Positions 1-54,281 of a stretch of 54,281 nucleotides of DNA are shown one piece after another. The position numbers and the translations under genes were made by a program. This stretch comes from an uncultured Candidatus Saccharibacteria bacterium (GTDB lineage Bacteria; Patescibacteriota; Minisyncoccia; Ryanbacterales; HO2-45-13): positions 1-54,281 of the forward strand of contig CAYHBS010000001.1 of NCBI GenBank assembly GCA_964354975.1. The letters run 5' to 3'. A model generated the notes under the pieces. That model worked only from the letters and a program-made list of their open reading frames with translations. It was not told the DNA's origin and made no database searches. The number at the start of each line of letters is the position of its first letter. Positions within the stretch are counted from its first letter, which is position 1.

Positions 1-2
1 TG

Positions 3-332
3 ATTGAGCGTGGTATCTATACACCCGAGTTGTTAAATCGCTTCGACGCTATTGTGCTCTTTAACCCGCTTACAGCGCAGCATCTTACGCAGATTGCACA
101 CCTGATGTTGCAGAAACTCCAAGTCCGTATGCGCGAAAAAAATCTTGAGCTTGTGATTACTGACGACTTAGTAAACGCTGCGGTGAAATTTGGAACCGAT
201 AAACAATTCGGCGCGCGCCCAATGAACCGAGCAATTCAGGAGAAAATAGAGCAGGCGATCGCGGATAAACTGATACGTGGTGAAATCCGCGAGGGTTCAC
301 AGGTGATTATTGGACCAGAGGAGCTTGGATAA
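3..332 (+). CDS. Clp/Hsp100 AAA+ ATPase (ClpB/ClpC-like), C-terminal fragment; 5' part outside window
   Basis: Frame is open from the window start (IERGIYTPELLNRFDAIVLFNPL...). It carries the FGARPMNRAIQ sensor-2 motif of the ClpB D2-small domain. Confidence 0.85.
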   Translation: MERGIYTPELLNRFDAIVLFNPLTAQHLTQIAHLMLQKLQVRMREKNLELVITDDLVNAAVKFGTDKQFGARPMNRAIQEKIEQAIADKLIRGEIREGSQVIIGPEELG

Positions 333-411
333 TATAAAAACAAATTGTGCTTGTTAATTTAGAAAAAGCGTGCGCCCAGTAAGCACTTTTCGCGCATTTC
401 CGGCATTTCGC

Positions 412-440
412 GTGACAAATTTCACGGGATGTGGTACAGT
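412..440 (+). promoter_or_regulatory. Putative sigma70 promoter of the cold-shock gene, implying a ~90-nt 5' UTR
   Basis: GTGACA-17bp-TACAGT with an extended -10 TG. Long 5' UTRs are typical of csp genes. Confidence 0.5.
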
Positions 441-536
441 TATGCAATCATCTTTGGGCTGATCCAGAGGAGCAGGGATCGACCTTCAACTCCAGCACAT
501 TTGCATGATACATTACTCAACACTTGATTTTTCTCT

Positions 537-737
537 ATGGAAGAAGGAATTATCGCCCGTGTCACAGACAAGGGCTTTGGATTCATCAAGCGCGAAGGAA
601 AGGAAAAGGATCTCTTTTTCCACTCTAACGAGCTTGTCGGAGTTTCTTTTGAAGAACTCCGCGAAGGCGACAAAGTGACTTTTGAAGTTTCGGAAAGTGC
701 AAAGGGTCCGAACGCAACAAAGGTCAGCCGCGTCTAA
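537..737 (+). CDS. cspA: Cold-shock domain protein
   Basis: 66 aa with KGFGFI (RNP1), LFFH (RNP2) and KGPNATKV. Confidence 0.93.
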   Translation: MEEGIIARVTDKGFGFIKREGKEKDLFFHSNELVGVSFEELREGDKVTFEVSESAKGPNATKVSRV

Positions 738-752
738 TCGAAATTGTTTCCT

Positions 753-780
753 ACAACACCCCGCTTTGGCGGGGTGTTGT
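753..780 (+). terminator. Hairpin terminator after csp
   Basis: ACAACACCCCGC-TTTG-GCGGGGTGTTGT, a perfect 12-bp stem. Confidence 0.7.
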
Positions 781-844
781 TATATGTTGGGCGCCTCTCA
801 AAAGATCGAAAAGCGTGTTTTCTGGAAGTACAAAAAGATGATTC

Positions 845-873
845 TTGCCACCCGAAGCGTTGTGTCGTAATAT
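845..873 (+). promoter_or_regulatory. Putative sigma70 promoter of the DUF397 gene
   Basis: TTGCCA-17bp-TAATAT, followed by a GGAGGG SD before ATG 923. Confidence 0.55.
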
Positions 874-922
874 TTTAATATAGACTGGGATAGTCCTAGG
901 AGTCTGCCTGGAGGGTAGAAAA

Positions 923-1120
923 ATGAAGTCTGACGGTAAGTTCAGAAAATCGACTTTTTCGCGCATCATCACCTGGTGCGTCGAGGTTGCGCAGGACGGG
1001 GAAACAATTCGAGTCCGAGACTCGAAAAACAAAAACGGCGCAGTCCTCTTGTTCAACAAGAATGAGTGGGACGCATTTGTGAGAGGTGTCAAGGCTGGAG
1101 AGTTCGACCCTTCGAAGTGA
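923..1120 (+). CDS. DUF397-family small protein (BldB-like)
   Basis: FRKSTFS...CVEVA...VRDSKNKNGAVLLFNKNEWDAFVRGVKAGEF matches the DUF397 pattern (W/F-RKSS.S, CVEVA, VRDSK, W.AF...VK.GEF). Confidence 0.88.
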   Translation: MKSDGKFRKSTFSRIITWCVEVAQDGETIRVRDSKNKNGAVLLFNKNEWDAFVRGVKAGEFDPSK

Positions 1121-1134
1121 GAAGAAAGGAGTTT

Positions 1135-1161
1135 GCCAGTTCTCGAAAAACTGGCTTTTTT
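1135..1161 (+). terminator. Intrinsic terminator
   Basis: GCCAGTT...AACTGGC followed by T6. Confidence 0.65.
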
Positions 1162-1170
1162 ATTGGCGCT

Positions 1171-1719
1171 ATGTCTTATCGTAATTTTTTAATAGCGAAT
1201 ATGTTATTTGCTCTCGGTTCCGGGATTGCCGCACCGTACTGGGTTCTTCGTGTTAATGAAATCGTTGGTATTAAATATTTTGGTATTGCATTTGGTGTGT
1301 CCATTCTTTCGCAATCTATCGGTGCATTGTTCGTAGGTAAATATATAGTGCTTCGACTAAGAGCGGTGATACTCACACAGTTTTTATTTGCCTGTGTGAT
1401 ATTGTTACTTGCGACGGATCTTTCATTTACTGCAGTGATGGGCGTTGAAGTGGCCATTGGGATTCTTATGGCAGTGCAAATTGTGTGTACTCCGGTACTC
1501 ATTGCAGAAATGAGCGAAAAAGAACATCTTGGGAAACGATACGGATATTTTCACTCACTTGACGGTATAGCGATTGGTTTAGCAATGATGCTAGGTAGTA
1601 CTATTTCCGTGGCGTTTGGCGTAAATTCAATATTTATTATTGGTGCGGTGCTTACCCTAGGTTCCGCGCTACTGTTACTACTGTCTTCAATACAGAAAAA
1701 AAGCAGTATCATTTTATAA
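1171..1719 (+). CDS. MFS-like membrane protein, about half size (~182 aa, ~6 TM)
   Basis: About six hydrophobic segments and a LIAEMSEKEHLGKRYG loop typical of MFS halves. The start is set at ATG 1171 because the longer ORF overlaps DUF397 and its terminator. Confidence 0.6.
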   Translation: MSYRNFLIANMLFALGSGIAAPYWVLRVNEIVGIKYFGIAFGVSILSQSIGALFVGKYIVLRLRAVILTQFLFACVILLLATDLSFTAVMGVEVAIGILMAVQIVCTPVLIAEMSEKEHLGKRYGYFHSLDGIAIGLAMMLGSTISVAFGVNSIFIIGAVLTLGSALLLLLSSIQKKSSIIL

Positions 1720-1808
1720 TGTAGAAGTAGTATATCGGCTTGTGCTGCGATGATGTGTTGACTCCTACAGCCACTCTGCTATAAGGATGAGTAGATACAG
1801 GAGGGCAT

Positions 1809-2180
1809 ATGACTGTACTACACGTTGCGCTCACGCTTGTCGGAGCGTTTGTCCTTTACCCGCTTGTTCTTTACATTGCGCTTATAAGCATCGCACATCT
1901 CAAAGAGCGCCGCGAAGCAAAGGAGGACTTTGAAGATGTGTCTGATGCTGATACGGCTGCCAGGCTTGCTTTCATGCTCATTCCCCAAATCATCGAGCTA
2001 GGGAATTTGCCTGTGTATCCAAGATGTCCCACTTGTCGTGAAGAAATTCGACAAGTGCGTATATTTTGGAAAAACTCCAAGAGTGCAGACACAGGAGAAG
2101 CATGCGGAAAATTAGATCTCCAGTTCATTACATGCGGCGAGTGCAAGTCGGTAATCCCTGGTTCCTATCGCTTCGAGTAA
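1809..2180 (+). CDS. Hypothetical membrane-anchored protein with two CxxC pairs
   Basis: AGGAGG SD, N-terminal TM segment, CPTC...CGEC. Confidence 0.65.
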   Translation: MTVLHVALTLVGAFVLYPLVLYIALISIAHLKERREAKEDFEDVSDADTAARLAFMLIPQIIELGNLPVYPRCPTCREEIRQVRIFWKNSKSADTGEACGKLDLQFITCGECKSVIPGSYRFE

Positions 2181-2190
2181 GGAGAAAACA

Positions 2191-3175
2191 ATGGAACGTT
2201 TTGAAGTGAAAATGCTGCGTCCCGGAGCAACGCTTCCGCACGTCGCAACCGCCGGAGCCCATGGGTACGACGGGTGCGCTGCAGTAGCGCTTGATCGATT
2301 CACAAGAGAAGTGTCGGCTGAGTTGCCGTACACGATGCAACCGGGTGAAGTAACATTGTTTGGACTTGGGTGTGCGTTTCGCATTCCCCGTGGATACGAA
2401 ATTCAGATTCGACCTCGCAGTGGGCTTGCCACCAAACAACGCATTGAACTTGCGAACACCCCCCGGCACCGGAGACTCGGACTATCGCGGCGAGATTACC
2501 GCGGCGCTGGTGAATAAAAGCGACGTACCGTTTGAAGTGAAAAGGGGTGATCGCATTTGTCAGCTGGTGTTTGCGCGTGTTCTGCTACCAGTGTTGGAAG
2601 TCGTGGACGAGCTCCCGGTGACGGTGCGCGGCAAAGGAGGGTTTGGATCGACCGGACTTTCTCCGATTCTCACCGGAGCCACGTCGTCTGCAGAAGAACA
2701 ACGGCTCATGGACGAAATGTTTCTTCGCATGGCAGATGCCGCGAAGATCATGTCGCAGTGTAGTCGCGGAAAGACGCCAGAGTGTCCGCAGGGTACGAGA
2801 CGTTTTGGATGTGTGGTCGCCCGTGACGGTAATGTCATCGCGGTGGGATATAATGCGTTTCTTCCAGGACAGAGCGAATGTAGTCCTACTTCGTGCATCC
2901 GCGAAACACTCGGTGTACCCAGTGGAACGAGTCTAGAAGTTGGAGGATGCGGGCATGCAGAAAGTTTTGCCATCGCAAAACTCGCTCGGCAGAACGGAGG
3001 TGGAGAGGGATCAACATTCTACGTGACGGGAGAACCGTGCGTAAAATGCGCAAAGGATATCATTCTTGTCGGTGCGCGCGTCGTGGTGATGCCAGCGGGC
3101 ATGTATCCCACCAATGGTACCGAGATTCTTCGCCAAGCAGATCTGATCGTTCGGTACATCGAACTCGCACGCTAG
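2191..3175 (+). CDS. dUTPase + dCMP deaminase fusion, interrupted by a +1 frameshift in the C6 run at 2459-2464
   Basis: First frame has AHGYD and RPRSGLA (dUTPase motifs 1-2). Second frame has PGTGDSDYRGEI, GDRICQ, RGKGGFGSTG (motifs 3-5), then GYN, HAE and PCVKC (dCMP deaminase Zn motifs). Removing one C gives a single 327-aa ORF. Confidence 0.85.
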
Positions 3176-3180
3176 TAATA

Positions 3181-3215
3181 CGCCCAGTAGTCACCATGAC
3201 TGCTGGGCGCTTTTT
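3181..3215 (+). terminator. Intrinsic terminator
   Basis: CGCCCAGTAGTCA-CCA-TGACTGCTGGGCG followed by a T tract. Confidence 0.7.
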
Positions 3216-3294
3216 CGTCACTAGGAAATTTCGTAGCAACTGGGGGGATGTCAGTACATCGTCATATCTCACACATGTCTCCGTCTGATATGTT

Positions 3295-3762
3295 ATGAAA
3301 TATGTGAGTATTTTTGGTCTTATTATTATTGCGATGGTGGGTGCGATAGTGTATTACATGAGCACACCTCCCGTTGAAACAGCGGACTCTACTGTCTCGC
3401 GAGGCATGCCGGTTCCCGAAACAAATACTTTCGACACCGCGGTGACGGACACGTCGTCCTCGGCAGTCCCAACATCAGCAAACGGCGCACCGCCGGGATC
3501 GATACATAATCTTCCTGTGCCTGAAGCGGTTGCGGCCGTGCGCACACTTGCGGCAACACTCGCGGGAATCTCTGAAAACAAGGTCATCATCCTTACTGCA
3601 TATGAGAAAGAATGGTCGGACGGTTGTCTCGGGATTAGGAAAGTCAATGAGGGCTGTATCCAGGTGATCACGCCGGGGTATGAAGTGACGGTGTCTGTGA
3701 ACGGCGCGGAAGCGACCTATCACACCAACAAAACAGGAACGTCAATTAGAGCGGTGAGATAA
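3295..3762 (+). CDS. Hypothetical secreted or membrane-anchored protein
   Basis: N-terminal TM, S/T/P-rich linker and a compact domain with WSDGCLG...CIQVITPGY. Confidence 0.7.
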   Translation: MKYVSIFGLIIIAMVGAIVYYMSTPPVETADSTVSRGMPVPETNTFDTAVTDTSSSAVPTSANGAPPGSIHNLPVPEAVAAVRTLAATLAGISENKVIILTAYEKEWSDGCLGIRKVNEGCIQVITPGYEVTVSVNGAEATYHTNKTGTSIRAVR

Positions 3763-3852
3763 AATATTCACGGTATTAAAAAGCCCCGGTCGGGTTTTTT
3801 TAATTTACACGTTCGACAATACTTATAAAATCCGACACAATAGCAGTACACT

Positions 3853-4626
3853 ATGAATTTACTTGAAGCGCTCATGTTGAGCGTTGTTGAGGGGTTTACC
3901 GAATTTTTACCTATCTCATCGACTGCGCATCTACTTATTGCAGGGAAGTTACTTGGGATTGACGCGGACGTCGTAGCAAAAAGCTTTTATATTAGTATTC
4001 AGTGTGCCGCCATTGCATCGGTCGCGCTGCTTTATTTTTCACAATTTTTAAAATGGGAAACTATTTCTCGGCTGATTGTTGCATTTATTCCTACCGCCGT
4101 TGTGGGAGTCACACTATATTCCATTATTAAATCAGTATTTTTTGAGGAAATTGCAATTATTGCGTGGGCGTTGATTATTGGCGGTATTATTATGATTGTG
4201 TTTGAGCGTCAGTATGGTCGCAGGTCCTTTACAATCGAGCAGTCACCACCACAACCGATTACATACGCTCAAGCGTTCGGCATTGGCCTGATGCAGTCAA
4301 TCGCGGTCATTCCCGGAGTGTCACGCGCAGGGGCGACTATTATTGGTGGAATGGCAGTGGGAGTGCCGCGCAAACAAATAGTTGAGTTTTCCTTTTTGCT
4401 CGCGGTGCCAACGATGCTTGCGGCGACAATCTTAGATGGCGTAGAGACACTTGCATCATTCACGTGGTCAGATCTTCCGGTATTTGCGGTAGGATTTACC
4501 GGTGCGTTTTTGACTGCACTCGCAAGCATTACGTGGTTGTTGAAGTATATTCGATCACACACGTTTGCATTATTTGGGTACTATCGGATTGCGATTGGTA
4601 TTATCACATTACTTATTATTTCGTAG
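3853..4626 (+). CDS. uppP: Undecaprenyl-diphosphate phosphatase (BacA)
   Basis: EGFTEFLPISSTAHL and PGVSRAG motifs; polytopic membrane protein. Confidence 0.95.
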   Translation: MNLLEALMLSVVEGFTEFLPISSTAHLLIAGKLLGIDADVVAKSFYISIQCAAIASVALLYFSQFLKWETISRLIVAFIPTAVVGVTLYSIIKSVFFEEIAIIAWALIIGGIIMIVFERQYGRRSFTIEQSPPQPITYAQAFGIGLMQSIAVIPGVSRAGATIIGGMAVGVPRKQIVEFSFLLAVPTMLAATILDGVETLASFTWSDLPVFAVGFTGAFLTALASITWLLKYIRSHTFALFGYYRIAIGIITLLIIS

Positions 4627-4633
4627 ATATAGT

Positions 4634-5164
4634 ATGAAAAAACAAAATGCAATTATCATATTCATTATTCTCGTCGCTGTTGGTGCGCTGTGGTATGCTT
4701 TTCTTCGTACAAACAAGGTGGAAACGCCGTTTGTGGGGTACGTGGATGCCACCTACAATATTGAAGGGCGAGTAGTGACACTGATGAATGGGCAGTCGTC
4801 TATGGAAGCAGGTCCGGAATCTGCCGCGAGGATTGAAACGAAAATATTTGGCAATGAAGTGAGAGGAGATTTTGACAGTGACGGCGACGAGGATATTGCG
4901 TTTCTTCTCACGCAGAGCTCTGGAGGAAGTGGAACTTTTTTCTACGCTGTTGTGGCATTAAAGGAAGAGATGGGTTATCGCGGGACAAATGCGATACTGC
5001 TTGGCGATCGCATTGCTCCGCGAACTACGGAGTATCGTGACGGGGCTATTATCGTTAATTTCGCAGATCGCGCAGACGGTGAGCCAATTACTACCCGTCC
5101 CAGTATAGGGAAGTCACTCTACTTCAATATCGACGGCACGTCACTCCGCGAAATACAACGATAG
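4634..5164 (+). CDS. Hypothetical exported protein
   Basis: MKKQN plus a TM anchor; GDFDSDGDED (possible Ca-binding loop) and GGSGTFFY. Confidence 0.7.
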   Translation: MKKQNAIIIFIILVAVGALWYAFLRTNKVETPFVGYVDATYNIEGRVVTLMNGQSSMEAGPESAARIETKIFGNEVRGDFDSDGDEDIAFLLTQSSGGSGTFFYAVVALKEEMGYRGTNAILLGDRIAPRTTEYRDGAIIVNFADRADGEPITTRPSIGKSLYFNIDGTSLREIQR

Positions 5165-5243
5165 TGTGTGGTGAAGAGCAACTTTACAGTTTGCTGAAAA
5201 ACCGATACAGTGTCGGTGAAATCTGCACCGATGGGAGTGAGGA

Positions 5244-5486
5244 ATGAAAATACCAAAAAATCCGACCACGGAAAGAAAGTTCGAAAAGCTCGTAACGAAA
5301 TATCTTGAGCGTCACACGCGTTTCAACGGTAGCTCATACATACATGAGTGCGGAGAAAAGCTGAAGATTGCTGACTTGCGAGTCTGGGTGGTACTTTCCG
5401 ACGGGGAAGTGATTGAGCGGGGCACCATTCGCACCACACAGTGCCCGAAGTGTGATGAACGGTTGGTGCGCGGGGGGCATCTATAA
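5244..5486 (+). CDS. Small hypothetical protein, possibly Zn-binding; may extend to 5595 across a G6 run
   Basis: TTTACA-17-TACAGT promoter (5183-5211), GGGAG SD, HEC...CPKC. Confidence 0.55.
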   Translation: MKIPKNPTTERKFEKLVTKYLERHTRFNGSSYIHECGEKLKIADLRVWVVLSDGEVIERGTIRTTQCPKCDERLVRGGHL

Positions 5487-5601
5487 AACGCCACTTCGCA
5501 TCAAGGCGACCAAATCCCAACAACGAAACGCTCAACTTTCAAGAAATTCGCTCGCCGATCGACTTCCACGCGTAAATGGTTACGCAAATCTCTAGATCCA
5601 T

Positions 5602-5646
5602 AGCCCCCGATTCATCATCCGACAGACTGATATCCGGGGGCTTTTC
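5602..5646 (+). terminator. Intrinsic terminator
   Basis: AGCCCCCG...CGGGGGCT followed by TTT. Confidence 0.55.
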
Positions 5647-5851
5647 TATTCACATGATTCTTCTTTACGGTAATGAAAACTGATTTCCGTACTATAACGG
5701 ATACCGAGGTTGCCCAAGTTGGCTATGGGCTGAATAGTCGGCCGAGAATATAGCTTTGCCTGGCACACTGCGAGGTTGAATTCTCCTTACATGTGTTTGA
5801 CTGTTCGTTTATAATGCGTTACAAATCAATACATCCCAAGGAGGTAGTGCA

Positions 5852-6184
5852 ATGTCAATTTGGCTTTGGTTCGGTCTTTATACGCTAGTGCTTTCGACAG
5901 CTCTTTTTGTTCTTTGGTTCCATCGCTGGTGGAAGCGCGAAGTTGAGAAAGACCACGAGCGCATCAAACAAATGTTAGCGCGTTCCACTTATCCGGGCGA
6001 GGCGTACAAACAATGGGCGGCGAATTTCAACGCCGCGTTCAACGGAGAAGATTCGTGTGAATGCGCATCACTACGTCCAGAACGCATCCTTATGGAGTGT
6101 GCAAAAAGTCTGGAAACCACGTCACGTGATACAACATTCAACCCGGCAGACGCGGACACTCCCGGAAAGCGAACGCTGCATTAG
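5852..6184 (+). CDS. Hypothetical membrane-anchored protein
   Basis: Perfect AAGGAGGT SD, N-terminal TM and a downstream hairpin. Confidence 0.65.
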   Translation: MSIWLWFGLYTLVLSTALFVLWFHRWWKREVEKDHERIKQMLARSTYPGEAYKQWAANFNAAFNGEDSCECASLRPERILMECAKSLETTSRDTTFNPADADTPGKRTLH

Positions 6185-6215
6185 TACCGTAGTACCACAG
6201 TTAACAACATGCGAC

Positions 6216-6260
6216 ATGCCCCGTCCTGATACGCCAACTGGCCGATCAGGACGGGGCATT
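6216..6260 (+). terminator. Hairpin terminator
   Basis: ATGCCCCGTCCTGAT...ATCAGGACGGGGCAT, a 15-bp stem. Confidence 0.65.
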
Positions 6261-6297
6261 CTTATTTATGGGTGTTCCATATGATAAAATATAATGC

Positions 6298-6981
6298 GTG
6301 ACATATCTCATCGCACAATTTTTGCAACTTTCCTTACTTGCGCAAGCATTCATCATTATGGCGCTCTATGTTGGAGTTGCCGTGCTGATGGTCTGGTACG
6401 TAAAAAAATATAGAGGAGACCGCACAGCAGCAACGGTAGCGGTTGCGCTCGCCATGACGGCACTTGCGGGAGGATTTCTGTATGCGCTCGGTCATCCGCT
6501 CATTTGTAAATGTGGGTACGTGAAATTGTGGCATGGAGTGACCGTGAGTTCCGAAAACTCGCAACACATATCCGATTGGTACACGTTTTCTCATGTCATC
6601 CATGGATTTGTTTTCTACTGGCTACTCACGATATTTGCGCGTCGCATACCCGCATCGCGTCGACTACTTATCGCGATTATTATTGAGGCGGCGTGGGAAA
6701 TTTTTGAAAATACAGATTTTGTGATCAATAGATACCGTGAGGTAACGATTTCACTAGATTACTATGGAGATAGTGTACTCAACTCACTCTTTGATATTGG
6801 CGCGATGGTGCTTGGATTTTTTATGGCTCGCACGTGGCCGGTGTGGGTGATTATTGCTCTCGCAGTTGTAATGGAGATATACGTGGGCTATATGATTCGA
6901 GATAATCTGACGCTGAACATTATTATGCTCATCTATCCGCATCCAGCGATTCTTGATTGGCAAAGTGCCCCGACGTTATAA
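6298..6981 (+). CDS. DUF2585 (UPF0314) membrane protein
   Basis: ICKCGYVKLWHG...SENSQHISDWYTFSHVIHG, WEIFEN, YYGDSVLNS and RDNLTLNIIML are family signatures. Confidence 0.88.
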   Translation: MTYLIAQFLQLSLLAQAFIIMALYVGVAVLMVWYVKKYRGDRTAATVAVALAMTALAGGFLYALGHPLICKCGYVKLWHGVTVSSENSQHISDWYTFSHVIHGFVFYWLLTIFARRIPASRRLLIAIIIEAAWEIFENTDFVINRYREVTISLDYYGDSVLNSLFDIGAMVLGFFMARTWPVWVIIALAVVMEIYVGYMIRDNLTLNIIMLIYPHPAILDWQSAPTL

Positions 6982-6990
6982 TCTATGAAG

Positions 6991-7028
6991 CTCCGACGTT
7001 TTGTCGGAGAGCCGACTGAAACGTCGGG
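6991..7028. repeat. Two adjacent short CCGAC...GTCGG palindromes (REP-like)
   Basis: CTCCGACGTTTTGTCGGAG and CCGACTGAAACGTCGG. Confidence 0.55.
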
Positions 7029-7169
7029 AGAGGGCTGAAAATGTCTAATATCTAATAACTAATTACTGTTGGAACCCTTCGCCCGAACTATAGAACATGG
7101 TTCAACAGCGTTATTGCGAATTAATAAATTACTTAAAGTGATGTTGGCAAGGTATTGAACCATTACGCT

Positions 7170-7562
7170 TGAATTAGCACTCTAATTGCAACCTTTCACT
7201 TCTTTGAGAATACGTGTTTTGGACTTTTGAATTTGAGCCGCTTCCGCTCTCGGTCGTTGAGTCTGCGAACCACGTGTGCGAGTTCTTTCGGAGTGATCAA
7301 GTTGAAGTCATATGATTTTGGGAAATACTGACGAAGGAGTCCGTTGGTATTCTCGTTTGTCCCTCGCTCCCAGGCATGGTACGGATATGCGAAATATATG
7401 GTTCGTGCGATTTCGCTGAATGAGTGACCGGCCTTGAGCATACGCGAAATACAAGGCCAGTCGTCTCTTCCGATGTGTGTATGTGACATTCCCCCAGTGT
7501 GGCCATCCGGGCAGGGGTTGCAATTAGCCTGCAAACTAGGTTGCGGTTAGCGTGAGAATTCA
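7170..7562 (-). mobile_element. Internally deleted, non-autonomous IS30-family element (~393 bp)
   Basis: 25-bp imperfect terminal inverted repeats at 7170-7194 and 7538-7562 (20/25 match) enclose a transposase remnant. Confidence 0.8.
7196..7489 (-). pseudogene. IS30 transposase remnant: N-terminal HTH joined in frame to the C-terminal fragment
   Basis: MSHTHI...GHSFSEIARTI joins directly to YFAYPYHAWERGTNENTNGLLRQYFPK...LNDRERKRLKFKSP. Most of the DDE core is missing. Confidence 0.85.
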
Positions 7563-7626
7563 CCACGGAACACTTGACGACGCCCTGTGAACGTGCTATT
7601 TAGTTTGTAGAACAAAGGAGGTTTCC

Positions 7627-8205
7627 ATGCGACAGATTTTTATGAAAGGCACCAATATCCATCTTGGACTACTCGACGTCAGTGATGCAGAAGAATGTGC
7701 GACGTGGATGAATGATGAGGAGGTAACCCAATATCTGCAAACTCGGCTACCGATGTCGGTGGCGATGGAGCGGGAATGGATCGAACGCATACAAAAAAGT
7801 GGGCAAGATCACGTGTTTACCATTTTGCTCCAAGTCGGGAAAGACTGTATGCAACACATTGGAAACGCGGGCATTCATCGCGTCGATCGGATTCACCGTC
7901 ATGGTACTGCCGGTATCTTCATCGGCAGAAAAGACCTTTGGGGAAAGAAGTACGGCACGGAGGCAATGCATCTGTTGCTAAGGTTTTCGTTTCTAACCCT
8001 CGGACTTCATCGCGTTGGACTATCCGTGAATCTAACGAACAAACGGGCGATTCGATCGTATCTACGGTGCGGATATCGTCACGAAGGCGTACAGCGGCAG
8101 CATCTCTTCCTGCACGGTGAGTACATCGACAAACACACCATGGGCGTCCTCAGAGAAGAGTGGGAAGAATCGTACCAGAAATGGCATCTAAAATCCATTC
8201 CGTAA
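7627..8205 (+). CDS. GNAT acetyltransferase, RimJ/RimL family
   Basis: WMNDEEV, WGKKYGTEA, LGLHRV and NKRAIRSYLRCGYRHEG; AAGGAGGT SD. Confidence 0.88.
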   Translation: MRQIFMKGTNIHLGLLDVSDAEECATWMNDEEVTQYLQTRLPMSVAMEREWIERIQKSGQDHVFTILLQVGKDCMQHIGNAGIHRVDRIHRHGTAGIFIGRKDLWGKKYGTEAMHLLLRFSFLTLGLHRVGLSVNLTNKRAIRSYLRCGYRHEGVQRQHLFLHGEYIDKHTMGVLREEWEESYQKWHLKSIP

Positions 8206-8271
8206 CTTGATTGATCGGCCGTTTCCAAAGGGACACGGTCGATTTTTATTACACAGGAACCCCCACGAGGC

Positions 8272-8300
8272 TTGACAGAACATTAGAAACATGCTTTACT
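8272..8300 (+). promoter_or_regulatory. Putative sigma70 promoter
   Basis: TTGACA-17bp-TTTACT upstream of RlpA-like gene 1. Confidence 0.55.
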
Positions 8301-8361
8301 GTGTGCAGATATTGCTGGTCGCAGGGGTGCAAAAATACACCAGCAAAGAGTGGAGGTTGGG

Positions 8362-8958
8362 ATGAGGTTTCAATTCTTTACAATATCGTTCGTTTTACCA
8401 CTTGCGATTGCTATGTGTGGCAAGTCGGGCTTCGACGGAGTCGAGGCCGCATCGAAGTTGCCGACGGAGCGAGAGTTCCGCGAGCAAACGATCAGAGAAG
8501 CGGATGAGGCGTACGCGCTAAATCCATCCTTTTTCAGCGCCCTGCTTCAGTGGGGTCGTGAGGACGACGAGACTGCAAAGTTTCCGGACACGATTGAGGT
8601 AAAGAAATATCTCAATCTATCGGAAGCGAAAGTAGGGGATACTGTCGTAGTCAGAGTATCGTGGTACGGAAAAGAGTTCCACGGAAAGAAAACATCGACG
8701 GGAAAGATATTCGACATGCATGCTGCGTCGGTAGCAAGTCGGGTATTACTCCACGGTACTGTGATTCGAGTGTCTAACCCAAAAACGGGTAAAGCCACAA
8801 AACTCACTGTTGACGACCGTGGTCCGTACAAGTCCAACCGAGAGCTCGATCTCTCGTATGGAGCTGCCATTGAGCTCGGTACGGTTACCGATGGCGTCGC
8901 ACTTGTTGCCGTCACAATACTCTCGATTCCCGATAGCACGGTGAAAAAGAAAACATAA
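8362..8958 (+). CDS. RlpA-like (DPBB) lytic transglycosylase family protein, copy 1
   Basis: Signal-peptide-like N-terminus; SWYGKEFHGKKTSTG..FD and VDDRGPY...ELDLSYGAA; GGAGGT SD before ATG 8362. Confidence 0.85.
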   Translation: MRFQFFTISFVLPLAIAMCGKSGFDGVEAASKLPTEREFREQTIREADEAYALNPSFFSALLQWGREDDETAKFPDTIEVKKYLNLSEAKVGDTVVVRVSWYGKEFHGKKTSTGKIFDMHAASVASRVLLHGTVIRVSNPKTGKATKLTVDDRGPYKSNRELDLSYGAAIELGTVTDGVALVAVTILSIPDSTVKKKT

Positions 8959-8963
8959 GAAAA

Positions 8964-9005
8964 GGGCCCCACGAAACCGAAAGGAATCGTGGGGCCCAAT
9001 TTTTT
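8964..9005. terminator. Bidirectional terminator between convergent genes
   Basis: GGGCCCCACGA...TCGTGGGGCCC flanked by A and T tracts. Confidence 0.7.
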
Positions 9006-9945
9006 ATATTGCCTTCAGTGCTCTCCATAACGTCACGAGATGTAGCGGCAATGCTCGTCGGGTCATCGTTTGTTTCCAGAGGCGTGCGTAGCGCGCTGCC
9101 GTTTCAGAAGCGTTCGGCAGAGTGATATCAATCACCACCCCATCGTGATCCGAAAATGGTTTTGCCTTTCTGCGATTACAAATTGATACGGATGATACGC
9201 CGGTAGGATGAAATGCTCTTCCTACGCCAAACACATGATCCACTGTGCCTGTAGCGCGAAGAGGCAAGCTCACGCCATTGGAACATACATATGCGCTGTC
9301 TTGGGAAAGGTACTTCCATCGCAGCCGCTCCGTCATAAAGCGGAACACGCGTGAATCTTCCTTCGCGTTGAAGTCGCCCACGATGAGAACCGGCATCACA
9401 ACGGACGGACCCGCGATACGACGCGCAATTTGCGTGAGTTGTTTTTCGCGAATTCGGTCATAACCATCGTACGCTTGGAGGTGTGTATTCACGATACCGA
9501 ATCGCTCTCCGGTATCTTGATTGGTCAGCTGTGTCCATTGGTATCCCTTGTCGACGTATCCATCTCCTTGCCAGAATTTCCAATCAGGAGCTTCGGCCGA
9601 AAAATACTTCAAGGTCGCACACTCGAGGTTCCAGCAGTTCCGCACGAGCGTAAGGAGGCCCGTTTTTCTAATTGAATAGAAAAGTCCACCAATATTTGCA
9701 CCGGGTAAAAACCACGGCGGATATGCCTTCGTTTTGGCTCCGTCGCAAATGTGATACGACACACTCAACACTTCCGCAACCATGCGCACATATTTCTGAA
9801 AGAACAGTTCTTGCAGACAAATAACGTCGGGCAGTGGTCGAAGTTCAAGAAGCGCGCTCATCATATTCCGCAATCGTTGCGTTCGTTCTTCCGCAAGGTA
9901 TGGGACGAGAAATGTATTCCACGATACGACTCTTACGTCCACCAC
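9004..9945 (-). CDS. Endonuclease/exonuclease/phosphatase (EEP) family hydrolase, sphingomyelinase C-like
   Basis: SWNTF, DVICLQE, NTHLQA, GDFN, DH and SDH motifs. The start is placed after the GGAGGTG SD; the ORF track start is 9960. Confidence 0.8.
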   Translation of the reverse strand: MVDVRVVSWNTFLVPYLAEERTQRLRNMMSALLELRPLPDVICLQELFFQKYVRMVAEVLSVSYHICDGAKTKAYPPWFLPGANIGGLFYSIRKTGLLTLVRNCWNLECATLKYFSAEAPDWKFWQGDGYVDKGYQWTQLTNQDTGERFGIVNTHLQAYDGYDRIREKQLTQIARRIAGPSVVMPVLIVGDFNAKEDSRVFRFMTERLRWKYLSQDSAYVCSNGVSLPLRATGTVDHVFGVGRAFHPTGVSSVSICNRRKAKPFSDHDGVVIDITLPNASETAARYARLWKQTMTRRALPLHLVTLWRALKAI

Positions 9946-10116
9946 GTCCGTCACCTCCACTTTTTCTGATTACAGTGTACGCCAATATATCCATAAATGA
10001 AACATACATCGGCATACTCGAAGAATACCGTTTGATGGTGATGTTGGGAGACGTCGTATCAATGTGTCTAAAGATTCTGTATCAGTAAATTTTGCGTGAG
10101 CGTCATGTTTTTACTA

Positions 10117-10145
10117 TTGACACGTCTCCATTTTACAGATAAGAT
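10117..10145 (+). promoter_or_regulatory. Putative sigma70 promoter
   Basis: TTGACA-17bp-TAAGAT upstream of RlpA-like gene 2. Confidence 0.6.
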
Positions 10146-10220
10146 CCGACTACGAACGAGCTCATAGAGAAGTCGAAGCAGGATTTCTCCATTCGCTTGC
10201 ATATTTGCAGGAGGTGTCTC

Positions 10221-10673
10221 ATGCGGAAATCCGCAATTGTTCTTTTTTCATTCTTTTTCTTTGCGTGGCTTTTGGATCTCAGAGATTCAGTTCCGGCATA
10301 CGCACATTCGTGCCAAGTGGGGTATCGCGGTGTGTGCGCCTCATACTACGACGGCAACTTTATCGGTCGTACAATGGCCAATGGTGAGCGGTATCATACC
10401 GATACGTACGCGGTTGCTCATCGATGCCGACCCTTCGGGCAGATGGTCCAGATCACAAACCTACGCAACGGAAAGTCCGTTGTTGTAGAGGTGAAAGATC
10501 GAGGACCATATCCTGAAATGCTCGGGAACAAAAAACCCATTGCCTACGATCTGACTCTCCAACCAGCGAAGGATCTCGGCATGACCAAAGACGGAGTGGT
10601 GCCGATCGACGTGGTCACACTGTACACGCCACGGAACGCGAAGTATCCGTGCGGAAAGAAAAACAAAACATGA
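10221..10673 (+). CDS. RlpA-like (DPBB) lytic transglycosylase family protein, copy 2
   Basis: Signal peptide; ASYY...GRTMANGE, VAHRCRPFG, NLRNGKSVVVEVKDRGPY; AGGAGGT SD. Confidence 0.85.
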   Translation: MRKSAIVLFSFFFFAWLLDLRDSVPAYAHSCQVGYRGVCASYYDGNFIGRTMANGERYHTDTYAVAHRCRPFGQMVQITNLRNGKSVVVEVKDRGPYPEMLGNKKPIAYDLTLQPAKDLGMTKDGVVPIDVVTLYTPRNAKYPCGKKNKT

Positions 10674-10698
10674 TTACCCTCGCAAAAGGGTCACAACC

Positions 10699-10769
10699 TC
10701 ACCGCCCCGAGCAAGTCGACGGGCGGTGAATTTTTTATTAAAGCGGGCGGAACCGATTGGTTCCGCCCG
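10699..10769. terminator. Back-to-back terminators of convergent genes
   Basis: TCACCGCCC...GGGCGGTGA with a T tract, and CGGGCGGAACC-GATT-GGTTCCGCCCG. Confidence 0.65.
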
Positions 10770-10792
10770 AACTTTGTTTGAGTGGGGAAGTG

Positions 10793-11278
10793 CTACTTCA
10801 CCCAGCCTTGTTCGATAGCGACACGCGCAAGCAGTATCCTCTGATGAATTCCAGTGCGCTCAAAGATCGTGTCCAAATTTGAATTCACGGTTTCTTCAGA
10901 GATATGGTTTGCTACTGCTATTTGTGCAGTCGATAGCCCCGCGCACACACCCGCAAGGAGTAGCCGCTGCTTCTCGGTGGGAATGTACGTTTGTACCTCC
11001 ATCGAATCGTAACGCATTTCTGGAAACCACTGATCACGTGCTACAAGCGCAACGACAGCAACGCGATTTCCAAGCCTTAGCTTTCGTAACATGCGCCTGA
11101 TGTGGTATTTCACTTGCTCGACGGAAAGACGCATTTCGAGCGCAATTTCCGCCGTTAACTGGGGCATATAAGATCTGCGGATAATTTCGATGTCGATGCT
11201 TGACAGTCCGCAATCAAATGGAATTGTCACCAGTTCGATTTTTCCCTCGGTATGTTTGAACCCAAGTACTGTACCCAC
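10793..11278 (-). CDS. Protein with two tandem LuxR/GerE-type HTH domains and no receiver domain
   Basis: LTAEIALEMRLSVEQVKYHIRRMLRKLRLGNRV and TEKQRLLL...GLSTAQIA...ISEETVNSNLDTIFERTGIHQR; GAGGTG SD. Confidence 0.75.
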   Translation of the reverse strand: MGTVLGFKHTEGKIELVTIPFDCGLSSIDIEIIRRSYMPQLTAEIALEMRLSVEQVKYHIRRMLRKLRLGNRVAVVALVARDQWFPEMRYDSMEVQTYIPTEKQRLLLAGVCAGLSTAQIAVANHISEETVNSNLDTIFERTGIHQRILLARVAIEQGWVK

Positions 11279-11454
11279 AGCCGCACCTCACTTTTTTTGA
11301 TGCGCAGATCATACTACATTTCAATGCAATTACAAGTGCAAATGACATCCTCCCCGCAGTTCCTGCGGGGTTTCCTGGTAACAAAAAAATTGGGCGCCAC
11401 AAGTGTGGCGCCCCTTTGTTGGTCCCACTGCGTTCACAGGGGAGAAGTTATCGT

Positions 11455-11820
11455 TTATGCCCCCATGGGCTGCTGGTGATATGGTCTACGCAGAACCGGG
11501 TCTTTCGGAACGTTCGGTCGCGCCATGCCCGATTCATCGATGCCGAGCTTTGCTTGAACCTCCTGCAACGCGAGCACCTTGTCGATGGAGCTCACACCGA
11601 AGGCTTCGCACACCCGAACGAGGTACGACCGCACCGCCTTCACGGTAACGGGGTATTGGTCAGGTCCGGGGGCCATGCGCGACGGCATGGCGTTCGGCGG
11701 AAGACCCATGGCGGCGAGCTCGAGTACTTCTTGCTGCCGCATGGAAAGCCCATCGAGCTTTTCGGCATTCGTCTTGACTACCTTCTCACCACCACACCCA
11801 TTGTGTTTCTTCATCCACAT
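11455..11820 (-). CDS. Hypothetical protein with a divergent LuxR-like HTH
   Basis: LSMRQQEVLELAAMGL...VTVKAVRSYLVRVCEAFGVSS; AGGAGG SD; downstream hairpin GGGCGCCAC..GTGGCGCCC. Confidence 0.55.
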   Translation of the reverse strand: MWMKKHNGCGGEKVVKTNAEKLDGLSMRQQEVLELAAMGLPPNAMPSRMAPGPDQYPVTVKAVRSYLVRVCEAFGVSSIDKVLALQEVQAKLGIDESGMARPNVPKDPVLRRPYHQQPMGA

Positions 11821-11924
11821 CTCCTCCTATAGAGATTTCCACATTGTATGCTTTCACAAACGGCCGTCAAGAGTGGTGCGCATTGACCATTGTGTATATC
11901 TGTGACATGCTGGAAGCATCATTT

Positions 11925-12233
11925 ATGCCTCGCTTTCAGCGGACAGTAGAGATGTTTGTATGCGAACACTGTGCGAACGAAGTGAGTGGGGATGGATATA
12001 CCAACCACTGTCCTTTGTGCTTGTGGTCCAAACACGTCGATATCTGGCCGGGCGACCGTAAAGCCATGTGCCGCGGACTCATGCGGCCTGTGGGTGCAGA
12101 AATTCGTAAAGGTGGACATCGATTAGTGCATGAATGCGTGCATTGTGGCTATCGCTCAACCAACCGACTTGCGGTGGGGGACAACATGGAGCGTTACATC
12201 ACCATCATGACGGAGCGGGCAAGTAGAAATTAA
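11925..12233 (+). CDS. RNHCP domain Zn-binding protein
   Basis: FVCEHC...TNHCPLCLWSKHVD..PGDR...CRGLMRP...HECVHCG. Confidence 0.85.
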   Translation: MPRFQRTVEMFVCEHCANEVSGDGYTNHCPLCLWSKHVDIWPGDRKAMCRGLMRPVGAEIRKGGHRLVHECVHCGYRSTNRLAVGDNMERYITIMTERASRN

Positions 12234-12272
12234 ATACCGGGCACACAACGGTTCTTTAAGAGGGGGTGCGAT

Positions 12273-12407
12273 GTGAACTCGTTTCAACGGTTGGCGTACG
12301 ACTTCGTACAGGTTTTTGTTTTTGCGGGCGCATTTTGGATCGTGATCCAAGTGGTGCTGAAACTACTCAACAATGTGGCGCCGCCAGAACCGCGAAATGA
12401 TAAATAA
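12273..12407 (+). CDS. Small 44-aa single-TM protein (not in ORF track)
   Basis: AGGGGGTG SD and GTG start; MNSFQRLAYDFVQVFVFAGAFWIVIQVVLKLLNNVAPPEPRNDK. Confidence 0.5.
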   Translation: MNSFQRLAYDFVQVFVFAGAFWIVIQVVLKLLNNVAPPEPRNDK

Positions 12408-12509
12408 AGGAACTGCTCTTGGTGTCGTGCCACTCACGATGTGGGTGGCGTGGTGCGGTCAAAATGAGTGGAAGTCCACTAAAATTATAATGTGCATACA
12501 CATGCCGAT

Positions 12510-12562
12510 GCCCGTGGTCCACTATCCGTCTGCGTACGGAAGTGGATCACGGGCTTTTTTTT
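12510..12562 (+). terminator. Long-stem intrinsic terminator
   Basis: GCCCGTGGTCCACT...AGTGGATCACGGGC followed by T8. Confidence 0.6.
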
Positions 12563-12575
12563 ATACAATCATAAA

Positions 12576-12607
12576 AACATCCACACCAAGGTCTTGGTGT
12601 GGATGTT
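12576..12607 (-). terminator. Terminator after rpmA
   Basis: ACATCCACACCAAG-GT-CTTGGTGTGGATGT hairpin with an A tract on its left. Confidence 0.65.
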
Positions 12608-12624
12608 GAGAACAAACGGAATAC

Positions 12625-12900
12625 TTATGAAACGACACTCACTACCTTTCGGCGTGTCACCGTGCCGTCAAAATTCTTTTTGCGCCTTTCAGAAAACACG
12701 ACGGTACCGATGCTGACGGAATAGAGCGTGTGGTCTTTGCCCATGCGAACATTCGTACCTGCGGTGTAGCGACTACCGCGCTGGCGCACTAAAATTGCGC
12801 CCGGTTTTGCGCGCTCGCCGGAGAACAATTTCACGCCGAGATATTTTGCCGCTGAGTCGCGTGCATTCTGTGTGGAACCGCCCGATTTTGTATGTGCCAT
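12625..12900 (-). CDS. rpmA: 50S ribosomal protein L27
   Basis: MAHTKSGGSTQNARDS..KYLGVK, ILVRQRG, GKDHTL. Confidence 0.97.
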   Translation of the reverse strand: MAHTKSGGSTQNARDSAAKYLGVKLFSGERAKPGAILVRQRGSRYTAGTNVRMGKDHTLYSVSIGTVVFSERRKKNFDGTVTRRKVVSVVS

Positions 12901-12936
12901 AAAGCGTTATATTATGATAGTGAAGATAACTTGCGC

Positions 12937-13272
12937 ATGATACGACGAATTCAGGAAATAATCAAGAACACGCCAGAGATTGTTGCGGCAGTTGATGGCC
13001 TCCTCGCCGCGCTCACTGTGATCGCGATCGTAGGCCTCATGCTCTGGCTGCAGCGAGGAAGCGAGCTGACGGGACCACAATTCATTGACGAAGCGTTTAC
13101 GGTTCGTTTTGCCGATGACACCACTCTGCCATACGGCGCAAGTATCCATGGAGAAAAATATTACCCAGTGGGATGCAAAGGGATCGGCCGAATTAAGCTG
13201 GAAAATCGCATTTATTTTAGTTCAGTGATTGAGGCGACAGGTGCGGGCTACACGGCCGCTTCCGGTTGTTGA
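12937..13272 (+). CDS. Membrane-anchored protein with an Ada-like metal-binding C-terminal domain
   Basis: TM segment, then ASIHGEKYYPVGC...IKLENRIYFSSVIEATGAGY...C. Confidence 0.6.
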   Translation: MIRRIQEIIKNTPEIVAAVDGLLAALTVIAIVGLMLWLQRGSELTGPQFIDEAFTVRFADDTTLPYGASIHGEKYYPVGCKGIGRIKLENRIYFSSVIEATGAGYTAASGC

Positions 13273-14441
13273 GTGTCAGCATCGCTCATTCCTGGTTTCA
13301 GCGACGACGTGCGAAGCGTCGTAAATGTTTTCATTATTTTTGCCTCGGCCTCTATCTGGTTTTTTAATGCATCAGGCAACTTTGCAAGTATCGTTTTTAG
13401 TTTTTTTTCGCTCGGTTCTAAGAGTAAATTCGCAAACTCGGTTCCCGCGAGAATTTCAGAGACTTTTGTGATGTTATAACTCGTGCGCGTTTGTTCACTC
13501 GCGGCGAGTACATTACTTCCTGAAAACAGTCTCGTGAGTTTCTGATCCTCCATGTAGGCGCGAAGTTGCTCACTGATTTGAGTCAATTTTGTTTCGTCAG
13601 TATCCATGCGATCAGAGAGTTCAAAGTATTCTTTTAATAATGCGTCGGCATCAATAGGAGTTTCAGATGTTTGTTCGCCAGGTTTTCCGTACATATGCTT
13701 CCATGCGGGACAAAACGGTTTGTATCCGCACCAATTGCAAAGTTCAGACGGACGGGGAGGGAAGGCGCCTTCGGCGGTGCGTTTTTCTATGGCTTGTATA
13801 GTCTCTACTACTTTGCGTCCCGTTTCCTCTGGTGAAAGCGCACTGCTTGTAACAGATAATTTTTCACCGGCACGAAGAAAATATAGTGATAATTGAATAC
13901 GTTCGGGAGTCAGTTGCGGCCAGCGCTTGAGTGCACTCATGCGATAAATCTGTAATTGCAAGTTATTGTTTACATCGTCTTGAGAGGGAAGTTTCCGCGA
14001 CGTTTTGTAGTCAATGATTTCGTAGGAGCCGTCTTCGAGCACGTCTATACGATCAATGATGCCCGCAAGGGTATGAGCTTCATTGCCTACTGCGTCACGT
14101 AGCGGCATCTCAAATCGTGTTTCGAGTCCAATGATGTTATAGGTCCAGGGAGGATTTTTTTTCCAAAATCTGCGAATGAGTTGTTCCCCGAGCGCAGTGA
14201 AGCGCTCCTTTTCATTGTCAGCAATTGCGGAAGGTGCGATGCTACTCCGAAAATACGACACCACCTCCTCCTCGGTAGGGAATACCGGATCTTTCGAAAA
14301 CATATACTTGAGCGCGGCGTGTACAAGCGTGCCAAAAATTGCTTCCTTACTTTTAGGAACTTTGAGGCGCTCAATTTCTTGAAACTCATATTTTTTGGGG
14401 CACTGCGTAAATGTTTCCAGTGCCGAAAAACTCGTCCGCAT
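13248..14441 (-). CDS. PD-(D/E)XK nuclease (RecB/AddB/Cas4-like) with a C-terminal helical extension
   Basis: SFSALETFTQCP, FGTLVH, GIIDRID, IIDYKT, QLQIY, CNWCGYKPFC. Confidence 0.88.
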   Translation of the reverse strand: MRTSFSALETFTQCPKKYEFQEIERLKVPKSKEAIFGTLVHAALKYMFSKDPVFPTEEEVVSYFRSSIAPSAIADNEKERFTALGEQLIRRFWKKNPPWTYNIIGLETRFEMPLRDAVGNEAHTLAGIIDRIDVLEDGSYEIIDYKTSRKLPSQDDVNNNLQLQIYRMSALKRWPQLTPERIQLSLYFLRAGEKLSVTSSALSPEETGRKVVETIQAIEKRTAEGAFPPRPSELCNWCGYKPFCPAWKHMYGKPGEQTSETPIDADALLKEYFELSDRMDTDETKLTQISEQLRAYMEDQKLTRLFSGSNVLAASEQTRTSYNITKVSEILAGTEFANLLLEPSEKKLKTILAKLPDALKNQIEAEAKIMKTFTTLRTSSLKPGMSDADTQQPEAAV

Positions 14442-14523
14442 ATTCGTAGTGTAGCAGATGCTAATTCCTTGTTATATCTAAGGACAATGATACTATAACC
14501 TACAGAAAAGGGAGGGAGTGATT

Positions 14524-14691
14524 ATGGCTGAAAAACAAAAGGCTAACAAACATACTGGCAGGATAGCCCCTACATTGGATCAATGGGAGAAGCTCACCGA
14601 TATACAAAAGGATCGCATTGTAGGTAACCTGCTCAAAGTGGGCACCGTTCGCGGCACTGTCTTACTTTTAATGCGTAATGGTTTGCTATGA
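14524..14691 (+). CDS. Small hypothetical protein (55 aa; not in ORF track)
   Basis: GGGAGGGAG SD; MAEKQKANKHTGRIAPTLDQWEKLTDIQKDRIVGNLLKVGTVRGTVLLLMRNGLL. Confidence 0.5.
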   Translation: MAEKQKANKHTGRIAPTLDQWEKLTDIQKDRIVGNLLKVGTVRGTVLLLMRNGLL

Positions 14692-14707
14692 AAAGTGCGG
14701 GGGTCGC

Positions 14708-15013
14708 ATGAGCATCTTCGGTGATGACCCGTATCAACATGTTGATCATCTGTACATACGCCGCCGCGCGTCAGATTACGACGTACTTCTCACGCTAGTA
14801 CGCTGCGGTTGGGGAGGGCAGATCATTCAGGTTGAAGAGCCCTTCGAACGCAGTCATCCACAACGATTCAAAACACCAATGCTCTTGACGCGAAATCAAA
14901 TGTATTCCGGGGAAAAAGAAATATATCAGTACATCAACCGAGTGCGACACGAGAGACATCGCAATAAATTCGTTGCGAAAAAGCAGCGAATAAATAAAGA
15001 CCCAACTCAGTGA
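14708..15013 (+). CDS. Hypothetical protein
   Basis: ORF follows the 55-aa gene. GGGGG before ATG 14708; no recognisable motif. Confidence 0.45.
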   Translation: MSIFGDDPYQHVDHLYIRRRASDYDVLLTLVRCGWGGQIIQVEEPFERSHPQRFKTPMLLTRNQMYSGEKEIYQYINRVRHERHRNKFVAKKQRINKDPTQ

Positions 15014-15308
15014 GGGAAGGGTCTTTTTCTTAAACAATGTTATATTGATAGCATGTCGCACAATATACCTTTTACGACATACGATATGGGTAAAACTGCG
15101 GCACTCACCTATCCATATATATTTGAACGACCATCACAGATACGTGAAATATAACCCAAAATTGCCCTGTATAGGTAATTCTATGCCGATACGAGTGTTA
15201 GTACTTACCTGTTTGTACGGCACATATTTTCGAAAAAAACCTGTGCTATGTCGTTCTGACAATTTTGCCAAATTGACCGTTGTTACAGGTATCCCAGTAC
15301 CTTTTGCG

Positions 15309-15497
15309 TTACCTGACTGCGCCCCAAAATTGACCCCAGAGAGGCTTAAGGTATGTCTGCCATAGTTCCACGAGTTTCCCGGTGACATACGAAAAGTTTT
15401 CACGAACGGTGTGATCGTTAAACAGTGACGCAATGTTGACGCCAAGTAAACTTAAAATAATAATGACGAGGACAAAAATTATAATCCAACGAATCAT
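15309..15497 (-). CDS. Small membrane protein
   Basis: Hydrophobic N-terminus; lies 11 bp downstream of the M23 gene in the same operon. Confidence 0.7.
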   Translation of the reverse strand: MIRWIIIFVLVIIILSLLGVNIASLFNDHTVRENFSYVTGKLVELWQTYLKPLWGQFWGAVR

Positions 15498-15508
15498 AAC
15501 GTATTTTT

Positions 15509-16759
15509 TTACAAATAATCGAGCGGATTTACGTACCCTCCAAATGGCAGATATTTGCAGCGGCCACTTTTCGACGGTCCAAATTTTACGGTACCAGCGT
15601 CATATACCGTAAAATGCAAATGCGGTCCCGTAGAGTATCCCGTCTGACCACTAAACGCGATGATCTGCCCTCGTTTGACAACTGCGCCTTTTGTGGTGTT
15701 GAAACCAGAGAGATGTCCGTAGATTGTCGCTAGTCCATTTGCATGGCGCAGGAGTACCCATTTGCCGTATGAGCCTCCGGGACACGTCAGATCCGTGTTT
15801 CCGATATCCCACACTTCCCCATCATCTGCAGCTAAAATTGGAGTGCCGAGTCGCGCGCGAAGATCAATGCCATTATGCCCCTGTCCTTTGTAAATATCGG
15901 TGCGTGCGGTTGCGAATTCGGTAAAACCAAAACCCTGCGTGATCACCGGATTTTCCACAGGCCACGCGAGCACGCCGGATTTTTTTGACGGAAGTCGCGA
16001 CGGATCAATCAATTTCTGCAGTTCGTATTCCATCGCACTAATTTCATCCTGCAGGGCCTTGCGCTCCGCTTCGCGTTCTCTCAACAACTTTTGATATGCG
16101 GTTTCGCTCTGTTTTGTTTGTGTTAATAGTTGAGATTTTTCATTTTTTACTTCGGTTTCTGTTGACTTTCTCGTGACGAGATTATTTTTTAAACTCGCAA
16201 GTTTTGTCTGTTCCGCCTCGGTAGACATCTTGCTTTGTTCGAGTGCAACTTTAGCATTTGTGAGCATCCCAATATTTTGCGCAATAGCATCATCGAGTGT
16301 GTTGAGATATTCCACCTGATCAAAGAATTCGGAAATCTGATCATTGGCGATGACAATTTCAAACAAACTTTGTCCGTCATTTTCGCGAAGAGATCGCAGG
16401 AGCGATGCAATCGCCATTTTTTGCTCTGCAATAGACTGCGTACGATCACCAATTTCGCCGGATAACACTTCGATGGTCAGTTCTGCTTTTTCAATCTGCT
16501 TCGTATTGAGACGAATATCTGCTTCGAGTTGTTTGATTTTATTATTCAGATTCGTCACCTCTGCGGTCAGTGTTTGTTTTTGTTTTCCCACGGTGTTCAA
16601 CGTTGATTGTGTCGCTTCAATTTGCTTTTCAAGTTCCTGAATTTCCTGTTGCTTTGAGGTAATTTGTGATTTGAGCTCATCCACATTTGCCGACCACGTG
16701 CGTGACGGAGCAATAAGCACTATCAGGATTGCCAAGATGACAAAGCGAAGAGATTTCAT
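15509..16759 (-). CDS. M23 peptidase with a long coiled coil (EnvC/PcsB-like architecture)
   Basis: Signal peptide, ~230-aa coiled coil, HNGID and TGPHLHF zinc motifs. Confidence 0.9.
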   Translation of the reverse strand: MKSLRFVILAILIVLIAPSRTWSANVDELKSQITSKQQEIQELEKQIEATQSTLNTVGKQKQTLTAEVTNLNNKIKQLEADIRLNTKQIEKAELTIEVLSGEIGDRTQSIAEQKMAIASLLRSLRENDGQSLFEIVIANDQISEFFDQVEYLNTLDDAIAQNIGMLTNAKVALEQSKMSTEAEQTKLASLKNNLVTRKSTETEVKNEKSQLLTQTKQSETAYQKLLREREAERKALQDEISAMEYELQKLIDPSRLPSKKSGVLAWPVENPVITQGFGFTEFATARTDIYKGQGHNGIDLRARLGTPILAADDGEVWDIGNTDLTCPGGSYGKWVLLRHANGLATIYGHLSGFNTTKGAVVKRGQIIAFSGQTGYSTGPHLHFTVYDAGTVKFGPSKSGRCKYLPFGGYVNPLDYL

Positions 16760-18201
16760 GAGGCAAGTTTTTTTAGCGCTTCGTCAATTCTTCTCAACGC
16801 CTCCGTTTTGGAAAGCACCGAGAGAAGTTCAAATGGACTCGGAGACCCACGCATCCCTGAAAGCGCGACACGCAAAGGCCACAGTGTATTCCCTTTTCCA
16901 TGAATTTCTGCAAACGGCAGTAATACCTTCTCCCAGTCCGCTGGAGCGCCGTGGTGTACGCTCGCAGCACCAATGTGACCGCGCAGCTGTGAAAGAATGG
17001 AGCGCGCTTCCTCAATAGGTTGCGATCCCTTCCATAAGAGAAGTGATGCGTCGTACGTAGGTAATGAAAATAAATATGTAGCTTGTGTGATGTCGTTCAG
17101 TTTTTTCATGCGCGGGCGTTCGATTGCGATCATACGTTCTAAATGTTCGGCTGTCGCTTGTGAACCATCAATAAATTGATACTCGGGATGTGGCGTCATT
17201 GCATCGGAAAATGGATCTGGTGTACGCTCCCAATGCTCCTTGATCAATCCGTCGTGCACAAGTCGCGGAATGAGCTCCCGCGTGAGCTCATGAATGGGCA
17301 TCCGAGCAATGTACTTTGCATTCATCCACTGTAATTTTTCCATATCAAATATGCCCCCGCCTTTTTGTACGCGCTCAAGTTTGAATTCTTTAACGAGTGT
17401 GTCGCGATCCATAATTTCAATATCGGAATCAGGGTGCCACCCAATGAGTGCGAGAAAATTAAACAGCGCATCGGGTGTGTACCCCTCTTGCTTATAGTCG
17501 ATTACCGGTGTTGCACCGTGACGCTTTGAGAGTTTAGAACGATCAGAGCCAAGAATGAGTGGTAAATGCGCCCACAGAGGAATTGTCGCCCCGAGTGCAC
17601 TTCCAATTAATATCTGCTTTGGCACGTTGGTGATGTGATCTTCTCCTCGTATCACGTGAGAAATTTCCATCTCCGCATCATCCACCACGTTCGCCAGAAG
17701 AAATAACGGACGCGTGGGAGATACCGCAATAGCAAAATCCCCTATCGTCTCCGGTGTGGTGCGAATTTCTCCGCGAATCACATCCGTAAATACAATCGGA
17801 TCCACCGCGTCATTACGAAAACGAATAATCCCCTCCGTAAGATTTTTATCTCTGTCATCGCACACATGTGGAACTCCGGGCGGTCCACTGCGTGATGGGT
17901 GCGAACAATAAAACGCGCGCCCCGTGCCAAGTAACCTGCGAATTGCCTCTTCGTACAGTGCAGTGCGATCACTTTGATACACAAGTCCATCAAATGGAAT
18001 GCCCAGCCAATCAAGACCTGCGCGAATATCCTCGACAAATTCTTTTTTTGATCGTTCGGTATCAGTATCTTCGATGCGTAACAGCAATGGCGCACGAAAT
18101 TGCTGCGCAAATAAATAATTATAAATGGCGGTGCGCGCGGTCCCTACATGCAACGCGCCCGTAGGAGACGGAGCAACACGTAATCTCGTGGCGCGCGGCA
18201 T
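16756..18201 (-). CDS. gltX: Glutamate--tRNA ligase
   Basis: RVAPSPTGALHVG, RIEDTD, SHVIRGEDH, KLSKR. Start placed at MPRATR. Confidence 0.95.
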   Translation of the reverse strand: MPRATRLRVAPSPTGALHVGTARTAIYNYLFAQQFRAPLLLRIEDTDTERSKKEFVEDIRAGLDWLGIPFDGLVYQSDRTALYEEAIRRLLGTGRAFYCSHPSRSGPPGVPHVCDDRDKNLTEGIIRFRNDAVDPIVFTDVIRGEIRTTPETIGDFAIAVSPTRPLFLLANVVDDAEMEISHVIRGEDHITNVPKQILIGSALGATIPLWAHLPLILGSDRSKLSKRHGATPVIDYKQEGYTPDALFNFLALIGWHPDSDIEIMDRDTLVKEFKLERVQKGGGIFDMEKLQWMNAKYIARMPIHELTRELIPRLVHDGLIKEHWERTPDPFSDAMTPHPEYQFIDGSQATAEHLERMIAIERPRMKKLNDITQATYLFSLPTYDASLLLWKGSQPIEEARSILSQLRGHIGAASVHHGAPADWEKVLLPFAEIHGKGNTLWPLRVALSGMRGSPSPFELLSVLSKTEALRRIDEALKKLAS

Positions 18202-18202
18202 A

Positions 18203-19333
18203 TCAATCGTGGCGCGCCATTGAAAGTAATTCACGAGCAATCGTGACCGCCGCGTCCGAGCGTGAAAATGCGCGCGCCGCGTTCTGCATCCGCGCGGCAA
18301 CGTCCTCTGTATCGAGCATATATTCCACGCGAGATGCGAGCACATTTGGCGTGCAATTCTGTTGTTCAAGGACTTCAGCAGCTCCTATGCGCGCATATGC
18401 GTATGCATTCAGCCGCTGGTGATCTTGTGCCGACTCTGGTAGTGGAATAAGAATTGCAGGCACACCCCACGATGCAATTTCCGCGATGGTACCAGCGCCC
18501 GCACGCGCAATCACAATACGCGCGACCGCACCGAGATCACGGAGTTCTTCTTCGGAAAAAAATCCTTTTGGTACATATGTGCCAGCAATGGTTGAGACCT
18601 GATCACGATTGAGAAGCGAGACTTCGTCCTTTACTAATTGCTCGTGCGTTTCTCCGGTTTGATGAATGATATGCACGCGCGTACGAAGCCTCGGTAGTGC
18701 GGAGATAATAAGATCATTTAACGCTTCCGCTCCTTGCGAGCCTCCGAGCACAATAAGCACCGGTAATATATCCGTGAGGCCAAATCGGGCGAGGGCGGCC
18801 GTCGTGATACCCCCGAAGAGTTCCCGGCGCACGGGATGTCCGGTTACGGCAGTACGCTCCGCAGGAAGATGTGCTGCCGCTTCAGAAAAATTAATGGCGA
18901 TACGATCCGCAAATTTTGCCGCGTACATCGTGACACGCCCCGGCGTAGCGTCCGCCTCGTAAATGAGGGTCGGGATGCGAAACAGATGTGCCGCAACAAG
19001 CACCGGAAATGCCTCATGTCCGCCCGTTGAAAACACCGCATCGGGAGGATCCACGAAGAACTTCCATATTGCACCGATAATACCAAAGAGTGTTTTAAAT
19101 GGATCAATGAGATTTTGAAACGAAACATACCTCCGTATCTTTCCAGAGCGTACCATCGAAAATTGAATACCCGCATTCGCAAGCGCCCCTGCGTCGTATG
19201 GATCAGATGACATATATATCATCCGCAGATTCATCTGACGAACCTCATCCGCCGCGGTCGGAAGCGAGCGCCCTACCGCCAGGATAGGATAGAAATGTCC
19301 ACCTGTTCCTCCTCCGGTGAGTACAATCTTCAT
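18203..19333 (-). CDS. murG: MurG glycosyltransferase
   Basis: GGGTGGHFYP, GGSQGA, RAGAGT, DHQRLNA. Confidence 0.95.
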   Translation of the reverse strand: MKIVLTGGGTGGHFYPILAVGRSLPTAADEVRQMNLRMIYMSSDPYDAGALANAGIQFSMVRSGKIRRYVSFQNLIDPFKTLFGIIGAIWKFFVDPPDAVFSTGGHEAFPVLVAAHLFRIPTLIYEADATPGRVTMYAAKFADRIAINFSEAAAHLPAERTAVTGHPVRRELFGGITTAALARFGLTDILPVLIVLGGSQGAEALNDLIISALPRLRTRVHIIHQTGETHEQLVKDEVSLLNRDQVSTIAGTYVPKGFFSEEELRDLGAVARIVIARAGAGTIAEIASWGVPAILIPLPESAQDHQRLNAYAYARIGAAEVLEQQNCTPNVLASRVEYMLDTEDVAARMQNAARAFSRSDAAVTIARELLSMARHD

Positions 19334-20433
19334 GATCGATGTCGAGAAATATTGAGAATAATTCCAGTGCTTGCAAGCGCGCTGACCATCGCAGTGCGAC
19401 CGTAACTAATAAATGGCAGCGGAGTTCCGGTCACTGGCATCAGTCCAATGAACGCCGCAATGTTGGTACAAGTCTGAATAAAGAGCACAAGCATGATTCC
19501 AGTTGCAAGAAGTCTCCCGAATCCATCGGGCGCCCGTGCTGCTATTACAATACCACGCAGAAAGAAAAACGCGAAGCAGGATAATAGTATTATACTTCCA
19601 ACAAATCCAAGTTCTTCAGAAAAAATGGCAAAAATCGAGTCTCCCACTGGTTCAGGAAGGCGCGATATTTTTTGCGTCGAATTACCAAATCCTTTTCCAA
19701 AAATTCCTCCCGATCCAACCGCGATGAGCGACTGGCGAATTTGATACCCCTTTCCTTGTGGATCCAACTCCGGATTGAGAAACACCATAATACGATCAAC
19801 GTTATACCCCGTCATCCACATAAAGAGCAAAACCGTGCTCACACCAACGGCAATGCCGCCAATAATTTGCATCGTGCGTCCACCGCCGACAAAAAACATG
19901 CCGAGCGACGCACCGCCAAGAATTATCAGTGCAGAAATATTTGGCTGCAAAAGTAAAAATATTCCCACAAATCCTGTAAGCACTGCAAATGGAACAAACC
20001 CATCTGCAAACGAGCGCACGTGCTTCCGTTTTGCGTCTAGCCACGCGGCAAGATAAATAAGAAATGTAATCTTCACCACCTCTGCCGGTTGAAATTGTAT
20101 GGGACCCACATTAATCCACCGCTGAGCCCCCTTTTGGTAGGACTCGCCAATACCAGGAAGAAACACCGCAACGAGCAATGCGACACTTACGATAAGCATC
20201 GGAAGAGCGAACTTTCTCCACGTACGATATGAAATACGCGATAGAAACAGCATCGCAAGAAGCCCAAGCGCGATACCGGATAGCTGACGGGAAACAAGAA
20301 AATACGGTGAATTAAATTTCACCGTTGAAAGTCCAAACGATGCGGATGTCAAAATAAAAAGACCCGCAACGAGCAAAATACCTACCGCCCACAGCATGCC
20401 ACGATCAACACGCTGGACGCCTCGTCTCGCCAT
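19330..20433 (-). CDS. ftsW: SEDS peptidoglycan polymerase FtsW
   Basis: GAQRWI, FQPAE, GYQ, DSIFAI..EELG, TGTPLPFISYG; located in the dcw cluster. Confidence 0.92.
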   Translation of the reverse strand: MARRGVQRVDRGMLWAVGILLVAGLFILTSASFGLSTVKFNSPYFLVSRQLSGIALGLLAMLFLSRISYRTWRKFALPMLIVSVALLVAVFLPGIGESYQKGAQRWINVGPIQFQPAEVVKITFLIYLAAWLDAKRKHVRSFADGFVPFAVLTGFVGIFLLLQPNISALIILGGASLGMFFVGGGRTMQIIGGIAVGVSTVLLFMWMTGYNVDRIMVFLNPELDPQGKGYQIRQSLIAVGSGGIFGKGFGNSTQKISRLPEPVGDSIFAIFSEELGFVGSIILLSCFAFFFLRGIVIAARAPDGFGRLLATGIMLVLFIQTCTNIAAFIGLMPVTGTPLPFISYGRTAMVSALASTGIILNISRHRS

Positions 20434-20435
20434 AA

Positions 20436-21794
20436 TTAGTAGTGTACCATGGCACGCTCAAACCGATCTCCCCTATCGAACTCGTTTAAAAACATGTTAA
20501 AACTTGCGCATCCCGGCGTAAGAATGATGTAGTCCCCTTTGCGCGCGTGTCGCGCCGCATCAGCCACTGCAGATCGCATTGATTTGTGGACACGAATAGT
20601 GTTTGGCAAATATACACTAAGTCGCACCGTAAATGAACCGTCAAGAAGCACCATATGTTTCGTATACGCCTGTAACACACTGGCAAGCGCCTTAATTTCA
20701 GTCTCTCGCAGCGCTTTGTCGTGGCCGCCAACAATGGGTATGATGTGCGCCCTTCCAAAGTGGTGAGCGGCAGATCGAATGGTATCGATGGCGGCGATCG
20801 GCGCCGTTGCCGTAGTGTCATTAATGCAATGCACACCTGTACGAGTTGTATAAATCTGTTCGCGCCTACCCACCGCACCACGAAATGTGTGTATCCGGTC
20901 CACAATTCGCGCGTCACTCATCCCAAATGTCTTACACACCGTATAGGCAGCGGATACTGAATTTGGATGTATGGACCACGCAATATTTCCCAGAGCTCTT
21001 GGGGGTATTTCAGAAAACCGGCGAACGGTGGACGCGGTAAATATAAAATCATGACCGCGCGTGAGCACGGTTGGGAGCACGGCGATATCGCCCCTTATTT
21101 GGTATCGAAATAAGTTCCCTTTCGCTTTTGTATAAGCTCGCATCGTACCATGCCGACTAATGTGATCCCCGGCAAGCGTAGTCAGCACCGCAATATGAGG
21201 ACTCGACGAAGCAAGTTCTAAATCATAGCTTGAACATTCTGCAACAACATAATCGGGAACGCGTCGCGCATGAAATATATCAAGAAATGAAGTGCCGGGA
21301 ATTCCAAGCGCGATTGTTCGAAATTGTTTTTTTAATATGTGAGCGATCAGCAGCGCGGCCGTAGTCTTTCCTTTTGTACCTGTGATACCAATGACGCGCC
21401 GAGGATCAAACGTAGTGAGCAATAAATCAAAATCGTTGGTGAGAAATTTCCCTGATTTCTTTGCTGCAATAATAAATGGGTGTGTCATTGGAATTCCAGG
21501 ATTTTTTACAACAACATCAATATCACGCAGCAATCTCAATGGAACATTTCCAAATTTCCAATCAATATATGTACTTCCGAGCTCACGCATGAGTGGTGCA
21601 AATACTGATTTTGGTTTTTCGTCCACCGCAGTACAGTGCCAGCCCAGCGCATGAAAAAAACGCAGCACGCCGGCTCCGCCGCCATGCATTCCTATTCCAA
21701 AAACGAGTATGCGAGGTTTATTGCTGGGATGAACGGAGAACCTTGCCCGCAAGCGTTCCTCGATACGTACTTTGTTCAACTGCGATATTTCCAT
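20436..21794 (-). CDS. murD: UDP-MurNAc-L-Ala--D-glutamate ligase
   Basis: KNPGIP, GITGTKGKTT, NDTTAT, GGHDK, PGCASFNMFLNEFDRG. The start is uncertain because it overlaps the upstream gene by 77 nt. Confidence 0.9.
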   Translation of the reverse strand: MEISQLNKVRIEERLRARFSVHPSNKPRILVFGIGMHGGGAGVLRFFHALGWHCTAVDEKPKSVFAPLMRELGSTYIDWKFGNVPLRLLRDIDVVVKNPGIPMTHPFIIAAKKSGKFLTNDFDLLLTTFDPRRVIGITGTKGKTTAALLIAHILKKQFRTIALGIPGTSFLDIFHARRVPDYVVAECSSYDLELASSSPHIAVLTTLAGDHISRHGTMRAYTKAKGNLFRYQIRGDIAVLPTVLTRGHDFIFTASTVRRFSEIPPRALGNIAWSIHPNSVSAAYTVCKTFGMSDARIVDRIHTFRGAVGRREQIYTTRTGVHCINDTTATAPIAAIDTIRSAAHHFGRAHIIPIVGGHDKALRETEIKALASVLQAYTKHMVLLDGSFTVRLSVYLPNTIRVHKSMRSAVADAARHARKGDYIILTPGCASFNMFLNEFDRGDRFERAMVHY

Positions 21795-23304
21795 TGATGA
21801 TGACCCATTCTATTCCTGTTGGATACCGATACGGATTTTCGTATGTTGCGTTATCGCGAATACGTGAGGGATCAAAGACCACAATATCAGCATATGTATC
21901 TTTTGCAATGCGGCCGCGGTCTTTGATGCCAACTTTGTCCGCAGGTCCCATTGTTAATTTTTGCACTACCTCGGTAAGAGCAATTTCACCTTTACTATCT
22001 TTTGCAAATGAAAGTGCGGTTGGCACCGTTCCATACGAGCGCGGATGTACAAGATTCCCCGTCGAAGAAAGATGCCCTTGCTCTGCCTTTCCAATACCGT
22101 CGGATGAAATAAATGTGTAGGGCTCCTTCAGTAGCAATCTCAAGTGGTCATCCTTAAGCGTGTGCCCGAATATCACCACAGAAAGTTCGTTGATAAGGAG
22201 CACATTGAGTAGCGCTTCCTCCGGAGGAAGGCCAATAGCGAGCGCCGCGTCTGCAAGTGTTTTGCCGACAAGTCCCGTTTTACGCAATGTGGATGCGAAT
22301 GTAACACGATCATAATGCAGCGTCAGTGCCTTGAGATCATTGAGAATAATACGCTTTTTTTCCGGATCTCTTAGGCGTTGCATAATTGCGTCTTTTCCTC
22401 CTTCTTTTGCCCATTGCGGAAGCATCGTGTAGAGCAGCGATCCGGTGCGATTATATGGAAAAAAATCCGCGTGAATGTTCAGGCCATCAGTGCGCGCGCG
22501 CCGCAGAAGATCAAGCGCAACTGAAAAATCTTCCCAGGCACTTTGTCCAATTGCTTTGAGGTGCCCAATTTCGATATTTGCTCCCGAGGTACGCGCAATA
22601 TCTACCACTTCATTAATTGATGGAACTAAGTGTTTTCCTTCATCCCGGAGATGGAACGCTGCAAGCGCTCCATACGCACGAGCCGATGTTGCGAGCTCCT
22701 CCATTTCATGCAGCGTGATTGTTTCTGCGTTATCAAACGCAAGTCCAAAAGAAATTCCAAACGCGCCATCACGAAATGCTGTGCCAATAACGCCCTGCAT
22801 TTCTTTAATATGCTCCTCGGAAACTTTTTTTGTGTTTGTTCGGAGTGTCCCCGAACGAAGCGTCATATGACCAACAAGCGTTCCGTAGTTCACGCCTGTT
22901 GGGCGTGACGCGATAAATTTGAGATATTCATCAACGGTTTGCCAATTGATATTCAGGCGAGAAATATCTACCCATTGACGGAGACTTTCAAGCGCCTTCG
23001 GACTTACGATGGGCGCAAGCGATGATCCACAACTCCCACCAATAATGGTCGTAATACCTTGCCGAAGCAGACTTTCCTGTGATGGCTCGTCGAACAGTGT
23101 CCAGTGCGTGTCGGAATGATTCAAAATATCAACAGCTCCCGGCATCACGGCAAGACCATGGGCATCAATAATCCGCGTTTCTTTTGCAGAAGAAAGTTCT
23201 CCGAGAGCGGCGATGCGGTCTCCCACAATACCAACATCCATCGGTTTTGGCTCCGCTCCAGATCCGTCGTATACTGTTCCGCCCTTAATGATGATGTCGT
23301 ACAT
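21718..23304 (-). CDS. N-acyl-D-amino-acid deacylase (D-aminoacylase) family amidohydrolase
   Basis: YDIIIKGGTVYDGSG, QGITTIIGGSCG, HLRDE, GHLK, SDG, HPRSYGT, ADIVVFDP. Confidence 0.88.
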   Translation of the reverse strand: MYDIIIKGGTVYDGSGAEPKPMDVGIVGDRIAALGELSSAKETRIIDAHGLAVMPGAVDILNHSDTHWTLFDEPSQESLLRQGITTIIGGSCGSSLAPIVSPKALESLRQWVDISRLNINWQTVDEYLKFIASRPTGVNYGTLVGHMTLRSGTLRTNTKKVSEEHIKEMQGVIGTAFRDGAFGISFGLAFDNAETITLHEMEELATSARAYGALAAFHLRDEGKHLVPSINEVVDIARTSGANIEIGHLKAIGQSAWEDFSVALDLLRRARTDGLNIHADFFPYNRTGSLLYTMLPQWAKEGGKDAIMQRLRDPEKKRIILNDLKALTLHYDRVTFASTLRKTGLVGKTLADAALAIGLPPEEALLNVLLINELSVVIFGHTLKDDHLRLLLKEPYTFISSDGIGKAEQGHLSSTGNLVHPRSYGTVPTALSFAKDSKGEIALTEVVQKLTMGPADKVGIKDRGRIAKDTYADIVVFDPSRIRDNATYENPYRYPTGIEWVIINGNIAVEQSTYRGTLAGKVLRSSQQ

Positions 23305-23306
23305 AA

Positions 23307-24383
23307 TTATCCAACAAGCATGATAACCATACCGATAATTGCAACCACCGCGCTCACCACCCAATATCTCATCGTCACTTGCGACTGCGTCCATCCAAGC
23401 GCTTCAAAATGGTGGTGCAATGGAGCGGCAAGAAATAGTTTCTTCCCACGATATTTTTTGGATGCGATTTGAAGAATCGCAGATGCCGAAGTTGCAAGTA
23501 ACGGAAGCGCAATAATTGGAAGCACCGCAACTGCGTCAGTGAGCACCGCGACAACGGTGAGTGTTGTCGTAAGTCCTAGTATACCAGTTTCTCCCATATA
23601 AAACGCGGCAGGTGGAATATTGAACCATAAAAAGGCCAGGAGCGCCCCAACCATCACCGAAAGCATTGCCGCAATATCGTATTGTGTCTGAAAAAACGCA
23701 ATACCCATATATGCACCAAATGCAGATGTCAACACCCCTCCTGCGAGTCCATCAAGTCCGTCGATAATACCTCCGCTGAACGTTGCAAGCATCACCAGGA
23801 TGAAAAAAGGCACAAACCAAAATCCAAGACGCACTTCACCAAAAAATGGAATTAAAATATCGTCTATGCCGTTTTGACGAAAAAACCACAGCCCTCCAAT
23901 GAGTCCAATCAGTGCGACGAGAACGATACGCTTGCGCAGTGAAATTCCGCCAGCGACATATGTGCCGGACGAGCGAATAAACATAAGGTCATCCACCAGT
24001 CCAATACTACTTGCAATAACCAATGTAAAAAGCGGAAGCCACGTCTGATTGCGGGATAGAAAGTTTAATTTTTCAAGGAGTGGGCTCGTAGTTACTTCCG
24101 CAAGTCCCCAAAACAACAATGTAATCGCGAGTGTCGTTCCCCATATGATAATGCCTCCCATGCGTGGAACATCACGACGTTCATCTTTTCGAAGCGCAGA
24201 TACTACCGTTGCTGTTTCTCCCGTTACTGCTTTTGATCTGCTGCGTTCCGGCCACGCTTTCATCTCATACAGTATTTTACGAAGTGTTGGTGCGATGAGT
24301 ATACCAACAAAAAAAGAAAATGCACCCATACCAAACACTTTAAGCACGTTCAGGATGTCAAATGGGGCGTCGGTAATATTCAT
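23307..24383 (-). CDS. mraY: Phospho-N-acetylmuramoyl-pentapeptide transferase
   Basis: PRMGG, GLVDD, DGLDGL, YMGETG, APLHHHFE. Confidence 0.95.
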   Translation of the reverse strand: MNITDAPFDILNVLKVFGMGAFSFFVGILIAPTLRKILYEMKAWPERSRSKAVTGETATVVSALRKDERRDVPRMGGIIIWGTTLAITLLFWGLAEVTTSPLLEKLNFLSRNQTWLPLFTLVIASSIGLVDDLMFIRSSGTYVAGGISLRKRIVLVALIGLIGGLWFFRQNGIDDILIPFFGEVRLGFWFVPFFILVMLATFSGGIIDGLDGLAGGVLTSAFGAYMGIAFFQTQYDIAAMLSVMVGALLAFLWFNIPPAAFYMGETGILGLTTTLTVVAVLTDAVAVLPIIALPLLATSASAILQIASKKYRGKKLFLAAPLHHHFEALGWTQSQVTMRYWVVSAVVAIIGMVIMLVG

Positions 24384-24393
24384 GTACGGTATT

Positions 24394-25335
24394 TTAGTAT
24401 GCGAGCTGATTTGCACGCAATAATATTTCGGCGTCTTCGATACGTTGAGAAAATTGAGAACCAAGAATAATAATCGCAATTGGACGACCAACCGGAGACT
24501 CCATAAGTATCACCAGCGACTCCTTCGCCTGATCTGTCGTTCCTGTTTTAGATCCAATCACGTTCGTGAGCGATGCAAGTAATGGATTTGTGTGCACCAC
24601 TTCATGAGCTTCCCCATTCGCGCTGATAATCACTGCAATGGGATCGCGCGCAAGTTCCCACACAACAGGCGTGGCGTACGTTGCGCGTGCAAACGCAAAG
24701 AGATCTCGGGCGGATGAATAATTACTTGCGGCTTCTCCCGTATCGAGTCCGGTGATATTTTGAAAAAATGTATGGTCCAAATGCATTTCGGCAATCCGCG
24801 CGTTCAATATATGTTCAGCGCCCAGCACCGGTGATATCGGGTGCGCGGTGTTCCATGCTTCACGTAACGCCTCCCCAATTGCAGCCGCGCCATCATTTGA
24901 AGATGAAGTAAGCGTCAGTCGCGCTAAATCTAATAATCGAAATTGCTCTCCCACCAGCAACGTCCCTTGATCCCCTTCTTCTGCAACTGCAGCCTCACTT
25001 ATTGTTACCAAGGATTCAGCATTGAGCGTGGCGAGTGCGGCTTCCACCAAAAACAATTTCGTCAGTGATGCAATGGGAGCGAGACGCTCGGGTGCTCGCG
25101 AAACATACACTTCCCCCGTTGTTAAGTTTCCAATGAGCACGCTTTCGGCAGTGACTTCGTCCGGAATAGTCATCGCCGTGGTCGGTAGCGGGCTTGGGGT
25201 GAGATCAACGAGTGCGGAAAGTGCGAGGGCGGGGCTCGACGCAGGTGCTCCGAAATATTGCGTCAACGCTCCCACGCCTATCAGAAGAAGAAACAGCCCA
25301 TATGGAATAAATTGTTCAAGATTGCGTTTCATCAT
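24394..25335 (-). CDS. D-Ala-D-Ala carboxypeptidase, peptidase S11 family
   Basis: ASLTK (SxxK), SSN (SxN), SKTG; N-terminal TM. Confidence 0.88.
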   Translation of the reverse strand: MMKRNLEQFIPYGLFLLLIGVGALTQYFGAPASSPALALSALVDLTPSPLPTTAMTIPDEVTAESVLIGNLTTGEVYVSRAPERLAPIASLTKLFLVEAALATLNAESLVTISEAAVAEEGDQGTLLVGEQFRLLDLARLTLTSSSNDGAAAIGEALREAWNTAHPISPVLGAEHILNARIAEMHLDHTFFQNITGLDTGEAASNYSSARDLFAFARATYATPVVWELARDPIAVIISANGEAHEVVHTNPLLASLTNVIGSKTGTTDQAKESLVILMESPVGRPIAIIILGSQFSQRIEDAEILLRANQLAY

Positions 25336-25888
25336 GTTCAGTTGCTTCTGCTGCGACAAGTGCCGCGGCGATTTCATCATCTTTTGCGTATGTGAGTGCG
25401 GTAAATCCTGGTAATTCAGATGGTCTCATGACACCAAGGTATCTCAAAAACTCCTCTGATGCGGTGTATATAAATGACCGCGCGTCTTTCGGATTTACTT
25501 TTCTCTCTACAAGCCCACGCGCAAGCAGTGACTGCAACGCATAGGTTGAATTCACCCCACGAATATAATCAATGACACTGCGCGATACCGGGCCTTTATA
25601 GAGCACAATGGTCATGGTCTCGAGTGCAGATTTCGATAAATTACTCTTTAATTCCTCCCCCACAAAATCACTGACTACCGGTGATACGTTTGGGTGCGTT
25701 GCGATTGTTATTTTGGTATCTGCGGCATGTATCTGCAGTCCCAACTGCTCAAGACGCGCAGAGGCGGCAGTACAAACTTCATCAAGCGTCGCCCGCTTTA
25801 CATTCAGCGCGTGTTCGAGACGCGCATGAGTAATGCCTTCGCCTGCGGTAAAAAGTAGTGCTATGAGTTGTTGAATATATTGTTCCAT
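25316..25888 (-). CDS. scpB: SMC complex subunit ScpB
   Basis: LSKSALETMTIVLYKGPVSRSVIDYIRGVNS, FLRYLG. Confidence 0.92.
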   Translation of the reverse strand: MEQYIQQLIALLFTAGEGITHARLEHALNVKRATLDEVCTAASARLEQLGLQIHAADTKITIATHPNVSPVVSDFVGEELKSNLSKSALETMTIVLYKGPVSRSVIDYIRGVNSTYALQSLLARGLVERKVNPKDARSFIYTASEEFLRYLGVMRPSELPGFTALTYAKDDEIAAALVAAEATEHDETQS

Positions 25889-25890
25889 AG

Positions 25891-26625
25891 TTACTGGGTA
25901 TGTTCAGTCGGTGCATGCATCGCAATACGCCCAAACTTTTCTTCCTGATGTGCAGATACCACTCCAACTTTTATAAGTTCGAGGAGCGCAAGAAAACTTA
26001 CGATGATATTCGTATGATCGGTATTCTTCCCCACAAATTCTGCGAATGATCGCGCAAAGCCCCGCTCAATCCGCACGCGCAGTTCCTGTATCTTATCTTC
26101 AAGTGACACAATTTCGCGAACTTTTTTCTCCGGAAGTTGTTCACGACTAGGGATAGCGCCGAGCAGCGCCTCCATAATATCGGGAAGCGATGCGAGGTCA
26201 AAGATACGCGGAGGAATAAATGACTGCACCACTCCAATAAATGGTTCACGAAGATACACCGGACGGGGATGCGCATATCGTTCACCAAGCACGAGTGCGA
26301 GTTCACGCATACGCTGGTACATATTGAGTCGATCTTCAAGATCAGACACATCGCGCTCTTCCTCGGACGAAAGGTGAAATCCGGGTAGGAGCGATTTTGA
26401 CTTAATGAGGATGAGCGTCGCCGCAATACGTAAAAACTCGGACATTTCTCCATACTGCTCCTTCGTTATTCCCGTGGGTGATTTGAGTGCCTCCAGATAC
26501 ATAAAATACCCTTGCGTCACTTCAGCAAGCGATATGGTATTGATGATGAGTTTGCGCTCCGTAATAAGATCGAGGAGCACTCCGAGTGGCCCTTCGTAGG
26601 CGTGCGTACGAACAGTATATGTCAT
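25891..26625 (-). CDS. scpA: SMC complex kleisin ScpA
   Basis: YEGPLGVLLDLI, AATLILIKSKSLLP, FLALLEL. Confidence 0.92.
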   Translation of the reverse strand: MTYTVRTHAYEGPLGVLLDLITERKLIINTISLAEVTQGYFMYLEALKSPTGITKEQYGEMSEFLRIAATLILIKSKSLLPGFHLSSEEERDVSDLEDRLNMYQRMRELALVLGERYAHPRPVYLREPFIGVVQSFIPPRIFDLASLPDIMEALLGAIPSREQLPEKKVREIVSLEDKIQELRVRIERGFARSFAEFVGKNTDHTNIIVSFLALLELIKVGVVSAHQEEKFGRIAMHAPTEHTQ

Positions 26626-26626
26626 A

Positions 26627-27997
26627 TTAGGCGGAAGATTTTTTGATCGAAATACCAAGTTCACGGAGCTGCTCTGGCGCAACTGATGCCGGAGTGTCCA
26701 TCATCGGATCATATCCCTCGCCTGTTTTTGGAAACGGAATCACTTCGCGGATACTTGATTCTCTTTGTAGCACTGCGAGGAGTCGGTCCATTCCGAGTGC
26801 CGCGCCTCCGTGTGGGGGTACTCCATAATCGAAGGCACGCAACATATGCGAAAAATATTTTTTTTCTTCGTCGGAAAAACCAATTAAATCAAAAATACGC
26901 GCCTGCAACTTGGGATCGTGAATACGGATGCTTCCCCCCAGTACTTCGTATCCATTCAGCGCGAGATCATATTGATATGAACGTGCTTCTCCGGGCCTGG
27001 TATCGAGCAGGGGGATATCTTCTGTCTTTGGCATGGTAAACATATGGTGGGACGGAGCGTAATGGCCATCCACCATTGCTGTCTCGAATAACGGGCAGTC
27101 AATAATCCAGACAAATCCAAGTTCATGCAAATTATTTTTATCTTTACGGATATCCGGCTTGTCGCTTTGGTATTTCTCCATTGCTTCCGAATATGTAATA
27201 CGCGGCCACGGAGTTTGCATCACAGCGTCGGGATAGTATTGTTGCACCATGGTCGTCATCATTCCCTCTATCAGCTGCATGACTGCTTCCCTATCAATAA
27301 AACTCATTTCAATATCGAGTTGCGTAAATTCTGGTTGACGATCGGCGCGAGTATCTTCATCGCGAAGACATTTGGCAAACTGAAAATATTTCTCAACTCC
27401 CGCGACCATCAACAACTGTTTATATTGCTGTGGACTTTGTGGGAGCGCATAAAAAGTACCGGGTTCTTTGCGATTTGGGACGAGATAATCACGCGCGCCC
27501 TCGGGCGTCGATTTCGAAAGCAATGGGGTTTCTATTTCAATAAATCCCTGATTGTGTAAGTAGTTGCGAAAATATGAAATGACTGCATCTCGATGACGCA
27601 GATTGTTTCGCATGCGCTCTCTTCGTAAATCGAGATACCGATATTGCAGGCGCAGTTCTTCATTGATGAGTGCACCGTCTGAATCAATATCAAATGGAGG
27701 AGTGAGCGATTCGTTAATCACCGTTATCATATGCACCTCCATCTCAATGTGACCAAGTGCCTGTTCGGCATTTTTCATGCGCTCCGGACGCTCTTTTATG
27801 TCCCCCTCTATCTCCACCACCCACTCTGATCTCAACGTGCTTCCAATCGCGTGCGCATCCGAAAATTGTGGAGTAATGACACACTGAAGTAGCCCATCAG
27901 CAGTGCGAAGATCAATAAATATGATCTTTCCGTGGTCTCGGCGAATATGGACCCATCCGTGTACTTTCTTCCCTGTGCCTATTTCAATCATATGCAT
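26627..27997 (-). CDS. aspS: Aspartate--tRNA ligase, short GAD-less form, probably non-discriminating
   Basis: RRDHG, LPQSPQQYKQLLM, DRQPEFTQLD, GGSIRIH, PPHGG; 456 aa. Confidence 0.95.
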   Translation of the reverse strand: MHMIEIGTGKKVHGWVHIRRDHGKIIFIDLRTADGLLQCVITPQFSDAHAIGSTLRSEWVVEIEGDIKERPERMKNAEQALGHIEMEVHMITVINESLTPPFDIDSDGALINEELRLQYRYLDLRRERMRNNLRHRDAVISYFRNYLHNQGFIEIETPLLSKSTPEGARDYLVPNRKEPGTFYALPQSPQQYKQLLMVAGVEKYFQFAKCLRDEDTRADRQPEFTQLDIEMSFIDREAVMQLIEGMMTTMVQQYYPDAVMQTPWPRITYSEAMEKYQSDKPDIRKDKNNLHELGFVWIIDCPLFETAMVDGHYAPSHHMFTMPKTEDIPLLDTRPGEARSYQYDLALNGYEVLGGSIRIHDPKLQARIFDLIGFSDEEKKYFSHMLRAFDYGVPPHGGAALGMDRLLAVLQRESSIREVIPFPKTGEGYDPMMDTPASVAPEQLRELGISIKKSSA

Positions 27998-28003
27998 CCA
28001 AGA

Positions 28004-29347
28004 TTACCCGCGAACGATAGTTGCGCCAAGTGCTCGTAATTTTTCTGAAAATCGTTCATATCCGCGTCCAATAATTTCCATGTGCGCAATGGTGGTTTCT
28101 CCGCGCGCGGTAAGTGCCGCTACGATGTACGAAAATCCCGCGCGCAGATCAGGTATTGCAATGCGCGCACCAATGAGCGATGTCGGTCCCATAATAATTG
28201 CGCTGTGGAGGTGACTCTTTTGTCCAAATCTACACTGCTTGCCGCCTAGACATTCGCGATAGAGCTGAATATCTGCTCCCATGCGCTTCAGCGCATCGGT
28301 AAATCCAAATCGATTTTCGTATACCGTTTCGTGCACCACCGACGCACCGTGTGCTTGTGTGAGCGCTACCACAAACGGCTGTTGCCAATCGGTCATAAAT
28401 CCCGGATGCACATCGGTTTCTACCGCAATTGATGTGAGTTCCCGCCCGCGAGAAAATGTAATGCCGTCGTCATGGATTTCAAATGCTCCGCCAATTTGCT
28501 GATATTTGTTCAAGAATGTCGTCATATCGAGCTGGCGAGCATTCCGTACGGTAATGCGTCCGTCGGTTGCGATCGCTGCACACGCCCACGACGCGGCCTC
28601 AAGTCTGTCTGGCATGACGGTGTGATCGTATCCATGGAGTGCCTGCACGCCAATGATTGTGACCGTGCGATCCGTATCCACCGAAATGATTGCTCCCATT
28701 TTTTGGAGAAGCGCAATCAGATCAATAATTTCGGGCTCCACGGCGGCATTTGATATCACGGTGATGCCTTCCGCAAGCGTCGCGGCAAGTAAAATCTGTT
28801 CCGTGGCTCCCACGCTGGGATATGGTAAATGTATGCGATTCCCCACAAGGCGCGAGGTGCGCATGATAAATCCTTTCGGTACGTGCTCGATCGTCGCACC
28901 AAGTTGCTCAAGTGCAGATAGGTGAAAATCTACCGGGCGCGGACCAATGTTACATCCGCCCAGTTCCGGAACCATGGTATGCCCAAATCGCGCAAGCATG
29001 GGACCGGCAAACAAAATGGGAATGCGACTACGTCCGGCAATCGACTTGAGTGTTGTTGGTGCGATTTCTTTGATTGATGTTGCGGTGATGCAAATGACCC
29101 CGGGACGCACCTCTTCTACCGTTCCTCCAAGCGCGCGAATCATCTCCCTCACAACGTGCACATCGTCAATATTTGGAACGTTTTTTAGTGTGCACGGCTC
29201 GGCGGTCAGCATGGCCGCCACCATACACTTCGAGACGCTGTTTTTAGCTCCCTGTACGGTAATTTCCCCTTTCAACGGCACACCACCAATAATTGCCATT
29301 TCGGTTGAAACGGAGGTAGGGGTCGCGAGACGGGTGGTACGATTCAT
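28004..29347 (-). CDS. murA: UDP-GlcNAc 1-carboxyvinyltransferase
   Basis: GAKN, GGCNIGPRPVDFH (active-loop Cys present), SVGATE, PDLRAG, RGYE. Confidence 0.95.
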   Translation of the reverse strand: MNRTTRLATPTSVSTEMAIIGGVPLKGEITVQGAKNSVSKCMVAAMLTAEPCTLKNVPNIDDVHVVREMIRALGGTVEEVRPGVICITATSIKEIAPTTLKSIAGRSRIPILFAGPMLARFGHTMVPELGGCNIGPRPVDFHLSALEQLGATIEHVPKGFIMRTSRLVGNRIHLPYPSVGATEQILLAATLAEGITVISNAAVEPEIIDLIALLQKMGAIISVDTDRTVTIIGVQALHGYDHTVMPDRLEAASWACAAIATDGRITVRNARQLDMTTFLNKYQQIGGAFEIHDDGITFSRGRELTSIAVETDVHPGFMTDWQQPFVVALTQAHGASVVHETVYENRFGFTDALKRMGADIQLYRECLGGKQCRFGQKSHLHSAIIMGPTSLIGARIAIPDLRAGFSYIVAALTARGETTIAHMEIIGRGYERFSEKLRALGATIVRG

Positions 29348-29393
29348 GAGAGCATTCTAGCGCAAAACTCGCCTTCTCTAAAGGGATAACGCA

Positions 29394-31019
29394 CTACTTC
29401 GTTTTTTTGGCAGCTCGGATGAATGCGCGAAACAACGGGTGCGGCGAGAGTGGTCGCGAGGTAAATTCAGGATGAAACTGTGTACCAAGGAAAAACGGAT
29501 GGTCTTTCAACTCTGCAATTTCAACAAGACGTGTGCGTGGGTTTCGCCCAGAGAATACCAGTCCCGCCTCCTCCAGTCGCCCCACATACGCGTTATTTAC
29601 TTCATAGCGATGTCGATGTCGCTCAACAACTTTTTTTACTGCGTACGCTCGCTGTGCAATGGTACCTGGCGTGAGATTGCACGTATAATTACCCAATCGC
29701 ATCGTTCCTCCCATCGTATGGTTTTTTAAATTCTCAATCTGTGATTCCATCACATCAATCACGGGGTGCGGAGTATGTATTGCAACTTCCTTCGTATGTG
29801 CTCCCTTTAATTTTGCGACGTGGCGAGCAAATTCAATCACCATGAGCTGCATACCATAGCACAGACCAAAATATGGAATGTGTTGCTTACGGCAATACTC
29901 AATCACATTGATTTTTCCCTCAATACCACGAGCGCCGAATCCTCCCGGGACAACAATCCCATCAAACTCCGAGAGCGCTTTGCGCGCTTTCACGTCGTGC
30001 TCGTACGCCTCCGCATCAAGCCATGTGAGTTTTGCATTTCTCCCTTCCGCCCAGGCCGCGTGTTTCAGCGCTTCAATGACCGAAATATATGAGTCGGAGA
30101 GGGAAAACTTTCCCGTTGAAAAATATTTTCCCACGATACCAATGTGGAGATCCGGTTTTTTCTTTTTCACAGCCCGCAAAAATGCACGCCACTCTATCAA
30201 GTCATGCTGCTTCGGTTTTATTTGAAGCTTTTCAATGATACGGTTTGAGAGATTATCCTTTTCAAAGTTAATTGGAACCTCGTAGATGGTCTCAATATCA
30301 GGAGCACTAATGACATCTGCCTCGCGAAGGTTGCAAAAAATTGATATTTTCCTTTTTCGTGGTTGATCTAATGGAAATTCTGAACGTGCAAGAATGATAT
30401 CTGGTTGAATGCCCGCGCTTTGCAGTGCGCGCACCGCATGTTGCGTGGGCTTTGTCTTCATTTCCCCAATTTTCGAAGGGACCGGCAAATAGCTCACCAT
30501 GACAAACAGCACATCGTTTGGACGCTCTAGGTGTAACATACGCGCCGATTCAAGAAACAACAGGTTTTCGTACTCCCCCACCGTACCGCCAATTTCAATC
30601 ATCATAATCTCCGCCTTATCTTTTTTTGCCGCAGCGCGAATGCGGCGAATCACTTCTTCCGGAATGTGTGGAATGGGTTGTACGCACTTTCCTCCGTATT
30701 CCAAATTGCGCTCTCGATTGATGACGCTCTGGTATACCGAGCCCGAGGTCATATAGTTTTCACGGTGCAGTGCAATATTCAAGAATCGCTCGTAATTCCC
30801 AATATCCTGATCACACTCAAGACCATCGGCAGTAACAAATACTTCTCCATGTTCCACCGGATTCATCGTACCCGCATCCACATTGAGATACGGATCAATT
30901 TTCATCGCGCTTACTCTCCATCCGCGTGATTGTAATATTTTCCCAATGGACGATGATGCGACACCCTTCCCGATGCCAGACATCACACCCCCTACAACAA
31001 AAATGTATTTCGTGTTCAT
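29394..31019 (-). CDS. pyrG: CTP synthase
   Basis: GGVMSGIGKG, KTKPTQH, GLCYGMQ, RHRHRYE, QFHPE. Confidence 0.97.
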   Translation of the reverse strand: MNTKYIFVVGGVMSGIGKGVASSSIGKILQSRGWRVSAMKIDPYLNVDAGTMNPVEHGEVFVTADGLECDQDIGNYERFLNIALHRENYMTSGSVYQSVINRERNLEYGGKCVQPIPHIPEEVIRRIRAAAKKDKAEIMMIEIGGTVGEYENLLFLESARMLHLERPNDVLFVMVSYLPVPSKIGEMKTKPTQHAVRALQSAGIQPDIILARSEFPLDQPRKRKISIFCNLREADVISAPDIETIYEVPINFEKDNLSNRIIEKLQIKPKQHDLIEWRAFLRAVKKKKPDLHIGIVGKYFSTGKFSLSDSYISVIEALKHAAWAEGRNAKLTWLDAEAYEHDVKARKALSEFDGIVVPGGFGARGIEGKINVIEYCRKQHIPYFGLCYGMQLMVIEFARHVAKLKGAHTKEVAIHTPHPVIDVMESQIENLKNHTMGGTMRLGNYTCNLTPGTIAQRAYAVKKVVERHRHRYEVNNAYVGRLEEAGLVFSGRNPRTRLVEIAELKDHPFFLGTQFHPEFTSRPLSPHPLFRAFIRAAKKTK

Positions 31020-31459
31020 GCGGCAATAATTTCGAGTGTAATATACGCTTTCTCCGTTCCCACATGCACGGGCACTTCGTGTTTTCCAATCTGTTTCATC
31101 GCATGCGTGAGATCAATGTCTGTTACAGTGAGCTCCTTAAGTCCGATGTTGTGGAGTTGTGTGAGGACATCATCCCTCCCGACACCTTCATACAACGCCC
31201 CCGCAGGGGACGCTTTCCGAGATATCTGAATTGTGGTTTGTTTCAGTGTTGCAATATACGCAGCGCGCTCTGCTTCTCGCTTTCCTGATTTCATTTCACG
31301 CGCGCGTATTTCTATTGCATGTGCTTTCATCGCTCCTTCAGACGCTGGCGCTGCAAGTCCTTTTGGGATGAGGAAGTTTCTTGCGTATCCATCAGAGATG
31401 TCTTTTACTTCTCCGCGTTTTCCGAAATGTTTTACATCTTTCAGGAGTAGGATTTTCAT
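31016..31459 (-). CDS. rplI: 50S ribosomal protein L9
   Basis: MKILLLKDV..GKRGEV..SDGYARNFLIPKGLA. Confidence 0.95.
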   Translation of the reverse strand: MKILLLKDVKHFGKRGEVKDISDGYARNFLIPKGLAAPASEGAMKAHAIEIRAREMKSGKREAERAAYIATLKQTTIQISRKASPAGALYEGVGRDDVLTQLHNIGLKELTVTDIDLTHAMKQIGKHEVPVHVGTEKAYITLEIIAA

Positions 31460-31463
31460 AGCG

Positions 31464-32684
31464 CTATGTTCCAGTGGTGATAAATTGCATAGCTCGGTCA
31501 AGCGTGAAATCTACGACGCCCTTTTCTTCTGCAGCAGCCGCCTCTTCTGGGTCAATTGCGATATGAGGCACGAGCCCCACTTCGGTGATAGAGACGTCAT
31601 TCGGTGTAAACCACCTCGCGATAGTTATCTTCAATGTGGTGTCCCCAGTGACATCCACCACTTCCTGTACTGATCCTTTACCAAATGTCGTCTCCCCAAT
31701 AATTGTGGCAATGGAATGATCTTTGAGCGCACCAGCGAGAATTTCAGAAGCAGATGCCGATCCACGATTCACCAGTACCGCCATCTTGAGGTCACGGATC
31801 TCGGCATATCCGCGACTCCGGTACTCGCGTGGTTCTTCGCCGCGCACGCGCTCAATCAGCACAACTTCATCACGCGGTATAAACCAACTTGCGATATCTA
31901 CTGCCGCATCAAGATACCCACCGGGATTGTTGCGAAGATCTAAAATAAGTTTATTTTTACCAGACCCTACAAATTCTCTAATTGCTGTTTCAAACAAATC
32001 TGGGGAATTTGCGGAGAATTGATAGAGTCGGATGATAAAGACATCGCCGTTGATTTCTGTATCAATAACTGGAATTTCAATTTTTGCGCGGGTGATAGAA
32101 ATTTCCTTTGCAGTGTCTTCGCCTTCGCGGAAAATGGTGAGTGTGACCACGGTACCACCCTTGCCACGAATCTTCGTTACCGCCTCTTCAACGGTGATAT
32201 TGGTAGTATCCTCACCATCAATTTTTAAAATATAATCTCCCGCTTTCAGACCCGCCAGTTTTGCGGGAGACCCCTCAAGAGGTGAAATGACGACCAGTGC
32301 TCTACTGCGAATACCAATCTCGGCACCAATACCTTCAAATGCACCGCTGATATCTTCTTGAAAAATTGAACTTTCCGATGGTGGCATAAATACGGTATAT
32401 GGATCTCCCACTGCACTCACCATCCCTTGAATTGCTCCCCACACCAATTTTTGTCTATTGATTTCGTTTTTTGCGACGTATGTTTTTTCAAGAATATTCC
32501 ACGCTTTCCAAAATGGATCAAAATCTACCGGGTCACCATTCTTGACTCCCCATTGCTGATTACTCACGCCAATGACACGCTCAATGTATGGGCGCCGTTC
32601 GTATCCGACATACATTCCTGAAACAAAGACGATCCCCACCAGGATCAGTGCGCTCGCAATTGTCACCAGCTTTGCATTTCGCAT
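31464..32684 (-). CDS. Carboxyl-terminal processing protease S41 with PDZ domain
   Basis: GDPYT, GIGAEI, LDLRNNPGG, SASASEI, TFGKGSVQ. Confidence 0.93.
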   Translation of the reverse strand: MRNAKLVTIASALILVGIVFVSGMYVGYERRPYIERVIGVSNQQWGVKNGDPVDFDPFWKAWNILEKTYVAKNEINRQKLVWGAIQGMVSAVGDPYTVFMPPSESSIFQEDISGAFEGIGAEIGIRSRALVVISPLEGSPAKLAGLKAGDYILKIDGEDTTNITVEEAVTKIRGKGGTVVTLTIFREGEDTAKEISITRAKIEIPVIDTEINGDVFIIRLYQFSANSPDLFETAIREFVGSGKNKLILDLRNNPGGYLDAAVDIASWFIPRDEVVLIERVRGEEPREYRSRGYAEIRDLKMAVLVNRGSASASEILAGALKDHSIATIIGETTFGKGSVQEVVDVTGDTTLKITIARWFTPNDVSITEVGLVPHIAIDPEEAAAAEEKGVVDFTLDRAMQFITTGT

Positions 32685-32755
32685 TTGTTCCAGTATAGCG
32701 TATGGCAGGGCCTGTGCACAAAATGCTACGCTACCATTATGATCACCGAATTGCT

Positions 32756-34123
32756 ATGAGACTCTTCAACACCTTCGGAGGCACCGTTCAGCCGATTATT
32801 CCACAAAAGAAATCGTCCATTTCGCTCTATAGTTGTGGGCCGACTGTCTATCAGCGCGCACATGTCGGAAATCTGCGAACCTATATTATGGTGGATATTT
32901 TGAAGCGCGCGCTCCTGCATGAAAAGTACACGGTGCATCATGTCCTTAATATCACTGACGTTGGTCATCTGACCGAAGATTCTGACGACGGAGAGGACAA
33001 AGTAGAACGTGAAGCGCGTGCACAGCACAAAACTGCAAAGCAGATTACAAAATACTATGAACGCCTGTACAAGACAGACGTGCGTGCACTCGGAATTCTG
33101 AAGGCGGACATTTACCCGAGGGCTTCAGAACACATAAAGGAGCAAATCGCGATGGTACGCGCACTAGAGCAGAAAGGCCTGACATACCGCACGAGCGATG
33201 GAATTTATTTTGATACGGCAAAATTTCCAACTTATGGAATACTGGCGCAGAAGAATCTCAAGGGGCTGCAAAGTGGTGCGCGCGTTGCAGTAGGAGAAAA
33301 GCGCTCACCCACTGATTTTGCGCTGTGGAAGTTTTCTCCGCCTGCCGGTGCACGTCGCCAAATGGAATGGAAGTCTCCGTGGGGAGTGGGATTTCCGGGG
33401 TGGCACATTGAATGTTCCGCAATGAGCATAAAATATTTAGGCAGCACCATTGATATTCATACGGGTGGTATTGATCACATTAATATTCACCACTCAAATG
33501 AAATTGCGCAATCAGAGGCAGTGACGCATAAACCATTTGTAAAATATTGGATGCATATCAACTTTCTTGTGCTCCCTGGTTCGGGAGAGGACGCCAAAAT
33601 GGCAAAGTCAAAAGGAAATGTGGTAACGCTCGATGATATCCGCGCGCGAAAGTTCGATCCGCTCGATTTTCGCTACATGATGTTACTTTCCCACTGGCAA
33701 CAGCCAGTCACCTTCTCTTGGGATGCACTGGAGGCGGCCAGCGTAGGTCGGAAGCGTCTGATTGAGGCCTACGCACGTGCGCCCAAAAAACTTTCTCGTG
33801 AATCTCTTCTACCGTTTTGGGATTATATTGCCGATAATCTCCATACCCCCAAGGCAATTGCATGGCTGTGGACTGAATTGAATGCCGGGAGAATCTCTCA
33901 ACGCATGCTCCGCGAAACGGACACCCTACTTGGTCTTGGGCTTACGAAGCGTAACATCATGAACGTAACCATCCCAAGTGATATTGCCGCACTCGTGGCC
34001 CAACGAGAACGTGCGCGAGCACAGCAGGACTGGACGTTATCAGATACCATCCGTGAACAACTCAAATCACTCGGATGGAGTATTGAGGATACGTCTTCGG
34101 GACCCATCGTCCACAAGTTATAA
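32756..34123 (+). CDS. cysS: Cysteine--tRNA ligase
   Basis: YSCGPTVY..AHVGN, PGWHIECSAM, HHSNE, KMAKS. Confidence 0.96.
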   Translation: MRLFNTFGGTVQPIIPQKKSSISLYSCGPTVYQRAHVGNLRTYIMVDILKRALLHEKYTVHHVLNITDVGHLTEDSDDGEDKVEREARAQHKTAKQITKYYERLYKTDVRALGILKADIYPRASEHIKEQIAMVRALEQKGLTYRTSDGIYFDTAKFPTYGILAQKNLKGLQSGARVAVGEKRSPTDFALWKFSPPAGARRQMEWKSPWGVGFPGWHIECSAMSIKYLGSTIDIHTGGIDHINIHHSNEIAQSEAVTHKPFVKYWMHINFLVLPGSGEDAKMAKSKGNVVTLDDIRARKFDPLDFRYMMLLSHWQQPVTFSWDALEAASVGRKRLIEAYARAPKKLSRESLLPFWDYIADNLHTPKAIAWLWTELNAGRISQRMLRETDTLLGLGLTKRNIMNVTIPSDIAALVAQRERARAQQDWTLSDTIREQLKSLGWSIEDTSSGPIVHKL

Positions 34124-34311
34124 CCAGAAATTAGGGGTTTACCAAGCTCTTATTCGCTGCGGTCTGTCAAGGAGTGAGGTCATATGTGTAGTAACTGCAG
34201 ACACATTGCGCATGTGCGAGCGCATGAGAGCTCGGCATGCACACCTTGCATGTCATTTTTGCTCAAAGCGGCACTTGTGGCGTGCATATTCCTCCCGGTA
34301 CTATGTGAGCA

Positions 34312-35688
34312 ATGGACGCTCCGTTTAAAGTTCCTCCACACGATGAGGATGCCGAGAAAGCAGTTCTTGGCTCATTAATGCTCGACCCGCGCGCAATTGA
34401 AAAAATTGCGGATATGTTGAACGCGGAAGATTTTTATAAGCGCGAGCACCATCTGATTTACACGGCAATGGTGGATTTATTCGCAAAAAATATTCCCATC
34501 GATGTCGTCTCTACCTCCACACGCCTCAAAGAATCCGGGGCACTGAAAGAAGCCGGGGATCGGGCATACCTCGCGGAACTCACCGGCGGAGTTGCCACTG
34601 CCGCACATATACAACACTACGCGGATACCATCAAAAAAAAGCGAGTGCTCCGTGAACTCATTCATATATCACATCAGCTCGGAGAACAGAGTTTTCAAGA
34701 GAACACGGATGTGGAGCTCCTCCTTGATGACGCGGAGCGTCGCGTGTTTAATATTTCACAAAAATCTCTCCGACAAAGATTTATTAGTGCAAAGACTGCG
34801 CTTGCAGAAGCATGGGAACGTATCGATCGTCTGCACCGTGGAGATGCGGCGCTTCGCGGGGTACCTACGGGATTTGCGGATCTTGATAAATTACTTTCAG
34901 GACTCCAGCCTTCCGATCTCGTGATTCTTGCCGCTCGCCCTTCAGTTGGAAAAACATCTCTTGCTCTCGATATCGCTCGAAATGTTGCCGTGAAGCATAA
35001 AATTCCCGTTGGAATTTTTAGTCTTGAAATGTCCACACAACAGCTGATTGATCGCCTCATCGCCGCAGAGGCCAATGTGGATCTGTGGCGCCTGCGCACT
35101 GGGAAACTTCGTGCAGACCAGGGCGATTTTCAGCGTGTGCAAGATGCGCTGTCTAAACTTTCAGAATCCCCTATTTTTATTGATGACGCAGCATCAAACA
35201 CTGCAATAGAAATGCGTGCGATGGCGCGGCGACTCAAGGCGGAGCATGGACTTGGACTCATTATTATCGACTACTTACAGCTCATGGAGGGACGTAGAAA
35301 AACAGATAACCGCGTCCAGGAAGTTTCCGAGTTTTCTCGTTCTCTGAAGTCGCTCGCAAAAGAGCTTGATGTTCCAGTGCTTGCGCTCTCGCAAATGTCT
35401 CGTCTCATTGAACAACGTCACCCGCCCATTCCACGTCTTTCTGACCTTCGTGAATCAGGGTCTATTGAACAAGACGCGGATGTGGTGATGTTTATTTACC
35501 GCGAGGACAAAATGAAGAGAGAGGGCGCACGCGAAAATATCGCCGAAATTATGGTGGAAAAACATCGGAACGGACCTACCGGAAAAATAGAGCTCTTCTT
35601 TGACGGAGAAAAAGCGCGATTCCTGCCGATCGAGCGCCACTTCGCTGCGGCGCAGGGTGAAATGGGCGCAGAAACGCACCAACTCTAA
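34312..35688 (+). CDS. dnaB: Replicative DNA helicase
   Basis: AARPSVGKT, FSLEM, IDYLQL, DLRESGSIEQDAD, KHRNGPTG; no intein. Confidence 0.97.
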   Translation: MDAPFKVPPHDEDAEKAVLGSLMLDPRAIEKIADMLNAEDFYKREHHLIYTAMVDLFAKNIPIDVVSTSTRLKESGALKEAGDRAYLAELTGGVATAAHIQHYADTIKKKRVLRELIHISHQLGEQSFQENTDVELLLDDAERRVFNISQKSLRQRFISAKTALAEAWERIDRLHRGDAALRGVPTGFADLDKLLSGLQPSDLVILAARPSVGKTSLALDIARNVAVKHKIPVGIFSLEMSTQQLIDRLIAAEANVDLWRLRTGKLRADQGDFQRVQDALSKLSESPIFIDDAASNTAIEMRAMARRLKAEHGLGLIIIDYLQLMEGRRKTDNRVQEVSEFSRSLKSLAKELDVPVLALSQMSRLIEQRHPPIPRLSDLRESGSIEQDADVVMFIYREDKMKREGARENIAEIMVEKHRNGPTGKIELFFDGEKARFLPIERHFAAAQGEMGAETHQL

Positions 35689-35690
35689 AC

Positions 35691-36317
35691 ATGACACGAC
35701 CAGATGTTATAAAAAAAGTGATTGAACTCTTACAGCATCTTCCCGGTATCGGTCCCAGGCAAGCGGAACGATTTGTCTATGCACTCATCGATATGAAAGA
35801 GGCGGCGCCGCGCGAACTTGGTGAGGCATTGATTGCGCTTTCTCGCGGGGTTACTCGATGTAACGTATGTATGCGTGTAGTTGAATCGGGTCACAATATC
35901 TGTAATGCGTGTCAGTCGGGAAATATTTCTCACATCATTGTTGTTGAAAAAGACCAGGATATTGATGCATTTGAGCGCAGTGGGATTGAGGGCGTGGGGT
36001 TCCATTTGCTCCGTGGGTTTATTCTTGGAGGACCGGACGATGCAGCGGTACGAGATCGGATACGCGCACTCTATGCACGCATCGAACAGGCCGGTACGCA
36101 GCGCGCAGAGGAATCCTTAGAAATTACGCTCGCATTCGCCGCGACTGCTGACGGAGATATGACCGCGGCATATATCACAAAAATACTAGAGCCGCTTACC
36201 CGCCCTACGCTTACTATTACGCGACTTGGGCGAGGACTCTCTACTGGATCAGAACTCGAATACGCTGATCGCGATACTATTAAGCATGCGTTTGCGGCAC
36301 GAAATAAAACACCCTAG
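35691..36317 (+). CDS. recR: Recombination protein RecR
   Basis: LPGIGPRQAER HhH, C4 Zn finger, Toprim-like domain, TRLGRGL..GSELEYAD. Confidence 0.92.
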   Translation: MTRPDVIKKVIELLQHLPGIGPRQAERFVYALIDMKEAAPRELGEALIALSRGVTRCNVCMRVVESGHNICNACQSGNISHIIVVEKDQDIDAFERSGIEGVGFHLLRGFILGGPDDAAVRDRIRALYARIEQAGTQRAEESLEITLAFAATADGDMTAAYITKILEPLTRPTLTITRLGRGLSTGSELEYADRDTIKHAFAARNKTP

Positions 36318-36333
36318 TCCGCCAGCCTGCGGA
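36318..36333. repeat. 16-bp TCCGCC-N4-GGCGGA palindrome, copy 1
   Basis: TCCGCCAGCCTGCGGA (one mismatch) fills the whole recR-rplU intergenic gap. Confidence 0.6.
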
Positions 36334-36645
36334 TTAGAGTGATTTTACTTTGACTTGTGTAAACGGCTGGCGATGTCCTTGCCTGCGGCGTTGTCTTGTC
36401 TTTGAGTGATACCTCATAATGCGAATTTTACGGCCGCGCCCTTGTTTAAGCACGTCTGCCTCTATGGTCACACCAACAATATAGGGTTTTCCCACGGTAA
36501 TTGTTTCTCCATCAACCGTGAGCAGTACTTTATCGAATACCACCTTCCCTCCTTCGTCCACGGGCAATTTTTCGATAGACAACGTCTCCCCATCCCCAAT
36601 GAGGTACTGCTTCCCGCCGGTATCAATGATTGCGAATTTCGCCAT
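36334..36645 (-). CDS. rplU: 50S ribosomal protein L21
   Basis: AIIDTGGKQY, GKPYI, GHRQPFT. Confidence 0.96.
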   Translation of the reverse strand: MAKFAIIDTGGKQYLIGDGETLSIEKLPVDEGGKVVFDKVLLTVDGETITVGKPYIVGVTIEADVLKQGRGRKIRIMRYHSKTRQRRRQGHRQPFTQVKVKSL

Positions 36646-36665
36646 ATATAGTGCCTGGGATATTA

Positions 36666-37709
36666 TCACGCCTCCTCCGGTTTATCAAGTGCTATTGGCT
36701 CGATGCCGGGGGCTTCCCCGGTAATGCGCAGTACGTCTTTATCAATCTTTTTTAGCTCCTTATAGGCGAGGTTATAATGCCCCACCGTGGTACCAAGCGT
36801 GTTCCCGACCTTACCCATATATTGCTCATATGTCGCCAAATGCTTTCCCAGTTCACCCACTCGCCGAATGACGTCCACTACTTTCTCCTCAATTTGCATG
36901 GCATTTAACGCCTGGAGCACGGTCTGCAGATATGCCAAAAATGAAGTGGGAGAAACAATAATCACCTTATACTTACTCGCTGCGCGCTGAATGAGCGTTT
37001 CTGTGCTTTCTTCAACGGCGCCGACCCGGTTGATGAGCAAATCATAATAAATGGCTTCGTGCGGAATAAACATAAACGCAAAATCCATTGTTTGTTCTCC
37101 CGGGCGAATATACTTTGCGGTTTCTTGGATACGATTTTTTAAATCATTCACAAACACTTTTTCAAGGCGCTTTTTTTCATTTTCGTCGCGTTCTTCAAAA
37201 ATTCTATTATAATTTTCCAGACTGAATTTTGAGTCAACCGGAATAATTTTATCTTTCACAAATACTACTGCGTCGACGATTTCGCCATCGGCAAATGCGT
37301 ATTGCATCTGGTAGCTGCCAACCGGCATGACGTTTTTTAACAATGTTTCTAAATAGTACTCCCCGAGAATTCCTCTTTGCTTTGGATTTTTAAGAATATC
37401 CTGCAGGGATTGCAGTTGATCGGTGAAGTTGATGACTTGCTTGTTCGTTTCGTCGAGCTTGGTAAGGCGCTCCGTCACTTCACGAATGATATTTGAAGAC
37501 TCTGAAAACTGTGAGCGTACCGTCTCGTGCATAAGCCGCGAGGACTCCCCCATTCGCTGGTCAATCGTGCGCGTGAGGTCTCCAATTTGTTGTTGCAGCA
37601 GCTGCATCCCGGAGCTGTCGGAAGAGGAGCGCCCACGCAACATAAACACAGCAATAGCTCCTACAGCAAGGCCAATGAGTAGTGCGATAATCCCGGTTGA
37701 AAAATCCAT
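36666..37709 (-). CDS. rmuC: DNA recombination protein RmuC
   Basis: TM and coiled coil; NPKQRGILGE, PVDSKF, DFAFMFIPHEAIY, VSPTSF. Confidence 0.92.
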   Translation of the reverse strand: MDFSTGIIALLIGLAVGAIAVFMLRGRSSSDSSGMQLLQQQIGDLTRTIDQRMGESSRLMHETVRSQFSESSNIIREVTERLTKLDETNKQVINFTDQLQSLQDILKNPKQRGILGEYYLETLLKNVMPVGSYQMQYAFADGEIVDAVVFVKDKIIPVDSKFSLENYNRIFEERDENEKKRLEKVFVNDLKNRIQETAKYIRPGEQTMDFAFMFIPHEAIYYDLLINRVGAVEESTETLIQRAASKYKVIIVSPTSFLAYLQTVLQALNAMQIEEKVVDVIRRVGELGKHLATYEQYMGKVGNTLGTTVGHYNLAYKELKKIDKDVLRITGEAPGIEPIALDKPEEA

Positions 37710-37762
37710 GTCATGTATTCTAGCGCGAAATGTCTCTTGCGTCGAAACAAAAAAAGCCTGTT

Positions 37763-37795
37763 GATCCACCTCCGCCGGTTGGCGGATGGCGGATC
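37763..37795. repeat. Nested TCCGCC-N4-GGCGGA palindrome, copy 2, inside a terminator-like hairpin
   Basis: GATCCACC-[TCCGCCGGTTGGCGGA, 37771-37786]-TGGCGGATC. Confidence 0.65.
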
Positions 37796-37816
37796 GGGGC
37801 TCTTTTGTTCAAGTAT

Positions 37817-38065
37817 TCACACCTGTGCGTTTCGTAGCACAGTGTTGGCTTTTTGCCATATTTCGTCCGGGATGTCGGAAAGGTGCGTGCATGTATGATC
37901 ACAGGGAACGACTCGAACTTCTTCGGGCCTCGGTCCACGACGATACCCCTGATGGATATGAAATCTTTTATTGTCCAGTTCGACACACCACTTGTCACCG
38001 AAGACCTGCAGATCATATTTACCAACTGGCTCGTTGATTAGCCCTTGAAATTTTTTTCCTTTCAC
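37817..38065 (-). CDS. Small hypothetical protein
   Basis: AGGAGG SD, GTG start and a downstream hairpin. Confidence 0.55.
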   Translation of the reverse strand: MKGKKFQGLINEPVGKYDLQVFGDKWCVELDNKRFHIHQGYRRGPRPEEVRVVPCDHTCTHLSDIPDEIWQKANTVLRNAQV

Positions 38066-38135
38066 CTGAGTTCCTCCTATACTGCTTCTTCAAATACAGT
38101 ATCACCGAGAAAATATTTCCACAATCGTACTGCTG

Positions 38136-38208
38136 TCCGCCCACTTGGATTCGAACCAAGGACCCGCGGCTTAAAAGGCCGTTGCTCTACCAACTGAGCT
38201 ATGGGCGG
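38136..38208 (-). tRNA. tRNA-Lys(UUU), CCA not encoded
   Basis: CCGCCCA/TGGGCGG acceptor stem, GCTCAGTTGGTAGAGC D-arm, CTTTTAA anticodon loop, GGTTCGAATCC T-arm; 73 nt. Confidence 0.95.
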
Positions 38209-38219
38209 ATATTATTGTA

Positions 38220-38256
38220 CTCTACCAACTGATCCGCCGGCTGGCGGAATGGGCGG
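38220..38256 (-). repeat. Duplicate of the tRNA-Lys 5' end interrupted by palindrome copy 3 (38233-38248)
   Basis: Minus strand reads CCGCCCAT-TCCGCCAGCCGGCGGA-TCAGTTGGTAGAG, versus CCGCCCAT-AGC-TCAGTTGGTAGAG in the tRNA. Confidence 0.8.
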
Positions 38257-38260
38257 GGAT

Positions 38261-38419
38261 CATGAAAGCACGAGAACATTAAAACATTAAATCACAGAAA
38301 CATTAAATCAATAAGGCACGAGAACATGAAAGCACGAGAACATTAAAACATAAAAGCACGAGATCATGAAAGCACGAGATCATAAGTCACCAAATCATAA
38401 AAAGACGAAAGCACAAAGG
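38261..38419. repeat. Degenerate 8-bp tandem repeat array (~20 units)
   Basis: CATGAAAG, CACGAGAA, CATTAAAA and similar units in 8-bp register, with one 7-bp unit at 38381. Confidence 0.85.
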
Positions 38420-38532
38420 CACTATTCGAACTCTCTAGTTGTATCATAAAAAATCACCGCGCTCAAACAGTCAAGTCGTATTCGCCTATTCACTCGAATA
38501 GGTCCTATTACTCCGCGAGTGATTGGTGAGCA

Positions 38533-38979
38533 CTATGCGTGTTTGATGGTAGACGCGCTCAATAGAAACACCGCGGTCCAGATGAGCACGCGGATCTCCC
38601 CGAAAAATAATAGAGAACCGAGACTGGAGAGTTGAAAAATCCCTTCCCATACCTGATATGTTGATATCAGTGCAATCGTAAATCCAGTTGCGGTAATTGC
38701 TACGAGCCCGCTCGCCCACCACGCACTCAACGACCGAGCAAGTAACTTCCCTTTGAGCAACATACCGAGAATGAGTAATTGAATCAACACAAATACTCCA
38801 AGACGAATATATCCGGAAATTTGCGGATACAGCACGGAAAGTGACCACACGGTAAGTGTGGTAATGGGGGCAGTAAGACCAAACGCCACCACACGGCTTG
38901 CGCGCTCTTGGAGTCCCCACAGAAATAGCGAGCCCACCATAAAAATTGAAATTAAAATTTCGGGAGCGGGAGTGAACAT
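38533..38979 (-). CDS. Hypothetical polytopic membrane protein
   Basis: About 4-5 hydrophobic segments; starts 1 bp after the dnaJ stop. Confidence 0.7.
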   Translation of the reverse strand: MFTPAPEILISIFMVGSLFLWGLQERASRVVAFGLTAPITTLTVWSLSVLYPQISGYIRLGVFVLIQLLILGMLLKGKLLARSLSAWWASGLVAITATGFTIALISTYQVWEGIFQLSSLGSLLFFGEIRVLIWTAVFLLSASTIKHA

Positions 38980-38980
38980 A

Positions 38981-40072
38981 TTAGAATCCTTCTTTTCTCA
39001 TTTCATCTGCAATTTCTTTAATACGCTTGGTCACGCGACGCGGCATTTCAATATGTACTTCAAGTAACAAATCTCCGCGTTCCGTTCCCTCTCCCCTCGG
39101 AAATCCTTTGGAACGAATGCGTAGCATGTCCCCTGTTTGTGTGCCTGCGGGAATTTTGATATTTGTTTTTCCCTCGAGTGTTTCAATAGACCTATCAGCG
39201 CCTACCAGTGCGTCTGAAAGCGCGACGTGCAAATCCATAATCAGGTCATCATTTTCTCTATGGAATTTTTCGTGCTTGAGTACGTGTACTTTTACGTAGA
39301 GATCTCCGGGTCCCCCGTTCGGCATTGCCTCTCCTTTACCGGACATACGAATCACTTCTCCGTTACGAATACCTGGAGGTACTACAATATGGATTTCCTC
39401 ATTTGCGGGATGCACACCGGTCCCGCCACAGGGTTTACACGGATTTTCCGGAATAGTTCCCTTTCCACCACAGTGTGTACACTCGGTGAGCTGGGCAAAT
39501 GTGCCAAAAAGTGTGCGACGAGATTGACGCACGGTTCCAGATCCCTGGCACGTTGTGCAGGATTTTGTTGTTGATCCCTTGGCGTTTCCGGATCCCTGGC
39601 ATACGGTGCATGCGGCAATTTTCCGGATAAGCACTCGGCGATCGGTACCAAATAGTGATTCTTGAAATGGAATTTCAATATCGATGGAAATATCTCGCCC
39701 GCGTTTTTCGCGCTGCTTTCCACCTCCTCCAAACCCAAAGAAGTCTTCGAAAATTTCGCCCATGTCCACATTAAATCCACCGCCTCCAAAATTGCGGGGA
39801 TCAAATCCGCTGAAATCCCAACCATTGGGAGATCCTCCTCCTACACCAGGACCTGCGGCACCAAACATGTCATACTGCTTGCGCTGTTCGTCGTTGGAGA
39901 GCACCTGATACGCCTCGTTGATTTCTTTAAACTTTGATTCCGCCTCCTTGCGCTTTTCTGGGTCACGATGCTTGTCGGGATGAAATTCATGCGCGAGTTT
40001 ACGGTATGCCTTTTTAATATCATCCTTCGTGGATGACTTTGAAATACCAAGGATATTGTAATAGTCCTTCAT
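38981..40072 (-). CDS. dnaJ: Chaperone DnaJ
   Basis: J domain with HPD, G/F-rich region and four CxxCxGxG repeats. Confidence 0.97.
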   Translation of the reverse strand: MKDYYNILGISKSSTKDDIKKAYRKLAHEFHPDKHRDPEKRKEAESKFKEINEAYQVLSNDEQRKQYDMFGAAGPGVGGGSPNGWDFSGFDPRNFGGGGFNVDMGEIFEDFFGFGGGGKQREKRGRDISIDIEIPFQESLFGTDRRVLIRKIAACTVCQGSGNAKGSTTKSCTTCQGSGTVRQSRRTLFGTFAQLTECTHCGGKGTIPENPCKPCGGTGVHPANEEIHIVVPPGIRNGEVIRMSGKGEAMPNGGPGDLYVKVHVLKHEKFHRENDDLIMDLHVALSDALVGADRSIETLEGKTNIKIPAGTQTGDMLRIRSKGFPRGEGTERGDLLLEVHIEMPRRVTKRIKEIADEMRKEGF

Positions 40073-41034
40073 GAAATTGTGGGATATTTAACAGTCACAA
40101 TACGTTCTTTATACGTGATGAGATGCAGATTGTCCATGGTGCGAAGCACGCCGAGCGCAATAAGGATAACGGCCCATTTAAGGAAGAAAAACAGAAACTG
40201 TAGCGTGAAAAATATACCGATTGCGCTCACGATGGGAAAATACCTTGCAAAATATTGCGAAATACTCCCCACACTGCCAAACGGCCTATCTGCGAACGCC
40301 AACACAATCTCATAACTCACATCAGCCATCGTATCATCCGGCTCAATAGTGGTGTTGTATTTTGTATTCAGCGCTGAAAGTTGTTGGCGTACCAATTCTG
40401 CGCGGAGATACGCAGGAACTTGATCATCAATTTGCGCAAGAATATATGATTCGACTGTCTGCTCCGCTGTAAAATTTGGAGACGTTTGTTTGAGAATAGG
40501 TTCAATTTTTTGCATCACTGCGACGATATGCTCACGCTTTAATGCAGATTGCAGTGTGGCCGCAACTGCGGGGCGCGTGTTGTAAAACGAGATTGCGATA
40601 ATGAGCGCCATCACGGTAAACCAAAAGCCGTACGCTACACGAAGGGGTTGAAAAAAGAATGTGTCGCGCTCATCTTCCACAATGTGGCGCACGCGGTTGC
40701 GAATGAGCATACCAACAGCAAATAGGGCGCCAACTGGGATCACTTGCAGAAATACCACTTGCGGAATTAGTGCGGCAACAGCAACAATCATCCATGCATA
40801 TTTCCAATACGCTGAACGTGCGGTCAGGATCATGGTGACCCCGTACCACACCGAAAACACGGTAAGCGTCGCAAACCCCCACACAATTGCATTATCGCTC
40901 ATACGCACATCCGGGAGCACCGCTCGTAACGTAAAAAAATACCAGCATGCGGATGCAAACAGTACGACGTAGAGCAGCATCTCCTTCCAGCTGATGCGTG
41001 TACGCGTGCTACTATTTGCTTCCGTCGTTTCCAA
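40069..41034 (-). CDS. Hypothetical polytopic membrane protein
   Basis: About five N-terminal TMs, a ~110-aa loop and C-terminal TMs; overlaps both dnaK and dnaJ. Confidence 0.75.
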
Positions 41035-42907
41035 GATCTTCGTGTTCTACGTCTTTGATATGTTCTTTTGTTTCTGATGTGCCTCCGGCGCCACTCTGTG
41101 CCTCGGATTGCTTATACATTGCCTCTCCCGCATGAGAGAGCGCCGCGGAGAGCGCATCAGTAGTTTTTTTAGTCTGTTCTTGATCGTTCTCACTCAGCGC
41201 CTTTTTTACGGCCGTGATATGATCTTCGAGCCCCGTCTTTGTTTCTGCAGTTATTTTATCACCGGCGTCTCGTATTGTCTTTTCCGTGGTGTAGATAAGA
41301 GATTCAGCGGTATTTTTCATTTCAATCTCTTCCTTCTTTTTACGATCTTCCTCTGCGTGCACTTCCGCATCCTTTTTCATGCGCTCGATATCATCCTTTG
41401 AAAGTCCACTTTGCGCTTCGATACGAATAGACTGTAGTTTATTTGTTGCTTTATCCTTTGCGCTCACGGAGAGAATACCATTGGCGTCAATGTCGAATAC
41501 GACCTCGACCTGCGGCAGCCCTCTTGGTGCCGGTGGAATGCCGTCCAGAATAAAGCGTCCGAGCGTTTTGTTACTGTTTGCCATTTCTCGCTCTCCCTGG
41601 AGTACATGCACCTCCACCGATGTTTGATTGTCTGCTGCTGTTGAAAACACTTGTGATTTCGAAGTTGGAACTGTGGTGTTTTTCTCAATAAGCTTTGTCA
41701 TCACACCCCCAAGCGTTTCAAGTCCCAGAGAGAGCGGAGTCACATCCAGGAGTAAAATATCTTTGACATCCCCCTGTAGCACTCCTGCTTGTACCGCGGC
41801 TCCCACCGCCACTACCTCATCGGGGTTTATTGAAAGATTCGGTGATTTACCAAAGAGCTCCCGAATGGCCTCTTGAATTGCGGGCATGCGTGTTTGACCT
41901 CCCACAAGAATAATTTCGTTGATGTCCGTAATGTTCATCCCAGAATCGCGAATGACACTTTTTGTAATTTCAATGGAACGATCAATGTGCTCGCGCACTA
42001 ATTGCTCGAGTTGATTGCGCGTCATTTTAATCAGCAAGTGCTGCGGACCGCTTGCATCTGACGTGATGAATGGAATATTGATTTCAGTTTCAATGGTACT
42101 GGAAAGCTCATGTTTTGCTTTTTCAGCGGCTTCTTTGAGGCGCTGGAGCGCGAGCGTATCTTTTGATACATCAATGCCCGACTGTTTCTTAAATTCATCA
42201 ATAATCCATTTTACAATATGATAATCAAAATCATCTCCCCCGAGATGTGTATCTCCTCCCGTTGCTTTTACTTCCACTGTTTTGTCTGCAATTTCAAGCA
42301 CACTGACATCAAAGGTGCCCCCGCCGAAGTCGTACACGACCACTTTTTCATCGGTCTTTTTATTGAGTCCATATGCGAGTGCGGCAGCAGTTGGTTCATT
42401 GATGATGCGCTCAACCTGAAGACCCGCAATTTCACCCGCATCTTTCGTTGCTTTTCGCTGTGCATCATTAAAATATGCAGGTACCGTAATGACTGCTTTT
42501 GTAATACTCGTACCTAACCGCTTCTCCGCATCTGCTTTGAGTTTTTGGAGCACCATTGCGGCAACTTCCTCGGGACGCATCCACTTATCTCCAAGTTTTA
42601 TTTCGACACCTCCATTTGCAGATTTTTGAATGTCGTATGGAAGTAATGCTTTATCCCGTTGCACTTCCTCGTCATCGAATTTACGCCCAATAAGTCGCTT
42701 CGCGGAGTATATTGTTCCCTTTGGATTCGTCACCGCTTGACGCTTTGCGAGAAGCCCCACGAGCCGGTCTCCGCCTTTGCCAGTGGCCGCAATAGAAGGC
42801 GTGGTGCGATTCCCTTCAGCATTTTCAATAATGCGCGGCTCCCCTCCCTCTACGACAGCCATAGCGGAATTTGTTGTGCCCAAATCGATTCCAAGAATTT
42901 TTGACAT
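41012..42907 (-). CDS. dnaK: Chaperone DnaK
   Basis: [32 protein letters not shown]. Confidence 0.98.
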
Positions 42908-42931
42908 ATATGTAATTGATTATATTGTTAG

Positions 42932-43378
42932 TTATTTCACCATCACTTGCACGGGACGAAGCACCTGATCTTCATGCATATATCCATTGCGAACAATGAC
43001 TGCGATCTGTTCACCTTCTCCAGAGATCGCCTCATGTATATAAGGATCAAACAGATCTCCCTTCGTAACCGTAATTAGTGTTACCTTCTCTCGCGCTAGG
43101 ATTGAAAGAATTTTTCGTCGAATCTGTTCAATGCCTTCGTCGCTCGTATGTCTGACCGCCTCATCGAGTGCATCTGCGATTTCCAGCATTTCCCGGAGTA
43201 CCCGCTCCTCGGCGTACCGCGCGAGCTCTGCGGTGTGCGTTCTCCACGTGCGTTCGGCATTCGCAAAATCTGCTTTTGCTCGTTTCCATCCATTCAAATA
43301 CTCTTCGCACGTTGCTTGGAGTGCCTCTATGGAATCTTGCTCGGGGGGGCTCCCGTTTGGATGTGTATCCTCGCTCAT
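42932..43378 (-). CDS. grpE: Nucleotide exchange factor GrpE
   Basis: RAKADFAN, FDPYIHEAI, GY...VLRP..V. Confidence 0.93.
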   Translation of the reverse strand: MSEDTHPNGSPPEQDSIEALQATCEEYLNGWKRAKADFANAERTWRTHTAELARYAEERVLREMLEIADALDEAVRHTSDEGIEQIRRKILSILAREKVTLITVTKGDLFDPYIHEAISGEGEQIAVIVRNGYMHEDQVLRPVQVMVK

Positions 43379-44025
43379 ATATGAAATAGCTCTTCAATAA
43401 TTGTTTGATACGGCATACGCATGGGACCTGCAATAAATAGCGCACCGCGGGGTTCAATGGGAGCTACAACCATGCTCATACCCGTGGTACGTGCACCCGC
43501 CAAATCACTTCCAATAAATACCGTAATGGGGCGTCCCTCAAATCGTTCAAGAAGTGCGCCATACCCACTCATGAAGTGATCAAGTACATATCCGACGTGG
43601 CGCAGCGTCTCTTCATTACGCATTTCAGGAGACTGAAATAATTGTTCAAATCCCGAAAGTTTCATACTACGATCCTCACTGACGGTACCAGCGAGTACCT
43701 GATATTTTTCCGCTATGCGCTCTCTCATGCGTTCAGCCATCACATGCGTAAGTATGCGCTGATCTTCGATCTGCTCTTGATACGAGTCAAACAAGGCGTC
43801 CACATACGTGCGTACTGCTTTTTCCGTCGGAATACGGCCAGAGGAGGTGTGCGGCTGCTCTAAAAATCCCTCGTCTGTGAGGCGTATGAAATGATTACGA
43901 ATCGTCGCGGGACTCAGTGCGCCTCTAAATTTCCTCGACAAATACGAAGATGGCACTGGAGCTGCCGAGTGAATATAGGCGTCAATAAGCGCAAAAAGGA
44001 TTTTTGAGTCTCTTCCCTCTAACAT
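43375..44025 (-). CDS. hrcA: Heat-inducible repressor HrcA, short form (216 aa)
   Basis: SPATIRN, QPHTSSGRIPT, GPMRMPY; preceded by CIRCE. Confidence 0.92.
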   Translation of the reverse strand: MLEGRDSKILFALIDAYIHSAAPVPSSYLSRKFRGALSPATIRNHFIRLTDEGFLEQPHTSSGRIPTEKAVRTYVDALFDSYQEQIEDQRILTHVMAERMRERIAEKYQVLAGTVSEDRSMKLSGFEQLFQSPEMRNEETLRHVGYVLDHFMSGYGALLERFEGRPITVFIGSDLAGARTTGMSMVVAPIEPRGALFIAGPMRMPYQTIIEELFHI

Positions 44026-44043
44026 ATGGGTATCATAAAAACA

Positions 44044-44070
44044 TTAGCACTCTCATGTCAAGAGTGCTAA
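44044..44070. promoter_or_regulatory. CIRCE operator overlapping the -35 box of the hrcA promoter
   Basis: Perfect TTAGCACTC-N9-GAGTGCTAA. On the minus strand, TTGACA (44061-44056)-18bp-TATGAT (44037-44032). Confidence 0.96.
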
Positions 44071-44082
44071 TTTGTGCCCCCA

Positions 44083-45297
44083 TTATTTATACTTGAGCGC
44101 GGTGAGCGGATTGAGGTGAAAGGCTCGCCGTCCCGGTAAAATCCCCGTCACAAACCCCACCATCGTCGAAAAGATAATAATAATTGCCACAAACCATATT
44201 GGGGTCTTAAAGATGTCAACCTGCGTTCCTCCTAACTGACTTGCGAGAAAATCAAGACCCGTGGTGACAATCACCTGACCGAGGAGCCCTATTAACACCC
44301 CTCCCACGCCTCCAAGAAATCCCATAAGACCTGACTCGATAAGAAATAGCCAAAACATATCAACGCGGCTTGCGCCCAGAGATCGCATAATACCAATTTC
44401 TTGTGTGCGTTCAAGAAATGCGATGGTCATCGTATTAATCATACCAATCGCAGATACCACAAGCGCGGCGGCACCAAACACCACGAGAATAATTTGCACC
44501 GCCCGAAAGACTTTATTTGCCTGATCTACCACGTCCGAAAGTGCCTGCACACTAAATCCCATCTCGAGAATAGTATTTCGAATCCCATCAAGCACATCGG
44601 CATTCTCTACTCCCACTTTTGCCTGCGTATATTCCTTCATCGTAATTTCCGGAATGAGCCCAGGTGAAAAATACACGGTGGGAGATTCCGATGGAATAAT
44701 ACCAATGATCACCGCATTTTTTACGAGCTCGTTTGTAGCGACTACCGTGGTGCTGGTGGCGGTATATTCAACCGTTTCTTCGATAAATATTGTAAGTGTT
44801 ACTTGTTTTCCAAGAATCTCTTCTGGTGTCCATGCAAATGTTTCGGCAAGCGAAGATGCAACGAGCACTCCGCTGTCATCGCCCACATCATAGAGCTTTC
44901 CTGGCGCAATTTTATCCTCACTAAACCCATTCATTGGGAAAATAGCTGGCTCGGCAATTTGTGCGCTTACGTCAGTCGTTCCTTCAGAATCTGTGAGTTG
45001 GGCGGCAAGAATTGATACCGGAACAACTTTTGTCACACTGGATATAGTGTTGAATTTTTCAAGCGCCTTTGTATCGAGCTTCAATAATTCCGCATCCGCA
45101 GGGTAGACATCGAGTGAAAGTAGCGCTTCGCTTTGCGCAATACTTTCGATGAGTAGCACCTGAAGACCCGTGCCAAGTGAAAAAAGAAAGACAATCGTGC
45201 CAATACCTACGGACATGCCAAGAATGGTGAGCGCGGTACGGAGCATGCGCGTATGGAACATGCGGGTTGAAAGCGATAGCGTATCTGATACTCGCAT
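44083..45297 (-). CDS. MacB/FtsX-family ABC permease
   Basis: RTALTILGMSVGIG, large extracytoplasmic domain, GMINTM...ERTQEIGIMRSLGA, LNPLTALKY. Confidence 0.9.
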   Translation of the reverse strand: MRVSDTLSLSTRMFHTRMLRTALTILGMSVGIGTIVFLFSLGTGLQVLLIESIAQSEALLSLDVYPADAELLKLDTKALEKFNTISSVTKVVPVSILAAQLTDSEGTTDVSAQIAEPAIFPMNGFSEDKIAPGKLYDVGDDSGVLVASSLAETFAWTPEEILGKQVTLTIFIEETVEYTATSTTVVATNELVKNAVIIGIIPSESPTVYFSPGLIPEITMKEYTQAKVGVENADVLDGIRNTILEMGFSVQALSDVVDQANKVFRAVQIILVVFGAAALVVSAIGMINTMTIAFLERTQEIGIMRSLGASRVDMFWLFLIESGLMGFLGGVGGVLIGLLGQVIVTTGLDFLASQLGGTQVDIFKTPIWFVAIIIIFSTMVGFVTGILPGRRAFHLNPLTALKYK

Positions 45298-45299
45298 AG

Positions 45300-47627
45300 T
45301 TATTGAATGGTGATTATTCTTCTTGGCCGTTCTCCGCGTACATCGTCAATTTTGTCCGCAAATACGACATGCGGAGTGTCGAGCGATGTATGTTCAGCGG
45401 ACACAATATGCGCAGTTGGTTTCTCTTTGGATTCTGAACGCGCTTGTGTGTCTACAAGCCCCTCAATAGGAACATACATCCGCGGCGGTGGTTTTGGTGG
45501 AAGAACGCTTTGCGCGTGTGCGGGATGTTGGATGGGTTTCGTATATGACCGAATATCTCCCGACGAGGATGGTTTCGGCATAATGACATGAGGAACATGT
45601 GGCTTCGGTATTAAGAGAGAAGAAGTGGGTGTGCGTGCGGGCACCGTGGGAACAACCGACGCCACGGACTTAGCTGTCGCTGCAGATGACGCATCGAAAT
45701 CATTGGTGTCGCGAGCAATTTCCGATTGCGGCGTGGCAACTTCTGGTAACACAAATGAGCCATTGGTCAATTTCAGTGCATTCTCGGTGAGTCGTTCAAG
45801 TTGCTCAACGGTCATGCGCTCGAGACTCCCTAAATCACTCTTTGACTTCGCGTGCGATGTTGCCGGAACCACAACTTCAGATTTTCTGACTGCGGTGTGT
45901 ACCCGTTTCGTTGGTAGGACAGCTGAAGGTGTATCTACGCTCGTATCCACTTCAACGGGATCACGCGGGAATTCAATAGCCGGCGACATCTTCTTTTCAC
46001 TTTCCTGAACAGCGCGCTTCGCCTCGTCAATACGAGGAGTGTGCACTACCGGCGACGTCTGTGAAATTGGTACCTCCTCTTTCTTGGTTGGTGCGGCGCT
46101 CGGAGTGGATGCGGCAACTGGCTTCTGCACGATTGGTGTAGCGCGCATCGCTTTAATTGGTACATCAGCGATTGTTTTAACAGGTTCCGTTACTTTTGGA
46201 ACAATGACCTCTTTTGAAATAGGTTTAGTCGGTATGTCAGTAGCGTCTTTGCGAATCTCCCCCTTATTCTTTATTCCAAAGAGGTGCGGGCGTAGTTTTT
46301 TATCACCAATACCACGCTTCATTTCATCAAAGTTCATTAAAATGAGCTCGAGTTGCCTGGCAATATTTCGCGCGGTGCGCACATTGAGACCCGCTCCACC
46401 CTGCGCAAACGGTTTATCGAGGAGCGCCATAAATCCATCATGCCCGAGAGATCCTTCAAGACGGCTTTTAATGATGCTCTGCAAACGCGTAAGTAATTCC
46501 GGTGTTGATTTGTGCTCGGTAATCTCAAGTAGATATGCGGTGACGGTATCGAGAATAATTTGATATTCTTCATACGATGAAGGGTAGGATCGGAATTTTT
46601 CGATCATGTACTCACTCATGCGTGCGATATGATCGAGTCGCTTGGACATTCTTTCTGCAAACGGATGATAGAGACCAATTCCAGACTTCCGAATTGGAGC
46701 GGTTGCAATGTTTTGAAATTCTTCGAGCGAGATTTTTTTCTTTATGTACTCACCCACAATCTGCTCTAATCGCTGTTCTGCCTGAATATCAAGCTCGTTG
46801 AGCAAATACCACGTAACCATTTTCGCCTTCAGCTCATCTTCTTCAAGATGCGGATATATTTTTGCAAATTCTTGGAGTCCGTGATTGATGAATGGCTGTA
46901 CTTCTTGTTCTTTCTTCTCCTGGATTTCTGCTTCTACATTACGGACTTCGCGCACAATTTTTCCATCTTTCATATAAAATACGCGGTCTGCATATTTTAG
47001 GTGGTTTGGGTTGTGCGTGACCATGATAATGGTTTTGCCATCTTTCTTATTAAGCTGCGTGAATACTTCAAGCACGCTTTCCGCCGCTTTTGAATCGAGG
47101 TTTCCAACGGGTTCATCCGCAAGTAAAATTGGCGCTTTATTGATGAGCGCTCGCGCGATAGAAACGCGTTGCTGCTGACCTCCGGAAAGTTGGTTTGGAA
47201 ATTTATGTGCCTGCTCGTCAATACCAAATCGGGAGAGATACTGCATTGCCTCGGCTTCCCGTTCCCTTTTCGATTTACTCGTAAACACCTGTGGAAGTGT
47301 CACATTTTGCATATTCGTGAGCGTACTAATGAGATAGTACGCCTGAAATACCATTCCGATAGAAGAACGGTGATACCGAATCGCATCGGTTACCGAGAGT
47401 GAATCAAGCGCATATCCATTTGACGCAATGGACCCTGAACTCAATTGCTCGAGCCCTGCAATGGCATACAGTATTGTCGATTTTCCACATCCTGATGGCC
47501 CAAAGAAAATCACATACTCATGCTCATAAATATCAAGTGAAATATCGTCAAGCGCACGCTGGGGAGTGCCGGAGTGCTCGCCATATACTACGGATGCATT
47601 GCGAATGGATATAATGGGTGTTGGCAT
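45300..47627 (-). CDS. MacB/LolD-type ABC ATPase with a ~540-aa C-terminal extension
   Basis: GPSGCGKST, LSGGQQQR, LADEPVGNLD and VTH lie in the first ~235 aa, followed by a helical repeat region and a P/T/S-rich tail. Confidence 0.9.
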   Translation of the reverse strand: MPTPIISIRNASVVYGEHSGTPQRALDDISLDIYEHEYVIFFGPSGCGKSTILYAIAGLEQLSSGSIASNGYALDSLSVTDAIRYHRSSIGMVFQAYYLISTLTNMQNVTLPQVFTSKSKREREAEAMQYLSRFGIDEQAHKFPNQLSGGQQQRVSIARALINKAPILLADEPVGNLDSKAAESVLEVFTQLNKKDGKTIIMVTHNPNHLKYADRVFYMKDGKIVREVRNVEAEIQEKKEQEVQPFINHGLQEFAKIYPHLEEDELKAKMVTWYLLNELDIQAEQRLEQIVGEYIKKKISLEEFQNIATAPIRKSGIGLYHPFAERMSKRLDHIARMSEYMIEKFRSYPSSYEEYQIILDTVTAYLLEITEHKSTPELLTRLQSIIKSRLEGSLGHDGFMALLDKPFAQGGAGLNVRTARNIARQLELILMNFDEMKRGIGDKKLRPHLFGIKNKGEIRKDATDIPTKPISKEVIVPKVTEPVKTIADVPIKAMRATPIVQKPVAASTPSAAPTKKEEVPISQTSPVVHTPRIDEAKRAVQESEKKMSPAIEFPRDPVEVDTSVDTPSAVLPTKRVHTAVRKSEVVVPATSHAKSKSDLGSLERMTVEQLERLTENALKLTNGSFVLPEVATPQSEIARDTNDFDASSAATAKSVASVVPTVPARTPTSSLLIPKPHVPHVIMPKPSSSGDIRSYTKPIQHPAHAQSVLPPKPPPRMYVPIEGLVDTQARSESKEKPTAHIVSAEHTSLDTPHVVFADKIDDVRGERPRRIITIQ

Positions 47628-47631
47628 AGTA

Positions 47632-50600
47632 TTAGAGCTCCTTCAGAAACCCAAATGCGTCTTCAAAGTTCTTAATAATAAGCTCAAGCACTGACTCTTC
47701 CTTCCGAGGAGTAAAAATCTTGAATTGTCGAGATTCTCCCCTGTTCCCCGCGGCGTCCGTCGAAACAACCCGAAAAGTGTAGATTGTTGCTGGGCGTAGT
47801 CTCGTAATGACGATCACGTGACTTGAGGTAATATCACTCATTGTCGGTGATTTTTGGAGATTTGATCCCTCAAGCCGCGCGCCTTCAACATACTCTACCT
47901 GGGACGTTGAAGATTCGTCGGTAGACCACGTGATCACCGCTTGCACATTATCTTCTCGTCCGGTAGAGAGCGTAAGTTTTGTGCGCACTGAAGTAATCTC
48001 GGGAGGTATATTATCGGGACTCGTTTGAAAGTTGCGCGGATCGGTGCGCACCGTTTCACCTTCTTCTGATTGTGCCACAATAAAGAGCGCGTACTTTGTT
48101 TCGGACTTCAGGTCTTTTGCCACATACTCATGCTCTAATTGCACGTCGCTTACTTCGATGGTGCGCCCTTCTCCCGTTGTTCTATCCTGGATATTGATCA
48201 CCGCTTTGGTGGGAATGTTTGTTTTCCAGCTCACGCGCACGGAATATTCCGTAATGTCTCCGATTTTGAATTCATCAAATTTCGGCTGAATGGGCAGTGT
48301 TTTAAATGTACGATTTATGCCTATCGTTTTTGTTCCGCCCTTTTCTTCACCGCTGATTTGAAAATTGTACGACGTGAACGGCTTCAATTCCGTCAGCGTT
48401 ACTTTGTGAACTGTGACAAATTCTGATTTCTTCCCCGCCTCTTTCGTATACGGATTATCTTTATCATCTTCGAATTCTATGTCCGAAGCATACGAAACAA
48501 TACTGTTTGTTTCAGTAAGCGTCTCCCACTCAATAATTGCAGTGGTGTCGGTGACCGTCACGTTTGGCTTTGATCCCAAAATGCGAGGTGGCCCCGCGAG
48601 TTCTCCAAACAGTACCTTGAGCGCCTTTGCCCGCTCTTCCTCTCCAACTAATTTAATCCCTGCGAGGAAATCTTGAAGGAGCGCTTGAGTGGACGATGAG
48701 AGTGCGGTAAAACTTTCAAGCAGTTCCAGTTGCTGTTTGTTTGCCTCCTCGAGCAACTGCTCTTCTAATTCATCAAGTGCCTCTTCTTCGGTGGTACTTG
48801 CGAGTGTAGTGAATGTTTTTTCAAGACTTGATGACTGCACACCACAGGAATTCAAGGCGGTGATTTTATAGAAATACTCTGTGCCGGTTTTCAAACTGTC
48901 AACCGAAACAGTAAAGTCAGATTTAAATGTTGGCCCCGCGCTCACAAAATCGTCCAGAGATCCGCTGGAAAGTCCGTATTCGACCGTGCCAATCGTGTCT
49001 TCATTGGTATACCATTTAATTTTTGCTGATTTCGACTTCACCTCATACGCTTCAATACCGCTGATGCCAATGCCCGCTGTGGAATTGCATTCCCCAGGAA
49101 CAATTTGCTCCTCGGTCCCGGCAGTTTCCTCGGCAGTTTTAAATGAGAATGAGACGCCAGACGTATCCGCACTCAAGCTCGAAATGTTCCCAGCCTCATC
49201 CGTGGCAGTGATTTGATAATAATATATGGTATTTGGCTGCAGGTTCGTCAGTGTAACCGAATGTGTGGTGTTAAAATCTGTCGTTGAGGTTCCGACCTCG
49301 ACTCCGTAGAGTGTTGAGAGACCATAATCAAGAGCGGTCAACGCGAGCTCACTGGTGCGCCACGTTACGACCGCAGAATTTGCTGTGATAATTGGAGTTG
49401 CTATATTTGAAATGACTGGTGGAGTTACATCATCTTTTTTCTCTGTTGCGGCAGATGGAGGTGCAATGAAGATCGCTACGTCTTCCGAAGTTTCTTCGTC
49501 ACCATTAGTCGCTCTGGCGCGTACCCGAAACGTATATGTCACTTTTCCAAGGAGATCTGTTGGAAGCACGATCGAATGATTTGTTGTCGGGGACATATTT
49601 CCATACACTTCCCCTAGTCCACGATTAAATCCATATTCGACGTATCCAACTGCTGCAACATTAGTGATAAATGTGACCGTCGTCTGTTGTTCGTTGATAC
49701 TGACGTTCACATTTGAAATCACAATTTGATTTGTATTTTTTAATGTTCCAAATTTATAGATAGTGTCAGAATCGGGTACCGTGTTCCCACGGGGATCAGC
49801 GCTTTTAATACGGGCGTACCAGAATGTTGCATCGGGAAGTCCCGCCACTTCTAGCATATGATTCTGGGTGAGGTTTGGATTACTCGCGCGGTAGATGTCA
49901 GTAAATGAGGTTGATTTTGAAACTTCCAACACGGATGTTGCATCTTCGTTCGTGCTCCATTGCATCAACACGCTGTTTGTGTGGGCACCAACAATAGTCG
50001 CTCCACTCACTACCGGTGGGGCGCTGTCGGTTGATGCTGGTGCGTCCGTTGTAAAACTTTCTTGATCAGAAATAACCTCATTTCCTGCTCCATCTACCGA
50101 GCGCACTCTGAAGAAATACTGCTGCTGGGATGAGAGTCCCGTGAGTTTTACACTATGATTTATCTTGAATTCACGCATCCCCGTAGTGTTTGAATATAGT
50201 GCGGTATTTTGCGAGGATGTTGCCGTTCCATATTCCACAAATGATGATGATTGTTCATCGGTTGTCCATGAAACGGTTGCGGTGAACGCATCAGGATCAA
50301 CCGCAATGGGCGTAGTGGATGATATTACTGGACTCAACGTGTCTCCGGTGTTCGTGTGTGTCACGCTTCCGGAGGTTCCCGCTTCGTTACCATTAATATC
50401 TCGAATCGTTACGGTGTACGTCAGTGGACTCGAAGCAGCATAATTTGTGGGAGGAACAATAGTATGATTTCGTTTATATTGATACGACCCGTACACATGC
50501 GCACCATCCGAAATAAGTGCAATCACATCTTTGTCGGCAGATATTTCAAACAGCGCTGTTTTCTCTTTTGGAATGACGGTAATGGAGGGAGTACTCGGAG

Positions 50601-53600
50601 AAGTATTATTTGTTTTTGCAGGAAATGTAAATGGTTGGGACGACGTTGCTCGCCCGATATTATTTGATGCATCAATGGCACGCACTTCATAGTCATATGG
50701 ACTGCCCGGTGTAAGTCCAACAATATTGACTTCATGCTGCCCTCCTGACGCAACAATGGATGTACTCGTTGCGGCTGGAGAATTTTCAAACGATGAGCCG
50801 CCAAATGGAGCGAGTTCATAAGCAACAGCGGAAAACGCAGCTTCCGAAGCAGTCCAATTGATGGGGATATAATTAACACCAGCTGTTCCAGATGTTGGCC
50901 CACTTTGAATAAGTGGTGCACTTACGTCAGTCGTTCTTCCTGTTGCGGTAATTTGCACCGCATTCGAGTCTCCCGAAGTATTTCCAATATTATCCCGCGT
51001 CGTCACTTTGTAGGCGTACGACTGTCCCACACAGGTGCTCGTGCAGACTTCGTGTAAATAGGTGTTATCTTCTAAATCTGTGTTGGTCACAAGGAGCGTA
51101 TAACTGACACCTGCATTGGTCGAGTAATAAATATCATACGCTGCAAAATCGTTCTCGTACCCATCGTTAGGTATTGGTACCTTTCCCCAATTGAGTAAAA
51201 ATTGCACTTCGCCGGTGTATTCATTTGATACTTCCGTAACCTGTAGCGCCGAGGGGATCCCCGGTGCAGTGGTGTCATAAATAATGTCAGACGATGCGGT
51301 TGATGTATTTCCTTTCTCATCTTTTACATACACATGGATAGTATTTTTTTGCTGCGTCGCTGGGAGATACGCGTCCACTGATCCCGCATACGATCCATAT
51401 TGTGCCCCACCAATAGCGCCTGTCGTTTGATCAAATGTTGATCCGGTAGCATCTGAACCTGCCGTGGTGCCGTATCGGAATCCTTGGGTTTTTGTTGTGT
51501 CGTCGGAATAATTAAATGAAAGTATGAGCGGACCGCGGGATTTCGATTTATAGAGCCCCGGAGTGGTGCCCGAAGGCGCCGTTAACACAATGGTATCCGT
51601 CCCAGTCGTGAATGAAGGGAAGCCACTGCCTTGCGTCGGGGGCTTCGTATCGAGAATAAACGTATTTGATTCGGCGCTCCCAATGGCATTTGCGGGCTGT
51701 AAATCACTTGCGGTGACTCGCACGCGCGCAGTTGCATAAAATACTCCTGGAATATCAGTGCCTGCAGTCCATGAAATCGTCTTATTGGCACCAACGGGGA
51801 TATTTGTGCCCACACCGGTGATGGTGGCTGCTTTAAAGTAAATACGCGCTGCATTGGTATGATTCACTACCTTTGAATTCAGATGACCCCGGTTTGCGGT
51901 GCTCGTGAAATTGATGGTGGATCCGGAAATGCTGGTGTATGTTATGAGTTCGTCGTCAATTTGCATAACACCACTCGACGGCATTTTATCGAGTTGAGTA
52001 CCAGACACCGTCACTGATGTTTGCGTTGAAGACAATGTTCCATCGGCCTCATTCACAGTGTGCCCTACGTGATACAGCGCATACACCGTTCCATTCTGTG
52101 TGTCCGGATCGGGATCGCTGTAGTCATATTGCGCCGATACAATCCCGGAATTTGACTGCTCAACAGATGGCGCAGTGTCAATACTTATGGTGGGCTTAGT
52201 GTTGATCACATACGTCACACTGATATCGCTGAATGTGGGAATGACGGCTCCATTCGATGTAAGAATGACTTTATATTGAAAATATTGATCATTGCCGTCC
52301 CGGAACATATCGGGAATCGTGCAATCTACTTTTGTCCCGGACTTTGTGCATCCACCGGCACCCGACGCAAACGCAATACTGGTACCGGAAGGTCCGCTCC
52401 ATGCGCTCCATGTGCCTGGATTTCCTCCAGTGTCAGGCGCGGAGCGCAGGAGTACCTGCACTCCCGCTCCTGTTGAAATACTTTCATTCCATGAGAGTCC
52501 TCCGAGCACACTCGAATACGCCGTGCTTGAGTCGCCAGTGTTATATGGAGATGAAATAAGCTCCGACGTAGCGGGTACGTATGAGTAATTTATACTCATC
52601 GATTTGAACCGTGGCGTTGCGGTAGTAATACCGGTAAACAAAATTTGATACTGAATATATTGATCCCCATCTCGCACACACCCACCTGTAATATCGAGTC
52701 CCACCGTCAGAGACACATCGCACGTAGGTGACCACGCAGAGGCATCACTCATGGCACTATTTCCTGATCGCATACGATACGTCATCGTCGTACCGGAGGG
52801 AACGGTCCGTTCAAATGCGGCAATGGACCCCCACGCGATTGCAGACCCTGGTTGTGGTTGAATAATTTTTGACGTATAGGTACCCGACAGCGCATACTCG
52901 GTCGAAAAATATTGGGTATTATTTCCACTATCGGTCAAAATAATGATGGGCTGCTCTTCATCAGAAAATACTAAATTGAGTGAATCGGTCGGAAATTTAT
53001 TTACGTACGTAATACCGTTGACTCCGCCAGAATCACTGTTCCATTGCGAACTGGTGACGCATAAATTAGTACCATTAATTCGACACTCCATTTTAAACAC
53101 AGCATTTGTTGGTTTACTGCTGTACAGAAACATAATTCGGCCTGAACTATTAGCCCCAAGAGAGGTGAATTTTCCCCAAGGGTTTGTTGCTGTTCCACCA
53201 TTTAGTCGCAGCATGAGATTACCACAATATAATCCGAAAGTGGCTGGTGGACTTCCGATTATGCAATAATCTAGCAATGGATCTTCAGTTGTATCACCAT
53301 TATTACTTTTTTCTCCAAAGCTTACCCATAAATGGTTCTCGGAATCGATCGTCGCACCAATACTACCAGAGGAATAAAAATTTGTGTTCCCATAAACATC
53401 TAGGTAGGTGATCTTTGAATTTCCCACGGATAATGCTATAAAAAAATTGGCATCACCAGCGCTATCAACCATAACAATAATTGCATATTGATTCTGATCC
53501 ACCACCATACGCATCATGGTAATATCTTTGCCAATATTGACCGTCGACGATTTGAATTCAAAGTTGTTAGCCCCGGAACAAATCGGAGTAGTTTGCAAGT

Positions 53601-54281
53601 TACAGGTAAAGTATTTTATGTAATGGTCTGTTGAATTTTGTTTATCCCAAAATGCATAGTGCAATGTCGAACCTTTTACTACAAGGAGTGGATACCCATC
53701 TCCAGCAGGAGTTGTTCCAACTTGAACGGGCGTACTCCATTTTGCCGAGTTTGTACAATCCGTTGTTCCCGAAGGAAGACAAGAGGTGTACCAAAACTGC
53801 TGCGTCCCCGTCTTTTCCATTGCCACGACATGGATACGGCCAGTGTCGTCCACCGCTATTGCGGGAGGGCGCCATGTTGTTGCAGCTCCTTTTGATGCAG
53901 CACTTCCGAGAATTGGCGTGGTACCTACATCGTTCGGCGTGTATTTCCAGACACTTGCACCATTACTATTAATTTCATTCCACTTCACACCAATATATTG
54001 ATCTACCGCCTTTGTGCGGAACGCAATAAATGCTCTATTATCGTACGTGGTGAGGCGCGCATTATCATTGACTTGATCTGCAAACGAGGTCATTACGGGA
54101 TCAACCGGTTCAGCCGCAAGTAACACATCATTTCGGGAGAGTCGAATCTGCCCGTCGTCACTCGTTGTAGTAATTTCATCCTCGACGGTGACGGACTGTA
54201 ACACCGCCCCCACTGCACTAAAATCACTCTTAAGTGTTTGTGTAAATGTTGCGTTCGTGGGAGTTACGGTAAGTGCCGCGC
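47632..54281 (-). CDS. Giant (>2200 aa) surface protein with many FN3/Ig-like repeats; 5' end outside window
   Basis: Frame is open to the window edge. Repeated W.T.E...S.V.YG...H.V.L..L.P.T.Y...V...D..GN modules, S/T-rich composition and Cys-paired N-terminal repeats. Confidence 0.88.
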   Translation of the reverse strand, partial: AALTVTPTNATFTQTLKSDFSAVGAVLQSVTVEDEITTTSDDGQIRLSRNDVLLAAEPVDPVMTSFADQVNDNARLTTYDNRAFIAFRTKAVDQYIGVKWNEINSNGASVWKYTPNDVGTTPILGSAASKGAATTWRPPAIAVDDTGRIHVVAMEKTGTQQFWYTSCLPSGTTDCTNSAKWSTPVQVGTTPAGDGYPLLVVKGSTLHYAFWDKQNSTDHYIKYFTCNLQTTPICSGANNFEFKSSTVNIGKDITMMRMVVDQNQYAIIVMVDSAGDANFFIALSVGNSKITYLDVYGNTNFYSSGSIGATIDSENHLWVSFGEKSNNGDTTEDPLLDYCIIGSPPATFGLYCGNLMLRLNGGTATNPWGKFTSLGANSSGRIMFLYSSKPTNAVFKMECRINGTNLCVTSSQWNSDSGGVNGITYVNKFPTDSLNLVFSDEEQPIIILTDSGNNTQYFSTEYALSGTYTSKIIQPQPGSAIAWGSIAAFERTVPSGTTMTYRMRSGNSAMSDASAWSPTCDVSLTVGLDITGGCVRDGDQYIQYQILFTGITTATPRFKSMSINYSYVPATSELISSPYNTGDSSTAYSSVLGGLSWNESISTGAGVQVLLRSAPDTGGNPGTWSAWSGPSGTSIAFASGAGGCTKSGTKVDCTIPDMFRDGNDQYFQYKVILTSNGAVIPTFSDISVTYVINTKPTISIDTAPSVEQSNSGIVSAQYDYSDPDPDTQNGTVYALYHVGHTVNEADGTLSSTQTSVTVSGTQLDKMPSSGVMQIDDELITYTSISGSTINFTSTANRGHLNSKVVNHTNAARIYFKAATITGVGTNIPVGANKTISWTAGTDIPGVFYATARVRVTASDLQPANAIGSAESNTFILDTKPPTQGSGFPSFTTGTDTIVLTAPSGTTPGLYKSKSRGPLILSFNYSDDTTKTQGFRYGTTAGSDATGSTFDQTTGAIGGAQYGSYAGSVDAYLPATQQKNTIHVYVKDEKGNTSTASSDIIYDTTAPGIPSALQVTEVSNEYTGEVQFLLNWGKVPIPNDGYENDFAAYDIYYSTNAGVSYTLLVTNTDLEDNTYLHEVCTSTCVGQSYAYKVTTRDNIGNTSGDSNAVQITATGRTTDVSAPLIQSGPTSGTAGVNYIPINWTASEAAFSAVAYELAPFGGSSFENSPAATSTSIVASGGQHEVNIVGLTPGSPYDYEVRAIDASNNIGRATSSQPFTFPAKTNNTSPSTPSITVIPKEKTALFEISADKDVIALISDGAHVYGSYQYKRNHTIVPPTNYAASSPLTYTVTIRDINGNEAGTSGSVTHTNTGDTLSPVISSTTPIAVDPDAFTATVSWTTDEQSSSFVEYGTATSSQNTALYSNTTGMREFKINHSVKLTGLSSQQQYFFRVRSVDGAGNEVISDQESFTTDAPASTDSAPPVVSGATIVGAHTNSVLMQWSTNEDATSVLEVSKSTSFTDIYRASNPNLTQNHMLEVAGLPDATFWYARIKSADPRGNTVPDSDTIYKFGTLKNTNQIVISNVNVSINEQQTTVTFITNVAAVGYVEYGFNRGLGEVYGNMSPTTNHSIVLPTDLLGKVTYTFRVRARATNGDEETSEDVAIFIAPPSAATEKKDDVTPPVISNIATPIITANSAVVTWRTSELALTALDYGLSTLYGVEVGTSTTDFNTTHSVTLTNLQPNTIYYYQITATDEAGNISSLSADTSGVSFSFKTAEETAGTEEQIVPGECNSTAGIGISGIEAYEVKSKSAKIKWYTNEDTIGTVEYGLSSGSLDDFVSAGPTFKSDFTVSVDSLKTGTEYFYKITALNSCGVQSSSLEKTFTTLASTTEEEALDELEEQLLEEANKQQLELLESFTALSSSTQALLQDFLAGIKLVGEEERAKALKVLFGELAGPPRILGSKPNVTVTDTTAIIEWETLTETNSIVSYASDIEFEDDKDNPYTKEAGKKSEFVTVHKVTLTELKPFTSYNFQISGEEKGGTKTIGINRTFKTLPIQPKFDEFKIGDITEYSVRVSWKTNIPTKAVINIQDRTTGEGRTIEVSDVQLEHEYVAKDLKSETKYALFIVAQSEEGETVRTDPRNFQTSPDNIPPEITSVRTKLTLSTGREDNVQAVITWSTDESSTSQVEYVEGARLEGSNLQKSPTMSDITSSHVIVITRLRPATIYTFRVVSTDAAGNRGESRQFKIFTPRKEESVLELIIKNFEDAFGFLKEL

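What the first reader, a model, noticed from the sequence alone, without database searches (positions are those of the whole stretch)
44083..54281. Candidate dedicated export/anchoring system: giant FN3 surface protein + extended ABC ATPase + MacB-type permease
Seen: three tightly coupled genes (4-bp and 2-bp gaps). The giant protein has no LPxTG, SLH or C-terminal TM. It ends in a short amphipathic helix (ESVLELIIKNFEDAFGFLKEL) directly after its last FN3 repeat. No membrane-fusion protein or TolC gene is present in the window. Known: MacB/FtsX/LolCDE-type ABCs act on extracytoplasmic clients by mechanotransmission, and CPR cells are host-attached with large surface proteins. Inference: this ABC may export, release or tether the giant protein, with the C-terminal helix as recognition or anchor signal, forming a host-attachment module.
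Basis: partly seen in the sequence, partly recalled or inferred. Interest (0 to 1): 0.72.

Follow-up and report, generated by a model that had tools for sequence, protein, structure and literature searches.

The report
Tagged giant surface proteins with dedicated ABC
A giant repeat-rich surface protein ending in a short conserved helix is encoded next to its own MacB-type ABC machine, and this trio recurs in about a fifth of sampled ultra-small (Patescibacteria) genomes, which suggests an undescribed way of handling or anchoring surface proteins.

Summary
Three minus-strand genes lie 4 bp and 2 bp apart: a giant FN3 protein, an ABC ATPase and a MacB/FtsX-type permease. The contig runs past the window. 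The giant protein is 2310 aa and starts with one hydrophobic Sec-type signal or anchor.

The C-terminal helix is a conserved tag: [IL]LTPxxxE[ST][VI]x[DEQ][VIL]I[IF]KN[FL]Ex[TI]FG[WF], 4-11 residues from the end in 87 of 94 proteins.

In 401 sampled genomes of the phylum, 77 have the tag and 89 have this permease subfamily. Both occur in 73, tag only in 4, permease only in 16, neither in 308. Of 125 tagged genes, 66 lie directly upstream of the permease. Genomes carry 1-5 tagged proteins in that sample.

The ATPase extension is a lineage-specific add-on (22 of 401) with no Pfam family or clear fold match.

Best reading (0.45): a dedicated type VII ABC acts outside the membrane on Sec-exported tagged proteins, probably docking their C-terminal base. 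Export across the membrane by the ABC is unlikely. Binding is not shown. I found no description in Pfam, NCBIfam or six paper searches.

The parts
47632..54281 (-). Giant FN3 surface protein gene, window part. The full gene is G000:C1:47632-54564 and encodes 2310 aa. The first 95 aa, with the N-terminal hydrophobic segment, lie beyond the window end.
   Evidence: ORF. FN3-type Pfam hits. The single TM-like segment starts at about aa 28-34. No Pfam family covers aa 1-1000.
47635..49065 (-). Conserved C-terminal 'base' (aa 1834-2310): FN3, a helical insert ending in PPRILG, three FN3 domains, then the tail helix.
   Evidence: It is collinear at 31% identity over 478 aa (E 5e-62) with a whole 487-aa client protein of a genome from another family, G036.
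47635..47964 (-). Last FN3 domain plus tail. This 110-aa module was used as profile A3.
   Evidence: Alignment of 14 homologues. Full-length matches occur in 77 of 401 genomes of the phylum sample and in 364 stretches of 185,579 species genomes.
47635..47697 (-). C-terminal amphipathic tag helix (last 21 aa), preceded by a conserved LTP-type hinge.
   Evidence: Motif table over 72 unique tails: I and F 72/72, N 70/72, aromatic 71/71, T 68/72, P 70/72. Helical moment 0.50.
45300..47627 (-). ABC ATPase gene (775 aa).
   Evidence: ABC_tran 3e-33. The best NCBIfam hits are MacB, DarD, DevA and LolD type, all far below their cut-offs. A 64% identical 772-aa orthologue occurs in the same genus.
46938..47627 (-). 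Nucleotide-binding domain (aa 1-230).
   Evidence: Walker A, signature and Walker B columns are invariant in 18 homologues. AF2 pLDDT is 86-96.
46329..46880 (-). Cytoplasmic all-helical extension domain (aa 250-433), made of two repeats each with a GGxGL hairpin.
   Evidence: Alignments. AF2 pLDDT 86.4. No Pfam family, no PDB sequence match and no clear fold match. 441 cluster representatives among 1.84 billion proteins. Found in 22 of 401 genomes.
45303..46307 (-). Low-complexity P/S/T/K-rich tail of the ATPase (aa 441-775).
   Evidence: Among the genomes examined it aligns only with the same-genus orthologue. The other 16 ATPases end at about aa 430-650.
44083..45297 (-). MacB/FtsX-type permease gene (404 aa): TM1, large extracytoplasmic domain, TM2-4.
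   Evidence: Pfam MacB_PCD and FtsX. The closest solved chain is B. subtilis YtrF (9o9x), E 2.6e-57, followed by MacB, 5xu1, LolF/E/C and, weakly, FtsX. The subfamily occurs in 89 of 401 genomes.
44188..44265 (-). Loop between TM3 and TM4 (about aa 345-370) with the subfamily-invariant residues G356, G357, F363, P366 and F369.
   Evidence: Invariant columns in 17 permeases. The loop sequence differs in the genome's own other MacB-type permeases on C27. Its extracytoplasmic position is inferred from MacB topology (recalled).

Best explanation
This is one instance of a conserved Patescibacteria module with two parts. The first is one or more 'client' surface proteins. The second is a dedicated type VII (MacB-fold) ABC complex made of an ATPase and a permease.

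The clients enter the membrane through the Sec pathway by an N-terminal signal or anchor. They share a C-terminal base that ends in a last FN3 domain and a roughly 20-residue amphipathic helix, the tag.

Most likely the ABC does not move the client across the membrane. It works on the outer face, as MacB, LolCDE and FtsEX do. It recognises the tag and base with its extracytoplasmic domain or outer-leaflet cavity. It then uses ATP-driven movements to hold the client's C-terminal end at the cell surface and reposition it, acting as an anchor or deployment device. The variable N-terminal parts project outward as adhesin-like arms.

In this lineage the ATPase has gained a cytoplasmic helical domain of unknown role, and in this genus a long disordered tail as well.

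Shown: gene structure, conservation of the tag, co-occurrence, adjacency, joint duplication, and the Sec-type N-terminus.

Inferred: physical recognition of the tag, the direction of action (anchor versus release), and any role in host attachment.
For: 1. Co-occurrence in 401 sampled genomes: both 73, tag only 4, permease subfamily only 16, neither 308. The odds ratio is 351. The Fisher p of 9e-59 overstates the case because related genomes are not independent.
2. Adjacency: 66 of 125 tagged genes have the permease within 3.5 kb downstream on the same strand, and 55 of the 73 genomes with both have at least one such pair. Of the 80 best public loci, 43 of the 70 informative ones carry the ABC in the locus.
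3. Where the genes are unlinked, both are still present. This held in 3 of 3 genomes and 5 of 5.
4. Among 41 close relatives, the full tag and the extended ATPase occur in the same 6 genomes and in none of the other 35.
5. Several genomes carry two or three permease copies, each next to its own tagged gene, for example G124, G349, G284 and G223.
6. The tag has invariant polar-face residues (N 70/72, G 53/72) as well as its hydrophobic face. That fits a specific protein contact better than unspecific lipid binding.
7. The conserved part of the clients is the C-terminal base. Minimal clients of 239-487 aa are only a signal or TM segment plus the base. The N-terminal parts vary in length from 239 to more than 3000 aa.
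8. The giant protein has no LPxTG, SLH or C-terminal TM, and no sortase was found in this 99.86% complete genome.
9. The genome has a separate classical MacB-like system with an adaptor, so this pair is not its general efflux pump.
Against: - No result here shows binding.
- The N-terminal hydrophobic segment could itself be the anchor. It is 19 residues long, and in some homologues 50-70 basic residues precede it, although those start codons are uncertain. In that case a C-terminal anchor would not be needed.
- 41 of 125 tagged genes have no subfamily permease on the same contig, and some genomes have up to 6 clients for one ABC. A one-to-one docking model is therefore too simple.
- 16 genomes have the permease subfamily without a detected tag, and 4 have the tag without the permease. 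Fragmented assemblies and score thresholds may explain some of these.
- The role of the ATPase extension is unexplained.
Confidence: 0.45

Rival explanations
1. Lol-like release. The ABC acts on the client's N-terminal membrane anchor and extracts it from the membrane, so that the giant protein is freed or handed to the wall or S-layer. The C-terminal tag serves something else, such as oligomerisation, wall binding or host-membrane binding.
For: - All complete clients have a single N-terminal TM-like segment.
- LolCDE-type extraction of membrane-embedded N-termini is an established activity of this fold (recalled).
- LolF, LolE and LolC are among the solved relatives.
- Many large clients share a motif just after the TM segment, of the form YTFxQTDWSGG.
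Against: - The N-terminal motif is missing from the small clients, which still co-occur with the ABC.
- The C-terminal tag is the feature that tracks the ABC.
- NCBIfam Lol models score far below their cut-offs: 47 bits against 362.
Confidence: 0.2
2. Accessory-protein model. The real substrate of the ABC is a small molecule, lipid or peptide. The tagged FN3 protein is its extracytoplasmic adaptor or capture arm, filling the place of the membrane-fusion protein of MacAB or YknXYZ.
For: - No MFP gene accompanies this ABC.
- The client has an N-terminal TM segment like MFPs.
- The minimal clients are small, at 239-268 aa.
- The closest solved relatives are pumps or proteins of unknown substrate, namely YtrF, MacB and Spr0695.
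Against: - Clients range up to more than 3000 aa, with up to 6 per genome. That is unlike a stoichiometric adaptor.
- No lipid- or ligand-binding domain was found in the client.
Confidence: 0.15
3. Outside-in mechanosensor. Pulling on the tagged adhesin is passed through the permease to the ATPase and its cytoplasmic extension, which signals to the cell.
For: - The extension is replaced by a winged-helix DNA-binding domain in one locus (L110, HTH_24 E 2.8e-6).
- Stand-alone receiver-domain genes sit in 3 of the 18 first loci.
- Sensing by type VII ABCs such as BceAB is known (recalled).
Against: - Most lineages have a plain ATPase with no extra domain, so signalling cannot be the core function.
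- The extension has no recognised fold or family.
Confidence: 0.1
4. Generic peptide or drug efflux ABC that merely happens to sit beside a surface-protein gene.
For: Best NCBIfam similarities include MacB and bacteriocin-export ATPases.
Against: - Co-occurrence and adjacency hold across many families.
- The permease subfamily is distinct from its paralogues.
- A separate MacB-like pump with an adaptor exists in the same genome.
Confidence: 0.03

Closest known systems
FtsEX with its extracytoplasmic partners (EnvC, PcsB, CwlO, RipC). Recalled knowledge, not from a call.
   Same: It is a type VII ABC that does not transport. It grips a dedicated extracytoplasmic protein through a helical element and moves it by ATP hydrolysis. 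The FtsX C-terminal domain is present here.
   Different: - The permease here has the large MacB_PCD-type domain. FtsX models score 28-36 bits against cut-offs of 225-255.
- The partner is an FN3 protein with a 20-residue C-terminal helix, not a coiled-coil hydrolase activator.
- Binding is not shown.
MacB-family pumps with adaptors (MacAB-TolC, YknXYZ, Spr0693-0695), and B. subtilis YtrEF.
   Same: Same fold and domain order. YtrF is the closest solved chain (E 2.6e-57), followed by MacB (1e-40) and 5xu1 (6e-30).
   Different: - No adaptor or TolC gene lies with this pair.
- The MacB equivalog scores 197 bits against a cut-off of 966.
- It is linked to tagged surface proteins.
- YtrEF's own function is called enigmatic in the abstracts listed.
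LolCDE lipoprotein extractor, and the Aat (dispersin) system. Recalled.
   Same: These are MacB-fold ABCs whose clients are Sec-exported proteins handled after export.
   Different: - The client signal there is an N-terminal lipid or acyl group, whereas here it is a C-terminal helix.
- Lol models score far below their cut-offs.
- The organism has no outer-membrane factor.
C-terminal sorting tags with dedicated machinery (LPXTG-sortase, PEP-CTERM-exosortase, T9SS C-terminal domain). Recalled.
   Same: The logic is the same. A short conserved C-terminal tag sits on several large surface proteins per genome. The tag and machinery co-occur strictly. The machinery gene often lies beside one client.
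   Different: - The tag is an amphipathic helix without a TM segment or a cleavage motif known to me.
- The machinery is an ABC complex, not a transpeptidase.
- No sortase was found in this genome.
Type I secretion (C-terminal signal plus ABC exporter). Recalled.
   Same: There is a C-terminal signal and an adjacent ABC.
   Different: - T1SS clients lack N-terminal signals, whereas these have one.
- T1SS uses a different ABC fold together with an MFP and an outer-membrane factor, none of which accompanies this pair.

Membership tests
Type VII (MacB/FtsX-fold) ABC superfamily | Permease with an FtsX-type C-terminal TM bundle | tested here: met
   PF02687 FtsX at aa 273-397, E 1.7e-18, 67.3 bits against a cut-off of 25.5.
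Type VII (MacB/FtsX-fold) ABC superfamily | Large extracytoplasmic domain between TM1 and TM2 (MacB [11 protein letters not shown] core domain) | tested here: met
   PF12704 MacB_PCD at aa 21-203, E 1.4e-12, 48.8 bits against a cut-off of 27. The profile aligns end to end with YtrF and MacB chains.
Type VII (MacB/FtsX-fold) ABC superfamily | Cognate ABC ATPase with intact Walker A, signature and Walker B motifs | tested here: met
   ABC_tran 3e-33. The GPSGxGKST, LSGGQxQR and DEPxGNLD columns are invariant or nearly so in 18 homologues.
MacAB-type tripartite efflux pump | Membrane-fusion (adaptor) protein encoded with the pump, plus an outer-membrane factor in diderms | tested here: not met
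   No MFP appears in the 18 first loci by ORF inspection. In this genome HlyD_3 is found only on C32, and OEP has no hit above its cut-off. The MacB equivalog NF007826 scores 197 and 68 bits against a cut-off of 966.
FtsEX cell-division complex | Match to FtsX and FtsE equivalog models above their cut-offs | tested here: not met
   FtsX models score 28-36 bits against 225-255. FtsE scores 167 bits against 264.85.
LolCDE lipoprotein-release system | Match to LolC/E and LolD equivalog models above their cut-offs | tested here: not met
   lolCE scores 47 bits against 362. LolD scores 181 bits against 308.
Type I secretion system | Client without an N-terminal signal, with an exporter-fold ABC, an MFP and an outer-membrane factor | tested here: not met
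   The client has an N-terminal hydrophobic signal or anchor. The permease has the MacB fold. No MFP or OEP accompanies it.
Sortase-anchored (LPXTG) surface protein | LPXTG-type motif followed by a C-terminal TM segment and basic tail, with a sortase in the genome | tested here: not met
   No LPx[TSA]G motif. No C-terminal TM-like segment. No PF04203 match in a 99.86% complete genome.
Proposed new module (tagged client plus dedicated type VII ABC) | Terminal FN3 plus tag helix within 12 residues of the C-terminus, and a permease of the A4 subfamily in the same genome | tested here: met
   Own tail matches profile positions 2-109, E 1e-45. Own permease scores E 1.6e-158. The genes are 4 bp and 2 bp apart.
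Proposed new module (tagged client plus dedicated type VII ABC) | Physical binding of the tag or base to the ABC complex | not testable with these tools
Attempts are listed under Tried and rejected.

The most novel reading that the evidence does not exclude
Patescibacteria may possess a previously unrecognised surface-protein sorting and anchoring system. A roughly 20-residue C-terminal amphipathic helix, the tag, on an FN3 base would be grasped outside the membrane by a dedicated MacB-fold ABC. The ABC would tether and mechanically operate one to several giant adhesin-like proteins per cell. In some lineages it would also report back to the cytoplasm through an added ATPase domain (a helical GGxGL-repeat domain, or a winged helix). 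This would be the ABC-based counterpart of sortase-LPXTG in organisms that often lack sortase, and a direct handle on how these episymbionts present their attachment proteins.
Probability: 0.35. Interest if true: 0.88.

Novelty: new variant of a known kind. Interest (0 to 1): 0.75.

Why it matters
- **Open question.** Patescibacteria are a very large, mostly uncultured group. They live attached to other microbes and encode many giant surface proteins. How those proteins are held and used is unknown.
- **Testable handle.** A conserved tag together with a dedicated ABC machine in about one fifth of sampled genomes allows tag-based prediction of the surface proteome. It also allows pull-downs with a 20-residue peptide or a 110-residue module, and structures of a compact complex.
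- **ABC mechanism.** It would add a new type of client, a C-terminal helix on a Sec-exported protein, to the mechanotransmission ABC family. It also brings to light a new cytoplasmic domain on an ABC ATPase.
- **If only an adaptor.** If the client proves to be merely an adaptor for a small substrate, the module is still an undescribed, phylum-typical transporter architecture.

Tried and rejected
1. **Complex prediction.** Two copies of the permease (alignment A4) plus the 110-aa tail module (A3) gave a score of 0.01 against a mark of 0.32. The verdict was 'no answer'. It counts neither for nor against binding.
2. **Covariation between tail and permease.** I compared 30 tail columns with 398 permease columns in 44 unique adjacent pairs, using mutual information with APC correction. 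The top scores were flat (0.26-0.34). There was no enrichment in the extracytoplasmic domain (47 observed against 54.5 expected among the top 100) or in the TM3-4 loop (5 against 6.8). The sample is too small to conclude anything.
3. **Fold of the ATPase extension.** Foldseek against the PDB gave no match at E<=0.001. VIA-align across 48,161 chains gave a best Z of 6.5, below the level usual for helical models. No fold can be named. My impression of a helix-hairpin-helix (GGxGL) rests on recall and is untested.
4. **Sequence and family searches for the extension and the tail.** The PDB sequence search gave nothing below E 0.1. Pfam and NCBIfam gave no family. The Atlas search gave only unnamed Patescibacteria clusters.
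5. **The search for related loci with the extension alignment A6.** It failed because no stretch was conserved enough. I used the tail alignment A3 instead.
6. **Extended ATPase as the defining partner.** This was my first assumption. I rejected it after searches showed that the tag is four to five times more widespread than the extension and tracks the permease subfamily instead.
8. **Literature (six searches).** None returned a description of this tag or triad.
   - Passages read in PMC13059738 mention only large FN3 surface proteins.
   - Passages read in PMC11809585 mention FtsEX and large FhaB/DUF2341 proteins.
   - One passage in 10.64898/2026.10.06.756255 concerns a host gene.
   - I saw the giant-gene preprint 10.1101/2023.11.21.568195 only in a search listing.
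   - Subscription journals and supplements were not searched.


Full report
**What is in the window**

On the minus strand lie three tightly packed genes.
- The giant ORF runs from 47632 to the window end.
- The ATPase is at 45300-47627 (775 aa) and starts 4 bp after the giant's stop.
- The permease is at 44083-45297 (404 aa) and starts 2 bp after the ATPase's stop.

Pfam gives the domain content.
- The giant protein has FN3-type repeats (fn3 1.1e-31, Pur_ac_phosph_N 2.1e-42).
- The ATPase has ABC_tran at aa 26-174.
- The permease has MacB_PCD (aa 21-203) and FtsX (aa 273-397).

NCBIfam places both ABC proteins near the MacB, DevA, LolD, LolCE and FtsX models, always far below the curated cut-offs.

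Downstream follows hrcA-grpE-dnaK-(unknown)-dnaJ. That operon has its own promoter-like site and an inverted repeat at 44032-44071, so the three genes end a transcription unit there. I read the repeat as the CIRCE operator, from recall.

**The giant protein is complete in the assembly**

The window is the first 54,281 bp of a 129,588-bp contig. Reading on gives a 2310-aa protein.
- Its only TM-like segment is N-terminal, at about aa 28-52. It is followed by an SEA/QS-like site.
- It has no LPx[TSA]G motif and no SLH hit.
- Residues 1-1000 match no Pfam family.
- The tail is amphipathic, with a helical moment of 0.50, the 18th highest of 2292 windows.
- No sortase was found in this 99.86% complete genome.
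- The genome's only adaptor (MFP) gene is on another contig, beside a second, classical MacB-like system.
- No TolC-type protein passes its cut-off.

**The trio recurs**

A search of 41 related genomes with the ATPase found homologues that keep about 200 extra residues after the ABC domain in G001, G036, G037, G026 and G029. In all five loci the gene upstream is a surface protein of 487 to more than 1800 aa. Four end in a near-copy of the tail; the G029 protein ends in a shortened copy of it. The gene downstream is a MacB-type permease.

A profile of the extra ATPase domain then found 12 further loci in a 401-genome sample of the phylum.
- Eight of these have the same order with the tail on the upstream protein.
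- One (G236) has the order ATPase-permease-client.
- Three have no client nearby, yet each of those genomes encodes one tail-bearing protein elsewhere.

Among the 41 relatives, the full tail module and the extended ATPase occur in exactly the same six genomes, the own genome included, and in none of the other 35.

**The tail is a tag**

Over 94 tail-bearing proteins, 87 fit a simple core pattern, and 72 of those are unique. The consensus is [IL]LTP[QKR]xxE[ST][VI]x[DQE][VIL]I[IF]KN[FL][EQ][DE][TI]FG[WF].
- I and F are invariant (72/72). N is at 70/72, the aromatic at 71/71, T at 68/72 and P at 70/72.
- The motif ends 4-11 residues before the stop in 86 of the 87 pattern-fitting tails (1 residue in the other).
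- The hydrophobic positions follow an i, i+3/4 rhythm.
- The conserved N and G lie on the polar face. That fits a specific protein contact better than plain lipid binding; this is an inference.

The conserved region is larger than the tail. A 487-aa client of G036 is collinear with residues 1834-2310 of the giant protein, at 31% identity and E 5e-62. The shared order is FN3, a helical insert, three FN3 domains, then the tail.

The smallest clients (239 and 268 aa) are an N-terminal TM segment, one FN3 and the tail. The N-terminal parts differ greatly in length. A motif just after the TM segment (YTFxQTDWSGG) is shared by many large clients but not by the small ones.

**The true partner is the permease subfamily, not the extended ATPase**

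A search of 185,579 species genomes with the tail module gave 364 stretches. The 80 best loci all carry the tail at an ORF end. They sort as follows.
- 29 have client, then ATPase with extension, then permease.
- 2 have client then ATPase, after which the contig ends.
- 4 have client, then another ATPase or none, then permease.
- 8 have the ABC elsewhere in the locus.
- 27 have none, with at least 3 kb of downstream sequence.
- 10 are uninformative.

Five genomes from the 'none' class all encode the extended ATPase elsewhere. They carry 1-6 tagged proteins each.

In the 401-genome phylum sample the counts are as follows.
- The full tail module occurs in 77 genomes, on 125 genes.
- The ATPase extension occurs in only 22 genomes, 15 of them strongly, and all 15 have the tail.
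- The permease subfamily (profile of 17 members, E<=1e-60) occurs in 89 genomes.

| | Permease subfamily present | Permease subfamily absent |
|---|---|---|
| Tag present | 73 | 4 |
| Tag absent | 16 | 308 |

The odds ratio is 351. The Fisher p of 9e-59 overstates the case, because related genomes are not independent.

The subfamily is well separated. Members score 336-564 bits, while other MacB-type permeases of the same genomes score 184 bits or less.

Position of the permease relative to the 125 tagged genes:

| Arrangement | Genes |
|---|---|
| Permease within 3.5 kb downstream, same strand | 66 |
| Within 12 kb, other arrangement | 8 |
| Same contig, farther away | 10 |
| Not on the same contig | 41 |

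In addition:
- The commonest gap is 730-900 bp, which holds a plain 252-255-aa ABC ATPase.
- 55 of the 73 genomes with both have at least one adjacent pair.
- Several genomes have two or three permease copies, each beside its own client.

Rows dropped before these counts: 4 of 129 tail rows that did not reach profile position 104 (G362 C6, G035, G049, G072). As a result G049 and G072 fall under 'permease only'.

**The ATPase extension**

- It consists of two repeats, or three in G257 and G148, of a helical unit with a GGxGL hairpin.
- AlphaFold2 models it with pLDDT 86.4, all helical.
- It has no Pfam family, no PDB sequence match, no Foldseek match at E<=0.001 and a best VIA-align Z of 6.5.
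- The family has 441 cluster representatives among 1.84 billion proteins. The Atlas shows it only in unnamed Patescibacteria clusters.
- A one-repeat form exists.
- In one locus a winged-helix domain takes its place.
- Among the genomes examined, the P/S/T/K-rich tail (aa 441-775) aligns only with the same-genus orthologue.

**How it most likely works**

Shown:
- a conserved tag on Sec-type surface proteins;
- strict co-occurrence with a distinct MacB-fold permease subfamily and its ATPase;
- frequent adjacency and joint duplication.

Established for the fold (recalled): MacB, LolCDE and FtsEX do not carry substrates through the membrane. They use ATP-driven movements of the extracytoplasmic domain to act on clients outside.

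Inference: the ABC recognises the tag and base on the outer face and holds or repositions the C-terminal end of the client, so that the variable N-terminal arms project outward. Three things favour anchoring: the lack of any other C-terminal anchor, the lack of a sortase, and the conservation of the C-terminal base. I give this 0.45.

Rivals:

| Reading | Confidence |
|---|---|
| Lol-like extraction of the N-terminal anchor | 0.2 |
| Client as an adaptor for a small substrate | 0.15 |
| Outside-in signalling, as an added function in lineages with extra ATPase domains | 0.1 |
| Chance neighbour of a generic pump | 0.03 |

**Comparison with known systems**

The ABC is a member of the type VII (MacB/FtsX-fold) superfamily, and all three defining features tested were met. 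It fails the tests for MacAB-type tripartite pumps, FtsEX, LolCDE and type I secretion.
- It works most like FtsEX with its protein partners.
- In genomic logic it most resembles tag-plus-machinery sorting systems such as LPXTG-sortase. Both comparisons rest on recall.
- The closest solved relative, B. subtilis YtrF, belongs to an operon whose function is called enigmatic in the abstract beginnings shown in a search listing.

**Novelty**

Neither Pfam nor NCBIfam has a model for the tag or the extension. Six full-text searches and the passages read gave no description of the tag or the trio. Subscription journals and supplements were not covered. I rate it a new variant of a known kind: a type VII ABC with a new class of client and a new recognition tag.

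**Limits**

- No binding evidence was obtained.
- Start codons of many clients are uncertain, so whether the N-terminal segment is a cleaved signal or a permanent anchor is open.
- The genome sample is a sample, and many assemblies are fragmented.
- Labels on some public records (for example 'Gammaproteobacteria' on roughly 1-Mb MAGs) were not checked.

Noticed in passing
window 44032-44071 (minus strand), between the permease stop and hrcA: A 13-bp-arm inverted repeat (stem ATTAGCACTC...GAGTGCTAAT) overlaps an 11/12 sigma-70-like promoter just upstream of hrcA-grpE-dnaK. It fits the CIRCE operator of HrcA as I recall its consensus. It marks the heat-shock operon as a transcription unit separate from the three genes.
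   Followed up: partly
window 40069-41034 (minus strand): A 321-aa ORF sits between dnaK and dnaJ with no Pfam or NCBIfam family. The hrcA ORF is short (216 aa) and scores below the HrcA equivalog cut-off, 128.7 bits against 197.2.
   Followed up: no
L001 11824-12498 (G000:C1:54823-55497, just beyond the window): The gene upstream of the giant gene encodes an AbiEii-family nucleotidyltransferase, a type IV toxin-antitoxin toxin family (E 1.5e-18). The 258-bp spacer before the giant gene holds short direct repeats of the form TAGCTGGTAGCTT, seen by eye.
   Followed up: no
L110 10348-11382 (public record OZ246418.1): Here the ATPase of the trio carries a C-terminal winged-helix DNA-binding domain (HTH_24 2.8e-6, DUF977 1.2e-6) where this lineage has the helical extension.
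   Followed up: partly
L052 3825-4286, L016 5188-5637, L018 3920-4291: Stand-alone response-regulator receiver genes lie inside or right after the trio in 3 of the 18 first loci examined (Response_reg 7.9e-8, 1.8e-10, 2.8e-23).
   Followed up: partly
G000 contigs C32, C37, C27: A second MacB-like system, with adaptor, 239-aa ATPase and two permease genes, is split over three contig ends. It is probably the genome's general efflux-type pump.
   Followed up: partly
G000:C1 around 100131-100349 and C5:38750-39574: Other FN3-rich ORFs in the same genome (open frames of 2851 aa and 581 aa) lack the tag. The genome has only one tagged protein.
   Followed up: no
L018 7268-10768 (G029:C13): This client's tail is cut short by a TAA inside the motif. 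The profile match reads through one stop, and the ORF ends at ...NNTFK. The same genome has a second tagged gene on C54.
   Followed up: no
L015 9665-11182; L059 and L060 upstream genes: Further secreted proteins lie upstream of the client in some loci. One is a cohesin-domain protein (4.4e-8) in G036. G257 and G148 share a conserved pair of 326- and 363-aa proteins. None is conserved across all loci.
   Followed up: no
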